From positions 6,014,001 through 6,078,000 of the forward strand of contig CM102287.1 in assembly GCA_046563655.1 (NCBI GenBank): 64,000 bases of DNA. Direction: 5' to 3'. The notes under the pieces were generated by a model. That model did no database searches and was not told the DNA's origin. It saw only the letters and a program-made list of their open reading frames with translations. Within the stretch, counting starts at the first letter, position 1. The number at the start of each line of letters is the position of its first letter. A program made the position numbers and the translations under genes. Shown here piece by piece: positions 1 to 64,000 of this stretch. This DNA comes from Yuukianura sp. NJ FZ-2021 (lineage: Eukaryota).

Positions 1-1334
1 TCAATCGGTAGTTCGACGCTGGATTGCAAAGAAGCGGTTCAACAAACTCAAGAAGGCAGCACTTGCAGCCCAAGCGATTTACCGAGCATCTCAAAAGAAA
101 ATTCCGATAAAATTGCGAGGCCTTAAGACAAAAGAAGGTGAATCGATTGTAGTCTTTGGGGGTTACGACACTAATCGTCAAGCGGACGGCACAAACACGT
201 CTACCGCAATATTTCAACTGGACTCGGCTACTAATCAGTGGATCCTGATAGGACATTTGCCAGAACCCAGAGCTCGTCAGGGCACTGTACAAATTGATAA
301 ATCCTTATACATCTTCGGTAATCCTATTATCACAACCTAAACAAGAACTAACTAAGGAATTTGATTCAGAAAAATTCTGTTTCAATTTTTTTGGAACTTG
401 AATTTAGCCGATGATTGTAAAGATTGTAAAGGTGGAGATTTATGATTGTAAAGGTGGAGAGGACCGGTCAGCACTTACAAAGTTCGGAAAGTACAAGAAG
501 TGTGACACAACTTGGTCACTGGACGTGATTACTGGCGAATGGAAAGTGTTGAGCAGAATGACAACACCAAGATCGTATTTTGGATATGCTCTACTGCGTG
601 GAAAAATATACGTCTTTGGTGGATTAGACGAAAACGCACGGTAACAAAGTACCATAAAATAGCAAAATTCTATTCAAATGATCTCAACACTACGTCTCTT
701 TCACAGAGCACTGAGTACTTGCGAAGTTTATGATCCGAGGGAAGACACATGGAGCCCTTTCCAGTCTATGGATGGACCACGACTTGGCCCTGCAGTGGCC
801 AAAGTGGGCGAAAAAATCTGGATAGTTGGAGGATTTACTAAAGTTCCAGAAAATCCTATGCTGAAAACTACCATCATCTACGATGCAGCAAGAGACGAGT
901 AAAACTTAACTTATAAAACTAAAAATAACAATAAGGACCAATACTTGAAGTTTGACACATTTTTCAGATACGAATGGGGACCTGAGCTGCCTTTCGGTCG
1001 CTGCAACGGATCCCTCATAGTCTACTACGACGAACTAGTTTTGCTCGGAGGAGCTACCTACGTTGGAAACGGTCAAATCCAAAGTCTATCAGACGTTTCC
1101 CGCCTTGTACATGGAGAGTGGGTGACCGTCGGACATCTAAGAGGAGGACCGAGACATGGACACTGTGCAATTCGAGTCGGAAAGTATGTTCTACTCCTCG
1201 GTGGAGTAAATTCAGAAAGCATGACAGCTCTGGACCAAGTTGAAAGTTTCAGTCTGGAGAAATTTCGAGGTACAATCAAAGTGGCCAATTTGCCACTGAA
1301 ACTCTCCGGTCCCAGCGGAGTAGTAGTTCGTTAG
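1..1334 (+). CDS. Scruin-like IQ-motif + Kelch-repeat protein, 3' part (exons about <1-317, 454-640, 706-898, 969-1334)
   Basis: Frame 2 from the window start reads [13 protein letters not shown] (IQ-like motif). Kelch repeats follow ([46 protein letters not shown]), joined by GT-AG introns. Stop at 1332-1334 with AATAAA just downstream. An IQ neck before a Kelch propeller is the scruin architecture. Confidence 0.8.
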
Positions 1335-1385
1335 CAAATGACCAATTTTAAATATGAAATAAAATAAAACTGGGTAGAAACTGAC

Positions 1386-1920
1386 CTTCCAATGGGCAGT
1401 CCATTTCGAATAACACGTTGATTTCCTCGGATGTACTCAATATCGACGGTAATTGGTGCGGAATAAGTGATGTCCCTCAGGCGACATTCTTGTGGAGTCG
1501 TAGGTTTGGTGATGTTGAAGCCTTCCTCGATACATGGAAATCCGACATGAACGTTGGTGTACTTTAGGTAGAAAGTGGGATCCACATCAGATATTACGCG
1601 TGAGTTGGATAAAATTATCTTCTTGATTTCGATGTTGGCGAAGTAATTGAATGAATCAATGTGCTGGCGAACGAGACCTTTCAACTCCAAAAACGCTGGA
1701 ACCAGTTTCCATTTATCCTGTCAAACAAAAAACACAATGTTAAATGCAATTTTCCACATTATGAACTTTAACATGTTAACCAATTAATTATCATCTATCA
1801 ACGTACTTCAACAATGGTAGGCTGGTAATACTTCCGCTTTGCAGTGGGGATGTGTGGCGTTTCTGCTGGAGCCGGATCTTTCATAATCTCGTCCTGTTCG
1901 ATTCCTGTTCCGTCAGCCAT
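1386..1920 (-). CDS. POLR3B: RNA polymerase III second-largest subunit RPC2, first two coding exons (1920-1807, 1717-1386); the rest must lie left of the window
   Basis: Spliced translation [28 protein letters not shown]...[24 protein letters not shown]...LPIGR is the RPC2 N-terminus. Canonical donor at 1385. Confidence 0.92.
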
Positions 1921-2027
1921 TCTGAATAAACGTCTAAAAATCGTTATAAAAAAAAGTTTCAAATATGGGCGTCAATCAGAGCGAATATAGATTTATTACA
2001 ACGTAGATAATGAAGAAACCGATTTAA

Positions 2028-3299
2028 TTAGCCTGGTTTAGGAAAATCTAGAACATCTTCGTCGTTCAATTCTAATTTAGCCTGGAATTTCTCAACTGCA
2101 GTTCGGAAGCTCGATGACGAATATTCTGGCCAAGATATAAACTGGGTATACAAATCTAAGATCTGTGGTGGAGTAAGTGATCCAAACTGAGTGTAAATAG
2201 TAAATCCCTGGAGAATCAGTCGTGGACCACATCCAGGAATCCATTGTTCCAGTTGTGGAATTATAGGGTTCTTTCTTGAGTGAAGATTGTGTCGAATGAA
2301 GTACCACAAATTAATCAAGTTGTCCCTTCCAATCTTCTGGATGACTTCCATATTTGGACGAAAATGGATAAGAAACATTTCGTCGGGGTCATGTTGAATC
2401 CTCATGTGCCGGTACTTCTCGGCTGGATCTGTGATTTCAAAAGCTGCACTTCTAGATTCCCATGGTAAGAAGGCTTTTCGTGGCAATGTCGCCAGGATTT
2501 CATAATGGAACAGTAATTGAAAAAGAATTGTTGCCGGGCGATATAGAGTAAATAATTTTTCTGGGGAACTTGTGATGATCATCTTCGGTTTTGACGCAAG
2601 TGCAATATAAAATCGTATTCCAGCCCAGTCAAAGTCTTCTTCAAACAGCACGCGCTGAGTTACAAGTGAACGAATTGTAAAATTAAGGAGGCTGCTGGTT
2701 CCAGTAGATCCGAATATGTAGAGGTCGGGATTCGTCCCATGCTTAAGCTGAGCAAAAGTTGATGATACGCGGGACTCTCCATCCTGTTTGTCACCATGAT
2801 GCAGCCGTGGTAAAGACATAAAATTAACCGGAAGTATATTGATTTGGAACTTTTCAATCAACTTACTACTCAGCTGATCGTCCTCTTCGAAACAATTGAC
2901 ATAGTTGAAGCCAAGTTCATTCTTGAGTTTTGAAGTTAGAACTCCAAACCCGGGATTGATTTCTAGAACAGTGGCGTTCGAATTTAGCTGGTGTTGTTGA
3001 ATACTGGCAGTAATCTGGTCGGCGACGTCTTCTTGGACAAGATACAACGAAGTTTGAGATGTTCTTTTCACTGTAATGTAATTGGTAGCCCACGTATGGT
3101 TAGGATTCTGCTTGAATAAGGGTAGATTCTTAAAGTAGTCGTTGAATTCATTCTTGAGTCCTCGCTGAACCCCCTTTGATGTTTTCTTTTTCACGGCGAC
3201 ATTGGTTGTAGTAGCCATCCACCTCATTTGAGTAATGGTCTTCATAATCCTGTTACTGCCAAGGACGAGGAGTAACCACCTTCCAGGTATAGGATTCAT
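2028..3299 (-). CDS. TFB2M: Mitochondrial transcription factor B2 / dimethyladenosine transferase 2-like, intronless ORF
   Basis: 423-aa ORF with a basic mitochondrial-like N-terminus, SAM-binding VLEINPGFGVLT, LYRPATILFQL and IIPQLEQWIPGCGPRLI...FGSLTPPQILDLY typical of arthropod mtTFB2. Confidence 0.85.
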   Translation of the reverse strand: MNPIPGRWLLLVLGSNRIMKTITQMRWMATTTNVAVKKKTSKGVQRGLKNEFNDYFKNLPLFKQNPNHTWATNYITVKRTSQTSLYLVQEDVADQITASIQQHQLNSNATVLEINPGFGVLTSKLKNELGFNYVNCFEEDDQLSSKLIEKFQINILPVNFMSLPRLHHGDKQDGESRVSSTFAQLKHGTNPDLYIFGSTGTSSLLNFTIRSLVTQRVLFEEDFDWAGIRFYIALASKPKMIITSSPEKLFTLYRPATILFQLLFHYEILATLPRKAFLPWESRSAAFEITDPAEKYRHMRIQHDPDEMFLIHFRPNMEVIQKIGRDNLINLWYFIRHNLHSRKNPIIPQLEQWIPGCGPRLILQGFTIYTQFGSLTPPQILDLYTQFISWPEYSSSSFRTAVEKFQAKLELNDEDVLDFPKPG

Positions 3300-4296
3300 A
3301 GTTCTTGGTTAGTATCGATTTGCAGCTACGAGGATTCATTAAACCAGGAATAACTACTAAGTCTCCGGTCATTGTTTAATTAGCATAAGCTATACATAAG
3401 ACCAAGATGTTCTCATCTACGTACGATATCTCAAATTAAGAATCTATGATTTACTTACCCTCAAACCAAATTCATGGACTTGTACGGCAAATGCGAGCGT
3501 CAAGTTGACACTGCCAACTCAACAACGGATAGGATGTAGTGTGATCGTTATCGGGTGGCCGGGTCACCCGGTCATCTTCTCGTTTCTGTATTTTTCAATC
3601 AATTCGTGGTCGTCTTGTGGCGCGGCCCGGTTTCGCGTGGAGTCCAAGCCAAGGTAAAATCGGTCCATGTGTTTCTTTCATTTTCTGGATTGTGTGTTTG
3701 TTTGTGAAAATAGGAGAAAATACAGTTTATGCCACACCGTTGTAATCACAAACACGAACCTTCATAAAAATCATACATAGGTAGGTTAACGGAAAGTACC
3801 AGTGTAGTTATGGTTTTTGCCGGGGATTTTCTGCTCTCTCTCAGAAATTTGGAATATTCGAAGCTCTACCATCTAAGGCGATGTTTTATAAAGCGCTGGC
3901 ACAGTGTCTGTGGACAGTCTGAATTTAGTGTAAGTGCACACACACCCGACAATAATTAGTTGTAGTGGGCATGTCATCAAGTCAAAATTAGGTTACTCTA
4001 GGATTAGGTTAGGTATTTACGGTAGAATTTCAATATCTCATCAACCCGAAATTATAAACATTCCTGAGAGTTAGCAGAATCTCATCAAGGCGACGTTTTT
4101 AGGTGGTATTGCTGAGAATTTTTTTTTGCGATTTTTCAAAGGTCATCATGTTTACAACAATTTGTTATTTTCCACTTCAACCATATATCTTCAACCACGT
4201 TGACGTTTCAAATTTGCAGCCCGCCAAACTTGCAGTAAGTAGTAAGTTTCTTCAGCGTTAAATTAAATGAGCAAATTAGTAATTAACTGTCTGATC

Positions 4297-5020
4297 GGTT
4301 GAAGTAAACTTGGGCCGCGCGCCTGTCCCCACCCGTTCAAATTTTCGCGCTGCTTCCATTGTCTCCACCCAGTGTCCCCACCAAGTGGAGACATTTGTCC
4401 CCACTTGGTGGGGACAAATGTGTACCCACCAGCCTTACACCGACTCCTCCTAGCGGCTGGAGTGGAACTAGCAAATTCGAGCTGGCAACGTCGTACCGTT
4501 GCCCCAGTGCCCCACGCATGGTACAAGTAATAAATATAATGAGCGTAAATCAGAAAAACCTACAGACAAAATCACTATTGTGGGACAATCACAGACGTTA
4601 GTCACTATTGCGTGCTTAACCAAACCTAACGCCGCGCCTTCGGCGCGGAAACCTCATTGTACCAAGAAGTTTTGTGCTGAAACTTAACGAAGAAGTTTCT
4701 TTGCAGTATCCGCGCCGAAGGCGCGGCGTTAGGTTTGGTTAAGCACGCAGTAGTGATTACGTCTGTAAGTTTGACTGACTAAAAGTCCCGCAATTACATG
4801 TTCCCTGGTTCCTAGTGAACTTCTCTATAGCGGGTTTTTTACATTGAAGCAACACTACAACGTTGCCAGCTCGAATTTGTTAGTTCGACACCAACCGCTA
4901 GGGGGAGTCGTTGTTTAAGGCTGGTGGGGACACATTTGTCCCCACTTGGTGGGGACAATGGAAGCAGCGCGAACATTTGAACGGGTGGGGACAGGCGCGC
5001 GGCCCAAGTTTACTTCAACC
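4297..5020. mobile_element. Non-autonomous foldback DNA transposon (MITE), 724 bp, with 8-bp target-site duplication
   Basis: TIRs GGTTGAAGTAAACTTGGGCCGCGCGCCTGTCCCCACCCGTTCAAA at 4297, reverse complement ending at 5020. GTCTGATC directly repeated at 4289-4296 and 5021-5028. Further inverted pairing internally. Confidence 0.93.
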
Positions 5021-5524
5021 GTCTGATCTTATCGTTCTCGATAATTCACAAGCTAAGCAGTCAGTTAAATGACATTAAACTGAATTCCTGAGTTTAGTAG
5101 ATTGTGGTCGGATTCATATTCTATCGATTTGGACGATCAAACGGAGCAAAGGGAAGCCAGACAGATTTTCTTTCTCTTTAAATTATTACACGCCAACCAA
5201 CAAACCACCACCGGCACAACAGGTGAGTTGATGATGACGACGACGAGTCGAGGCTCGAGGGATCAGATCTGAACAAATGTACTTAGCATAGTGATTGATT
5301 CTTATATAGAATTATACTTATTTTAATAATCTTAAGTTGAGTGAGAGTGAGAGTGATTCAGAGGAGCTCAATAATCTGAAAGTTATTTTCTGTTATTCCT
5401 TAGGTCATCGCGTAGCAAAAACAAAAGCAGCTAATCTTACTTCATTACCACAGTTCGACGCGAACTGAAATTGGTTCTCGGGCGGTTGATCAAGCGTAGC
5501 GTGAACGAAGACGCAAAACGAAAA

Positions 5525-5959
5525 ATGGCAGTGACTACTACTGAGGAGATTCACGGAATCGAGAAGTTAAATTTGAATGATGGCATTGGCCACTCCACGC
5601 AGACGCAGTGCGGAATCAGTACACATTCCTTCCAGACAACGTTCGAAGACAATCCTGTTTTCTTTCTTGTTACCCGCCTTGGTAACAGTTTGATGATCTG
5701 GATAGGGGGAGCCGATGGTCGATTGAATGAACTTGCCTATTCTGCGAAGACCCCTTACGATAAGGGCCAACCAATATCAACACAACTCATCACTGCTGGA
5801 GATACAACCTCAAGCACGCTGGCAGCTAGGTTAACGAAGAAGCTTGGGAAACCTGTATTCGTTTCGTACAATTTATCTGAAACGTCCGACGGTAGTCTCT
5901 TCAAAGCTGTACAGTTGCGGCTTCTGGAAGAGCTGGCGAAACAACCGTCCAAATTCTAA
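5525..5959 (+). CDS. PSMG4: Proteasome assembly chaperone 4
   Basis: HSF...VFFLVTRLGNSLMIWIG...LNELAYS...STQL...SSTLAARLTKKLGKPVFVSYNL matches the PAC4 family. Upstream non-coding exon donors near 3653 and 5222, acceptor near 5403. Confidence 0.88.
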   Translation: MAVTTTEEIHGIEKLNLNDGIGHSTQTQCGISTHSFQTTFEDNPVFFLVTRLGNSLMIWIGGADGRLNELAYSAKTPYDKGQPISTQLITAGDTTSSTLAARLTKKLGKPVFVSYNLSETSDGSLFKAVQLRLLEELAKQPSKF

Positions 5960-6712
5960 GGGGGGAATCAAGCAGTAACAAAGCCATTGTTGATGTCTAT
6001 CGGTATTCAGAATTGCGTATGTCAAAAAATTCATACAAAATATCACCTTTGTAATTATGATTATTATTATTGTTTAGGAGTAAAGCTTATTTTCACTTTC
6101 TGAAGTTCCCAACCGAAACCAAAGATTTTGTGTGCTTTTTGGTCACGCCTGCAATCCATCATTATGGCTCGTTATTTTCCGCTACACTTATCACGAGCAC
6201 ATCAAGCAACGCAAAAAACGAAGTCTGAACGTTCTAAAGAGTGCCATAAAAACAAAGTTGCACAGGGGGCTACACTACTGACTGACTACTGCAGTGTCCT
6301 TGAGTTGAGCGTCCGAGTGAACTTTTGGCCCAATCCTGTGGTTCGTTTAACTTGAGCGAAAGTTCACTCGACAGTTGGCTGTGGTCCATGATCAAATTAA
6401 TTTGATCTCAATAATTCTTTAATTGGAGTTAAGAGTGAGAGATGATGATTAGGTCGAAGAAAGTGAAGTGAACAAACTTTACTTTTTCATTAAGTGAGAA
6501 TTTGTTTTCGGTTGGATGAACTCCCCTGCGCTTTTCTTTAGTACTGTTACTTCTTGTTTTTGGCGTTACTTGATACCTTGTGGCAAAAGAAACGATACAA
6601 TTAAGGTCCATTTTCTCAGTCGTTAAATAGATCAACTCTCTTCATCTAACTTCTTCAATCATCATCTTCTTCTCAAGGAAATTGGTTGTGAGGGTGTCGG
6701 ATAATATTGGCA

Positions 6713-8897
6713 ATGATGAAGGGACTACCAATTCTTCTAGTAAGATTTAATTTTATTTCCAAGAAGATTTTGTGGTATTAGTTCTAACTTTTTTTTTTGT
6801 TCCAGGTCACAACGTTGAGTTTGTGCCTTGCCAAGCCCCAGGCTAATCACCGATTTCCAGATATTTTGGCTCCTCTGAGGGGAATGTTTGGAGCTTCTCG
6901 TGGAAATCATGCTCCGCCAGATAGAAATTTGCAACATGACTCCACTGGAGCAGAAACAAGACGACCTGGCGGACCGCATCCCCTAGAGGAAGGTGGTGAA
7001 AGTTTCCGGCCATATTTCCCGCAGTCGTTTCAAAATTCACCGTACGAAAGCCCTGGATTAGGTGCTGAGCGACGGCCAGAATTTAAACTGGAGCCATTGA
7101 GGCCTCAACTGCCACCACACCCAGAAGGACGACCGCTGCATCACTTTCACCCAGAGACTCGGTCTTCCCCTCAATTTGCTCCGGATCACGGCAGGCCACA
7201 GCCTGAATTTACTCCAGAAGGCAGACCACCACCGCCACAGTTTAGGGCCGAGAGCCCGCCACTCCCAAGATATACTCGAGAAGGAAGATCACCTTACCAG
7301 TTTAGTCCGGAAGGCAGACCTCCTCCACAGTTCGGTTCAGGTTCACCACCAGAATTTAGCCCCGACAGCAGACCACCACCGGAGTTTATACCAGAAGGAC
7401 GACCTCTGGCTCACTTTTATCCGGAAAACAGATCTCCACCGCAGTTTAGTCCCGAAGATTCTCCACAGTTTCATCGCAGACCCACAAGACAGCACCGACC
7501 ACCAATTCTTCAGCATCCGCATCAACATCCGTCCCATGGATTCCCAGAATACGCACCACAACAGCAGAATTTAAACGATGAAAAGTCAACTGGGTTTACT
7601 GACTTTGCTTTCAACCCAGCCGACTTTGACCGTGCCATCAACTTTGGTGGCAGCGATGAGCGAAGGCCATTCAGTGGAGAGCGACGTGCTACCACCTTTG
7701 GTAGTGGTGGCAGCAATGACCGAAGCTCATTCGGTGCAGAGCGACCTTCATTTCACCCAGCGAGGCCAATCTCTTTTGGAGGCGCTGGATATGGACAAGA
7801 CACTCAAGATTATCCTGAACAGTTCTCGCGGTCACCACCAGGCGTAGGAAGAGAAGCTTTGAATGATCTGCAGAGAGGAAGCAGCGGCAACGGAGAAAAA
7901 GTCGTATATTTCGATGATGTCTACCGACAGCCTCCTGGAAATCTTCCATTGAATACACCTCGACTTAACCAGGGAGCAGGAGACTCAAATAAAAGACCAA
8001 TCACTACGCCATTGTCACATAGTCTATCGACGTCAAAATTTCGAGCATCGCCAACCATTCTTAGAGAAATTGGAAGCAGTCAAAGCGAAAACCGTGCAGT
8101 CAAGGCTCCAGTTTTCAAACCAAAGTCGCAGGGAGACGGCAGTGTGCATTATGGAAAGTCATTGCCATTGCTCATGAGCGGGTCATCTACAAGTCCACCA
8201 GCAATTGTTAAACCCAATGAGAAGCATGAAAAAACTGCGGATTCAGTTCCTTCCCCTTCGTTTCATCAACGAAAAGCTAAGTGGAATGGAGAAGAACCAA
8301 TTGCGGTAAGCATTTTCGGCTGCAAATGCCAAATCAAACAAGTTTTAATTTAAATGAAAATATTTATATAAATTTTCTAGGCTGCTTCTGGACATGGCGC
8401 TGGAATTGAAAATTATGGAGGAAATGATCGAATCTTGTACCATGTAGCAGGTATAACATGAATTTAAAAAAAAAACTTTTCTAAACGTTCAATGGAAAAC
8501 TGGGAGTTCTTCATTTATCATTTTGTTGCAGGACATGCAGGGCCATATTCATACAGTAAGAATTTTCAAACATTTTTGTTTTTGATTTTCTATTATTTTG
8601 ACGAATCTTGAATTTTTCTTAATTTTTTTGTAATTGCAGGATTTGGGTACGATACTGGATCAGGGTGAGGCTAAAAAACAAAACTGCACAGTACAAAATC
8701 GTTTAAGCAGGGTTTATCAGGTGCTAAGATCAACTAATTGTGTTTACAGGTACAATCGCATGTTTCGCCATGAAGAAAAAGATGGAAATGGATACGTTAA
8801 AGGGAAGTATGGATTCCATGACAAGTCAGGGAAGCTCCAAGTCATCAACTATTCAGCGCATCCTACAGGAGGCTTCCATTCTGAACGAGCACACTAG
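6713..8897 (+). CDS. Secreted Pro-rich cuticular protein with C-terminal R&R chitin-binding domain (6 exons)
   Basis: Signal peptide MMKGLPILL|VTTLSLCLA, about 11-aa repeats (FSPEGRPPPQ-like), and spliced C-terminus YRFGYDTGSGYNRMFRHEEKDGNGYVKGKYGFHDKSGKLQVINYSAHPTGGF. Confidence 0.85.
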
Positions 8898-9207
8898 TCT
8901 TTTCTAATTGATTATAGGCCTAAATTGTTACTGACCAGTTGTTACTGTTTGAAAATTAAATGGTAAAGTCGTTTTTGGTATTAAGTTGTAAAAATTTGAA
9001 GCGAGGAAGAGCAAGTGACTTGGATGGGTGAGCACTGTTCCTTAGCAGACACACCCATTCAATTGCTTACTGTCGCTGGGAATTAGTTAATCTGATGCCC
9101 TTCACACGCCGAAAGTACTTGCCTATAAGTTCTGTCTTTCTTCCTGATCCTGTCTACCAGTTGAGCAGTGAAACCGACACGGTGTATCTACTGTCCAGCT
9201 TTTCAAA

Positions 9208-11237
9208 ATGGCTCGGATAAGGCGGAGACGCCTCATTCTAACGGTAAGCTCAAAATATTTTTTGAATTTCATTTTGGTTGCGTTTTTGGGAGAATTACAG
9301 ACGTGAATCAACTTTTTAATAGTGAAGTTACGTTAGGAATTTGAAACAATTTTTTGATCGACGTTTTTGAATGTTTTCAGGTGCTGCTTTTATTCTTCGT
9401 CGGCACGGTGCTTGGAACGCCGCCTTCTGGAGCCGTAACTGAAAACTTCTACAGTTACAGACAGGACTTTGACGATGACCTGGGAGAGTACAACAATGAT
9501 GGTTATGAGCGGAAGATTGCGTCTGCGCGAGGAGATTTCAACTACGAAGATGATGACAGCGATAGCAGATACAGAGGAAGTGACGACTGGGTGGCCGGAA
9601 GTCGTCGTGGTTGGTCGACTCCTTCCTCTTCCTTTGCCTTCAACCGAATTCGTCCGAGACCTAGCCGACCGCCGCCGAGTTTTCAAAAAGTCACGACCGG
9701 TTGGGACGAAGAGGAAGCCCATCCGTGGTCACCGCCGCCTCCAAGACGCAAACCGTCGTATGTCGTCAAAGTCCGGCGACCGGTCAAGAAAGATCCTGGT
9801 AAGTAAACTGAATTGTACTAAGGCGTCTCATTTCGAATCGCTTCTAAACGCTGAATTTGATAGTCGGATGGTGGCCTTAGTTAGTTTTTTAGATCACGTT
9901 TGAATTTTGTTGACAAGTATTTAGAAGTTGTTAATGCAGAAATAGATTGATGCTGTAGGCTGAGTTGTGACAAAGTGTACCGACGGTCAATGACCATGGC
10001 TGGAATTGACCACGGCCACCACCGACTTGACCTGACTTGACACAACTGCCTTAACCGTGACATATTCAATGTGCCCTTATGTTGTAGTATTTGTTTTTCT
10101 TCCTCCACCTCCTCCAGCCTGGATTTACTTTCGACCGCCGAATCCTGGACGCCATGCTCCTGGCTGGAATAGACCGACTGACGCAGGCTCTCCTTTGCCA
10201 TCCAGAAGACCTCCGCGGCCAGACAAGGTCAGTTCCTGGGAAGAAGATCCAACTGCCGGAAGTTACCCCAAGGACGCCTCCTATTCATTTGCATACGATG
10301 CAGGTATGGGAAACTACAAAAATATTGTAAAAATGCAGGAAATGGAAGGCAATGACTACATTTATGTTCTCATCCTCTTAATGGCAAATATTTGAGCAAG
10401 TTGTCTCTACTCATCATAAAATAGAAAACAGGTAATTAAGTTTTGTTTAATTGCTTTTGAATAATTTTAGGTGATCATGAACGCAGTGAGTACGCCGACC
10501 CATGGGGAACTGTGAGAGGATCGTACAGCTACATTGGTAAAATTGTTGAATTTTACTATCATTTTAATTCAAAATACGAATCTTAAAATTTTTTCGTGTT
10601 AAAATTTTCTTTAAAATTGTTTCTGAATTGTTTCTGATGAATTTTTTCCTTAGATCCAACTGGTGTGAGACGGACAGTTCACTACACCGCTGGAGCCGGC
10701 ACTGGATTCAAAGTACTCAAGTCCCAACCATCAAATTTGATCGAAAACGTCTACCGTGACCCAGTAGTTGTGCGCAGAAAGCCGTCTGCTTTTGTATACC
10801 ATCTTCATCCCGATGGTGGTTGGAAACCGTGGGAAGGTCGCAAGGAATCTACAATCAAGGAGAAACCAAGAACATCAGTGCCCTTGACTACTGGTGAACC
10901 GGAAGAGGAATTGGCTTTGGACGAAACACGTTATGAGCCACAAGCACCCCTCCAGCACAGGAAGCATTCAGAAGATCCTCCACGCCGTCGTCATCACGAT
11001 CACGACTTGCCAAGGCGAAGTGACGTCGAGGAGGACACGACTGTTGACATACGGGGATACGAAGGGGGATACGGAGACAGAAATCCACTGGTGGTTGTAG
11101 ATGACAAGAAAATTTCTCCGGGGAAAATGATGTCGCAGCGCATGCGCCGTAAAAAAGTGGATCTCGATGACGATCGACTTCATCACAGAGCAAAACAATC
11201 TTCATCTAAACCACAACGACAAAAACCTTCTAACTAA
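9208..11237 (+). CDS. Secreted cuticular protein with central R&R domain (exons about 9208-9243, 9381-9798, 10118-10302, 10471-10537, 10654-11237)
   Basis: Signal peptide over exons 1-2. Spliced SYSFAYDAG|DHERSEYADPWGTVRGSYSYI|DPTGVRRTVHYTAGAGTGF matches the R&R consensus. Confidence 0.85.
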
Positions 11238-12021
11238 TGCCTTACAGGATCTCGTTTCTCAACATGAACCTTTCAAAATTTTATAACCAATGTAACTTTT
11301 TATAACCAAAGTAACTTTTTTACTCAAAAGTTAATTTTTTTTTGTTTAATAAGGTGAAGGGTGGGGTTAGTTAATAACAAGATCAACATAAATTAAGTCA
11401 GAAAGTGTCATTTTACAATCAGAAAACGAGAATTGTGCTGCATAATTTTTACACGTTTGCATTCAAAATTCTGGCAAGTTGTAAAAAGGGGACAAGGTCT
11501 ACAACGTTAAAAGCTTTAAGGGATGATGATGAGTAGAATACTTGAGTTGCTCATCTTAGTGCTGCCAAATTAAAAGAAGAAGATGATTTTGACACTACGA
11601 CGGTGTCGCGTATACCACTTAAAGGCCTTTTATGAATTACGGCAAAGCATTTTTCATGTTCACGTAAATAATCATTTTGCATAATGAAAAGAGGATGATT
11701 CAATCAATTGCTTAATGAATTTGCACGTGATCTTGGGATCCGATTCTGGTTTTTCTTGATTTTAATGTCACAAAAAGATGTGCCAAAATTTTAGAGGTTT
11801 TATTTGTGTAAAAAAAAGTGAATGTTGTTGTGGGCAAGATGTTTACAAAGTAAGAATTGCTAAGAATTGTAAAAATTGCAGTTGAAAGGAAAATTATGGC
11901 ATACTAACTACAACGTGTAATAATGGTAAACTAAATGAGGAATAAGGATCGTATAATTAATATACGATCACTTATTATTGGAAAAAGTGTAAACTATAAG
12001 AAAATTGAGCCAGAAAAGATT

Positions 12022-12616
12022 TTAGGCTGCTACGATTCGATTGTCTTCGAGAATGACGAATCCATTTTCGTCAGCTCGGTATGACACTTTGATGAGTTTT
12101 CCTTCAAGGTCGTAGTATGTGTAGAATCCTTCCTTGACCAAGATTGGTCCATCTACTCCGCCAGGCTTGAATGAGAGTTGTTCCTGTCGTTCGGTTCCAT
12201 CCGAATTTTGGAATCCCCTGAAAAGTAGTTTCGAAATGTCAAAATTTTGGTTGGAATACCAAAAAATTTGGGTTCAGGAAATCAGGTTTAAGGAACAGAA
12301 GAAAACTTTAGTTAAAAGTTTACCAGTTAGCAGCTCCGTTGGCAAGTTCATCGAAATATTGTCTGACGATTGTCACATCGGCATCTCGCGTATTTTTGTT
12401 GTACGGAGTCGGGTTGATTGGTTTTGGGTTTGGCCTTGGTGGTTGCGTTTGTGGGTTGAAAGGTCGTTGGTTATTGAACTGGTTTTGGAACTGCTGCGCT
12501 GCAGCGAATCCCACCAAAGCAAGGAGTAAGACCTAAACAGTTTTGAAATTATGAAAGTCCAAAAATTGTAGAAAAATTTCGAAATTTTATTTTGAAAAGT
12601 GAATTACGTATTTCAT
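12022..12616 (-). CDS. RR-1-type cuticular protein, copy A (3 exons)
   Basis: MKY|VLLLALVGFAAAQQ...ADVTIVRQYFDELANGAANW|GFQNSDGTERQE...VKEGFYTYYDLEGKLIKVSYRADENGF. TATA-like TATAAAA near 12706-12712 on the minus strand. Confidence 0.9.
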
Positions 12617-13587
12617 GATGGCTGAAGAACCTGATTGGCTGAGCTCTGTCTGTAGTGATTGGACTCTGACTTCGTCTGTGACAAGTTCAAGCGACGCTTG
12701 TCCTTTTTTATACGCAGCAAATTCAGCAAAATGTTGCTTTGTTTCTTCGAGTCGCTTAAGACTTCAAATGACTTGGTTCCCCTTGGGGCAAGGTTGCCAA
12801 CTTTTTGGAAATGAAGACAGCCAAAAAATTAAAGTGGATGAGATATGGTTGAAGATGACCCCAAGAGTCAATGAATATTGGACACCCCTACTCTGTCTCA
12901 TAACGCAAATTTGCAAATTCAGAATTCTAGACATATGACATGAAGTGTCCAATTGGCTCACCTCGTCTTGGGCGGGAACCTTGTCATCTCTGGGCCATTG
13001 ACGACAAAACATGACGCTACAGAGGAATCTTGTGTCATTTAATCATCAAATGTTCACTTGGCATTTATTTTTCAGTCAGACGAAGTAGATGAAACCAAAA
13101 TATGCACTTTTTAGTATTGCGTAAGTTGTACTGCATAATTAGTCGATTAAGTGAGTGAGTCCTTTACCCATCAAGTAGCACCACTTAAGCGCACCTCTAA
13201 AAAGTGCAGAAGGTGAAGGTGCCATTGGTGCCGATTATGTGACACTTCGAGCCTCTCCTTCTCAAAAACGTCTTCTGAAGTGCCTCCCAGGACACTTTGA
13301 TCAATTAATCCGTTCATTAGTACATGTCAACTTCAAATTAACGGTCGGTAGCAACAATGTCGAAAAGGAAAAAATGTTTTGGCAGTTTTTCAAATTGCTA
13401 ATTTTTAAAAGTGTAGAACCAGAAAATGTTAAGGTCAGCGAGTCACCACAAATTAATTTCAATTCAATTGATAGTTGACATTAATTTGAATCTAAAATCT
13501 ATGTGAATCTTATGTATTATGAACCAAACCGTTACGAAAATCTAAAATATCTATTCTAAATCCGGGGGTAGTGCGCCCTTGCTTACG

Positions 13588-13844
13588 AATGAAATGCTCA
13601 GAATGAATTGCAACGAAACCAATTGCTCCGAAAGGTAACTTGCTCCGAAAGACAAGTTGCTACGAAATATAAAAACTTACATTAATGTGCTTAGCGTTAA
13701 GTAAGGTTAGGTTATAAATCATAAATTTAGGTTTTGTTAGGCTAATAATCCTTGGTATGACTAATTTCGGAGCAGTCTGGCTTTCCGATCAATTTACCTT
13801 GCGGAGCAATTGGTTTCGTAGTAATTCATTCGGAACAATTGCAT
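13588..13844. mobile_element. Small inverted-repeat element (MITE-like) with arms built from about 17-bp tandem units
   Basis: GAATGAATTGCAACGAAACCAATTGCTCCGAAAGGTAA (13601 on) pairs with TTACCTTGCGGAGCAATTGGTTTCGTAGTAATTCATTC (to 13831). TTGCTCCGAAA unit is repeated. AT-rich spacer with GGTTA motifs. Confidence 0.7.
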
Positions 13845-16322
13845 GAAGTAAAATGTGTACACTACATTTTTTTTTTACATTTTTTGTACAGTTTCGTTGG
13901 ACATGAGCCATGCATGCGACATGAGATTGTACTTAAGGAACAAGATTATCATCCCATTTTACAATGACCAAACACTGTTCCCACGATCTGTGAGTCAGAA
14001 ATCTCAACGCGTTAAAAAATTGAATTCAAATTTGAGCTTAAAAATTAGATCATTGAAATAGAAATAAAAATTTCTAACTGTACACCTCAACCTTGCATTT
14101 TCGAAACTTGCTCTGGACCCGAGCCTTCTCAATCTCAACTCCATCACATTCTGGATATGATGCAATTACTTTAATTCTTCTTCCGATGTCGTAATTAAAG
14201 TGATAATTTACGGTTCCATTATTCACTTAAATTGTTACTCAATGACCGAGGCCATGAGGCTTAAAAGGTTACGTTTTGCAACAGCAGGAAAATCTTAGCT
14301 CATCAGAAGAATTTGAGCCAAATAAAACAATGGGCAGAACGAAGAACTGTCGCAAAAGTTTAAGAAACAGTTTAAAGTTTGCATGATTCTCTGTTCACCT
14401 TTTCCTTAACAATTCGCCAAAAAATCATAGGTTAGGTTAATAAGTACAGGAAGTTTCATCTCGAATGCCAAAACTCCCTTGACGGACGGGAGAGCTCGTC
14501 AATTCATTTTTCATCAAATTTTGTTTTTTCAAAACCTACATTGATTCAAAGTCGATCTGCAGTTACACATCTCCCGGTTTTAGTAATCTTTCGCCCTAAT
14601 TTTTTTTTTTCGAAAAAATCTCAGTTTTCGAAAAATTCAAGGCGGAAACTGTCTTGTGTTGCTCCACTTTCTGCTTGGTGAAAGCAAGTGAAAGTGACGC
14701 TACTCATCCAGAAAACGACCAAAACAGCGAGGTAAGAACTTCGAAACAAAGGCTGAATCCGAAAACTCAGTGCCAGAGAACGCCGAAATTGCAAAAGTTT
14801 GTGACAAAATTGCTTTTTCTGTCCCATTCTTTACCCGTCGTTGACCTCCAAAACTTTGTTGTAATTTTGGCTCCAACCAAAATTGGTTTTTATTTCGACG
14901 AGAGTAGCATTAACTTACAGCAGTCATAAATCAGTTTTGAAATTGTGTGGAATTAAGTTCAAATCAACGCAATGTAAAAAAAAAGACAAGTTTGGTGGGT
15001 TGGGAAGATTTAATAAGGTGAGAAAGCCATGCGTGCAAATGGAGGGTGGAAGACGCAACAGCAAAAAATTGGCAGAATACTTGAATATATTTTTGGCAAA
15101 AGAGTTAAATTAAAATTTGCACAAGTAGTGAATTGATTTTTGAATAATTTCATATAGGAATTGTTGTACAAATTGAAAATTAATTAACATTTAAATTCAT
15201 TCAAAAAGTATACAGAACAAAAGAATTTTTTTTATGGTTTTGGGTTGGAAGATGGGTAGGTCAAGGGCTTGACAATAACCTGAATATAAATTACAACAAA
15301 CAACTTTGTCTGTTTTGCACAATAGTGCAGTAAAATGCATGCATAATGGTCGTGGGCACGCTAAAGTTATAATTGTGACGCCTTCAGCTTAATTTGATCC
15401 GTTTAACGAAGTTAGCAAATAGTCTTGTTGCGTTGAAGATTTAACCAGATTTAACACCGGTAGCTTTTAACTGTTTCTGTAAAATTTGAGAGTCTTGTAA
15501 ATCGAACATAGTTGAATTTATTTGATGAGCATTGCAGAAATTTATTATTAGAAGTAGAGATGCTGCATGCTGCTGAAACCTAAAAATTGTTAGCATTAAA
15601 TTATTACTTTTAAAGTTTTGTGGTAGAATGTATGAAAAATCGGAAATTTTAGGATATTTATTACTCATAATTACATTATACAAAGTATTCAGTATTCAAA
15701 AAATACTATGTGTGTCGTTCTCTTTGCCCTCCTTCTTCATTCCAATACTATTTTATAGTTAATCCCAAAATGATGTGTAGGTTGCATTCATTTAAGACCA
15801 AAAGCCAAAAATCGTACACACCGCAGTCAGATAATCATCCGAAGATGTTCCTCTCTTGGATTGTGATTGTGAAGTTTTTTGAAAACTAAATCGTTAATTA
15901 AATTCCTCTTTCGAAATTCCAGAATTTAATTTTGATTTGCTATTTCTTGAATTTGGTGTAGTGTGGTTTCTCATACTAATTACTTTTGTGAAAACTGACA
16001 TCAGACAGCCCTGAAAATGACTTACGAAAATTGTTCAGTGTCATAAGAAGAGGAACATAAGAGCGCCAATTTTGTTGTTTCTAATTAATAACGAAGCAAT
16101 TTAGCCAATCAACAATCTGCGACTCATTTTGAGATTAACTCTAGTTCTAGTTCTACTTTGAAGCAGATCAAATTTTTATTCCAGGCAATTCTGAGTCTAA
16201 ATGTTTGAAGTTAAAAAAAGCGAAGAGTGATTTGGAAAAAGGATAACTAAAACATACCCCTTAGACTTTTCCTTTTTTCAGAAATTTCTAAATATAGTCT
16301 ATAAATGTTATAATACGAACAC

Positions 16323-17351
16323 TTCATTATTGAAAAAACTGTAAGTTATAAACAAAGTGGACCAAAAATAACTTTAAGCTACTACGACTCGATTGTCCTC
16401 GAGAATCACAAATCCATTGTCGTCAGCTCGGTATGAGACTTTGATGAGTTTTCCTTCAGCGTCGTGGTATGTGTAGAATCCTTCCTTGACCAAGATTGGT
16501 TCTGGCCCAGTACCCCTTTTGAATGAGATTTGTTCCTGTCGTTCGGTTCCATCCGAATTTTGAAATCCCCTGAAAAGTATTTTCGAAATGAAAATTTTAG
16601 TTGAAGTAACAAAAAAAATTTAGGTTAGCTCAGGAAATCAGGTTTACAGCACAGAGGAAAACTTCTGTTGAAAGTTTACCAGTTAACAGCTCCGTTGGAA
16701 AGTTCATCAAAATATTGCTTGACGATTGTCACATCAGCATCTCGGGTATTCTTGTTGTACGGAGTCGGGTTGAATGGCTTTTTCGGTGGTTGGTTGAAAT
16801 TTTGTTGCGGAAAGTTCTGGAATTGCTGCGCTGCAGCGAATCCCACCAAAGCAAGAAGAAAGACCTAAAAATAGGTTTGAAATTATGAAACTCCAAAAAT
16901 TTTGAGATTTTATTTTGAAAACTGAATTACGTATTTCATGATGGCTGAAGACGCTGATTGGCTGAGCTCTGTCTTTAGTGATTGGACTCTGAGTTCGTTT
17001 GTGACAAGTTCAAGCGACGCGTGCCCTTTTTTATACGCAGCAAATTTGTTGTTGATTTGGTTCTTCTAGTCACTTGAAACACCAAATGACTTGGTCCCCC
17101 TTGGGGGAAGGTTGCCAAATATTTGGAAATTGAGACAACCAAAAAATTAAAGTGGATGAGATATGGCTGAAGATGACCCCAAGAGTCAACGAAAATTAGA
17201 CACCCCTAGTCTGTCCCATAACTTGAACCATTATTTCCAAATTCAGAATTCTAAACGTAGACTGATGACATAACTTAAAGTGTCACATTGGCTCATCTCG
17301 TCTTGGGCGGTAACCTTGACATCTCTGGGACATCGACAACTAGATGACGCT
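16323..17351. repeat. Direct segmental duplicate of about 11971-13018 (cuticle gene plus about 400 bp of promoter)
   Basis: Co-linear near-identity in exons, introns and upstream DNA, e.g. AAAAAATTAAAGTGGATGAGATATGG and CTCGTCTTGGGCGG in both copies. Confidence 0.9.
16374..16939 (-). CDS. RR-1-type cuticular protein, copy B (3 exons), paralog of 12022-12616
   Basis: Intact spliced ORF ending GFQNSDGTERQEQISFKRGTGPEPILVKEGFYTYHDAEGKLIKVSYRADDNGFVILEDNRVVVA*. Same intron positions as copy A. Confidence 0.9.
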
Positions 17352-20300
17352 TTTTGAAGCTTTTCGTTTTTTAGAAATTTCTAGTTCACTCAGGATTTGG
17401 GAAGATTCGGAAGCGTCGCTCGTCGGGTTAAGTCAAACCTGTTTTAGATTCTCAATTTTCTTGTGGGTTTTTTACAACTTTACGGTACTAGCTTTTTATT
17501 CTTACTACATAGAATTTTTGGAAAATTTGTAGGATTTGGCTTATTTCGATAGTGTAACGTATTTACTTGTGGTGAGAATTACACTTTGCTGGAGAATCAA
17601 AACTTGTCATTAAAATGCATTGGGGTCCACACATTCCATGTTCCGTGTCAAAACCATAAAGTGATCAATATACTATGATTTGTGGTTTAGCTTTCTTTTG
17701 TGACAGGTCACGTTAGAAATAAGGTCAAGGGGAGGTTCTACTGCACTGACGCCTGGAAATTCACACTCGTTTATGCTTTCTCTTCTTTCAAGCTTTTTGT
17801 CCCTGCATGGTGAAAGTCTATCCATGTTAAACCTAAACCTTTTCTCTGCTTACGTCAAGGAAGAAAGGCTGCACAGACTTTTGTACAGTTGCCAAAAAGT
17901 GAAAGTTCGGGATTGACTTCCGAGCAATCCTCGACCAAAGGTTACCCCTTCGGCTTCGTTCCTTTCGACCGACGCTTTAGCTTCCCTAGACTACTCTCCG
18001 AAGTCATAGCGACTGTGTAACCAAGGCTAAAACCAAAGTCCAAAGCAACCAAGCTGTGTAGGTTCGAACGCGCCAGGGAGCATTGGATCCTCCCGTTCCA
18101 GCCCAAGAAATCATCTCAGCACGACCTCCCTGGCTGCTTCAAAGTCCAAAGTCCAACACTTATATTTGCAGCAGTAGCACTGCAGACGTGCAAAAAAAAA
18201 GTTGCGAAAAAAGTCTTCCTTTGCTTTGTATAGTTTGCACCGTGTGGTTTGACAGGAGCAGTTGAATTAGCACTGGTACTGGTTTTAGCATAAGACTCTC
18301 CCCCGAGGTTCTGTCAAAACCAACCTCAACTTACCATTTATATTTCACCATCATCAAAGCGTCATAGTTTCTGTGCAAAAACTAACTTATACAAAAAAAA
18401 GTTAAACCCTCATCGTCAGACAACGTGAGCGTCGTGGCAATTGGCAAAGCCGACGGATTGACAGACAAGTCCTGTCTTTCCACTTTTGGAGCCGGTAGAA
18501 GTCAGAACTGGTCAGTTTTTCCAGTAACAAGTCAAATCAACACAGGAAGCTCAAATTCATCAAGAAGAATAATCTATTCCTAGGGCTTCATCGGAGGCTA
18601 TTCAAGTAAGTACTGTTTCTGTTTTATGAAATTTTGAAAAAAAGATTTCAAATTGTTCAAATTTTAAATTGGTGAATCTAAACCGAATGTGTAAAGAAAC
18701 CTAAGCTGTATCTTACGGTTTACTTTATTTCTTCATCAGACCAGTTTAGAAAAAGAGAAACATAAAAATGAGGAATGAGAAAAAATTCACAATTTCACAA
18801 AGGACTGGTTTTCCCTAATTGCGAAATTTTATTGTTGGATCAAAAAATGTTAAGGTGAAGGACGGTAAAATGCTAGGTTTTGTTGCATATCTGGTTACAG
18901 ATTAACAAAAAATCTTTTGAAGGTTAGGCTAGGGCAATTGTTAAGGTTAAATAGAAACAAAAAGTTACGTAAGTTAAAATAAGGTTAATTTTAGCTCATT
19001 CGGTGGCCTGATTGATACTTTCGCACGATGTCACCCATTCATGATCATGCTGTCATCCCACTTTATCGTTAGCGTCAATGGAGAAATCCTTGCTTTGATG
19101 TTTTTGCGAACTCAAAGTTCAAAGTTCAACTGCTGTTTAACTGTAAAGCGATGTGATGATGTATAACATGTGACATTATGACCACATTTGATATCCAGAA
19201 TCGCGTTCCATTTTTAATCTCACTTGAGTCTGCACTGCTACCATTGACCTTTAGCAATGGAAACAGGATTTGCACATTGCAAAATCTAAATGTAACACTC
19301 TTCCATACAGATTAAGTTCACGTGTAACTCCCATGGAATCACACCATCATCGTACCATCCTAAAGAAGTATGGTACTAATTACACTTCAATTTTATTTCA
19401 ATTGTGAAATTCCTCAGAAACCCGGTACTTAAAAATGTTCAAAGGCGAATTTTTTAAGTACATTTCTCAAAATGCAATTCGAAAAAATTTGTTTGTATTT
19501 ATTCATGGCTATTTATGACTACCATTAATCACGTACTAAAAAAATTACTAAACCGAGCTACCAGACAGGGAAGAGGTGGAGATTCTCAAGAACTAAGCAT
19601 TGTTTGTGGGAAATGAAGGAATTAATTTTTTTTTAATATATCTTCATTACATTTACATCATTTAATGTCGACATTAACTTTTAATCAAACGCGGAGCGAG
19701 CTTTTGTTTTACTTATTTGATGGATGGCGTTGTGTTTTGACTTCACGGAGGAGGACATAGTGCAGGGTTCAATGCAACAGGGTCGAACACAATTTGGTCG
19801 AAAAGGGAAATGGTCAAAAATTGAGAAGATCAAGTATACAAAAAACCCTTGCATAACCACACCTTTGTTGTTATTTGTAACGTTGGCATTTTCGGCTTTT
19901 GACCTTGTCGTTTTTTGAAGAAATTGTTTTAACCATTTTACTTGCTGTGCGAATGCCCGGAATAAATTCATAATTCAATAATTTTAAATGAAAATTCAGT
20001 GAAATCATTTTATTTTCGTAGTCTTCGCCGTTTAAAAATGAAGCTACACTTTTTTTTCGATATAAAAACGAAGGGGTATCATCATACTACTAAACTACTT
20101 TCGTGTTACCCACAACATTTTTTATATGAATGAAAAGATTTCGAGACTATTTTTAACTTTTTAGCTAAAGAAAACCAACAATTCAAACAAAAACAAACGC
20201 ACTTGATCTCAACGTAGTACACAAAATTTGGCATCATTCTGAAACCCTTTTTTTACTGACGTGGGTTACGCCTTTTACTGAAATACTTCTGAATTAGGCA

Positions 20301-20852
20301 ATTTTTAATACCATTTTCACTCTCTCTCGAATTTTTATGAAAAAAAAATTGTCATGTTTGTAAGCAAAATTGTGTTGCTCATCAATTCTTTGTTTATTGG
20401 AATTTGTCTCTCGGTCACAGTCCACGGAGTCACTAGGCACCACCGTGATAGGTCCAATCAATGACCATTGGACACACAAATGTCCACCTCGGACTTTGGA
20501 AGTTTTTCAGAAATTGACCAGCTCATGCATAGTTGATAGCATTTTGGTCGTTTATTTTGTTGTCGCCGCAACGAGCTGGAGGACTTCCTCATTTAAAAAT
20601 CAACACTAAATAGCTACCCTCTCCACTTTCATTTCCAAAACTACTATTTCATAGGCAGCTAAAAAAACAGTTGACATCGACATTCAGCTCCTGCAACTCC
20701 TCCTTCATTTTGACAAGAAACCGGGCAGATTTCAAATACTGCCGCCATTTTGTTCAATATCGGTTTATACCCTCTTACGACATCCATTTTATCCAGTATT
20801 TCATTTCACTTCCGTCACTACTACTCAACCTCCTGAGAAGAATCGGATATCC

Positions 20853-22503
20853 ATGTCAGTGATGCAGGTTCGTACATTGACTAAATTGTCAACTTGTCAC
20901 CTTGTTTGAAATGTTGACAACTTTTTCCTTTTGGTTGTCCTGTGTCACTAGACTCAATCACGACATGCACACTGCATGTGCACACATAGTGTGCACGCAT
21001 GCACGCTGCATGATTCCTCATTTCTCCATCGGAAGAAAGCATTTTTTCATATTTTTTTCATATTTTTCATTTACATATGCATATCACAGAACTGTACATT
21101 GATTTTGGTTGACTTTGATTTGTAGACTATTGGCTTTTTAGGTTTTACGTTAGGCCAACTAAAGTTTTTCACACTCATTTGTTATGTTTTTACTTTATTT
21201 ATTTTTATTACTTTTTTGTGTTTTTGCGTTTTTAAACACAACTTTTGTTGCTTAGATTGCCAAGATGCCACCAATTCCGACTGAAACGATTGACCAAATC
21301 CCTTTGGGGTATGTTGAGAAACCGACCCAGCGACAAAGAAAAGATGTTTTGAAGATTCGACCTCTGAATGACCTCACAGACGTAGATCAAGATGGATTCA
21401 TTTCAACTCTAGAAGAATCCTATGTTCCACCGCCATTCACCATCAAAGAACTGCGTGACTGTATTCCAGCACATCTCTTCAAGAAGTCTCTTCTCAAATC
21501 GTCGTTGTATCTCATGGCCAATCTCTGCGCCGTGGCGGCCATTTTCTACGCAGCTACGTTCATCCACACTCTGGCTCCAGCTCCACTGGCCTTAGTCTTA
21601 TGGCCACTGTACTGGTGGTATCAAGGAGTAGCAGCTACTGGGATCTGGGTCATTGCTCATGAATGTGGTCACCAGTCATTCTCCGACTCCAAGGCCATTA
21701 ACAACTTCGTTGGACTCATTCTACACTCGATTCTGCTCGTGCCATACCATCCCTGGAGAATCTCACATGCTCAACACCATGCCTCAACTGGACATATTGC
21801 GCAAGACCAAGTTTTTGTACCCAAGAGACGCTCAGAAGTCAAGGTCAATCATGAACCGTCACCATGGCAAGAAGCTCTGGAAGCATCTCCACTCTACACC
21901 ATATACCATGTCTTCACTTACTTGTTTTTCGGATGGCCCGCCTACCTTATGATGCACGTCTCCGGACAAAAATACGACCAGTACACGTCCCATTTCCATC
22001 CAACGTCACCAATCTTTGAAAAACGCCATCGCAGCCAAGTTCTAATTTCTGACTTGGGTCTTGTCATTGTCTTGGCACTCATTGCCTCTTCGGTCTACCT
22101 GACATCCTTCTGGACCATGGCCAAGTTTTTTGGAATTCCGTACCTCCTGGTCAACTGCTGGCTCGTTACCATCACACTTCTCCAGCACACTGACGTCTAC
22201 TTGCCCCACTACGCTCCACATTCCTGGAACTTTGTTCGTGGAGCCTTGACCACGGTGGACCGAGACTACGGCTGGTTCCTCAACCACGCCCTGCACCACA
22301 TCCAAGATTCCCATGTCGCTCACCACCTCTTTTCCCAAATGCCGTTCTACAATGCCATCAAAGCCACGCCCTACTTGAAAGCCAAACTGGGCGAATACTA
22401 CTACTACGACCGAACGCCTGTCTGGAAAGCTCTGTATCGCGCAGTCCGGAACTGCGTCTTTGTTGAGGATTCGGGTGACATCCTCTTCTATCGCAACAAA
22501 TGA
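20853..22503 (+). CDS. Methyl-end (Delta12/omega-6, FAD2-like) fatty acid desaturase A; main exon 21256-22503, probable 15-nt first coding exon 20853-20867
   Basis: Three His boxes HECGH, HAQHH and HVAHH, plus FTIKELRDCIPAHLF, TGIWVIAH, WLVTITLLQHTD, WNFVRGALTTVDRDYG and MPFYNA. No cytochrome b5 domain. ATGTCAGTGATGCAG|gt splices in frame to ag|ATTGCCAAGATG. Confidence 0.93.
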
Positions 22504-23272
22504 GCTAGAATTACTTGAAACCTAACCTTAACCTAACAAAGGACGTTAGGTTAACAAGGTCTAAAAGCCTGCAACCTAACGTCCTTGCTCTATTTACTCA
22601 AATTTCCTAAAGTAGACTCAAAAGTCTTACAGAATCCATCACTATAATTTATATTTATTCCTTCATGTTGAGAGCTACGAGCTAAATCCAAATAAAACGG
22701 GAAGTTTCAATGTGTTTAACAAACTGACAGACAGACAGACAAAGTTTTATCATAAAGCAGCTTACGCTACTTAATTAGTAATTATAAGATTAGGTTAGGA
22801 AAAGTGGAACTTGTTTAGAAAATGGCAAGTTTTTAGAAAACGGGAGACTTTTGCAAAAAGTGCCGGGCATTGGAAAGTTATTCTCGGAAAACTTTGAATA
22901 ATTAAGGTGGGAGTTTTGGTATAACCTACTAAATCGATACGGTCTATGGAAATTTCCAAGGATGAATACTTGATGTTGCCAAAAAGAATTACAAGCGAAA
23001 CAAAAGCCAGCGTTTTGGTAGTTGATTTGAAAAAGTAGCACAAAAGGAAAAAACGTACCTTTGCAAATACTAACCTCTTTTTCCAATTTCCTCCTAAAAA
23101 GTAATCTATTTACGACCTTCCACGCGGCAGACTTTCTCCTCTTTGACTTTCCCCACCTTCCATTTCCTCCTTGTTGCTTAGTGAAGCTATTCACCTTCAA
23201 AGTGGCGCATCACCTACACTACTCACAGTTTTTTCTTTATTAAAAACTACTTATCCTGCTTTCTCCATAACC

Positions 23273-25672
23273 ATGGATCCAATTTCATTATCCGCAGAAC
23301 TAGTTGTAAGAAATTACCTCAATTTTCACTTTTTCTAAAAAAAACACACGAAACATTGGCGCATTGCAACAATTCTTAAATTTACACTGGGGACGCCTAG
23401 GACGCTTTGAAAAAACTTAAGCACACGCTCGTTTCTCAAGTGGTTGGAAACTAAGAATGAAACGGAATTGTTTTTTCGTAATTTGAACACGCAAGTAGAT
23501 GATTAGACTTCATAAGCGTTCTTGCGTGCAACAGTTTTAACACTCCCTACAGGTCATCATTTCGAAATTCAATATTTTATTAACAAGCTCAAATTCAATA
23601 TTTACAAGAAAAAAATTCGTCACATTTTCAAATTAAATATTTAGGAACAATAATTTTTTTCTTTACAAATTGAATTTCAAATTACGAGAAATTCAGTATT
23701 TTATCAACACACCAAACCTAAAGTTTAAGTGCTTTCTCCGGGTTTCCGGATTTGCGAGCTGCGCTAAACTAAACTTAAGTTTGAAAAAACTAACTCTGCT
23801 CTAAAATTAATGGCTTTGGTGCTTTATTTGACTTTTTCTATCAGAAAATGGCCCCAATGCCACCAGTGCCAACGACGGAAGCAGCGCCTTCTGAAATGAG
23901 TCTCCGTCCCTTACGGAATTTGGAAAAAGAGCGGGAAGCCGAAGAGGCTTCCAAAAAACGCCGTGGACGCAAACCTCTGAACGACCTCTCTGACATCGCT
24001 AAGAAAACTTTCCGAGCGGAATACGAAGCCTCATACGAACCGCCTGCCTTCTCCATCAAAGAATTGAGAGACTGCGTCCCTGCGCATCTCTTCGTGCGCA
24101 GCCTCTGGACTTCTTTGGCCTACATGATCGCCAACTTGGCAACCGTCGTTGCCCTCTTTTACTGCGCCACTTTCATTCCGAAGGCGCCATTTTGGATTCG
24201 GTGTGTCCTCTGGCCGACTTACTGGTGGTTTCAAGGAGTTGCAGGCGTTGGCATTTGGATTCTGGCTCATGAGTGTGGGCATCAGGCTTTCAGCGACTCC
24301 AAGACAATCAACAATACCCTTGGCTTCTTTCTGCATACCCTCGTTCTCGTGCCGTACCATCCCTGGCGTATTTCGCATTCTCAGCATCATGCCTCGACTG
24401 CTAATACGATGTTGGACCAAGCCTACGTTCCGCGTACCAAATCCGAGTACGTCATAACCTAACTAATCCTAACCATGCACGGTATAACTTCAGTACTGGC
24501 TCAACAATGGCCAGACCGATCCAAAATAATCGGGGAATCTTGCCTTTTTTTTCGCGAATGTTTTTTCGTCAATACTTTTTTGGACAGGATTTGGCCTAGT
24601 CGGGCGTCACGCGTTTAAACAAACTGTTCATAATTTTGAAAAACTAAAAACTTTGTTATGGGAAATCCTATGTATTCTAAAATCCGGATTTAAAACCGGA
24701 TTTTTTAAACAAAATCCGTCACCGCTTTCTAGAAATGCGGATTTAAATCCGGATTTTTAATCAAAATTCGTCAAAATTCAAATTCCAAGTTTCTAGAAAG
24801 CCGTGACGGATTTTAACGGATTTTGATTAAAAAATCCAGATTTAAATCCAGGTTTCTAGAAAGCGGTGACGGATTTACACCCCTACTTATCATACACGTC
24901 GCTGTGCGAAAAATAGTCCGTACATGAGTGTCCGGAAACTAAATTAATCAGCTTCGATTCCTAATTCGCTACCTAACTTAACAAACCGATTTCCACTCTG
25001 CTTAGGTACCGTCCCCACGGAGATCCGTCCCCATGGATGGAAGCGATCGAAGAGTCACCGATCTTTACGCTCGTGACGATGCTGGGAATGCTGCTCTTTG
25101 GATGGCCCGCTTACTTCTTCCTTCACATGTCAGGCCGAACCTACGAAGGGCGATTTGCTACTCACTTCATGCCATCTTCCCCGATCTTTGAAGAGAAACA
25201 CAAGTGGCAAGTCCTGACCTCTGACCTCGGGATACTCGTTATGGTAGGCAGTTTGGTCTGGTGGGCCAACGTCACTTCATTCTGGGTCATGTCATCTTTC
25301 TATGGCATTCCGTATCTCATCGTCAATGCCTGGCTCATTACCATCACACTGCTACAACATACTGACGTGTACTTGCCGCACTATGCTCCCGATTCCTGGT
25401 CATTTGTGCGCGGGGCGTTGAGTACCGTGGATCGCGATTACGGCTGGTTCCTCAACCACGCCTTCCACCACATCCATGACTCCCATGTCGCTCACCACCT
25501 CTTTTCCCAAATGCCGTTCTACAATGCAATCAAAGCCACGCCCTACTTGAAGGAAAAACTAGGCGAGTACTACTTGTACGACCGAACGCCTGTTTGGAAA
25601 GCCTTGTACCGTGCTGTACGAAACTGCAAGTACGTAGACGATGCTGGCAGCGTTCTGTTCTACCGACGCTAA
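23273..25672 (+). CDS. Methyl-end (Delta12/omega-type) fatty acid desaturase B (exons 23273-23305, 23845-24446, 25006-25672)
   Basis: His boxes HECGH, HSQHH and HVAHH, co-linear with copy A. Phase-2 intron GA|gtacgt...cttag|G restores KSEYRPHGDPSPWME. Upstream exon MDPISLSAELV|gtaag is in frame. Confidence 0.92.
24678..24885. mobile_element. Palindromic MITE-like remnant inside the desaturase B intron
   Basis: AAATCCGTCACCGCTTTCTAGAAA...GGATTTAAATC (from about 24712) is inverted at about 24816-24876. Many AAATCCGGATTT units. Ends ACACCCCTA. Confidence 0.65.
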
Positions 25673-26480
25673 AACCCATTTCCATGTTATAGGTAACCCA
25701 AAATACCGTAACTGCACTCCCTTGTTGTAACTAACGTGTAGAAAGGTGGGGCCTTTGTTATATATTTAAAAATGGCGCTCAATTTGGCGCTTCATTTTAC
25801 TCAAGGTAACAAGTTTTCCCATTTAACTGTAAAAAACGATAGGAATCAGTATTCAAAAATTAAGTTTAGAGTAATTGTTGGTCTAAATGGACATATTAGG
25901 AGCTTAATTAACTTAGCAAAAGTGTACGTTTCATTAGTATACACACAAAGACAATGTCTCTTGCTGCTCAAATGTTACATTCCAATGGGATAAGATGACA
26001 AATGGAAGTTTATGAGGAAGATGAACCTGCTCGTCCTTGAAGAAATAGTTAGAGAAAGCGTACTGTCCTTGGAAACAATTTTTAGAATCTCGCAAAAGTC
26101 TCAATGTTGTGAACTCGTCGCTGTTAAAAGCAGTTTTTAGTCTCTGATCTCTCCACTAATTAATCATCACTTTCAAGTATTCTTCTGTTGTATGAATCTC
26201 TAAATCTTATCAGAAAAAACGTGAGCAATAAGATATACATTTCGATTTCCTTCAAGCAGTCATCCTTAATAAAAACGATAATTTCAAAATCCAACCAAAA
26301 GTTGACGACGCGACAGTAAAATAAATTGCAGCAAGAGAAATTTACGAGAAAAAGAATTTAAAATTAAATTACGTTCAAAATTTTCAAATTTTCAAATTAC
26401 CTCCAAAGTAAATGAAATTTTTATTGAAAAAATAGGGTTTAGTTGACAATTACTTACAAATTCCCCCTTTTGGGGACAAG

Positions 26481-27082
26481 TTAAACGTGCTGAACCGAAC
26501 TGGCGTTGTTTGAAAACGGATTCGGGGGAGGCGTTGGAATGTGACTTCCGACTGGTTGAAATCCATTTTTGTCTAAAAATGAAATTTCGGAAATGAAAAA
26601 AACTTTGAACATTGAATTTGGAAGTATTTTTTCATTGGCAAAACATTTTTTATGGTTTACCGGCAACGTATGTTACGGAGATTAGTTCACCGTTGGGTGC
26701 TGTGTAGGAGTAGCTGCCTTTTACTACTTCGCCACCACCACTTTCCGCTTCGTCACTGGCAGCGCCACCTACTAGGTCCGATTTGGCCACACTTCCCGGT
26801 TCCGTTACTCCGGACTGTTCGGCCTTGAATCCATCACTAGTTTCAATCTCCCACTTGAAACTTCCATCCCCGTGGTTCTCAAATTCACTTTTCAGAATGG
26901 TCGCCACAGTCTTGTTTTGCTGCGACAGGGCTGCAGGAGGCTGTGCTGAGTTCGGACTCTGCGGACGACTTAAGCCAAGCGCCACCAATGCTAGAACTGC
27001 GACGGCCTGAAACAAATTCAAAATACTTCAATATTTTCAATTTTTTTTAAATTTAAAATCTCACCGTTTTAAGGAGAGTCAT
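26481..27082 (-). CDS. RR-1 cuticular protein (3 exons)
   Basis: Signal peptide, then ATILKSEFENHGDGSFKWEIETSDG...VVKGSYSYTAPNGELISVTYVA|DKNGFQPVGSHIPTPPP, the classic RR-1 signature. TATAAAA near 27148-27154 on the minus strand. Confidence 0.93.
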
Positions 27083-27408
27083 CTTGCCAAGTTCAGTCCG
27101 AGTTTAAACAATCAAGTGACAATATGTGAAAGACAATTTGTTTGGTCTTTTATACTTCCAATGTTCCCACAACTTGAGCATCAATTGTGACAACAATTAG
27201 CAATGTAAATTTCCATCCCTTCTACAAGTTAAGAAATTGCCAAATCCTAATTAGAACCAAGTCAAATTGTCAATATTACTCAAGTCCAAGTTATCAATAT
27301 TCATAAAGTTACAGTTGTTCAATATGAAAATACAGGGGTACATAAAATCGTTCTCGTCTAAACAAATTTTGAACAGCCTGAACAAGTTATTGTGGAATTT
27401 TGAATTTT

Positions 27409-30400
27409 TCACTTGTAGAATTTGTTTGAATTCATAGTCCAGGTAAGCATTTTCTGGAAGAGCTCAACATCCAAATCAGTGATGAATTGTACGTTACTTT
27501 TTACACTCGACTCAAAATCAAATGACACATGACCTCTCTGATTCCCATGGAGTTCCATTGACACAGGATGACAGCTCGTTGAGCGGATGACATTCGGTTC
27601 TATTAAGGCCGCCATGATGGTGGAGTCAAATGGTCTCCATGTCCCTAACTGGTGAACTCTGCCCCCCTCTTCAAAAGCACTTTTCTCAATTAAGTTCATG
27701 AATCTGCACTCCGGAGTATCTTCCTTCCCAAGCACATTCAGTCTCCAGTCCTGAAATATTAAACAAAAACATTAAAAAACAATGCTTCACAAATTAACTA
27801 AAAAACTGAAGAAAATTCGCCATTTGTGCATAGGATTCGTCCCAGTCCCATAATCACGCTGTTTCATACAAAGATCTGTATTAACTGATGCCAAAAATAC
27901 TGACGATGAAGGTAAAAATTGAAGAAAAGAATTGAGCCACGAAGGTCAAGAGGTCAAATTAAACTTTATTGACGATGTCTGGTTTTCATAAGGTCAAATA
28001 CGCTGGAACGACGCCGTTCAGTCCCTACAGTAGTGTCCCTCCGGACGTCAGTACTCATTGTCGACAGCCGTCGCATGTGTGCTAGTGACTCTCTCTTTAT
28101 CACTGACTTCCTCAATGTCGTCGATTCCCGCAGCACCCTTTCCTCCTCCACGTCGTAGTCCCACGGAACAGCAAACATTGCAGCCATGTCAGCTCTCTTC
28201 AAGAGCTGTCTGGAGTATCCCTTGTAATGGTAAACTATATGCTTCGCCTGTAATTTTAAAACAAACAATACAAAAATCTTTCAAAATTTTCAAATTTTCA
28301 AATCAATTGCAACGTACGCTGACGTCTTCGTAGTCAAAGTAATTAATTCCGAGATTCCTAGCCAGTCTCCTCGCAAGTAGTCTCATCACGTGCTCATTCC
28401 TACCGTATCGAGACAGTTTGATATCCTCCACAAGATACCTAAAACCAACAACAAGTTATTCAGATGATACTAAATCCAAGATCATTTTCCAAAGTGACTG
28501 TACCCGCCTACAATGATGAAATAGTGGAAGTCATTCAGAGAGTCCATGCTGCGAGCCAGCCTGATGTACACGTTGTATATTTCCTGTTCTGCAAGCACTT
28601 TCTTGTTGGCTTGAATACGCAAAACATAGCCACCCATCTAAAACCATTCCAAAAATCATTAACATTTGAAAAATTAAACTTTTAGAAAAAACACTATTCT
28701 AAAAAGTGAAAGTTTGACCTACCCGAGATATGATGAGTTCTCTTGTACAGAGGTGACCGTAGAGCAAGTACAGTGCAAATAAAATGGCCATGACGCACAT
28801 GAATGTCGGAAGAGGATAGTTTCCTACCATGACATGAAACAATATAGTGAGGAAGACGACTGCTGTAAGACAAATGAGTCCTTCGACAAAAATGTCCGGC
28901 CGGAAACGAATGTAATACAATCCATTTCCCAGATCTTCAAATGGATAATACTGATTAACAGAAAGATTCCAGTAAAAGTCTTCTTCGGGACTGAATTTCC
29001 AACGGGCTTTGACTGATTTCCACCAGGAGGTGCCACCCACAATCATGCTTTCGTTTTAGGCACAGTTTTCATTTTCAGAACTACATTTTGAACAAAATTA
29101 AGAAAAATTTCCGAAACTAAAGCAAAAAGTTGTTCCGTGTACAAATCGGGGAAGAGCCGGTAGCTACGGAGACGAATCGTCTCCGATTTTTAAAACGATT
29201 TTGCGTATCGTCTCAGACGATATGCAAAATCGTTTGAAAAAATCTGCCGAAAATTGCAGCGAATATCCAAATCTCGAAGCGTTTTTGGACGTGGGCGACG
29301 TGTTGTAGAGCACGAGCGAAATCTAACTTCTAAGATTACATATTGGGTACGTTTTGTCATGTGTGTCAAACCTAATATGTCTTTCTAACTTACCGGAGTC
29401 TGTACGGCAACTTCGGAACCAATTTCCTTCGGTGAAACAATAATTGGACAAGAAAAAGAAGTCAGCGTGACATGGACACTTTCAGGGTCAGAGAGGAAGT
29501 TAAATTCCGGACCATCAGTGCATAAATCTAAACACAAATTCAGGAAATTAGTAAACGTATTGAAATGCAACTTTCGTTCTAAAGAATACTGTCGTCCTAA
29601 AGTACTCAAATCTGCAACATACCATTACTACCGTTTCCTCCCATAATAAAAATTTCCTTGACTAGATTCTTAATCCGATCATCAGCTCGTACTGCAAGTC
29701 CCAAATTGGTCAACGGTCCCAAGGCCACAATTGTTAATCGTCCTAATGTGAACAAAATTTTCAAATCAAGTTAACAAAGTGTTCTATGCGGTTAGTTTTT
29801 TTTTTCATTAAGATGTAAATTCAACCTGCGAATTTCTTAGCCATTTGGATTATAACATCAACAGCGTTTTGCGGCTCTATTTTGGCTTCCGGTCTTTTCA
29901 AAATGGCTTCATCCACGTCTCCGAATCCATTACTACCATGATGAGTAGCCTTGGAGTGAAACGCAGACGGAGTAACCATTGGATGAGCAGCGCCACGAAA
30001 AACTGGAATCTAAATTATACCATTCCCTTCAGTTTGGGTTACAAAAATAGTTTGCATTGAGTATTTAATGAGTAAAGACTTACGTCAGTAATTCCCATTT
30101 TGTCCAGAATCATTGTTACGTTAACTGTCACATTGTCTATGGTCGTATTGCCATGAACACAAGTGATTCCAACAATCCGAAAAGGAATGTCCGGATGCTG
30201 ATGGGCCTTTAAAGCCATGATGATTGCCAACGTGTCATCCAGCCCGGCATCAGTATCAATCAAAACGATTCTCTCCTGAAAAGAAATAACACAGATTTAA
30301 CAGTTTTGGAATTTTGGAAATTGGTACTTCTAGAAGGGAGAAAAAGTAGACTGTTGAGAGTTGGAGCATTTGAGTGCTCAAAATTTGAAATTTGTCAAAT

Positions 30401-30513
30401 TTGGACACTGTCGGACCGACAATGTCAATCGACTGACGAGTTTTAATTCTGATTTGAAGGAAGACAAAGAGGTTATAAATGAAATAAGAATGATGATAAC
30501 TTACAGTATTCAT
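27409..30513 (-). CDS. Inosine/uridine-preferring nucleoside hydrolase 1 (6 exons; last intron 29393-27751 is 1.6 kb)
   Basis: DTDAGLDD Ca-binding motif, ITCVHGN, HGSNGFGD, LGPLTNL, MGG and EFNFLSDPE. Last exon DWRLNVLGK...PFD...VSMELHGNQRG. Confidence 0.9.
27966..29046 (-). CDS. TMEM249: TMEM249 / CatSper-theta-like two-TM protein (exons 29046-28723, 28637-28504, 28438-28318, 28247-27966), nested in the hydrolase intron
   Basis: Spliced ORF with PEEDFYWNLSVNQYYPF, two hydrophobic helices, NVYIRLACSMD, LARRLARNLGINYFDYEDVS|AKHIVYH. These match, in order, motifs I recall from vertebrate TMEM249 (LKNNSFYPF, VYVRLALSSD, IARKLNINYFDY, SYRHVVRH). All three introns are GT-AG and frame-compatible. 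Confidence 0.8.
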
Positions 30514-31225
30514 GTCAGTTTTCAAGTTACTAAAAAAAATCCCGTTCCAAGCTCCGTTCGAGCCGATATTCGAAAACAAACTAAAGCGTGCAGATTTTGT
30601 TCACCGGCGACGCCTTTTGCTTGTCTTTGCCACTTCTTTCGTTGTCTTAGTATGCTATCTGTGTTGTCATCGGACGCTGATTGACACTGACCTCTAAATG
30701 TTAATGAGGAGAGTATATTAATAGCTGTGGTTTAATATTTAGAGGTTTCAACTATTGGCTAACTTACCCACAGCTTGCTACAGTAGGGATCCGATTCCGA
30801 CGCCTGCGCTCTGTAGTAAGGTCAGATTCTTAATTTAAGAAGCTTATGGAATTAATCAACATGATTGACTGATCTTACTGTGTACTGTCCTGTTATGAAA
30901 TCTTGCTCTTACGCTCTGTGTTCCGATTCTGCTCTCCGTAGATTTCCGATGAGCGAATCTAACCCTAATATAACCCTCCCATGTCAACCCCAATGCACTT
31001 TCCAGAAGTTTTAAAAAATCGGGGTAAGCTGAGTAGGGATTTGCTTTAAAGCTAATAAAATAAATAGCTGATTTAAAATCATGAATAAAATTTGTATGTA
31101 AAATGGCTCCTCTCATTTGTAATTTTTACTGGTACAAGTGTGGGACATGGGTTAACCATAAAACATAAAATGCATTGTACATTTCCAAAAATAAACTTGA
31201 AAATTATTATTATTGGTGCAAGTAC

Positions 31226-32717
31226 TTACAGCATTTCATATTCTATACCACCTACGCCCCAAAGCATCACCTTCTCAAACAGTTCTTGATCTATTTCACT
31301 AACAATCGTGGTCTTCTTAGACTGATTAAGAACATCCTCGGTGTCAACAATCATGAGGCCCCTCGTATGACGTCCAGCAACCTCCACAGTACAGTGATAC
31401 TCCACAGAATTCTTGATGACCTGAGCCACACAAAAAGTGTCGGAATCATTAACTTTTTAAAACCTTTACAACATCAATCATGATTCTTGAATGTTTGAAC
31501 AAGTTACACGATGGTCAATCAGGGCAGCGGCAACTACTTGGTCACAAGGCGTCCATCCGTTGTACTTCCGCGTCCACTTTGAAGCTGACAACACTTTGTG
31601 CTCGATTTTATTCATCAACTCAGCAGCAGGGGTGTCCACTTTCGCTAAAACATCTCGTCGCCATTCCTAAACATCAAAGGAAGTTAAATTTGCTAATTAA
31701 AAACACAAATGGAAGAACGGAACTGGTTCAGAAAGTAGGAATACTGTTTACCAATGGCCTAGTAGCTTGACGAAGACAAACTTCCCATGGAACAATGTAC
31801 ACCGGACAAGCGTAACTGGAAAGCGTGATATACGCTGCTTCCGGATCAAAGAAGAAGTTAAATTCTCCACTCACTGTCACATTTCCGACCCCTAAAAGAC
31901 AAACAATATGCCTATTAGTCAAATCTAATCAAGATTCCTAATTCCTAAATAATTTCCAAAATTCAATTGAAATGCTTGATTTTACCTTCGATGTTCCCAC
32001 CCATTGCATAAATCTCACAAACGCAATCACTAATCGTAGGATCCAGTCGGATTGCCATTGCCAAGTTAGTATGAGGGCCGAGAGCCAGGATACTCAACTT
32101 TCCTAAAAACAATAGTCGAAATACTGTTACTTTGATCAGATAAAGTATAAGAAATTAAAAAAAAATACTCACTAACCTTTGTACTCATGCGCCAATCGGA
32201 TTATGGCTGACACTGCGTTCTCGGACTCCAACTTGGGTTCAACCACGTCATCAAAAACGTCCCCAAATCCATCGTGTCCATGATATGGCGTCTCTTCTAC
32301 ATTCTCGTAAGGAAACACTACTGGCACCTCGCACCCTCTGAAAATTGGAATCTTGAAGGACGTGGTTAAGAAATGCTTATCATCCCAATGAACTTACTGT
32401 TATATAATTTATTTGAATGCAACTGCTTACCTCTTTCAGTCCAGTAACATCCAGAAGTCTGGTAACATTCCTAGTAACATTGTCGACTTTTGTGTTGCCG
32501 CTAAGACATGTGATTCCAAGGACTCTAATCGCATGCTTTGGAGATTTGTGTGCTTGCAAGCACATTAGAATGGCCATGGCATCATCAGTCCCAGCGTCGG
32601 TGTCAATTAATACGAATTTCTCAGTGGCCTAAAAAGTTACAGAACAAAATTAATGAAAGCAAACATCACTTTTCTTTAATTAATCAATTAATTTTGAATA
32701 ATTAAGAGCGTTACCAT
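31226..32717 (-). CDS. Inosine/uridine-preferring nucleoside hydrolase 2 (7 exons; first coding exon is ATG only)
   Basis: DTDAGTDD, ITCLSGN, YHGHDGFGD, LGPHTNLA, MGGN, GNVTVSGEFNFFFDPEAAYI, PWE, WTPCD and VEVAGRHTRG. Confidence 0.92.
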
Positions 32718-33084
32718 GATTGTTGTCCAAGTGTTAGCGTGCGTTTGCCGTGTGATGAATTAAGTGGAAGAAATACTAATCTTACAATTGAAAGTAAAGT
32801 GTTATCTACTTTATTGCTGACGCGAAAGTCAACAGGCCATTCAGCAAAGTGAGTGCGAAGAGTTTTGGATTATCTGAACCTTGAGCTTGACAGAAAGTGT
32901 GAAAGATGAAGCTGATCAGCTGATCCAAGATGTAGCCACGACACAAGAGATTTCTACTATGTCTGAATTCAAGCAAAGAGCAAAGACACAAAGATAACCT
33001 CCAATCGTTGACCTCCTTTACTGCAAACACTTTTGAAAGAGAAATTATAATGCGATGTGTAAATGTTTGTCATATTCAAATATG

Positions 33085-34488
33085 TTACGAAGTTAAGCTA
33101 AGCGATCTTGGACTCCTGCCGGGTCGAGTGGTGTTGAGCCGTCCATTAACTTTTGACAAAGCCAGAGGCGTTGTGTTGGCTCCAGTAAGACCCGACGCTC
33201 CGCCTTTTCCACGTCGATTCCGTAAACTTCGATTACTGATCTTGGGCTGCTCTGAAGATTCGCCAGCATTTGTTTTTGATGATCGTACGCGATTGGCTCG
33301 CTCAATTTTCTTTTCAGCTTCCGTCTTGCGAAGTCCTTTCATGTTTCTGGTTGGAAGGCGTCTCAAATCTTGTTTCGGCATATGAACACGTCCCAACTGA
33401 GATCCGAATGGATCTTTAGAAATATTCTTGACCTTCTTCGCCTATAAATTGGAACGAAATGGAATGGATAAGAAACTTTGAAATCGAAATCGTTTGACCT
33501 AAAAAGTGAAAAAAAAATCAACAAAAAACACGGAAAAGTAGGCAACTAACCTTGATTTCTTTAGGTTTCTTGCACGCGGATTTAAATAGGTCCAGGGAAG
33601 CCAACTTTGTTCGTCGTAATACCATGTCAGCTGACGGTCCAATTTCTTCTAGTTCTACAAACGGAGTTTTTTCGCCAGATTTTTTCATTATAATCCGATA
33701 ACTCCTCATGTAAACCTTGTTCTCCACCGCAGTAAACGAAATGACATGTTCAATTCCCTCGACTCGAATGTTCGTAACTTCCTCTCCATGAAATAAGTCC
33801 ACTAATAAATTCTTTACTCGGAAGAGATCTGAAGATGGAGTCAGGAATGCCTCTCCAGCAAACAGAAGACATGGCTTAATTCCAACCGCAACCTTAGCGT
33901 TCTTAAAATCTTCCAGGCCCTTAAAATTTTCTACCCCAAACTCAGCCATGTCCAGGACTTGGTGATCAAACATACGTCCAAGAACAAGGTTGTTGGGCCT
34001 CTTCTTATTATGAGATCCAAATCCGAATAGTGACGCGTCATGTCTCTGACAAAGCGTTTCGATTTCGTTGGCGGCTTCAAACGGTTTGTAGTCATTTTTC
34101 TTCGCAAAAAATACGGAATTTGGCTTCTTTAATTTGACCTAGATATTGGAGCCAAAGAATAATTGTGTTATGGTTCCACTCTAATGAAATTGTTATTAGC
34201 CAACTCTTAAATCCCTTACAATATCCTTGAGTAGTTTTTGCACATTCTCGCTACACTTCGTTCCACGAAGGAATATACTTTGTTTTGTATTCTCAATTAG
34301 TCTGGGCGCTCGTTTTTCCAACTCTCTCTTTCCGCGGTGTGTCCTGGCCTTTCTGTAAAGAAAAATTAACAAAAATTGTTATGATTTACCAACATCCGTT
34401 AATATTCTGCCATTAAAGATGCCAAATAGCACCAGATTTTGAACACGTTTTTAGAACAAACTTACGCAACTCTTCTTATGACTCCCAT
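33085..34488 (-). CDS. RPF2: Ribosome production factor 2 (Brix domain), 5 exons
   Basis: RTHRGKRELEKRAPRLIENTK, FGFGSHNKKRPNNLVLGRMFDHQVLDMAEFG, PFVELEEIGPS, GRVHMPKQDL. The exact C-terminus is uncertain. Confidence 0.93.
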
Positions 34489-35560
34489 TGCAAATGCTAT
34501 GGTTGGATACTGCCAGGAAACCTATAATTTGTCAAATTAACTCAATTAGTTACTTCCTCCAGACAAATCACAGATGATTTCAATTCAATTCAATCAAACA
34601 CGGAAACGAATCACAAAAGTTCCGAAAAAGAAGAAAAAATCTTCAATCTTTGAAAATGAAAACAAATTCCTCGTGTTAAATCCAAAAAAGGCGGGATTGA
34701 AAAATTCAAATTTGGGGCACGCTGCAAATAACCTTCAAGTCACGCTTATGAGCATGAACCTGAAAAAGAAAAGTTCACTCAATTTTTTTGCAATTCTTAT
34801 GTAACTTTCGCACACTTTTTCGCACAAAAGTTAGTCAACTTAATTAAAAGTCTAATCCCAATTAATTACTTGTTAAAATAAACTCTCAGGAGTGTTATAT
34901 TTTTATCGCCCATTAAAAACTTTACATGTGAGGAAATCGTTATCATTTTAAAATTATTCCCGCCCGAGTAGTTTTCGTTGGCATTCTTCTCCCATTTCAA
35001 ATAAAAGTGTTAAGATTTTAACTAATTAGTTCACAATTGCACCATATCATGCCCCTAATTATTTTCTTAATTTACTTTTGTCTCTGTGTCAAAAAATTCA
35101 ACAAGTCCAACTAAAAAACTGATGAAAGTCTTGAGAATAAGTTAACATTCCCAAGTATTTCTACTCAGTTGCTCCAGTTTCAGTCGAGTGAACCGAGATT
35201 AAGCCGTTCGTAGCGGAAGGAAACATATGATATATGAAGGATTGTTCAATTAATTCAAGTTACCTTCAATCCTTATAAGTCAAGGAATCCTAAAGTCTTG
35301 GTTAATTAACTAGATGAAGCAAACCGTGTTTCGCACCTTTTCCTAATAGAAGTTAGTGGGAAGCGGTGACAGGGACAGGAGCAACACGCACAGTTCGCAA
35401 TGCCTCTTGCACTAAATAACAGTCACCCCATGCACCATAATACCAACAAAACGTTGTATAAAAGCGAGGAATTAAGTTAATTAAACATCAAACACAAATC
35501 AGTAGCAATCTCAGCTCAGCTCAACAGTCGCAGTCGCCCCAAAACCAAAAAATTCTCAAA

Positions 35561-36283
35561 ATGTTTAAAATTGTAAGTCCGAGATTGTCAAGATTAAAAG
35601 TGAAACTTTCTTTTCCAATACTTTTTTAACACCTTAAAAATTTCAATATTAAAATTCCAATATTTTAGGTGTTGTTGGCCATGCTCGTCGGAGTTGCTTG
35701 TGGAGGACTTGCTCCTCAGGGACACTTTGTCAAGTACGGGTTTAACATTGCTGGAGGACAAGGTGGATACGGCGGCGGTTACGGAGGTTATGGAGGTGGG
35801 ACTAAATTTTTAAACACACTTTCAAAAATTTACTTACTATATTTTTGAATTAGATGTTTTATATAATTCAAATATTATATGTTTTATATTAATATGTTTG
35901 GTTTTAGGATATGGTGGATACGGATCTGTCAAGGTTGACCAAGGCCCACACGCCTACAACTACGGAGTAAGTTCAATTTGTTTTGTGACGCTACAGTTTA
36001 TTTCAAGAAAAAAGTTAAAATTTGAATTTGATTAATTCAACATCTTTAAGCCCAATTTAAACTTGATTTTGAATTGTTCAGGTTCAGACGCAAGCTCATG
36101 GTGGAAACAGTTTCATTCAGCAGGGAGCTGCTTTCGGAGGATATGGTGCGTCTTAAATCTGTTTTCTCAACTTAATTGCTTAACTTAAGTTGATCTTGAC
36201 GTAACGTAAAAACTTGATAATTTACTTTTCTAAACTTCTAAAATGTAGGTGGCTATGGACATGGCTATGGATACGGACACTAA
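35561..36283 (+). CDS. Small secreted Gly/Tyr-rich (GGYG) structural protein, 5 short exons, probably cuticular
   Basis: TATAAAA near 35457. MFKI|VLLAMLVGVACG...GGYGGGYGGYG|GYGGYGSVKVDQGPHAYNYG|VQTQAHGGNSFIQQGAAFGGY|GGYGHGYGYGH*. Absent from the ORF track because the exons are tiny. Confidence 0.85.
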
Positions 36284-36686
36284 AGAATCTCAACCTCCAG
36301 ATGAACCTTTGATATTGAAAGGCTATCATAAAGACTCCTTATAAATTGTTACCATCAGAGTCAGAGTCAGTCAGTATTTAATTTTGAGTCTTGTGGAAAA
36401 TAAAAGTAAATAGAATTTATTTTTGGAATGAAAGAAAGTTGTGCTCGAAGGATATTTATTTGACCTTTGACCTAAGGACGGACCATGCACTCCTACGCTG
36501 CTTTGAATTTAGCCTTTCCTTTTTATCTTCTAAAGCAGAATTTCTTTGAGTTCCATCAACGAAAACAACAAGTGAGGCTGAACTCTGAATTCATGACAGA
36601 AGTCAGTTAAACCCGTAAAAGTTCAGTTTAACAGTTCACTATTCTGGTTTACGAAGTTATTCTTTGGAAATTTTTAAATAAGCACG

Positions 36687-38304
36687 ATGCGATCTGAGCT
36701 ATTGCATTCTGAGCGACCATCCAGTTTTGCAGGCATTTGGAAATATCCTGCTGGCCGGGAATTACTTTTCCAGAGTGCAGTCGATTGGATGAATGGTGAG
36801 GCAAGAGTTTATGGATTCGCAAAAAAATACTAACTTTTGGTAAAAAGTACTTTTAAGTACAAGAAATTAAGAAATACTTTATTTTTGAAAATAGGAAAGA
36901 GACAAGATGACAATTTGAACGGTCTGTGGAGAGTTCATGACAAAATTTACGATCTACAAACTTTTATTAAACACCATCCTGGAGGTTCTGATTGGTTGGA
37001 AATGACTCGTGGAACAGATATTACCGAGTCGTTTGAAGTTTCGCATATAGCCAATCCGGAATTAGTTGAAAAGACTCTCAAATCATACTTTGTTTGCAAT
37101 GCCACTTCACCCCGAATGTCACCGTATGCGTTCGATGACAACGGATTCTACAAAGTTCTCAAGGCAAAGGCTGGACCAGTGGTGAAGGTCTGATCTCCAT
37201 TTTGGCTGTCGCTTTTTATGTTGACGTTTGGCATTGATAAAAAGTTGCGTTAGATTTTTTAAAACAAATTAAGCAATTCTTTTTATAGGCTATTGGATCA
37301 GGACCGACTCCACAGATCCTATGGATGATGGATTCTTTAGTGATTCTGTTTCTTCTGATGACACTTTTGGCAACAACTGTCGATTCTTTCACGTTGCAAA
37401 TTTTGACTGGACTGGTATTGGCTCTCACGACAGTTGCAGCACACAATTTCTTACATCTAAAACAAAATTGGCGAACTTACTACTACGACTTGTCCTGGTT
37501 TTCTTCCTATGAGTTCCGAATCACCCATGCCCTTAGTCACCACTTATATCCAAACACAATCATGGTGAAATTACTCAAACTTTTTTCCAACAAGTTTTGA
37601 GGCGATGTTTAACCAATTTATCCTATTTTTTTTAGGATTTTGAAATTTCTGCGTTTGAGCCTTTTTTGGAATTCTTGCCGAAACGAAACAAGAATTGGAT
37701 TCAGCGTTACGGCCCTGTTTTCTACAGCCACGTTATTAACGCTTTGGTTTTATTTGTCGCTTTTTGCACACGTTGGTTTCGGATATCCAAAGGTCACCAA
37801 GCCTTTTACCCCGAAAACCTTCTCCCAATTCTCCATCTTCTATTATGTTTCGCCTTCAGTCCATCTTTGACCTCAGCAGTATCTGCTTGGCTCACAATCC
37901 ACTTCTCAGCTTCCTACTTCTACCATCTAATTGGATTCAATGCTGCCCATCACCATCCGAGCATATTTCATGATGGAGATGAGGCCAGGGCAGATCCAGA
38001 TTTTGGCCTTTGTCAACTCGACGCTGTTCGAGAGCGTTCGGATCCACTGATTCAGAACTCTCTATTTGTTCAATTGATTGGATTTGGAGAGCATTCGCTT
38101 CATCACCTCTTCCCTACAGTATGCATTTCCAAACTGATGTACTTGAAGCCTATTTTGGAAGATACGCTGAAAGAATTCGAAGAAGAATTTCCAGCGATGT
38201 CGCAGAAGGAGCTGTTTGTTGGAACGCTAGCGCAACTCAGACGGATTCAGCGACATGGCCTTGAAGAACAAAAAAAAATTAGCAACCACAATTACGACGA
38301 GTAA
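36687..38304 (+). CDS. Cyt-b5-r: Cytochrome b5-related protein (cyt b5 domain fused to a desaturase-like domain), 4 exons
   Basis: LWRVHDKIYDL..FIKHHPGG..WLEMTRGTDITESFE, AHNFLH, THALSHHLYPNT, NAAHHHP, FGEHSLHHLFPT. Confidence 0.9.
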
Positions 38305-38839
38305 TAATTGGACAAATTGAAATGTGTCAACCGCAATTGTCTCAACAAATATGCCTCAATTGGATCAACAAATATTGCACCAACAGGCTAACCCTTGACA
38401 TAGTAAACTTATTTTGAACAATTCCTCTTTTGATAAAACTAAAATTGGTCTGTTGCTACAATTTGCGCTGACCTAATTTTAATTGAACCATTTAAACAAT
38501 TTAGTCCGAGAGTGAAGGTCAAGTAAGTTATACGTTTAGGCTAGTTGTCTAGGCTAGTTAGGTAAAGTTACGTTATCAAGACTGCTATTTTAAACAAGCA
38601 TATTATTGATGCAAAGTGGAACGTAAAAGTATAGTACAAAGCGTTAAATGAAAATTATAGTCGTTTTCAATGCTACCTCAAATTCACTACAATAAATAAC
38701 AAAATTTACTTCTTTCAAAAACTACAAAACACAAAATTTTGGCACTTTTTGCTAATTTCAGCACCAATGAACACACATACTACTACTCACTCATTCACAC
38801 GTTAATTAATCACTGCATTTGACGTAACAGGTTTAAGCT

Positions 38840-41474
38840 CTAATAATTTTCTAGTTCTACTTCTTCCCCTGTCGTGTCTCTGAGGATTTTTGCAAGAAGG
38901 TGCGGCGGAACCATTGGGCGGCGACTCTCATCAATTTCCTTAAGCTCGACGTACGGCTTGTTGTTTCTGCCTTGTGACCTTGACATTTCCACCAACTTTT
39001 CCAAATTTTCTGGACCTTCAGCATAGTAATCATCTTGACCTTCCGATTGCTCTGGTAGCTTTGGGGCTTCAGTAAGCTGCAGTTTTTCGCGTAGTGCTTT
39101 CAGCTTTTCTTGATTTTGCAAATTTCCGCGTGGTTTTGGATTGTTTTCCAACCGCTGCATGTAGTCGCGGACTCTTGGATTTTCTGGACGCTGAAAATTT
39201 TCTGTCAACTTTGAATCTTCCGTTCGTTGAAAATTTTCTCTCAGTTTTGGAAGATTTGGACGCGGGAACTTTTGTCTCAGTTTCGGATTTTCTGGACGAT
39301 ACTTGATTGTTGGTTCAGGCATAGTATGCTGTGCCAATTCTGGTAGATCGACTCCGTACGGTGGGGGTAAGTCAGGATTGGATGGAAACGGTTCCAAAAT
39401 TTTGCCGTTAAGTTCAAAACCAAGTGCAGATTGCAAATATCCTTCATCAATAAACGCTGGACCGCCTAGATTCCGTGCTTGTAAGGCTGCAAAAGCTGCT
39501 TCATCTGCCGGTAAAACAACTCCTGGAGAGTAGTCGATGTCGACATATTTAGAAGAAAACTTGGGTGGATGAACTGTTCTGGAGGAAGTGACTGAACCTG
39601 ATCCAATAGGTTGGTTGTGCCCGCCAGATTCAAAAAGTGGTTCACGAACTAATGGGCCGAGGTCAACCGGCGAAGGCCGAAACGGTTTTCGGTCATATGC
39701 TGGCGGTACTTCCCCAGAGAATTCTCGCGGTCCAAAACCCGGAAACTGCTGCCGGTTTCTATCACCGTGGGATTGTGCTTGGACATGCGGCGGTGGTGGT
39801 ACCGGTCCGTACGGATTCAGAAACGGTTGAAACCGGTCATTAGAAAATGATGTAATCAATTTGTTTCTAACTGCGTTGTAGTAATCAGGATCCACAATTG
39901 ACTTGTACACCGTCTGAGGCTTTTTTGAGTCTCTTTCCGGTTTGCTTCTAGTGTTAATGCCAGTACCATCCGCCGGAACAATTTTGAACGGTCTATGTGG
40001 AGGTGCTGCCGTGCCGGTACCGTGGACAGTCGCTGCGGTTTTATCCGATTGAAGTTGAGTTCCCTTGTAGCTCAATAGTGTCGGTGGTCGCTTCAAGTAT
40101 CTCGGTTTTGGTTCCTGGACGGCAGCTTCTGGCTCTCTCACTTGATAAATCGTATATTGCGGAGTATCTTCTACTGCAGAATAACCCATACCAATTTCAG
40201 CTATAAGTTTGTTGATATCTGGGTTCTGGATGACTTCAATTCCATTTTGTACTTTCTGTTCCTTGAAAGACTGCGACGGTATCGCAGATTGTTCAGGGAT
40301 TAAAGGATTTGTGACTTTGGAGGCAGATTTGAACAGCGATTGAGTCGGTGACTGCGTCTCCTGCTGCTGTAAAATTTGTGTATATTGATTCTGCGCCAAT
40401 TGCAACTGCGGTGTGTGTTGCAGCCTTGGGTCAAACAAGAACGCATCTTGACCTATGACCTGAAGCGGGACTTCCAATGGAACCTGCGTCTGCGCAATAG
40501 GTACAAAATTTGTTATTTGTGGAGCCTGAGTGGTTATGACTGGTGCTGGAGTAGTTCTGCTCAGAGCATCGAGTTGTTCCTGAAGACGCTGAAGCTGAGC
40601 AGCTTGAACTTGCTGAATTTGGGCTTGCAGTTGTAACTGAATCGCTTGTGCTTGAACGACTCGCGACTGGTCGTCGGTCGTTACTCTCTCAGGTTCCGGT
40701 GGTGCCTGGACTGGCAAAAGTGTGTACAATTGACCATCAGTTCCCTGAGCAAAAAGTTGACCTGGACCTGGAACGGCTGAAATTTCTTTTGGACTTCGTT
40801 GAGACGAGACTGAATTCGCTTGTTGGGCAATTTCTTGCTGCTTAGATGCCACGACTTGAGAAACAAGCTTTTGATGAATCAACTGCGAAATGACATTTTC
40901 TGGTGTTTGAACATTTTCAGCGCTCGACGGTACAACAGTGGCAGCAACTGGAGAGGTTTCGACTTTCTCCATTTCGGAATTCTGTGTATCCTCTGGAGCC
41001 TTCAAAAAATTTAAGCTCATCTTCAGCATAAGTCGAAGTGGATTTGGATTTTCGGGAGAATCGTGTTCAAAATTACTTACTGAACTGAGTTCAGCTTGAC
41101 CTTTTAACATTCTCGTCATTTCGACTTGTTGTTGCTGTTCATTAGATCGGTTTTGCAAAATTTCACTTTCGACTTCATCGGGATTCAATCCAGCGCGCTG
41201 CTCCAAATTTTGTTCAAAAGGTTTCATCCCTGCTTCTTCTGGAACACCATCAGCTACTGAAGCATTGTCTTTTTCCGCAAAATTTTCAATTTCTTGACAT
41301 TTGTAGCTTGGCAAAGTACCTGAAACAACAAAATTGTGCACGATAAACTTTATTTGTTTGTATTTGCGCTTTTGTTAAGAAAAACGAAAACGTTTTTGTT
41401 GAAAAACATTTCTCAAAATACTTACCAAGTACTAAAATTCCTAAGAACAGACGAACCACGAGCGTCCTCGCCAT
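38840..41474 (-). CDS. Large secreted Gln/Pro-rich low-complexity protein of unknown function (exons 41474-41426, 41319-38840)
   Basis: Signal peptide MARTLVVRLFLGILVL|GTLPSYKC joined to a 2.5-kb open exon. Gln-rich middle and ENFQRPENPK-like repeats. No recognised domain. Confidence 0.75.
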
Positions 41475-43521
41475 TGTTGACCAATCTCACGTCGCAAGTG
41501 TCAGAATTACTTCTAACTTGATGAACAATGCACCTCTCTTCAATTGGTGTCAAACTTGTTGAAAACAAAATCTTCAATGCAATTTTGAGAGAAAAAAACA
41601 CAATTTAATTACAAGTCTGTGAAAATTGTAAAAATTACTTTCGTATGAGAACGAATTGACATTTTTACTCTATCAAACCAGAAGCACAATGAGAAAAAAC
41701 AAGCAAAGTAAAATCAAGGTTATGCTGGTCAAGCTCATTCACTTCAAGTTTTCTCCCAAACTTTCGCTTTTCAATGTTAACACAAATACACAAATAATTA
41801 GAAATCACTTAAACTCATCCAAATTGTACTTTGAATTCAATTCAATGGTTTGCCAAGTCAAACTCGATTTAGAATTTTACTTTTGGTACAATTGTCTAAA
41901 AAACCGGAATTTGACAGGTCAAATATCAAGACAAGGAAAATTAGCCAAAAACTACTTTCGCAGAGCAGAAAAGTTGCAAATTTAAATTGAACTTATAATT
42001 AACACTTGATTAAAGTTAATTTGCTGACCTGGAAGTTGTGTTCTGTCCAAGTAGACTTTGAAGACTGTTGAAAAAGTGGATCTGCGCGAAGGAAGATGAA
42101 GGTGCCCTGATTTATGCTTGATTTGACTTACTTCCTGTCCATCCTCCGTCTCGTGTCAACTGATCCAACCACTTTTACTTTTATGTCAAAAAGTTAACAG
42201 GCTTAGCCAAATGGGGGTTACGGTGACCAAAGCCTGTTAACCTAAGTTAACTTAAAGTATAATTAATTTTTAGTTCCGATTCATTTAAGAAGAGCTCTTA
42301 CAACTTAACCAAAAGAAGCTTTACTGAAACTTTCGTTTTGAGGCGGGGCTGCAAAAATTGCGAGTAAACAATTTATTCGTAAAAGATGAAGAGGAAGAAG
42401 AACAACACGCATCTTCCTATCTTCTGAATACAAAGAAGTAAAATCTTGTTGCAAATTGCGAAAACACTTATGATCTTCTTCATCTTTTTCACCCACGCCC
42501 AAAAAACTAATCTAAATCATATCAAGAGCTTAAGTCATGACTTTCTAATCAAAAACTAATCAAATTGCGGTCTATTTTCTTTATAATTAACAAACTTTGA
42601 AAGTTGATACATTCCTTTTCGTTTTTTAGCAATAGAAAACACAGTTTCCCTTTGTTTTGAGTTCAGGTTAATATAAAGTTGATTCAATATGCTTTACTTA
42701 CGATGGTTCATGTAAATTACATAAGGTGAGTAATTAAATATGCTTTAAATTAAATAAAAAGTTGTCATTTTGTCATAATTAATAGCCCTACTACAGCGGA
42801 AGTGAAATCGAACATTTCCTTCCTGCTCTTTGGTTGATCTGTGCAAATTTCTTTCATTGATACTATCAATTGTAAATGACGTGTGTATTCTAAATCGTTG
42901 CTGTTAATTTCTGTACAGCAACGGAAAAGATTGAAAACACTTTTAAATACATTTCCTCTTAGGTAGTGTCTCGGCTGCACAAGTAACTATCGTATTCGTA
43001 ATTAATATGACGTAAAAGTAGTTTTACGCGTTCGTGATTTTGGATTTGTAAGTTATATCAATGTTTTACATTTTTACTAATGCGAGAAAAATGAATACAG
43101 ATGGGATTAATTTGTTGATGAAACGATCACCAACTTATAACGTTAATAAGATTATGATGATTTCTTAATTTATAATTTATATTTCGTATCTTTCATATTC
43201 TTTCAAACTAATACGCAACACAAAGACTTTTAACACAAGACTTCTATGATTTGTTGTAATTGCAACAAAACTACGTAAAATAGTTTGATAAAACATATTT
43301 GTACTATTAAAAGTGTTCTACTCCTATACGAATAAATCTTGCGAGCACTATCAGCATCTCAAAATTATTGTGAAAATTCTACAAGAATGTAGCCAATATT
43401 ATACCGAGTTTTAACGTTGGCAAAAATAGAGATCCGTAGGCAATGTTCTGGAGTTGGTTTAAAAGTTGCATAGCAAAAATGGTAAATTGTTACAATTCGT
43501 AGTAGTGCCTTCAATATTTTA

Positions 43522-45216
43522 TCAGTAGGACAGCAAGCTAAACGCAATTCCCCGCGCCAAATTGTCCAGTAGAGTTAACTTGGCTTTCTAGAAGCAAAAA
43601 AAGACACAACTCGACAACTTGAGTTTTTCTTAATTAATTACCGACCAAGGTATTTATGAGTCTCATTGCCGGGAATTTCCTTTTCCCGATGCCTTATACA
43701 ATCCTCCAACGGTACATTTTAAAACTGGTAGTGAAATCAGCGTTTTAATGCGTAAATTCCATAGGGGCAAAATAGGCGGTTGAAGTTGTCGATTCAGGTT
43801 GTTCATGTTCTGACGAAATTTGGACGAAATGTTGTAGACTCTGGACATGAGCATTGCGCCAGGAGCAATCAAAATTCCGAAAGTTACGGTATAGAACTAC
43901 TCGCCAATAAAACAGTCATTCCCGGATGCAGAGCATGACGCAAACGTATGATGACCGAAAGCGGCTATGAATGTAGCCAATATTATACCGAGTTTTAAGG
44001 TTGGTAAAAATAGAGATCCGTATGCAATGTTCTGGAGTTGGTTCAATAGTTGCATTGAACGGTAAACTCGGATACAAGTCGTTCCCTTGTCTTGAACATT
44101 TGTGCACTCCAAACTGATCAAAAAAAAATTTAACGCAGAGATTGTGTCGATTATTACCGAAAGACGTGGTTCGAAAAAAAATCATTAAAAAGACAAATTA
44201 AAAGAAAATCTAAATATATAGTTTTTTCCTTTTAACTACAGTAGAAGTAGAACCTATTGCAAAATGCGTTCTGATTGGTCGATATAAAAAAAAGTTGTAT
44301 GTGTTACCGTTCTCCTCTGCTATCTGATTTGAAAGTAGAAATTATTTAACTTTAATAGTATCCCGCAGTTACGAGAGGCGCAGCTTACGCTAGATGGGTT
44401 CTACTGTCATAATTCTACTTGTCATAATCATAATTTTTATTGTGGTCAGCGATTGCTTACCAAGCTTTGCTCAGCCATAGAATAATTGTAAGTAATGATG
44501 GTACGAACACTCCAGTAAGAATTTCGGCATCGCTCAACAGTTGAATTGTGCAAACTGTCTGACCTACTGCAATACACACGCATATACAAAACGTCGTAAA
44601 CATTGGAGCAGTGATCACAATTCCAAGAATTCCAGAAGAAATTATAGATCCTGCAACCAAATAGGACATACAAGCATACATTTTTCCACGAAACGATGCA
44701 TTATGCACAGCTTTGGTCAATTCGGTTCCAGCATCTTCCATTTGAACTTTTCCTACCAAAAACAGAATCCTATCATGCAATGAAAACATTCAAACCTTTC
44801 AAAAAATACAACCAACCACAAGATTTGTAAGGAAATCTAAAGAAAAAAATTGTTACAATACCAAGAGCACTTTCAGTCCCAACGCTGAAAATATTGTTGA
44901 CAAGATGCGTTAGTTCATTCTGGTAGAACATCATGGTTAACCGAAGTGGCACTGCGGCGACAGCAGCAGTAAATAGTAAAACAGTTATGACTTTAACTGT
45001 AGCAGAGGTTGTAGTTAAACTTCGGAGAAGCAGTAGCGCTGCATTCAAAATTTGAAAAGTTAGCAAAATTTTTCGAATTTGTGATCGTACTTTTCCCGGG
45101 GGTGAAAATGGTTTGACATGAAAAGAGTTTTGAACCAATTCAATTTCCGACATTTTTAAATATGCGAAATTATTTAATAATTTTTGTAAGAATTTCAGTT
45201 CATATTGAGTTAACAT
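43522..45216 (-). pseudogene. Disrupted gustatory/odorant-receptor-like gene, paralog of 46469-47875
   Basis: Co-linear with its neighbour (MLTQYELK, CIRVYRSMQL, PGAMLMS, PVLKCTVGGLY, KAKLTLLDNLARGIAFSLL). It has a frameshift near 43950, a TAG at 43899-43897 and no exon-3 donor before a TGA at 43665-43663. Confidence 0.75.
44239..44407. mobile_element. Short Tc1/mariner-type MITE remnant in a receptor pseudogene intron
   Basis: TA-CAGTAGA(AGTAGA)ACCTAT at the left and ATGGGTTCTACTG at the right are inverted termini of CAGT type. This intron is much longer than the equivalent one in the paralog. Confidence 0.55.
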
Positions 45217-46468
45217 TCTTATTACACTTTTTTTTTGCTGATCAAATCCCGGAGAAAATGTTTCTTTAACTGTTATGGATTTGAACAATTCGTCTGAAGT
45301 GCAAGGAAATGCCAACAGGGAGCATGTATCTGCATTTGCTACTGTATTTGAATTTTTTCACACCTCAAAACCCTTCACTACCGCCCTGTCATTAGTCTAA
45401 TTAGGTACTCATGGGCCAATTTTCACCTTTTTCTCGCAGCTTTTCCAGTAGAAGCTTGTTGAGGGCCCCAATTTTAGTCAAACTTTGAAATTGTAATGTG
45501 TGCTTTCATTAAAAATGTTGTGAAGGACATTATTTAAGCTTGAGCAAGGACTACGACAAAAGTTTTCTCCAGGAAATTAAAGATGAAAGGAAGAAGCATC
45601 AATTAAAGTTGAAGGTTGTCCAACCAGCAAATGGGGTTACGATTCAACTTCAAAATTCATGCTCGGCAAATAACTGTATACTGTCCGCATTGCCAAATTG
45701 TTAGCTGGGCTACATGGTGAAATGGCCAAAATATTTGGCCAAAAGTGAAAAGGCCGCCACAATGCAAAAGACGATTGGATATGGATAGGTTAGATGAGGT
45801 TTTTTCCTTTTTACTTTTTTTCCCTAACCTTTTCACTTTTAGTCATTTCACTTTCTAAGCAAATTACATAAATACACACTAAACTTTATTTTAAAAAAAA
45901 AGTAAGTACAAAGTTCCGAGTTGCTGAGGCAGTTATAATTTACTCATTCATATATTTACTCACGATTAAACACAAAAGTGCCAACTTCATTTCTAATTTG
46001 CTTTTAATTACTAATATGAGATTTAAGCGCAGCAGACGTCATTTGAAAAGGCTGTTAACTCTAATTCCTTTCTCCAATTACGGTGCACTATTCAGTGCGG
46101 AGAATAAAATTACAGGAGACGCCTAGGTCACAATTACCATCCATTTTGTCTTATTGACGTTTCTGTCGCACCTTCTTCGGACCATGAAGCGTTTTAACCC
46201 GAAATTAACATTTTAGTGCTGTCCCGCCTATCGCAGTCCTTTTTTTTTAGAAGTTAAAGCAATTATTACACGTGCCAAAATTACCGAGTAGAGTCAATGT
46301 GGCTTTCTGAAACGCCAAAAAAATTATTGAGGGTAACTTCACGAAAGAAAGTCGACGTCGACTTCGCGCTCAAAATTTTGTCTAAAGGCATTACCGATTT
46401 TAAGAAAAAGCTGTTAATAATATCATAAGATAAAACAAAAATTTTATGAATCCTTTTTCGACTAGTTT

Positions 46469-47875
46469 TTAGATGGAAAGCAAACTGAAGGCAATTCCAC
46501 GTGCCATGTTGTCCAACAGTGTCAATTTGGCTTCCTGAAAACACAAAGTAAAAAATACCAATTTTTTTGAATTCTTGAATTAAAAAATTCATTCTTAAAA
46601 TTACTTTTACAAGCTTTTAGGCGTATGTTAATCATCGACTAACCCCTTCCATATGATACAATCCTCCAATTGTACATTTTAAGACCGGCATTGATCTTAG
46701 CGTTTTGGCGTAGTATCGTTGTGGAACTGGAACAGCATTTTCCAGTTGATTAACACCGTTGTTCATGTTCTGATGGAATTTGGATGAAATGTTGTAGACT
46801 TTGGACATGAGCATTGCACCAGGACCAATCACAAGCGTCATGTTGATTATATAAAAGACAAGTGCGACGGTGATACCTGGATGAAGAACATGATTCAGAC
46901 GTACGAGACAGAATACGACCATGCATGTAGTTACAATCACTCCCAGTTTTACGGTAGGCAGAAATATTGATCCGTAGACAACGTTGTGGAGTTGGTTCAT
47001 CAGTTGCATTGACCGGTAAATACGGATACAACTCGGTTGCTTACCGTCAACATTAGCCCACTCTAAACTGAATAACAAAAATAAAATTTTAAAACGTGTA
47101 AACCAGTGTAACTTACGATTAGAAACTTTTTTTTTCAAAATTAGTGCGAACCAGGCTTTACGGAGCCAAAGTATAAGAGAGACTATGGATGGAACGAAAA
47201 TTGCCAAAAGCAGCGTAGTATCGCTCGCCAATTGAAACCAGCAAATGGCCTGGACAATAACCATGACGATGGAGATCCACCATGATGAAAACATGGACCA
47301 ACTAACAAGAATTCCAATAAGTCCAACGGAAAAGATGCTTACAGGAACGCAGCACATCATCGCAGCATACAATTTAGCACGGAGCAATTTCTCCTGCGTG
47401 GCTTCCAGTTCCACTTTGGTTTCAGAACTTTCTCTTTCATGCTGATCTAAAAGTTTCAAGAAAAGTAAAAACTTGTTAAATTTATGAACTACAAATTAAA
47501 CAGGCTAAGGGGTTGAACATAAATCTTACCAAGGATTTGACCGATGCTGAAGACGTTATTGCTGAGCTGAGCCAGTTCGTTCTTGTATAGCAGCATAGTC
47601 AAGCGGAATGCGATTGACGCAGTGCCTTCGATTGCTACGATCATCGCTATGATTTTAATCGTAACAGACGTTGTGGTAAGAATTCGTGTCAGCAAAAGAA
47701 GCACATTTAGCACGTGACCAATCAAAAACGGTTTTGCAAATATTGCTCGTATTCCTTTCACCTCAACTACTCTAACTTGGAAAGAATTTTCAATCAATTC
47801 AATTTCTACCACTTTAAGGTTCGTCAAAATTGCAAGAACAGTTTGACACAATTTCAATTCATATTGCGTCAGCAT
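46469..47875 (-). CDS. Multi-TM chemoreceptor-like (GR/OR superfamily-like) protein, 4 exons, apparently intact
   Basis: About 390 aa with multiple hydrophobic helices, YRSMQLMNQLHN, and PVLKCTIGGLYHMEG|EAKLTLLDNMARGIAFSLLSI* with a phase-0 intron before the last helix. This layout is typical of arthropod GR-type receptors. The family call is by architecture only. Confidence 0.65.
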
Positions 47876-48546
47876 TTTGAATTTGATTTTTTAAGTGTGG
47901 ATTTGGGGAACTATTTCCAATTCGAAATGAGATTGAGATTCAAACGAAAGCTGTCGTTTTATCTTCCTTATTATAGCCTTAAAATTGTACGGTTTTTGTT
48001 TACTAAACGTTTAAGTAAGTTTATTATAAAGGGCAAACCCTCTGTAATTGCCCCAGAAAAGTGCCAAAATTTCTAATTCGTTGCTAATTGCGGTATAAGT
48101 TAAGGTGAGAAGTAAAAGTTAAAAGAGAAGTAATTTGTATAATGTTGAACAAATATAAGTAACTACTTAAGTAATTACGCTGTGTAACAAAGTCGCTCAT
48201 TTTCCATAATTTCATAAACCGTTGCTTGTGAAGCTGAAAATATTTTTCTGAAAATTAACGTTCCTCAGCTTAAAACGTGGAAAATTTTAAGGTAGAGAAA
48301 AAAGTTGGACCAAGATCAAAAGCAATTTTGTTAAAGATGAGTCTTTATTTTTTTAATGTCTTACCTAACTTAGTAATTAATTTGCAATTACATTTTAACA
48401 AGTAGGAACTAAAATGTGAATAGTTAAATAGCTTTGCGCTTCCAACTTCTTCGGTGCGAAAGGATAAATTAAGTAGTAAATGAGTAAGGAAAAAAGTTGT
48501 GCTTCTATACACTTTTTCACTAGAATCCAAATTACTTTGGAAAACT

Positions 48547-50550
48547 TTAGTCTACTTCTTCTACGGTGGGGCCAGATCCAGAATGTCCATCAGGTCCAGG
48601 TCGCTGACCTCCAGCACGTTGACCTCCGTGCAACTTCGTCATGAACGGAGCGCAATATTTCTGAATTTCATTCAGTTTGTCCTCGTACTCTTCTTTCTCA
48701 GCCAAAAGGTTGCTGTCCAGCCATTTCAGAACTTCAGAGCATTTCGATCCAACTTCCTTTTTCTCCGATTCAGACAATTTGTCCGCCGAAGCTTCTTCCG
48801 CTGCTTGTTTGACTCCGAACAAATACGACTCCAATTTGTTCCGAGCAGCGACTTTTTCTCGTTGCTTTTCATCTTCTGCTTGATACTTCTCAGCATCCGC
48901 AACCATCTTCTCAATTTGTTCCTTGCTGAGTCTTCCCTTGTCGTTCCGAATCGTAATTTTTTCGGATTTGCCAGTACTCGAATCCTTGGCGGAGACATTC
49001 AAAATTCCATTGGCGTCAATGTCGAAAGAGACTTCAATTTGCGGAACTCCGCGTGGAGCTGGTGGAATTCCAGTGAGATTGAATGTGCCAAGTAAATTGT
49101 TGTCCTTGGTCATAGCTCGTTCACCTTCAAATACTTGGATGGTCACGGCCGGTTGGTTGTCAGCGTAAGTAGTGAATGTCTTGGATTGTTTGGCGGGAAT
49201 TTTGCAGTTTCGCTCGACGATCTTCGTCATGACGCCACCGGCAGTTTCGATTCCAAGTGAAAGTGGAGCGACGTCAACGAGCAGAACTTGTTGAAGTGAA
49301 GCAGAGTTGTCACCGCTCAAAATGGCTCCTTGTACTGCTGCACCGTAAGCAACGGCTTCATCAGGATTGATGGACTTGTTCAGTTCTTTGCCATTGAAGA
49401 AGTCTTGAAGCAGTTTTTGAACTTTGGGAATCCGAGTTGACCCGCCAACAAGAACAACGTCATGGATTTGGCCTTTGTCCATTTTGGCATCTTTGAGAGC
49501 CTTCTCTACTGGTTCCATTGTGGATCGAAACAGGTCGATGCAAAGTTCTTCAAATCTTGCGCGGGAAATTTTAGAGTAAAAGTCAACTCCGTCGTGAAGA
49601 GCGTCAATTTCAATGCTTGCTTCTGTGTTGGATGACAGAGTGCGTTTGGCCCGTTCACAGGCAGTGCGCAGACGTCGAATAGCTCGGGGGTTTGAGCTGA
49701 TGTCTTTCTTGTATTTTCGTTTGAATTCTTCCACGAAGTGGTTGACCAATCGGTTGTCAAAGTCTTCCCCACCAAGATGTGTGTCTCCTGCAGTAGACCG
49801 TACAGAAAAGAGTGATCCGTCGTCAATGGTCAGAATAGAGACGTCAAAAGTTCCACCTCCGAGGTCAAAGATCAGAACATTTCGTTCTCCTTGGAGATTT
49901 TTGTCCAGTCCATAAGCAAGGGCAGCCGCAGTAGGCTCGTTAATGATTCTGAGGACGTTGAGTCCAGCGATGGCTCCAGCGTCTTTTGTGGCTTGACGCT
50001 GTGAGTCATTGAAGTATGCTGGAACGGTGATGACAGCGTCCTTGACCTGTCGACCCAGAAAAGCCTCTGCCGTTTCTTTCATTTTGACGAGGACCATGGA
50101 ACTGATTTCTTCTGGTGAAAACGTCTTCGTTTCTCCTTTGAATTCCACTTCAAAAACTGGTTTGGATGAATCGTTTCGCACTTTGAATGGCCAGTGCTTC
50201 ATGTCGCCTTGAATCTTCGGATCGTCATATTTTCGTCCAATCAATCTGCAATTCGAAAAGAAAACATTAAGGAATCTGTTTTTCGTTTTCTTTAAAATCT
50301 TATTTTTGAATTTTTATTTAAATAAAACTTACCTTTTAGCATCGAAAATTGTGTTTCTCGGATTCATAGCGACTTGGTTCTTGGCAGCGTCACCGATGAG
50401 TCGCTCAGTGTCTGTGAAAGCGACATAACTGGGTGTGGTTCTATTGCCCTGGTCATTGGCGATGATTTCCACTTTTCCGTGTTGCCAGACACCGACGCAC
50501 GAATATGTCGTGCCCAAGTCAATTCCAATAGCAGGAGCTTTGCCAGCCAT
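48547..50550 (-). CDS. Hsp70: Cytosolic Hsp70, probably inducible; one 87-nt intron (50332-50246)
   Basis: [34 protein letters not shown] and C-terminal GPTVEEVD. No GGMP repeats. Confidence 0.97.
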
Positions 50551-50761
50551 TTTGCTTCTTGTCAAAAGTTAACTTGAATGGAAACACTGAACAATAATAA
50601 TTTTTGAAGACTTCACAACTGTAAGATGGAAAAGTTTTAGTTGAATTTGGGCGTTAACTTCCTGTTTTCAGAAAATTAATTTTTAAAGTGTTGGTTTCAC
50701 TCGGCTTCTTTCAGCTTTGCTTGTGTTAAAGTGAGTTGGCTGCACGGAAATGGACTGGGGG

Positions 50762-50972
50762 TTATATACTAAAATCCATAGAAAGTGCAGGATGTTTCGA
50801 GTAGCTTCCAACGCATAATGGCAATGGCATAGGTCTATCTATTACTAAACTTTCTCGAAGCTACTCTTTCATTCCAGAACATTGCAGTACATTCTATGTA
50901 CATCTCTACATTTCTAGAACTTTCTCCAGTAGTGACCTTCTGGAATGAAGTGAGGCAGTGTTTTCGAAATCC
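50762..50972 (-). promoter_or_regulatory. Hsp70 promoter: TATA box plus heat-shock elements
   Basis: TATATAA on the minus strand at about 50762-50768. Alternating nGAAn/nTTCn arrays: TTCTCGAA (about 50852), TTCCAGAA (about 50872), TTCTAGAACTTTC (about 50912), TTCTGGAA (about 50938). Confidence 0.85.
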
Positions 50973-52012
50973 GCTGTAAATTAAAATTCCTTTATTGACG
51001 CGAGTAAATTTTTTTTTGTTGCACTTAATAATCTTAAGTAATTATTGAATTTTAAGATTGGGTGCTATTTGCAAAGTTTCAAAGGTTGAAAGCAATTGGT
51101 ACCTTCTTAAAATTTTGTCAAATCTTGAATAGAAAGTGTACAAACAAGCAACACGATGAACTAAAAAAAAATTATTTTTTCAATCTTTTGTCAAGTGTGA
51201 ACTAGCACATTTGGCATTTGGTTTTAGTAAACGAACTTTTTTTGTTTCAATTCGGTGTTAACTTAAGAAGACTCAGGAAAATATTTTTCATAAAATCAAA
51301 ATGGTTTTGTGAGTTGACGTGAGTCAAGAATTTTGTTCATAAAATTCTTTTTCCTGACCTCGCCTGCCACAAATTTTGTTAAAAAAAATACTATCAATTG
51401 TTTTTTACGATGATGTCAACTTTTTGTTGTTTTAAAAACGTATATCGCAAGTCGCAACTTGCAACATAGACTCTCGTGTGTCGCTGGGATGAAATTTTTG
51501 TTCTAAAGAAGCGCGGAAATTAGATAGATCGCTTTACTCCGTTTTTACATGTTTTTTTTAGAAACCTTGTGTACAAAATTTCAACTTTGCTGACCTCTGA
51601 CCTCGACACCTTTGAGTTTGAAAAGAAATGTAATTTTGGTAAAAAAGAAAATAGAACAGCACAAAAATTTAAACGTGTGGATGCAGGTGGGGAGGCAAAA
51701 ATTTACTTCAACCAGGATTTACTTGTTACACTTTACTTTTTGGTGGCGCGGAAAGCGGGTCCAGTCCAAGTGGATCGCGGGACCGGTTTACTCAATCGTC
51801 AATGTTGTGTTTCTGTCTAAAATTAAACCAGTTAATTAATCCTCCTTTTTAAATAGGCCATATAGTAGGTGGGTAATTTAGAACTTTCGTGTGTAGAACG
51901 GTTATTAGTAACATTTTAGTTGAGTTTGGGTAATTCAATTTCGAATCACACTGAAAGTGTATAGTGTACTATAGTCAAATAATTCTATTGTTTTTCTTTT
52001 CAGATTTCCGAT

Positions 52013-55000
52013 ATGAATTCGATTCATGACAATTTCGTCGTTTCCGTCCAGTGTATGGAGTCAAGATATAAAGTATTTGAAGTCATGGGGGAATGGATAG
52101 CACATCTAAAGGAAGCGATGTACGAACCGTTGCAACTGAAAGAACTTGAGATTCGCCCTGACGTCTTGGACGAAGTAAGTAAAGTTATATGTATAGATGA
52201 ACTAATGAGCATGTTCAACTCACACTTATTTTCAACAATTTGTGGCAGGTGAGATCATTCTTGGAAATGGAACAAGACACTTGGAGCCTTATCTTAGACC
52301 TATGCTATTTTCGGCTAGAGACGAGTGAACAGGAGGGATCTGACGATGATATTGAAGTGGACACAAAAGATGAAATGTCAATTATAAATCGGATAACATC
52401 AAAGGACCGCACCGTGAGAGAGGTGAGCTCTAGAGCTTCCGGTATTTTACTAAAGTTTTGTTTTAAACCAGGAATTCTTTGGTATTGATGTAATTTCTGC
52501 TTTGGACAGATGGCTATTATGCTGGGGTGGCTCGAATCTAACTTCTCTAAGCAACCCCCACCAGATTTGATTAACAAATTCATCAACTGGGAGCAGACTT
52601 TGGAGTCCTTGAAGGTTTCTAGGAAATCCTAAAACATATCAGAAGTTTTTGTTCTTTCTTATACTATTTTTAGATTTTTCTTGTTAGCCGGACTAAGAGT
52701 GAGATTCCAGACTAGTGCTCACCTGTCACCCAGTGCACCCAAACACAGGTGGGCATAAAGTAAATTGACTTATTTCATAATTACTTTTAAAATTACTTAA
52801 AAATCTCCAAATTGCTTTTAAAATTATTAAATAAATTTAAATTAAATTTTATTAATATGAAATAATATTTTTTAGTGTTTTTTTTAGTTGTATTTTTTTT
52901 TGGACAAAAAAGACATTTAAAAAAATTATTTCATATTAATAAAATTTAATTTAAATTTATTTAATAATTTTAAAACTAATTTGGAGATTTTTAAGTAATT
53001 TTAAAAGTAATTATGAAATAAGTCAATTTACTTTATGCCCACCTGTGTTTGGGTGCACTGGGTGACAGGTGAGCACTAGGCTGGAATCCCACTCTTAGTC
53101 CGGCTAACAAGAAAAATCTAAAAATAGTAGCATGATTTGCTGTTTTACTAGAGGGAAAGCAAGCTCGATTTCAAGGGTTCGAGACCGATGGTAACTAGGA
53201 TAGACCCTGATGTTTGTTTTCGGGAAGGGAAGGAAATTCATCCAATTGATTCTGTAAGAAAGTTGGTGGTTAATAATCGAAAATCTTCACGTTGAATTTA
53301 ATGCGAACTATGACTAAAAATGGAATTACGGATGTAATTTTTTTTCTTCTGTTTGTACAGGAAGATGACATGAAAGTAATGAAAGGAGCATTCTACTACA
53401 TTCGATCGGGTCAGTACACTAAAACGGTAGAGCACCTCTTCGAATCCGGCCACATTTCCACTGCTGCTATGCTAAACGGTGCAATGTATTCCGAGAAAGT
53501 GGCGCCCAATATGGCTAATACACAAGGAACGTTTCTCAACACTTATTATGGGGATGGGATGTACTTGGCTGGTGGTGAAGGAGACGCTACTAATAATGTT
53601 GGTAAAATGGCTCCGGATTTAAAGAAGTTTGCAACTGTCGGTAATTCAGACCGTGATATTTGGAAGTGCACTGCCTTTGAAATATGTGAAGCCAACGGCC
53701 TGTCCAAATATGGAAGGGCAACGCTCGCTACCGTTTGTGGTCATCGGAAATCACTGCTAAATGTGGCTGTAACATGGGAAGATAAGGTATGTCAGCAATT
53801 TTATTCAGAATTAGGTGAAAGGTGTCCTGATTTTTACACGGTTGGAATTCGTATGTGTCTTTTTAGCTATGGAGTTACTTGAGAACGCTGTACGACGTAC
53901 GTGTAGAAGGGGAATTCCGACGCTACAGTACTGCTGAATTAGTTGCACTGCCAGACGAATACTGGGCACAGGAAACTACGCTATTGGAGTGTATGAACGA
54001 AGTGCTGCCAAATGATACTGGATTCGTCGGTAACCTGAAACAAGTCTTTCAGTTGGTACAAAAATATTTCATTATTGACGATACCGACGTACTGCTGAGC
54101 AAATTGAAAACTGGATTATCCCAACTTCTGTAAGTTTTTGCTTTTGCAGTTTTGAGACCTAACCTAACTTTAAGTTATCGATAATTTTTGTTTAAATCTT
54201 TAGAACCTATGATGATGATGACACGATTCTTACCGGGCATCTTCTCCGATTCTTGACACATCTGTTACTGGCAATGGGTGTTATTGGATTGTCGTATGAA
54301 GAGGATCTGATGAATACTTGCACCGAGGCGTACATCAAGGTGAATAAAACTAAGTTCACTACTTATGTCCCTAATAAATTGCTAATCCATTTATTATTAT
54401 GTTTGTTTTGTGAAGGTGCTCATCCGGGAAGGAAAGTTGGCCTTCATTCCATTTTATGTGGAGAAACTGTCTGCGGAAAGACAGATTCCCGTCATCGTTG
54501 AGCAAATCCATGCATACAGCGAAACCAAACGAGATGTGATTGAACTGTTCATGCAAGCCGCTTACGTCAACAATTTGAACGTACTTGGTATTGGGACCGC
54601 AATTGTGGAGAAACTTTGTGATTCACAAGATGATTTTGATGTTGAGAGTCTGCACTGGATAACATCGTGTTACTCCTTGGTGCATGACCCACGGGAAGTT
54701 ATGCTGGCGTTTCTCCAGAACTCGATTGCGATCATCAGGAAATTTCTTACATTGAATGACCTTGCGAAGTGCAATCAGGTCATGCGTCAGGTAAAATCGA
54801 TAAGCTACTCAGGGTCATATATTGTCCTATAAGTAATTTGTTTCGCTTGGATTTGTATTACAGGTCGATGACAGTTGCATTGAGGAAGTTCTTTCACTCT
54901 CAGAGGATTATGATTTTACTTTGGTTCGGGAATGCTTCTGTTATAAAACATATTTGGTAACTAGAGATGCTTTATGATCTGATTTGAAGCGATTTGCATT

Positions 55001-55629
55001 ATTCTATGCAGTAATAACCTTGTATGTGCATTATTTTCCAGGAAGCGGAGGATTCTCTACTGCTGTGGCAGCGCTCGTTACGGCAGAAACCACAGGCAGA
55101 CACTGGAGAGCAGCCGAGGTCATTGCAGCGCGGAGATTTAAGTGTGGCCGAACAAGCGTTACTGGAAAAGAAAAATTCTGACGCGAAAGCTGCCGAACTG
55201 AAATGGCAAAAGGCAATGAACTACCACTTGAAAAACTGTATTCAGAAATTCTTTGCCGTCCTCACATTTAACCAAGGATGGCTCGTGGATTGTGTTACTC
55301 CAACGAATGAAACAGAATTCAACAGGGTCAAAGCCATCAGAAGACTCATTCTTCCAAAGGTGAAGCAAAATGTTTCTTCAAAATTACTAAACAATTGATG
55401 TTAATTGATTTTTGAATTTTTCGTGTAATTCCAGGTTGTATTCGTTCTCATCAAACTCATAACAGAACAAAACTCGTTGGCATCAATGCGTCAATTGGTT
55501 TACATCTTGTGTGAAGATTCAAGAGAAATCCTCAACGAATTTACGACTGGTGAGATCAGTTCAATTTTTAAAGCCGTCGAAGAGTTTGTAAGGAATACAT
55601 CAACGACTCTCACTGAACTTCCCAAGTAG
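52013..55629 (+). CDS. Nup107: Nuclear pore complex protein Nup107-like, divergent, about 12 exons
   Basis: Ordered Nup84/Nup107 motifs: EQDTWSL, GWLE, WEQTLESLK, VTRIDPD, YIRSG, GNSDRDIWK, YGRATLATVCG, TWEDK|LWSYLR, LLRFLTHLLL, GWLVD, IRRLILP. Confidence 0.8.
52662..53129. mobile_element. Near-perfect foldback element (about 205-bp arms, about 50-bp spacer) in a Nup107 intron
   Basis: TACTATTTTTAGATTTTTCTTGTTAGCCGGACTAAGAGTG...AATATGAAATAAT is repeated as the reverse complement ending CTAAAAATAGTA with only a few mismatches. TA at both ends. Confidence 0.9.
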
Positions 55630-56148
55630 GTTTCTACTTCTAGAGTCTAAGGAAATGTTTTCTAATGTAGTTTTGTCCCGGTCTAGACGACACATTTTGT
55701 AAATAATTTAATGTTAAAACTTTGTAATTTTTCGGAGCATTATTGGCGCCTATTGAACGCCTACAACTTCATATCTCTTCACCCATTTATCTCCAATATT
55801 TTTTGTGACTTTTTTCTCAATATTTTGGATTACTTTTTACTATATAAGTATTTTGCAGCAGAGTTGTAAAAATTGGATGTAAAAGGTAAATAAAAACCAG
55901 GAAGTTTAGGACGGCTAAACGATAGTTAATATTTAGATAGAAGATTAGACGCATCAAATCAGTTGTTCCTAATCAGTTATTTTCAATCCCCACTCCAATC
56001 CCCATGCAATCTCAAAATATTAGGATTTCAGTAAACTTTTTGGCGGATTCGCATTAGTGTATCTGTGTTTTTATTGAAAGCAATAGCGAAAGTTAGACGA
56101 AAATTAGATTCTAAACGAAGTGTTTATGATATTCAAGTTAGGGTCACC

Positions 56149-57551
56149 ATGAAGTATTTTCTTTTGTTAAGTTTAGTCATTTTGCATTCAGGATGTAAGC
56201 AATTGAGGGATACCGGAAATTATTCCAACCTTATTAATGGTCATAGGCTAAACGGGACGCAATGCGTAGATCATGCACAGTGTGGACGAAATATTCAGTG
56301 TAAAAATGGATTCTGCACTTGCAGAGCTGGTGATCACCGTTTGACCTTTGACAAAATTCAAAAAACTTGTGCTAGGATTGCTGGTGAAAATTGTTCGGAG
56401 CACTACCCCTGCGTCTCTAATGCTAACTGTGATCCCGTCACTGCAAAGTGTACTTGTGAACCTAACGAATTCTCAGAAACTGGTTTTGGAGAATGCAGAC
56501 TAAACTATGGAGTAGATTGCAGTCGCCATGGGATTTACTGCAACGCAGAGAAGTTTCTTGGGTGTAACCTCGAATCCACCTTGTGCACATGCGCTAACGA
56601 CGCAGAGCAAATTTACAACGCTGTCTCGGGTAAGTTTCATAGATTTCTTGAAATTACGTTTTAAAAAATAGTTTTAAGAAGAATATTTATGAATTTCAGA
56701 AAATTGAAACATTTCCAGGGTCATGCTTGGTACGACCAATGGAGAGATGCGAACTCGTCGAATACGGAATCACCTCAAATTGTGTTCCCAACGCTAAATG
56801 TGTTAATGACACCACTCCAGCAGAGTTTGGAGTTTGCACATGCGTCGACGGCTACGAAAGGACGGATTCAGCATGCTTACCATTGTACGGCAATCCTTGT
56901 AACCTGGACGACGCATGCGCCCCGGGTAGGGACTTGGAATGCTCTGTTCCCGAATTCGGTTTAAGGCCGATTTGTACTTGTCAGAGTGGAAGATTCAATG
57001 AATCTGCCCAAATATGTCAGGAAGACACGACTATAAATTGTGGCGATTCTTCTACCTTGGATCCAACCTTAAACATTTGTCGAGTCAAGGCCAACTACCC
57101 TTGTGATATTGCCACTGACATTTGCACTACAGATGCTGTTTGTGAAAACGGGGTTTGCCAATGTGCCAGGTACCACTTTCCTACGACGGATGGTCGCTGT
57201 CAATTTTTGTTTGAAGCGTCTGAGTCCAGCCAAAGTGGCTGTGACGCTGAAACTTTGTTGAAATGCTTGCACTGTCATTGCTTTCCAACCGACAGCTCGT
57301 CGCAAACAAGTGAAAATTGTTCCACCATTTTCAAAACTTGTGAAGCTCACCTAGACGTTCTCTTCAAGCATTCAAAATGTCCAGGATCGGACAACATCAA
57401 GTCCAGCGATCTCTTTAACGAAGTGGTGATGGCCGCATCAAACTCCAGAAAAACAGAGCCTCATACTACTTCTACTTCAGATTCAATATCAGCAAACCCT
57501 AAAATAAATTCCATGATCTTCATAATACTTACTCTTGTTAGGATACGATAA
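56149..57551 (+). CDS. Secreted or GPI-anchored Cys-rich EGF/EB-module-like repeat protein (exons 56149-56629, 56719-57551)
   Basis: Signal peptide, repeated CxxNAxC...CxC modules, Ser/Thr-rich stalk and a short hydrophobic C-terminus (MIFIILTLVRIR). Confidence 0.78.
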
Positions 57552-57630
57552 ATGTTTTTAATTATATTTAAGTTAGGTATAATAATTTATAATAATAATT
57601 TTATTTATAATAATTTTTTCCTTGAATATT

Positions 57631-59331
57631 TTATAGCTCATTGTATAGCGAGCGTTTCGACAAATTCATTACAATAACGATGCCCACGACTACTGCAAAA
57701 GCTATCACTACTACAACACCAACTGATCCTACTGCGAATCCAGGATTAGCTTTGTTACCTGATAAATTTGATAATTATCAAAACTAATTAATTGGTTTTA
57801 AATTCTGACTAAAAACTTATTGCTAAATATCGGATTACCTTGCTTGCACATTTCGTCATAATTGGCAGGAATGTACGGCTGAATGATTTTTTCAAAATTG
57901 GAAACAAAGCAAATTGGACTACAACCAGGAATGTCTTCTAATTGAATTAATGTAGACGTCGGACCATTTCGAAAGTAAATCTTCAAAAAAATATTTCAAA
58001 ATTTAGTCGTACAAGTTTTAATTTTCAGAGTCAAACGCACCTTGAGTACAGGTTCGTCAAAATGAGGCAGTTGATGAACTTCTAAGAAGAAAGCAGAGGC
58101 TGTGAGTGGTTCAACTGAAAAGTTGTACTTGCTCATTGCTTGTTCGAATAGACTTCGTATAGCAACCAGTGTAAAGTCGTGAGAAGCGTAACCATAAATT
58201 TTCTTTTGTGGTACGTTTAGGTCCATTCTTGAAGCAAGCATTTTAAACAATGATCCCTTTTCTAAAATTTCTAATTCAAATGAAGATTTTGAAGCGTTGT
58301 AGTAGGTAGCTCGCAGAACTGGATTGTACAGTGTCAAGTACGGTAGAGCCCACGCTTCATGAATGTCACCCTGCCCAGGCTTCATTTTTTGAAAATTTGA
58401 AAGAAATGTTACAAGTAAGCAAAATCTTTAGATCTACAGATAAATTTTGTATTCCTTACCTCAATATAATTAGCACATTTGAAAATCTTGTTGTAAGAGC
58501 CCATGCTTGTGTCTAGGACAGATGAGTCGTTGGTAGCATTGGCACATGCCGTCAAAAATTGTTGAACCAAAGAATTTTCTGCAATCAATCTACTATAGTA
58601 GCTTTCAACTGCCTCATCCTTTAAGTGTTTTCGTCTTGGACAGTCGTCAGATAGTTGCAAGTACTGGAAGCATTGAAAAAATGTCGAGGTTGATGAGTAT
58701 CAAATGCCAGTTGAGGTCAAAGGTCAACTTACTTTGTCAATTTCAGCTGGAATCGGCTCTACTGGAATGGGGTCAAATGGAATATATCCAGTACAGCTCC
58801 AGTTGGCCTCCAAATTGTACTGTTCGTACAAACCATAGGCAAACAAAGCTCCACTTTGGATGCACCGAAAAGCCCCTGACGTGATGACCTTGACCTCTGC
58901 CGGGTCATATTCCTCTTTTAAGAAATCCGAGTAGCGCTCTCTAACCAATTTTCCAAGGTCATGCATTTCAGCTTTTCCCTCCTAAAAATTTCTTAACTTT
59001 GATGCAAGTTTTACAAAAATGTGATAAGTTAAGTTACTATGCGAATGCTAATGCTACCTACGTTGGTCAGTAGTCCAGTTCTATCTTCGTCAGCCTTGTC
59101 AGCAGTTTTCTTTCCATGTCGAAACACCTTAACAATGTCAAATACATTTGAGACTAAAAATTCATGAAATTGAAATATTACAAATAAAGGCTTTCAAAAT
59201 ATACAAAAATACAAAATTTTGAAAGTCCTTACAATTTGTACTGTTTGCAAAGTTTGCTCCGCTTTTTGCACTGCTAATGTTTCGTTAATTCCTGCTATGA
59301 TTATATTTAACACAAGTAATTTCAAAAGCAT
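57631..59331 (-). CDS. Histidine acid phosphatase (lysosomal/prostatic type), copy 1, 7 exons
   Basis: Signal peptide, VQI|VFRHGKKTA, GLLTN|EGKAEMHDLGKLVRERY, RCIQSG, YASHDFT, C-terminal TM and terminal YNEL. Confidence 0.85.
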
Positions 59332-59892
59332 TATTATTTGAACTTGACTCGCTTTTAAGTGAATAATATCTTATATATTATTTATACGTTTTTAGTGAAA
59401 ATTGAGTACAATATAAGCTGAGTGATTCCCTCAATAAAACGACTAAAAGAATTTAAAACACGAAATTGTAACGCTAGTGCGTACTGTTTCACGTTGTTTA
59501 TCTAATCTGTCGCATTGTTTGTGCAAGTGTTAAGTTCATATCCTCTTAAGCTGAAGCTGAACTTTGTCTTTGGATGTAAAGAATTTTGTCTGTAAAAGAT
59601 ATTTTAAAAAATGGAGAATCCGAAAGTTAGAACACTTTTAAAATTTAAGGAATAACATTATTTTCAAAAGAAAGTCTTCTCCTCTGCTTTATAATCTTGC
59701 TCAGAAAAATACAATTTGTAAAGAAATACGGCATCGTACTATGTGATATTGTGAGAACAGTATAAAATGTAATTTTTCAAACATTAGTTTGAGTGTTTCT
59801 TCTTTTAAAAGAATTCTACAGCGGGTGGCAATACTTTATTGAAATAATTTTTAAGCGCCTTAACAATTGCTTTAATACACATATTTTACAGC

Positions 59893-61998
59893 TTATAATT
59901 TTTGGTACATAAAATATGCAGAACGCTTGAACAAAATAATTCCTTTAAGCGAAACGACGAATAGCATAACCGCAACAGTCAAAAGTAGTACTGCAACAAC
60001 TGGTACAGTTGTAGGCGTGAATAAATAAGGCCCACTGCTTCCTATTAAATAGGATCAAATGTAAAAATTTAAAAAAAAGTTGCTAAATACATGTTTTTAA
60101 AAAATGTCAATAAAATTTTATTGCAATTTACCGCTTAGGAGTTCCTTTTGTTGCGACTGAAGCATTCTGCACTGCTTGTCATAGTCGACAGGAATGTATG
60201 GCCGGATGATTTCTTCAAACTTAGAAACAAAACAAGTTGGGCTACATCCAGGAATATCTTCAATTGGAATTAACGCCGATGTTGTACCATTTCGAAAGTA
60301 AATCTTCAAAAATAGAAATTCAAATTTAGTCTTCGATGCTCTATTAAAATTTTGAGAGCAAACATTGAGCGCAGGAACATTTTGAGAGCAAAATTTACCT
60401 CGAGTACAGGAAAATTTTGAGAGCAAATTTTCCTTGAGTACAGGAAAATTTTGAGAGCAAAATTTACCTCGAGTGCAGGTTCGGGAATGTCATGCAGTTG
60501 ATGAACTTCCAAGAAAAAAGCGGAGGCTGTGAGTGGTTCAAATGGAAAGTTGTATTTTTTCACTGCTTGTGCGAATATGCTTCGTATGGCAACCAATGTG
60601 TAGTCATGCGTAGCGTAAGCCCGGAGTTTCTTTTGCGTAATACTAACATCCATCCTTGACAAGAGCGTGTTAAAAAGTGGTCCGTTTTCCAAAATTTGTA
60701 ATTCACGTGAAGATTCCAAAGCCTTGTAGTAAATACCCTTGATTACTGAGTCATACAGTGGAACGTATGGGACAGCCCAAGGCTCCAGAACCTCAAGGCT
60801 CGACTGGAATTCAAAAAAAAAATGTTTCAAGATAAAATATTTCGCAGTTTGGGAAAAAAAGTTGTTAGGATTGGCACAAAATTTTCTTTAATACTTCAAT
60901 ATAGCTGGCACACTTGAAGAGCCTGTTTGCAGTACTTAAACGTTTGCCAAAGACAAGTGGATCCTTGGTAGTTTTGCCGCACACCGTCATAAAATCTTGT
61001 ATTAGAGTATTTTCTGCAACCATTTTGCTAAAGTAAGCTTCAACAGCTTCATCTTTTAATTGTTTTCGCCTTGGACAATCGTCAGTTACTTGTAAGTACT
61101 GGAAACATTAAAAATATCGAAAATGATGAGCATCAAATGCCAGATAAGGTCAAAGGTCAACTTACATTGTCAATTTCAGCTGGGATTGGTTCCACTGGAA
61201 TGGGGTCAAACGGAATAGCTCCAGGGTTGGTCCAGTTTGCTTTCGAATTGTACTGCTCGTATAACCCGTAGGCAAATAAAGCTCCGCTCTGAATGCACCG
61301 AACAGCTCCTGATGTAATGACCTCGACCTCTGCTGGGTCATAGTCTTGTTTCAGAAAATCCGAGTAGCGATGCCTTACAAATTTCCCGAGGTCATACATT
61401 TCTTTTTTTCCTACCTAAAATTTAAAATTATGAATAATCTGTTCACCCATTTTCTCAAGGTTCGTAAACAATAGAAACTTTTGTACACCAGGTTGTGCAA
61501 TAACTGAAAGTTTTAAAAAAAAATTAAAAAAATCTGCCTTTCTATGGTAATTTTTTGCATGTAATTTAATATAAATGAGATTGGCGCAAAATTGGTGCAG
61601 AAATTTGTTTGAAGTTAATAAGATTTTTGGAAACCCTGAGGTATTAGACAACCCGTCGTAGGAAACACAATTTGTTGTACATATTTCAGTTGTCAAAGAA
61701 CCTTGCCTGTTCTTAATTTTAAAATTTGAAAAATCTGCGACTCACGTTGGTCAATAGTCCAGTCCTGTCTTCATACCGCTTGTCAGAAATCTTCTTACCA
61801 TGTCGAAAAACCTTACACGTTCAAAATTCAAACATAGAGTTTACATTTTCAAGTTAAAAAATTTTAAAATTCAGAACTTCGAAATCTTTGCAAGAAAAAA
61901 ATTCTTACGACTTGTACTGTTTGTAGAGTAGGGCTCGCTTTCTGTACCGCAAGTGCGGTAAATCCTGTTATAATTATTATTAAAATGGCAAATCTCAT
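59893..61998 (-). CDS. Histidine acid phosphatase, copy 2, 7 exons
   Basis: Same exon structure as copy 1: VFRHGKKIS, MYDLGKFVRHRY, RCIQSG, YATHDYT, TM and terminal YQKL. Confidence 0.85.
60345..60480. repeat. About 34-35-bp tandem repeat (about 4 units) derived from an exon-intron junction
   Basis: TTTTGAGAGCAAAATTTACCTCGAGTACAGGAAAA-like units, with TTTTGAGAGCAAA recurring four times. Confidence 0.85.
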
Positions 61999-63030
61999 AG
62001 CGAAAATGGAAGTAGAAATTAGAAATATTCTATGCAATATTTTAATATTAAAATGTGTTTAGTACACCTACTAATTTCACTTAAAAACAGGCAATGAAAA
62101 CGTTCTTCCTCCTGAGTATTTAAAGTGCACACAGACGCAACTCCTCATGATGCGTTCGCGTAGTCTATTTATCTAGCGTATCAATATTTATACAACCGTT
62201 AAGTTCATCTTATGATCAGCCTTGACTTTGTCTTTTAAAATACAAACTATTCTAGTGACCCTATGAAAATGCATTTGAAAATTTCCAACGCCTACAAAAT
62301 TACAACCTTTTTGAATTGTTACGTTTAAAAGTTTAAAACAAAGTTGACGTTTTGATTCTGACTCTACTGGAAGTATAAGATATTGTAAACAGGAAACAAT
62401 AAATCGTTTTCTTCAATTTATTGCTAGAATAGTCAAGGTCAAGGTCAGGGCCAAGCTCCAGTTCCATAAAATGTCGTCATCTGTCTCCTTCTTCCACTGT
62501 CGTTGGAGCGCACATCATTGTAAATTATAGCTATTAATTTAGTATTTTATTACAGTATCTGTGACATTAAAATGTAAGTTACATATTACAATGATGAGGT
62601 CAGATCAAATCAAATTCAACAGTTTTGAAACTGAGAATCACTGGCATTCATTTAGATTAGATTAGAGTGAATGCTGCCTAAGGATGCACTATATTGAGTT
62701 AGTTAGTTAATACGGACGATTCCAACTAAACAAGCTTAGAGAAACTAGATAAAATTAGGAAAGGAGATTAGTAGTCGTGTTGATAATTATGAATACTTAT
62801 CATTTTCTGCTTTTCTAGTATATTGTTTTCCATTCTAGATACAAATTGTGCATTAACAATTAACAATTTCAAGATTAAAAGTGCCAAGCACTCATCCCGC
62901 AAGGGAAGTACGCTCGTTGTACTTACAAAATGCATCATTGAAGGCATTTAAAAAGCTTAGCTTTTTCTGATTCCGAAAGGTCAGTTGTGCATTTCCAGTG
63001 ACATAGAAAACAACACCAAGCGTAACCAAA

Positions 63031-63947
63031 ATGAAATTTCACATTGTTATACTCTTATCCCTGCTAGTTTTAAGATGTGAAGCCAGAAACATTCCAAATT
63101 TTGGAAATGTAGATGAGGATCCCGGGGTAACGAGATTTCGAGAATATCTAAGGATTCGCACTGACCATCCTAACCCCGACTATGGTATGAGAAAGAAACA
63201 TAACCTTAAGGCTGTTGCAATGTTAACAATATTGGCTTAACCACTTTTTCATAAACATCTAGAATCCGCAATTCTTTGGCTCCAACAGCAAAGTGTTGAA
63301 CTTGGACTGGAGTTCCATCGATTAGATTTTGAAGCTCCGGCGGAGTTTGCCATTTGGATGACATGGACTGGAACCAATCCTACGCTCAAATCTGTTCTCA
63401 TCAATTCGCACATGGACGTCGTCGCAGTAGATGAAGTATGGAAACTGTCCAATCATAAATTATTGTTAACATATTTTCAGTGTTTGAGATATTTGCATTT
63501 CAAAATTTGTATTTTCACAAATCTGAACTCTAATTTTTGTGGTTTTCGTTTTTCAGTCCAAGTGGGAGTTCGGTCCCTTTGATGCCCACAAAGACGAAGC
63601 AGGAAACATTTATGGACGAGGAGCAAGTGACATGAAATCGTCAACTGTTGCAACACTAGAGGCAATTCGAAGACTAAAATCAACTGGATTTGTGCCACTG
63701 AGAACAATTCATATTTCTGTCTTGCCAGGTATTTGCAATTAAATTTCACTGTTGTCCTTCGACGCATTTTTAAATTAAGCCGCCATAATTTTTTGAATAG
63801 ACGAAGAGAATGGTGGACACAAAGGAATGAAGCCATTTGTTGAAAGCGCGGAATTTCAAGCTCTCAACGTTGGATTCGATATGGACGAGACTTCAGTTAA
63901 TGGCGGTGCAGAAGTTCTCTTTGAATATGGACAAAAGTCCGTTTGGC
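63031..63947 (+). CDS. ACY1: Aminoacylase-1 (M20 family), 5' part; continues past the window end
   Basis: VTRFREYLRIRTDHPNPDY, INSHMDVV, GNIYGRGASDMKS, RTIHISVLP|DEENGG and GFDMDE across four exons. Confidence 0.92.
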
Positions 63948-64000
63948 GTAAGTGAGGGATATGTTACGATAGTACCTACTAAATTATTCAGCGTTTGAGT

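What the first reader, a model, noticed from the sequence alone, without database searches (positions are those of the whole stretch)
20853..25672. Tandem plant/fungal-type methyl-end desaturases in an arthropod: possible horizontally acquired de novo PUFA pathway
Seen: two intact FAD2-like genes (HECGH / HxxHH / HVAHH, no cyt b5 domain) embedded among cuticle genes, which argues against contamination. Both have a tiny phase-0 first coding exon at the same place, and their TM regions are well diverged. Known: most animals lack omega-x desaturases, the characterised cricket and beetle Delta12 enzymes derive from the Delta9 family, and omega-x genes occur patchily in invertebrates with HGT proposed for some. 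Inference: an acquired gene that was duplicated and domesticated. The pair may divide Delta12 and Delta15/omega-3 steps, or one copy may be a divergent FAD2-type enzyme, since residues before box 3 differ (LHHIQDSH vs FHHIHDSH).
Basis: partly seen in the sequence, partly recalled or inferred. Interest (0 to 1): 0.75.

Follow-up and report, generated by a model that had tools for sequence, protein, structure and literature searches.

The report
Pathogen-derived fat desaturase pair in springtail
A springtail-type genome carries two intact, side-by-side genes for a fat-desaturating enzyme that most animals lack, likely taken long ago from a relative of the arthropod-infecting Entomophthoromycotina fungi, which would let the animal make its own 'essential' polyunsaturated fats.

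Summary
Observation confirmed. Two intact FAD2-type (methyl-end) desaturase genes lie in tandem: A (20853-22503, 420 aa) and B (23273-25672, 433 aa). Both have three His boxes, no cytochrome b5 domain and a tiny phase-0 first exon, and they sit between cuticle-protein genes. A second species (L025) has the same A-B-cuticle-nucleoside hydrolase order with different internal introns, so this is not contamination. The host groups with the springtail Allacma by one marker gene. In trees the pair and its unnamed relatives are sister to Entomophthoromycotina fungi (SH-aLRT/UFBoot 99.8/100) and share a motif found in 23 of 249 rows, all in these two groups. Plant-donor, oomycete-donor and fungi-without-the-animal-clade trees are rejected (AU p<=0.017). 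A looks like an ordinary Delta12 enzyme. B is the derived copy, with changes between boxes 1 and 2, including Tyr at an iron-proximal site that is Phe in 71 of 71 named fungal relatives. B lacks the usual Delta15 signatures, so a Delta12/Delta15 split is open, not shown. A horizontally acquired omega-x gene in a springtail was reported in 2018, with an oomycete affinity; a fungal-pathogen donor and a conserved diverged pair were not found in my searches.

The parts
20853..20867 (+). Gene A exon 1 (5 codons, phase-0 donor)
   Evidence: homologous MSV.. exon with phase-0 GT in L021
20868..21255 (+). Gene A intron 1 (GT-AG, 388 nt)
   Evidence: acceptor 9 nt before the conserved Met, as in L021
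21256..22503 (+). Gene A exon 2: whole desaturase domain. Box 1 21658-21672, box 2 21766-21780, Phe192 21814-21816, lone His 22186-22188, box 3 22312-22326
   Evidence: positions converted from residue numbers
22267..22395 (+). Tract of gene A (codons 343-385) nearly identical in DNA to gene B; likely gene conversion
   Evidence: 5 of 38 same-amino-acid codons differ, against 105 of 204 elsewhere; permutation p=0.0002
23273..23305 (+). Gene B exon 1 (11 codons, phase-0 donor)
   Evidence: conserved MDPIS.. exon in L025
23306..23844 (+). Gene B intron 1 (GT-AG, 539 nt)
23845..24446 (+). Gene B exon 2. Box 1 24268-24282, box 2 24376-24390, Tyr205 (= A Phe192, Fm1 Phe157 equivalent) 24424-24426
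24447..25005 (+). Gene B intron 2 (GT-AG, 559 nt, phase 2); absent from gene A and from the B orthologue in L025
25006..25672 (+). Gene B exon 3. Lone His 25358-25360, box 3 25484-25498, converted tract about 25439-25567
26502..27027 (-). Downstream cuticle-protein gene (PF00379), syntenic in L025
16374..16864 (-). Upstream cuticle-protein gene (PF00379)
27412..32650 (-). Nucleoside hydrolase genes (PF01156), syntenic in L025

Best explanation
These are two intact host genes of the FAD2 (methyl-end) desaturase family, likely acquired once by a springtail ancestor from a relative of the arthropod-infecting Entomophthoromycotina fungi and then duplicated in tandem; copy A is predicted to convert oleate to linoleate (Delta12), and copy B is predicted to have a shifted substrate or product. 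SHOWN: gene structure, all iron-ligand histidines, conserved gene order in a second species, purifying selection, tree position, B-specific residues. INFERRED from the family (PMC6314118): ER-membrane di-iron enzymes that take electrons from the host's separate cytochrome b5 and put a cis double bond three carbons beyond an existing one. INFERRED history: transfer, gain of a 5' exon/intron, tandem duplication, later lineage-specific intron gains, and occasional gene conversion near box 3. The genome also has Delta9-type, front-end desaturase and elongase genes, so a route from 18:0 to C20 PUFA would be complete if the activities hold. Odds: Entomophthoromycotina-related origin about 0.85; A is Delta12 about 0.8; B differs from A in activity about 0.6.
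For: Best named hits of A are Neoconidiobolus (59%), Massospora (62%, 52%) and Entomophthora (55%); rank 15 clusters with Conidiobolus coronatus; no named animal protein is among the 120 listed of 2041 hits. Animal clade + Entomophthoromycotina: FastTree 1.0 on 249 rows; SH-aLRT 99 on 76 rows, C20-PMSF quick tree; 99.8/100 on 40 rows, LG+F+G4; 100 under PMSF. The motif HTDV[YF] after the lone His is in 23 of 249 rows, all in these two groups. AU under LG: fungi without the animal clade p=0.017, oomycete donor with fungi intact p=0.010, plant p<1e-4, Mucoromycota p=0.0007; the four alternatives retested under PMSF have p<=0.0013. L025 keeps A-end, B, cuticle, nucleoside hydrolases in the same order and orientation. 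dN/dS about 0.09 for B/L025B and 0.10 for A/L021A. Host RPF2 groups with Allacma fusca at 99.2/100 among 26 rows. Conidiobolus coronatus and a Neozygitaceae species infect collembolans (PMC10386553, passages). B clade 99.9-100 support with 9 derived columns, 6 of them between residues 133 and 192. Three front-end desaturase loci, several Delta9-type loci and 57 elongase exon matches are in G000.
Against: No enzyme assay and no expression data (one search listed no run). The Delta12 labels on the Entomophthoromycotina proteins are annotations. Direction rests on rooting: grouping with Zoopagomycotina is 94/87 under LG but was not recovered in the 40-row PMSF tree. The loose constraint 'animal clade + oomycetes' was not rejected under LG (p=0.054 and 0.062), although it survives only by pulling the oomycetes beside Entomophthoromycotina on a zero-length branch. 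The PMSF site profiles came from the free tree and the constrained PMSF searches were fast ones, which favours the free tree. No named nematode, cnidarian, lophotrochozoan, copepod or Sminthurus omega-x protein was in my trees. Most members of the 'animal' clade are unnamed metagenome records; an arthropod host is supported only for the window, L025 and L021. The host is placed by one gene with one named springtail.
Confidence: 0.7

Rival explanations
1. Same origin, but B is a Delta15/omega-3 or bifunctional Delta12/Delta15 enzyme, so the pair makes alpha-linolenate from oleate.
For: B-specific changes hit both mappable cluster-I positions of the bifunctional enzyme Fm1: Tyr at the Phe157 equivalent, and Leu at the Leu153 equivalent in 3 of 4 B rows where 65 of 71 named fungi have Lys or Arg. 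The region between boxes 1 and 2 sets substrate preference in fungal omega-3 enzymes (PMC6479736). No other omega-x gene was found in G000 with the window, oomycete or FAD3-like queries or with PF00487. Animal omega-x genes often come in pairs (PMC5931762).
Against: B keeps Gln after box 1 (Fm1 110 equivalent, shared by Fm1 with omega-3 enzymes) and Asn at the Fm1 284 equivalent, the FAD2 state that lowered Delta15 activity in Fm1. B is no closer to FAD3-like rows (35-36%) than A is. Mapping to Fm1 is by offset from the His positions given in the paper, not by alignment.
Confidence: 0.35
2. Both copies are Delta12 desaturases that differ only in chain length or head group, or in tissue, stage or temperature of expression.
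For: Both keep Delta12-type states at the cluster II positions and after box 1. Gene conversion homogenises the box 3 region. Phe before box 3 is common in plain fungal relatives (35 of 71).
Against: Nine derived columns are fixed in all 4 B rows across species, one of them Phe in 71 of 71 named fungi. The same Phe-to-Tyr change occurs in two long-branched A-side paralogues (P0009, P0011), which suggests a specificity switch.
Confidence: 0.35
3. B is an unusual FAD2-type enzyme (hydroxylase, conjugase, acetylenase or C16-specific) for pheromone or defence lipids.
For: The derived residues lie near the iron site. Such activities arise from duplicated FAD2 genes in plants and fungi (recalled).
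Against: The Met after box 3 and the Thr after box 2, whose change marks plant hydroxylases (recalled numbering), are kept in B.
Confidence: 0.12
4. The link to Entomophthoromycotina is real but the direction is reversed (arthropod to fungus), or both received the gene from an unsampled third lineage.
For: In constrained trees the animal clade stays beside Entomophthoromycotina and the fungi re-root there. The two groups are sisters; the animal clade is not nested inside the fungi's clade (Entomophthoromycotina monophyly 77-88).
Against: Fungi plus the animal clade is supported at 95-96.5, and fungal monophyly without it is rejected (p=0.017 and 0.0006). No non-fungal source for the animal gene appears among 249 rows.
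Confidence: 0.08
5. Oomycete donor, as written for Sminthurus viridis.
For: PMC5931762 says the collembolan sequences are closest to Oomycota. Springtail AOX is also reported as oomycete-derived (bioRxiv 10.64898/2026.06.01.729305). The loose constraint was not rejected under LG (p=0.054-0.062).
Against: Identity to Aphanomyces is 47% against 52-62% for Entomophthoromycotina. The strict oomycete-donor tree is rejected (p=0.010 LG, 0.0013 PMSF). The HTDV[YF] motif is absent from the oomycete rows. Only 2 oomycete-type rows were used, one of them named.
Confidence: 0.04
6. Fungal contamination or misassembly, or vertical inheritance from an animal ancestor.
For: The nearest named relatives are pathogens of arthropods, a likely source of contamination. 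Named animal omega-x clades were not in my trees.
Against: Synteny with cuticle and nucleoside hydrolase genes in an independent assembly, where B differs at 11% of non-synonymous sites and has other introns. The position is at 6.0 Mb in a chromosome-scale contig. The clade falls inside fungi.
Confidence: 0.03

Closest known systems
Entomophthoromycotina Delta12-type desaturases (Neoconidiobolus thromboides P0010, Massospora cicadina P0013/P0017, Entomophthora muscae P0016, Conidiobolus coronatus P0139)
   Same: Sister clade at 99.8/100; 53-60% identity to A and 48-55% to B over aligned columns; exclusive HTDV[YF] motif.
   Different: The window genes lie in an arthropod chromosome, have a new 5' exon, and form an A/B pair with no counterpart among the fungal rows. 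The fungal activities are annotations only.
Sminthurus viridis omega-x desaturases (Kabeya et al. 2018, PMC5931762)
   Same: FAD2-type omega-x gene in a springtail, proposed horizontal transfer, proposed basis of linoleate synthesis.
   Different: Reported as closest to Oomycota, within a mixed clade that includes fungi. The passages I read give no genomic anchoring or assay for it. I could not obtain its sequence, so it may be a separate acquisition or the same clade placed differently.
Bemisia tabaci BtFAD2 family (PMC10933598)
   Same: Horizontally acquired, duplicated FAD2-type Delta12 genes in a hexapod.
   Different: Plant donor (food), rejected here; function tested there.
Fusarium verticillioides Fm1/Fm2 bifunctional Delta12/omega-3 pair (PMC6314118)
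   Same: Paralogue pair; identical His spacing (36 and 42 residues); B differs from A at the equivalents of cluster I residues 153 and 157.
   Different: B keeps Asn at the 284 equivalent and Gln at the 110 equivalent, the Delta12-type states.
Cricket and flour-beetle Delta12 desaturases (PMC5816129)
   Same: Same predicted reaction as A.
   Different: Derived from the Delta9 family; unrelated origin.

Membership tests
Methyl-end (omega-x, FAD2-type) desaturases | Three His boxes HxxxH, HxxHH, HxxHH plus the lone His at family spacing | tested here: met
   A 140/176/316/358, B 153/189/330/372; spacings of 36 and 42 equal those given for Fm1
Methyl-end (omega-x, FAD2-type) desaturases | No fused cytochrome b5 domain; third box begins with His, not Gln | tested here: met
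   Pfam on the three exon translations; HVAHH in both
Methyl-end (omega-x, FAD2-type) desaturases | Groups with FAD2 and fungal Delta12 proteins | tested here: met
Methyl-end (omega-x, FAD2-type) desaturases | Membrane di-iron desaturase fold | tested here: met
   AlphaFold model of A, mean pLDDT 73; among its top four PDB matches are two AlkB structures (E 0.02-0.03, TM 0.36-0.38); the two best (8xqw_M, 8xks_K, TM 0.67) are motor-complex chains whose family the tool does not name
Delta12 desaturase (activity) | Converts 18:1n-9 to 18:2n-6 | not testable with these tools
   Only residue states: Gln after box 1 and Asn at the Fm1 284 equivalent in both copies
Delta15/omega-3 desaturase (gene B) | Omega-3-type residues (Fm1 110 and 284 equivalents; FAD3-like box context) | tested here: not met
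   these markers are imperfect, since Gly follows box 1 in 15 of 71 named fungal relatives
Delta15/omega-3 desaturase (gene B) | Converts n-6 to n-3 PUFA | not testable with these tools
   needs an assay
Domesticated horizontal transfer | Anchored among host genes and conserved in a second species | tested here: met
Domesticated horizontal transfer | Nested in a non-animal donor clade with alternatives rejected | tested here: met
   named animal omega-x clades were not sampled
Domesticated horizontal transfer | Transcribed in the host | tested here: inconclusive
   No run listed; indirect support from conserved splice sites and dN/dS near 0.1
Kabeya clades 1-3 or the Sminthurus lineage of animal omega-x | Groups with those sequences | not testable with these tools
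   No named member was returned; the supplement text held no hit

The most novel reading that the evidence does not exclude
A springtail lineage took a Delta12 desaturase from its own fungal pathogen, duplicated it, and evolved the second copy into a new omega-3 or bifunctional enzyme through a Phe-to-Tyr switch at the iron site, without the usual omega-3 signatures. This would be an independent animal origin of complete de novo omega-3 PUFA synthesis and a genetic basis for springtails as EPA producers in soil food webs.
Probability: 0.3. Interest if true: 0.72.

Novelty: new variant of a known kind. Interest (0 to 1): 0.52.

Why it matters
Springtails are reported to make linoleate (Malcicka 2017, seen only as cited in PMC5931762) and some are rich in EPA (Kuznetsova 2025, seen only as cited in PMC13701199), but my ten literature searches found no characterised springtail omega-x enzyme. 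This locus supplies two genome-anchored candidates that a yeast assay can test directly. It points to an arthropod-pathogenic fungal lineage as donor, rather than food plants or oomycetes. It also offers a natural A/B pair for finding what sets regioselectivity in FAD2-type enzymes. Horizontal omega-x genes in hexapods are a known phenomenon, which limits the surprise.

Tried and rejected
RNA evidence: no RNA holder listed; no evidence either way. Viral source: no pattern match in viral contigs. Host from TFB2M: uninformative, best named hits 30-33%; the ESM Atlas gave only 'Arthropoda'. The careful 76-row treekit search did not finish in two runs, so the quick tree and a 40-row set were used. 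The support labels printed were shifted by re-rooting; corrected values are. The first PMSF free search failed and was redone. GC3 is 0.56 (A) and 0.60 (B) against 0.41 for two valid host genes; two other comparators were read in the wrong frame and dropped; no conclusion drawn. Rejected: the Q/H residue before box 3 as a paralogue marker (B-type rows: H in 3 of 5, Q in 2 of 5); plant and Mucoromycota donors (AU); further omega-x genes in G000 (which score only the best candidates). The three-way conversion test alone was borderline (Fisher p=0.064). Malcicka 2017 is not held. The Kabeya supplement gave 8,664 characters of text with no hit, one file was not searched and the figures are not visible, so the S. 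viridis accession and its exact tree neighbours are unseen. No earlier finding matched this sequence or these words.
Full report
OBSERVATION. The window holds two complete FAD2-type genes on the + strand. Gene A has a 5-codon first exon (20853-20867) and one long exon (21256-22503), 420 aa. Gene B has an 11-codon first exon (23273-23305), then 23845-24446 and 25006-25672, 433 aa. All three introns are GT-AG and neither frame has an internal stop. Pfam finds FA_desaturase and no cytochrome b5 domain. The His ligands lie at the spacing given for Fusarium Fm1. Cuticle-protein genes flank the pair, followed by nucleoside hydrolase genes. The locus is at C5:6.03-6.04 Mb of a 98.7 Mb, 22-contig assembly. 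Four searches of that genome found no other omega-x gene.

HOST. The neighbouring RPF2 exon is 73% identical to a cluster holding Allacma fusca, against at most 65% for a Calanus cluster and 62% for named insects. In a 26-row tree it groups with Allacma and three unnamed rows at 99.2/100. The host is therefore likely a springtail. This rests on one gene and one named springtail.

NOT CONTAMINATION. A metagenome scan gave 7 loci from 42 pattern matches. L025 (9.6 kb) carries the last 29 codons of an A-type gene, a whole B orthologue, the cuticle gene and the nucleoside hydrolase genes in the window's order and orientation. Its B gene has the same tiny first exon, lacks the window's intron 2 and has two other introns. 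L021 carries an A orthologue with an MSV.. first exon and the acceptor 9 nt before the conserved Met, as in the window. L024 is a B-type fragment with an intron close to the last intron of L025 B. Orthologue pairs give dS 1.4-2.1 and dN 0.12-0.21. The pair is old, kept under selection, and has gained introns independently.

ORIGIN. Of 2041 hits among the 7997 candidates scored, the 120 listed contain no named animal protein. The first named hits are all Entomophthoromycotina. I pooled these 120, two cluster members, 150 representatives from the 50%-identity library and four gene models, dropped 27 rows for low coverage, and kept 249. The window's clade is sister to Entomophthoromycotina in every tree: FastTree 1.0, 99 on 76 rows, 99.8/100 on 40 rows, 100 under C20-PMSF. 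The motif HTDV[YF] just after the lone His occurs in 23 of 249 rows: 17 of the 18 window-clade rows (the eighteenth is truncated before it) and all 6 Entomophthoromycotina rows. AU tests under LG reject fungi without the animal clade (p=0.017), a strict oomycete donor (0.010), a plant donor (<1e-4) and a Mucoromycota donor (0.0007). The four alternatives retested under PMSF have p<=0.0013, with the caveat that the profiles came from the free tree. Against this, the loose constraint 'animal + oomycete' was not rejected under LG (p=0.054 and 0.062), though only because the oomycetes moved next to Entomophthoromycotina on a zero-length branch. Nesting with Zoopagomycotina is 94/87 under LG and 89 on 76 rows, but absent from the 40-row PMSF tree, so the direction fungus-to-animal rests on placement inside fungi (95-96.5). 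Rejection of 'Zoopagomycota without the animal clade' partly reflects weak support for Zoopagomycota itself. Named nematode, cnidarian, lophotrochozoan and copepod omega-x proteins were not in the set, so vertical descent is excluded only indirectly. Contact is plausible: C. coronatus and one Neozygitaceae species infect collembolans (PMC10386553, passages).

DUPLICATION AND DIVERGENCE. The A/B split is the deepest node of the animal clade, and the B clade has 99.9-100 support. Nine columns are fixed in all 4 B rows and derived against both the A clade and the fungi: A positions 133, 137, 163, 165, 184, 191, 192, 236 and 309. Position 192 maps, by offset from the His positions in PMC6314118, to Fm1 Phe157, which lies within 5 A of the irons in their model and changes activity and product ratio when mutated. 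The mapping is consistent with the paper's statement that FAD3-like enzymes have Trp there and with the FAD2/FAD3 states at 284. It is Phe in 71 of 71 named fungal rows and Tyr in all 4 B rows, and also in two long-branched A-side paralogues, P0009 and P0011. Position 188 (Fm1 Leu153) is Leu in 3 of 4 B rows and Lys or Arg in 65 of 71 fungi. However, both copies keep Gln after box 1 and Asn at the 284 equivalent, the Delta12-type states. So A reads as a conventional Delta12 enzyme, and B as a modified FAD2-type enzyme of uncertain product.

GENE CONVERSION. Across codons 343-385, A and B differ at 5 of 38 same-amino-acid codons, against 105 of 204 elsewhere (permutation p=0.0002). B and its orthologue show no such dip (p=0.50); A against L025B shows a weaker one (p=0.03). 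There is a 47-nt identical run. In L025 the A end and B are also closer to each other (pS 0.35, 28 codons) than either is to its window orthologue over that stretch or overall (0.9 for A; 0.64 for B, whole gene). The three-way test alone is borderline (p=0.064). The L/F and Q/H codons sit between identical runs, so they escaped or post-date the conversion.

MECHANISM. By family knowledge (PMC6314118, abstract and two of five parts of the main section; PMC9825965, passages) these would be ER-membrane di-iron enzymes using host cytochrome b5 and O2 to add a cis double bond three carbons beyond an existing one. The AlphaFold model of A (mean pLDDT 73) is helical, with AlkB di-iron enzymes among its top matches. 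The genome has several Delta9-type loci, three front-end desaturase loci and many elongase exons, so linoleate from A could be extended to C20 PUFA. Whether n-3 products are made depends on B or on another family. None of this is assayed.

PRIOR WORK. Kabeya et al. 2018 (PMC5931762; passages, first of five parts of the main section, supplement text without hits) report omega-x sequences in Sminthurus viridis, closest to Oomycota, within a mixed clade that includes fungi. Whitefly FAD2 genes come from plants (PMC10933598, passages). Cricket and beetle Delta12 enzymes derive from Delta9 (PMC5816129, passages). Springtail AOX is reported as oomycete-derived (bioRxiv 10.64898/2026.06.01.729305, passages). 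PMC13701199 (passages) cites high EPA in springtails; PMC6479736 (abstract and passages) places substrate preference between boxes 1 and 2. Ten searches showed no paper linking a springtail desaturase to Entomophthoromycotina; I saw most results only as listings, and subscription papers are missing. I recall, without a call, work by Ohhara and colleagues on EPA synthesis in Sinella and possibly on cytochrome-b5-related omega-3 desaturases in Folsomia; if right, B need not be the omega-3 enzyme. An earlier AI note on this genome also proposes an Entomophthoromycotina donor for a Kha1 antiporter; I did not test it.

VERDICT. Real, intact and domesticated. Fungal origin near Entomophthoromycotina is well supported; A is likely Delta12; B is a derived paralogue whose product is open. 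New variant of a known kind; interest 0.52.

Noticed in passing
window 36834-38304 (+); also G000 C4:14256516-14257436: Cytochrome-b5-fused desaturase-like gene (Cyt-b5 plus FA_desaturase; 'Cytb5-related' type), 11 kb from the pair, with a paralogue on C4. I recall, unverified, a report of omega-3 activity in this family in springtails.
   Followed up: partly
G000 C4:5090453-5091199, C7:3984532-3992728: Three front-end desaturase loci with a cytochrome b5 HPGG motif (QIEHH-type third box seen in two), two of them in tandem on C7; insects mostly lack these (recalled).
   Followed up: partly
proteins P0009, P0011: Long-branched A-side paralogues from unnamed records that share the Phe-to-Tyr change and Phe before box 3 with clade B; P0009 has an altered first box (HNCGH). 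Possible parallel change of specificity.
   Followed up: partly
window 12022-13042 and 16374-17205 (-): Two similar cuticle-protein genes with near-identical upstream sequence, a recent local duplication.
   Followed up: no
window 27412-32650 (-), L025 3983-9440: Two or three tandem nucleoside hydrolase (PF01156) genes, conserved in L025; in the window a TMEM249-like ORF (28699-29055) lies among them.
   Followed up: no
window 44457-47890 (-): Tandem chemoreceptor-like membrane proteins with no Pfam family for the one tested; Atlas look-alikes are unnamed arthropod clusters.
   Followed up: partly
window 24690-24880: Intron 2 of gene B contains short repeated units, some inverted, that look like a small mobile-element remnant; seen by eye only.
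   Followed up: no
G000 elongase search: 57 ELO exon matches on at least five contigs, suggesting a large elongase family.
   Followed up: no
named hits: Many Mortierellaceae Delta12-type proteins carry the wrong name 'Fatty acid oxidation complex subunit alpha'.
   Followed up: no

What the first reader, a model, noticed from the sequence alone, without database searches (positions are those of the whole stretch)
27751..29393. TMEM249 (CatSper-theta)-like gene in an arthropod, nested on the same strand in a nucleoside hydrolase intron
Seen: a complete four-exon gene of about 285 codons lies between hydrolase exon 5 (donor 29393) and exon 6 (acceptor 27751), on the same strand. The paralogous hydrolase has only an intron of about 85 nt at this site. 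The host spliceosome must therefore skip three internal introns and their exons. Known: TMEM249 is an auxiliary subunit of the mammalian sperm Ca2+ channel CatSper, which is absent from Drosophila and C. elegans and patchy in arthropods; most nested genes are antisense. Inference: this lineage either retains a CatSper complex or uses theta independently. The extra C-terminal tail (RRLST, RRSS) offers PKA-type sites. Testis-specific use of an internal promoter could allow the nesting.
Basis: partly seen in the sequence, partly recalled or inferred. Interest (0 to 1): 0.8.

Follow-up and report, generated by a model that had tools for sequence, protein, structure and literature searches.

The report
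CatSper-theta-like gene nested in hydrolase intron
An arthropod genome carries a complete homologue of the sperm calcium-channel helper protein TMEM249 inside an intron of a nucleoside hydrolase gene on the same strand; the gene is real, but both this family in arthropods and this kind of nesting have been seen before.

Summary
On the minus strand a four-exon, 286-codon gene (29046-27966, all introns GT-AG) lies wholly inside the 1643-nt intron 5 (29393-27751) of a six-exon inosine-uridine nucleoside hydrolase gene on the same strand. The tandem paralogue has an 85-nt intron at the same site and phase.

The gene belongs to the TMEM249/CATSPER-theta family. Pfam PF15158 matches exons 1 and 3 in order. 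The spliced protein aligns end to end with a 317-aa relative from a transcript-sized contig. A profile of the clade finds mouse TMEM249 of the solved CatSper complex (E 6e-20). A folded relative matches that chain best.

Relatives are already deposited for the springtails Orchesella cincta and O. dallaii. An adjacent cuticle-protein gene supports an arthropod origin.

Not testable here: expression, splicing of the host across the nested gene, and the presence of CATSPER1-4. No RNA run was listed and no genome is held. In mammals same-strand nesting is about as common as antisense nesting (PMC11694760). Verdict: a real but fairly ordinary new member of a known family. Its main value is as a pointer to a possible CatSper channel in an arthropod lineage.

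The parts
28723..29046 (-). TMEM249-like exon 1 (108 codons: start codon, N-terminal cytosolic stretch, two hydrophobic helices)
   Evidence: ATG at 29046-29044 is the first ATG after an in-frame stop, and donor GT follows at 28722. PF15158 profile 1-89, 23.6 bits. Kyte-Doolittle peaks are centred on residues 57-70 and 81-92. Relative P0001 is 61% identical, and its similarity ends at the donor.
28504..28637 (-). TMEM249-like exon 2 (134 nt, phase 0 in, phase 2 out)
   Evidence: Acceptor ttttag and donor gtacag. It aligns without gaps to P0007, P0008 and P0009. It has no Pfam match of its own.
28318..28438 (-). TMEM249-like exon 3 (the most conserved part, ending in the LGINYFDY motif)
   Evidence: PF15158 profile 136-175, 38.2 bits, E 1.7e-09, above the 25-bit cut-off on its own. 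phmmer against PDB returns 2 sequences at E<=10, and both are mouse TMEM249 (7eeb_J, 9ubw_J, E 0.011).
27966..28247 (-). TMEM249-like exon 4 (93 codons plus stop: end of the conserved domain, then a basic tail with RRLS and RRSS)
   Evidence: Open frame with acceptor ttacag. No Pfam match. It aligns to the basic tails of P0007/P0008, including a shared ...SVF... near the end. The equivalent tail of P0008 folds with pLDDT below 50.
27965..27970 (-). AATAAA overlapping the stop codon; candidate poly(A) signal of the nested gene
   Evidence: Read directly from the sequence. Its use is inferred, not shown.
29047..29393 (-). 347 nt between the host exon 5 donor and the nested ATG; presumed promoter and 5' UTR of the nested gene
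   Evidence: Inference from position. It holds a 27-nt-arm palindrome at 29187-29241 (93% complementary, 1 nt between the arms) that is unique in the window. The region varies by indels among DNA contigs (joints 29094>29216 and 29175>29281).
27751..29393 (-). Host hydrolase intron 5 (1643 nt), which contains the whole nested gene
   Evidence: Donor ccg|gtaagt and acceptor atttcag|GAC, phase 0 on both sides. The host's other introns are 229, 74, 83 and 95 nt, by arithmetic on the exon coordinates.
29394..30513 (-). Host IU-nucleoside hydrolase A, exons 1-5 (30513-30505, 30275-30084, 30009-29826, 29742-29623, 29527-29394)
   Evidence: GT-AG model of 326 aa without a stop. PF01156 matches are collinear for exons 2-5. 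The 9-nt exon 1 (start codon) is the least certain part.
27409..27750 (-). Host hydrolase A, exon 6 (113 codons plus stop)
   Evidence: PF01156 profile 229-296 of 297, E 1.6e-04. 24% identity to paralogue B's C-terminal exons. No PDB match by phmmer.
31226..32625 (-). Tandem paralogue hydrolase B; its homologous intron is 31751-31667 (85 nt)
   Evidence: tblastn of A against the window gives 40-56% identity over the first four blocks. Intron borders were read.

Best explanation
Shown: an intact, independently evolving orthologue of TMEM249 (CATSPER-theta) sits in an arthropod genome. It has four exons and 286 aa, with an N-terminal cytosolic stretch, two transmembrane helices, a cytosolic beta-rich globular domain ending in the LGINYFDY motif, and a lineage-specific basic tail. 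It lies entirely inside the one long intron of a tandemly duplicated IU-nucleoside hydrolase gene, on the same strand.

Inferred, function: as in mouse, the protein is a scaffold that helps assemble a CatSper-type sperm Ca2+ channel, stabilising the CATSPER4-like pore subunit. TMEM249 is gained and lost together with the CatSper genes across eukaryotes, so its presence predicts that this lineage still has CATSPER1-4.

Inferred, gene organisation: the nested gene has its own promoter in the 347 nt upstream of its ATG and ends at the AATAAA that overlaps its stop codon. Introns in this stretch of the genome are short. Its three 65-85-nt introns are therefore probably recognised and removed as units, which leaves the host's exon 5 donor to pair with the exon 6 acceptor. 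Host transcripts must read through the internal poly(A) signal, so the two genes are probably expressed in different cells or at different times. [quoted passage not shown]
For: Family:
- PF15158 matches exon 1 (23.6 bits, profile 1-89) and exon 3 (38.2 bits, profile 136-175) in order.
- The whole-library HMMER search with exon 1 gave 7 proteins at E<=0.001. Four are relatives (P0001, P0004, P0006, P0007). Three are long repeat proteins that carry other Pfam families and no PF15158.
- P0007 scores 76.2 bits on PF15158 over profile 10-183 of 184.
- The spliced protein aligns to P0008 over residues 1-286 (36% identity), to P0009 of Orchesella cincta (32%) and to P0010 (29%), with no gaps at exon junctions.
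- The profile of alignment A1 finds mouse TMEM249 chains 7eeb_J and 9ubw_J at E 6e-20. The next match is at E 0.2.
- The AlphaFold model of P0008 has Foldseek best matches 9ubw_J (E 1.7e-06, TM 0.60 by target length) and 7eeb_J.
- The Atlas's two best clusters are both 100% PF15158.

Intactness:
- The start codon is shared with P0001 and P0008.
- 4 of 4 listed coding variants in DNA contigs are synonymous. These come from the 40 differences shown out of 359.

Nesting:
- Host exons on both sides are collinear with PF01156.
- The paralogue's intron is at the same site and phase and is 85 nt.
- Contigs of two studies tile the junctions.

Function (literature, passages read): PMC10523455 reports that Tmem249 clusters with Catsper1-4, b-d/e and Efcab9 in a co-evolution screen of 1,256 eukaryotic genomes. 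It also reports that CATSPER-theta has two TM domains plus a cytosolic globular domain, scaffolds CATSPER4, self-interacts at the dimer interface, and is required for male fertility.
Against: - There is no evidence of expression for either gene.
- CATSPER1-4 and the other subunits could not be looked for, because no genome is held.
- Arthropods are usually listed among lineages that lost CatSper (PMC5553355, one passage). In the text of PMC6660944 that I read (section 11 and passages), no arthropod is named among the groups that keep CatSper with sNHE and sAC. That paper's Fig. 4 and supplements were not visible to me.
- The full spliced protein was never scored against Pfam as one chain. Exon 1 alone is just under the 25-bit cut-off, and exons 2 and 4 have no match of their own.
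- The profile and the fold speak for the clade, not the window's protein alone. The model is only moderate (mean pLDDT 57.4).
- The host's exon 6 is divergent: 24% identity to the paralogue and no PDB match. The host's listed variants are 5 synonymous to 5 non-synonymous codons, so the host may be under weaker constraint.
- In a distant relative (L001) no hydrolase exon is seen in the 1160 nt upstream of the gene, so the nesting is probably not ancient.
Confidence: 0.7

Rival explanations
1. The hydrolase copy A is no longer a working host. Arrival of the TMEM249-like gene, or a rearrangement, split a duplicate hydrolase. Exons 1-5 and exon 6 are now decaying remnants that are not spliced together, so the 'nesting' is only geometric.
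For: - A second, compact paralogue (B) lies 700 nt upstream and could cover the function.
- Exon 6 of A is only 24% identical to B's C-terminus, scores 21.9 bits on PF01156 and has no PDB match by phmmer.
- The listed variants in A are 5 synonymous to 5 non-synonymous codons, against 4 to 0 in the nested gene.
- Intron 5 is 7 to 22 times longer than A's other introns (coordinates).
Against: - All six exons are open, all ten splice sites are canonical, and the phases fit, giving 326 aa of normal length for the family.
- The five Pfam matches are in order and without overlap.
- The N-terminal DTDxGxDD stretch is intact.
- Half of the listed changes are synonymous, which is more than neutral decay would give. 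The numbers are small.
- A and B are only 40-56% identical, so the duplication is old and A has stayed open since.
Confidence: 0.2
2. The theta-like protein works without a CatSper pore. The lineage has lost CATSPER1-4 but kept this two-TM plus PH-like scaffold as an assembly chaperone for some other membrane complex, much as EROS/CYBC1 serves NADPH oxidase 2.
For: - Arthropods are listed among lineages that lost the whole CatSper set (PMC5553355). A butterfly is reported to keep only two pore subunits (PMC6660944), so partial retention does occur.
- The third-best structural match of the model is EROS in the NOX2 complex (8kei_D, E 2.2e-03). The Atlas also lists a Cybc1_Eros cluster (score 0.90). 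The fold is therefore used by another assembly chaperone.
- The arthropod proteins carry a long basic tail that extends beyond the end of the two solved mouse chains, where the profile match to 7eeb_J ends at chain residue 148 of 171.
Against: - Tmem249 co-evolves tightly with the CatSper genes. CatSper genes make up eight of its ten most significantly co-evolving genes in 1,256 genomes (PMC10523455).
- The most conserved stretch between the window and mouse lies in the cytosolic domain, which that paper says mediates binding to CATSPER4.
Confidence: 0.15
3. The two genes form one transcription unit. Hydrolase exons 1-5 are alternatively spliced to the TMEM249-like exons, or the TMEM249-like mRNA starts at the host promoter, giving chimeric or bicistronic RNAs rather than two independent genes.
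For: - They share a strand, and only 347 nt separate the host donor from the nested ATG.
- Host exon 5 ends in phase 0, the nested exon 2 begins in phase 0, and the nested exon 1 ends in phase 0. The joints exon 5>nested exon 2 and nested exon 1>host exon 6 would both be in frame.
- No TATA-like element is seen upstream of the nested ATG (my reading).
Against: - Relatives P0007 and P0008 come from contigs of 1.3-1.45 kb that hold the coding sequence without introns. P0008 starts at the homologous Met with no hydrolase part, so in a relative the gene is made as a stand-alone message.
- A chimera that lacks the two TM helices, or lacks the hydrolase C-terminus, is unlikely to fold.
- L001 shows no hydrolase exon upstream of the gene.
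Confidence: 0.08

Closest known systems
Mouse/human CATSPER-theta (TMEM249), chain J of the CatSper structures 7EEB and 9UBW
   Same: - Same Pfam family, PF15158.
- Same layout: cytosolic N-terminus, two TM helices, a cytosolic globular domain and the ...LAR.L.INYFDY stretch.
- The profile match is E 6e-20, and the structural best match is 9ubw_J.
   Different: - Only about 20% identity at the structural level.
- The arthropod protein has an extra basic tail of about 80 residues with RRxS sites. That tail has no Pfam match and lies beyond the stretch of the clade profile that matches the mouse chain.
- It starts at an ordinary ATG, whereas the mouse gene starts at CTG (PMC10523455).
- A partnership with CATSPER4 is untested here.
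Orchesella cincta 'Transmembrane protein' ODM92397.1 and O. dallaii CAL8142152.1 (springtails), with unnamed relatives P0007/P0008, P0010 and P0001
   Same: - Same arthropod-type TMEM249 clade.
- Full-length alignment, with a basic C-terminal tail in P0007/P0008 and a long tail in P0009.
   Different: - Only 32-36% identical to the window's protein. The closest relative is the fragment P0001, at 59-61% over exon 1.
- In the metagenome locus L001, which is nearest to Orchesella, the stretch equivalent to exon 1 is split by an extra intron, and no hydrolase lies in the 1160 nt upstream.
Host/nested gene pairs (intronic nested genes) as catalogued in mouse and human
   Same: A whole protein-coding gene lies inside one long intron of a host. 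The catalogue reports that nested genes tend to be tissue-specific and that co-expression is often testis-specific (PMC11694760, passages).
   Different: - Here the host intron is only 1.6 kb, in a stretch of the genome with 65-230-nt introns.
- The nested gene itself has three introns, so it is not a retrocopy.
- Expression has not been examined.
EROS / CYBC1 (chaperone of NADPH oxidase 2, PDB 8KEI chain D)
   Same: Third-best structural match of the clade model (E 2.2e-03). It is also a small membrane-anchored assembly factor.
   Different: It belongs to another Pfam family, PF15169. No sequence-level match was seen, so this is a resemblance of fold only.

Membership tests
TMEM249 / CATSPER-theta (Pfam PF15158) | Significant match to the family profile along its length | tested here: met
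   Exon 3 alone scores 38.2 bits (cut-off 25). Exon 1 scores 23.6 bits at collinear positions 1-89 and 136-175 of 184. Relative P0007, which aligns full-length with the window's protein, scores 76.2 bits over profile 10-183. The joined protein was not scored as one chain.
TMEM249 / CATSPER-theta (Pfam PF15158) | Homology to the subunit seen in the solved CatSper complex | tested here: met
   The clade profile A1 matches 7eeb_J and 9ubw_J at E 6e-20. The window's exon 3 alone finds only those two chains (E 0.011). Foldseek's best matches are 9ubw_J and 7eeb_J.
TMEM249 / CATSPER-theta (Pfam PF15158) | Two transmembrane helices followed by a cytosolic globular domain | tested here: met
   Two hydrophobic peaks are centred on residues 57-70 and 81-92. 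The model of P0008 has helices 53-73 and 78-97, then a beta-rich domain to about residue 200. PMC10523455 describes this architecture.
TMEM249 / CATSPER-theta (Pfam PF15158) | Co-occurrence with CATSPER1-4 and the other auxiliary subunits in the same genome | not testable with these tools
   No genome is held for this window. Nothing is recorded for this genome in earlier notes.
TMEM249 / CATSPER-theta (Pfam PF15158) | Expression in male germ cells and location in the sperm flagellum | not testable with these tools
   The 5 runs listed are all DNA.
TMEM249 / CATSPER-theta (Pfam PF15158) | Binding to CATSPER4 and self-interaction | not tested
   No partner sequence from this organism is available.
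Same-strand intronic nested gene | The whole nested gene, from start to stop, lies inside one intron of a host on the same strand | tested here: met
   The nested CDS 29046-27966 lies within intron 29393-27751. The flanking exons match PF01156 at profile 160-191 and 229-296.
Same-strand intronic nested gene | Host mRNA is spliced across the nested gene, and the nested gene has its own transcript | not testable with these tools
   No RNA data. Indirect only: relatives P0007/P0008 come from contigs that hold the CDS without introns and without a hydrolase part.
Inosine-uridine preferring nucleoside hydrolase (PF01156), the host | Collinear profile match over the whole domain and an intact reading frame | tested here: met
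   Exons 2-6 match profile 1-52, 56-109, 115-149, 160-191 and 229-296. The model is 326 aa with no stop. The N-terminal aspartate cluster is seen in the translation; that this cluster is a defining motif is recalled, not tested.

The most novel reading that the evidence does not exclude
The lineage has lost the CatSper pore subunits but kept the theta-like protein, which then acts as an EROS-like two-TM plus PH-fold chaperone for a different membrane complex, with its basic RRxS tail as a kinase-controlled switch. The less radical alternative is also open: this is one of the few arthropod lineages with a complete CatSper channel.
Probability: 0.13. Interest if true: 0.6.

Novelty: new member of a known kind. 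Interest (0 to 1): 0.3.

Why it matters
CatSper is usually described as lost in arthropods, and flies use other channels for sperm motility. TMEM249 is gained and lost together with the CatSper genes, so an intact copy apparently under purifying selection flags this arthropod lineage, along with springtails, as a place to look for a surviving CatSper channel. That would give an invertebrate system for a channel that cannot yet be expressed heterologously.

The same-strand nesting in a short-intron genome is a compact natural case for asking how a host intron is removed when it contains three functional introns and a poly(A) signal. Neither point is a surprise on its own: springtail relatives are already deposited, and same-strand nesting is common.

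Tried and rejected
- No RNA holder was listed for window 27400-30400. Junction reads and male/female expression could therefore not be examined. Reads were laid on DNA contigs.
- No whole genome is held, so CATSPER1-4, B/G/D/E, SLC9C1 and soluble adenylyl cyclase could not be sought.
- The word-indexed search with exon 1 among longer proteins found nothing (63 candidates, none at E<=0.001).
- phmmer of exon 1 against PDB found nothing, and neither did phmmer of host exon 6.
- Three of the 7 hits of the whole-library search (P0002, P0003, P0005) were set aside as chance matches. They are long repeat proteins of 1052-2937 aa that carry ricin-lectin, SdrD or fibronectin domains and no PF15158.
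- Earlier notes of this scan held nothing for this genome, for the words CatSper or TMEM249, or for the exon 1 sequence.
Its Fig. 4 on arthropods is not held, so which arthropods keep CatSper remains unseen.
- No paper in the held library contains both 'CatSper' and 'Collembola'. None of the 15 listed papers contained 'CatSper'.
- Rfam search of 27000-31000 at E<=0.1 gave no match, so the intron holds no known RNA gene.
- The palindrome at 29187-29241 is not a repeated element in the window (2 matches, which are its own two arms).
- Conservation of the nesting: alignment A1 was too variable for a locus search. With P0006, 3 of 218 candidate stretches passed. Only L001 holds a real relative, and it has no hydrolase exon in its 1160 nt upstream. 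L002 and L003 are 15-residue matches and were ignored.
- The organism could not be placed more closely than arthropod. The nearest desaturase relatives carry no organism names.
Full report
**What is there.** Reading the minus strand of 27400-29800 and the stop-to-stop frames gives a clean four-exon model:
- Exon 1: 29046-28723.
- Exon 2: 28637-28504.
- Exon 3: 28438-28318.
- Exon 4: 28247-27966.

A script that joined these by coordinates returned 861 nt, 286 codons plus one terminal stop, and GT..AG at all three introns, which are 85, 65 and 70 nt long. The ATG at 29046-29044 follows an in-frame stop. An AATAAA at 27970-27965 overlaps the stop codon.

**The host.** The same strand carries a six-exon inosine-uridine nucleoside hydrolase: 30513-30505, 30275-30084, 30009-29826, 29742-29623, 29527-29394 and 27750-27409. 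It has 326 codons and all introns are GT-AG. Its exons 2-6 match PF01156 in order, at profile positions 1-52, 56-109, 115-149, 160-191 and 229-296 of 297.

The interval in the finding, 27751-29393, is exactly intron 5 (1643 nt, phase 0). It contains the whole four-exon gene, with 347 nt to spare upstream and 215 nt downstream. A tandem paralogue lies at about 32625-31226 and is 40-56% identical over its first four blocks. It has an intron at the same codon position and phase, 31751-31667, which is 85 nt.

**Is the arrangement an assembly artefact?** Only DNA runs hold the stretch. Laid on 27000-31000, contigs of four runs from two studies cover all 30 bins, or 29 of 30 in X3. Three results bear on the junctions:
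- Single contigs bridge 29028-29411, which spans the nested 5' end and the host exon 5 donor.
- Single contigs bridge 27608-27876, which spans host exon 6 and the nested 3' flank.
- Contigs of the second organism label tile 27561-29138.

The stretch around 29100-29380 differs by indels between contigs. It contains a 27-nt-arm palindrome at 29187-29241 that occurs nowhere else in the window.

**What the nested gene is.** Pfam gives PF15158 (TMEM249) for exon 1 (23.6 bits, profile 1-89) and exon 3 (38.2 bits, profile 136-175), in the right order. Exons 2 and 4 have no match of their own.

A search of 1.84 billion representatives with exon 1 gave 7 proteins at E<=0.001. Three are long repeat proteins with other Pfam families and no PF15158, so they are chance matches. 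Four are relatives:
- P0001 is 131 aa and 61% identical. Its similarity stops at the exon 1 donor.
- P0004 and P0006 are fragments of exon 1.
- P0007 is 292 aa and scores 76.2 bits on PF15158 over profile 10-183.

P0007 and its cluster mate P0008 (317 aa) come from contigs of 1289 and 1451 nt that hold the coding sequence uninterrupted, so they look like transcripts.

A second search with P0007 added P0009, the 'Transmembrane protein' of the springtail Orchesella cincta, and P0010. An O. dallaii protein shares P0009's cluster.

The spliced window protein aligns to P0008 over residues 1-286 (36% identity), to P0009 (32%) and to P0010 (29%). No exon junction shows a gap, and the start Met is shared.

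Links to the mouse subunit:
- A profile of these sequences finds the two mouse TMEM249 sequences of the solved CatSper complexes at E 6e-20. The next match is at E 0.2.
- The window's exon 3 alone finds only those two chains (E 0.011).
- The AlphaFold model of P0008 is moderate: mean pLDDT 57.4, most 10-residue blocks between residues 20 and 200 at 60-80, and the tail below 50. It shows two long helices, then a beta-rich domain.
- The model's best structural matches are 9ubw_J (E 1.7e-06) and 7eeb_J, followed by EROS (8kei_D).
- The Atlas's two top clusters are both TMEM249.
- Hydropathy of the window protein shows two hydrophobic segments, centred on residues 57-70 and 81-92.

Membership of the family is therefore met on sequence, fold and architecture. 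The caveat is that the joined protein was never scored as a single chain.

**Organism.** About 380 nt beyond the hydrolase's stop lies an ORF with Chitin_bind_4 (46 bits), and the only named relatives of the nested gene are springtail proteins. That supports 'arthropod'. The 32% identity to Orchesella shows that the organism is not close to that genus. I could not place it further.

**How it probably works.** From passages of PMC10523455:
- Tmem249 clusters with Catsper1-4, b-d/e and Efcab9 in a co-evolution screen of 1,256 eukaryotic genomes.
- It scaffolds CATSPER4 mainly through its cytosolic part and self-interacts at the CatSper dimer interface.
- It is needed for channel assembly and male fertility.

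The best-conserved stretch between the window and mouse lies in that cytosolic domain. My preferred reading is that this protein does the same job and that the lineage keeps a CatSper channel. That is an inference from co-evolution, not a result.

The roughly 80-residue basic tail carries RRLS and RRSS. It has counterparts in P0007/P0008, including a shared ...SVF... near the end. It lies beyond the stretch of the clade profile that matches the solved mouse chains. PKA-type phosphorylation is possible but untested.

**Nesting mechanics (inferred).** Introns in this stretch of the genome are short: 65-95 nt, with one of 229 nt. The three internal introns are therefore likely to be recognised as units, which leaves the host's exon 5 donor for the exon 6 acceptor.

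Three boundaries are all phase 0: the end of host exon 5, the nested exon 1/2 boundary and the start of host exon 6. Mis-joined products would therefore stay in frame. The internal AATAAA would also cut host transcripts short. Separate times or places of expression are the simplest way for both genes to work.

The mouse/human catalogue (PMC11694760, passages) reports three things:
- Same and opposite orientations are 'broadly similar' in frequency.
- Nested genes tend to be tissue-specific.
- Co-expression of pairs is common in testis.

The geometry here is therefore not exceptional.

**Evidence on constraint.** Of the 359 differences between contigs and the window, 40 were shown.
- Four fall in the nested coding sequence, and all four are synonymous.
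- Eleven fall in the host coding sequence, affecting ten codons: five synonymous and five not.
- Two adjacent changes, at 27559 and 27560, have the same depths in three runs and make up the whole depth in X1. They therefore lie together and give Ser>Trp, not the stop that a one-at-a-time reading suggests.

The numbers are small, but they fit a constrained nested gene and a less constrained host.

**Age of the nesting.** A metagenome locus, L001 (1575 nt), holds a relative nearest to Orchesella at 64% identity. Its stretch equivalent to exon 1 is split by an extra intron. Its 1160 nt upstream show no hydrolase match by tblastn at E<=0.01 or by Pfam at E<=0.1. This weak evidence suggests that the nesting is specific to the window's lineage.

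**What is known, and novelty.**
- PMC5553355 (one passage) lists arthropods among lineages that lost all CatSper genes.
- PMC6660944 (section 11 and passages) calls the arthropod pattern heterogeneous. It names arthropods with sNHE and sAC but no CatSper, and arthropods with sAC only. It places the fruit fly among those with none of the three. It also reports a butterfly with two pore subunits.
- In the text I could read, no arthropod is named as keeping the whole set. That paper's Fig. 4 and supplements were not available.
- No held paper mentions both CatSper and Collembola.

The gene family is known, arthropod members are already deposited (though unremarked), and same-strand nesting is common. 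This is a new member of a known kind. Its value is as a lead: look for CatSper in this lineage.

**Open points.** Expression, host splicing and the CatSper gene set could not be examined, because no RNA run was listed and no genome is held.

Noticed in passing
window 21265-22500 (+); second copy 23794-24462 plus 24977-25672 (+): There are two tandem delta-12 (FAD2-type) fatty acid desaturase genes, the first without introns (412 aa). The closest named relatives are fungi: Massospora cicadina 62%, Neoconidiobolus thromboides 59%, Entomophthora muscae 55%, then Mortierellomycotina, Kickxellomycotina and chytrids. Unnamed sequences from short contigs reach 66-83%. This may be a fungus-derived gene in an arthropod genome. 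No tree was built.
   Followed up: partly
window 29187-29241: A near-perfect palindrome (27-nt arms, 1 nt between them) lies 140-195 nt upstream of the nested ATG, next to a second small palindrome around 29160-29175. It is unique in the window. It sits in the stretch where DNA contigs differ by indels of 45-128 nt. It could be a regulatory site or an unstable hairpin.
   Followed up: partly
model of P0008 (relative of the gene at window 27966-29046): After the two mouse TMEM249 chains, the best structural match is EROS/CYBC1 in the NADPH oxidase 2 complex (8kei_D, E 2.2e-03). The Atlas also lists a Cybc1_Eros cluster at 0.90. Two assembly chaperones of unrelated channels or oxidases may share a two-TM plus PH-like fold.
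   Followed up: no
L001 1161-1322 and 1420-1539: In this metagenome relative, the region equivalent to the window's single exon 1 is split by an intron of about 97 nt between the N-terminal stretch and the TM helices. Intron positions therefore differ within the arthropod clade.
   Followed up: partly
window 29394, 28723/28637, 27750: Host exon 5 ends in phase 0, the nested exon 1/2 boundary is phase 0, and host exon 6 starts in phase 0. Host-nested chimeric splices would therefore be in frame.
   Followed up: no
window 26650-27027 (-): A cuticle protein ORF with Chitin_bind_4 (46.2 bits) lies about 380 nt downstream of the hydrolase stop on the same strand. It is useful as a marker of arthropod origin.
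   Followed up: partly
window 44773-45357, 46632-47495, 47489-47890 (-): Three neighbouring ORFs have similar hydrophobic, multi-helix-looking sequences. The two that were scanned have no Pfam match. They may be a tandem family of lineage-specific membrane or receptor genes.
   Followed up: no
window 48547-50313 (-): A 588-codon open frame reads like an HSP70/HSC70-type chaperone (my reading of the translation, not scanned). A further ORF with a FA_desaturase domain lies at 37636-38304.
   Followed up: no
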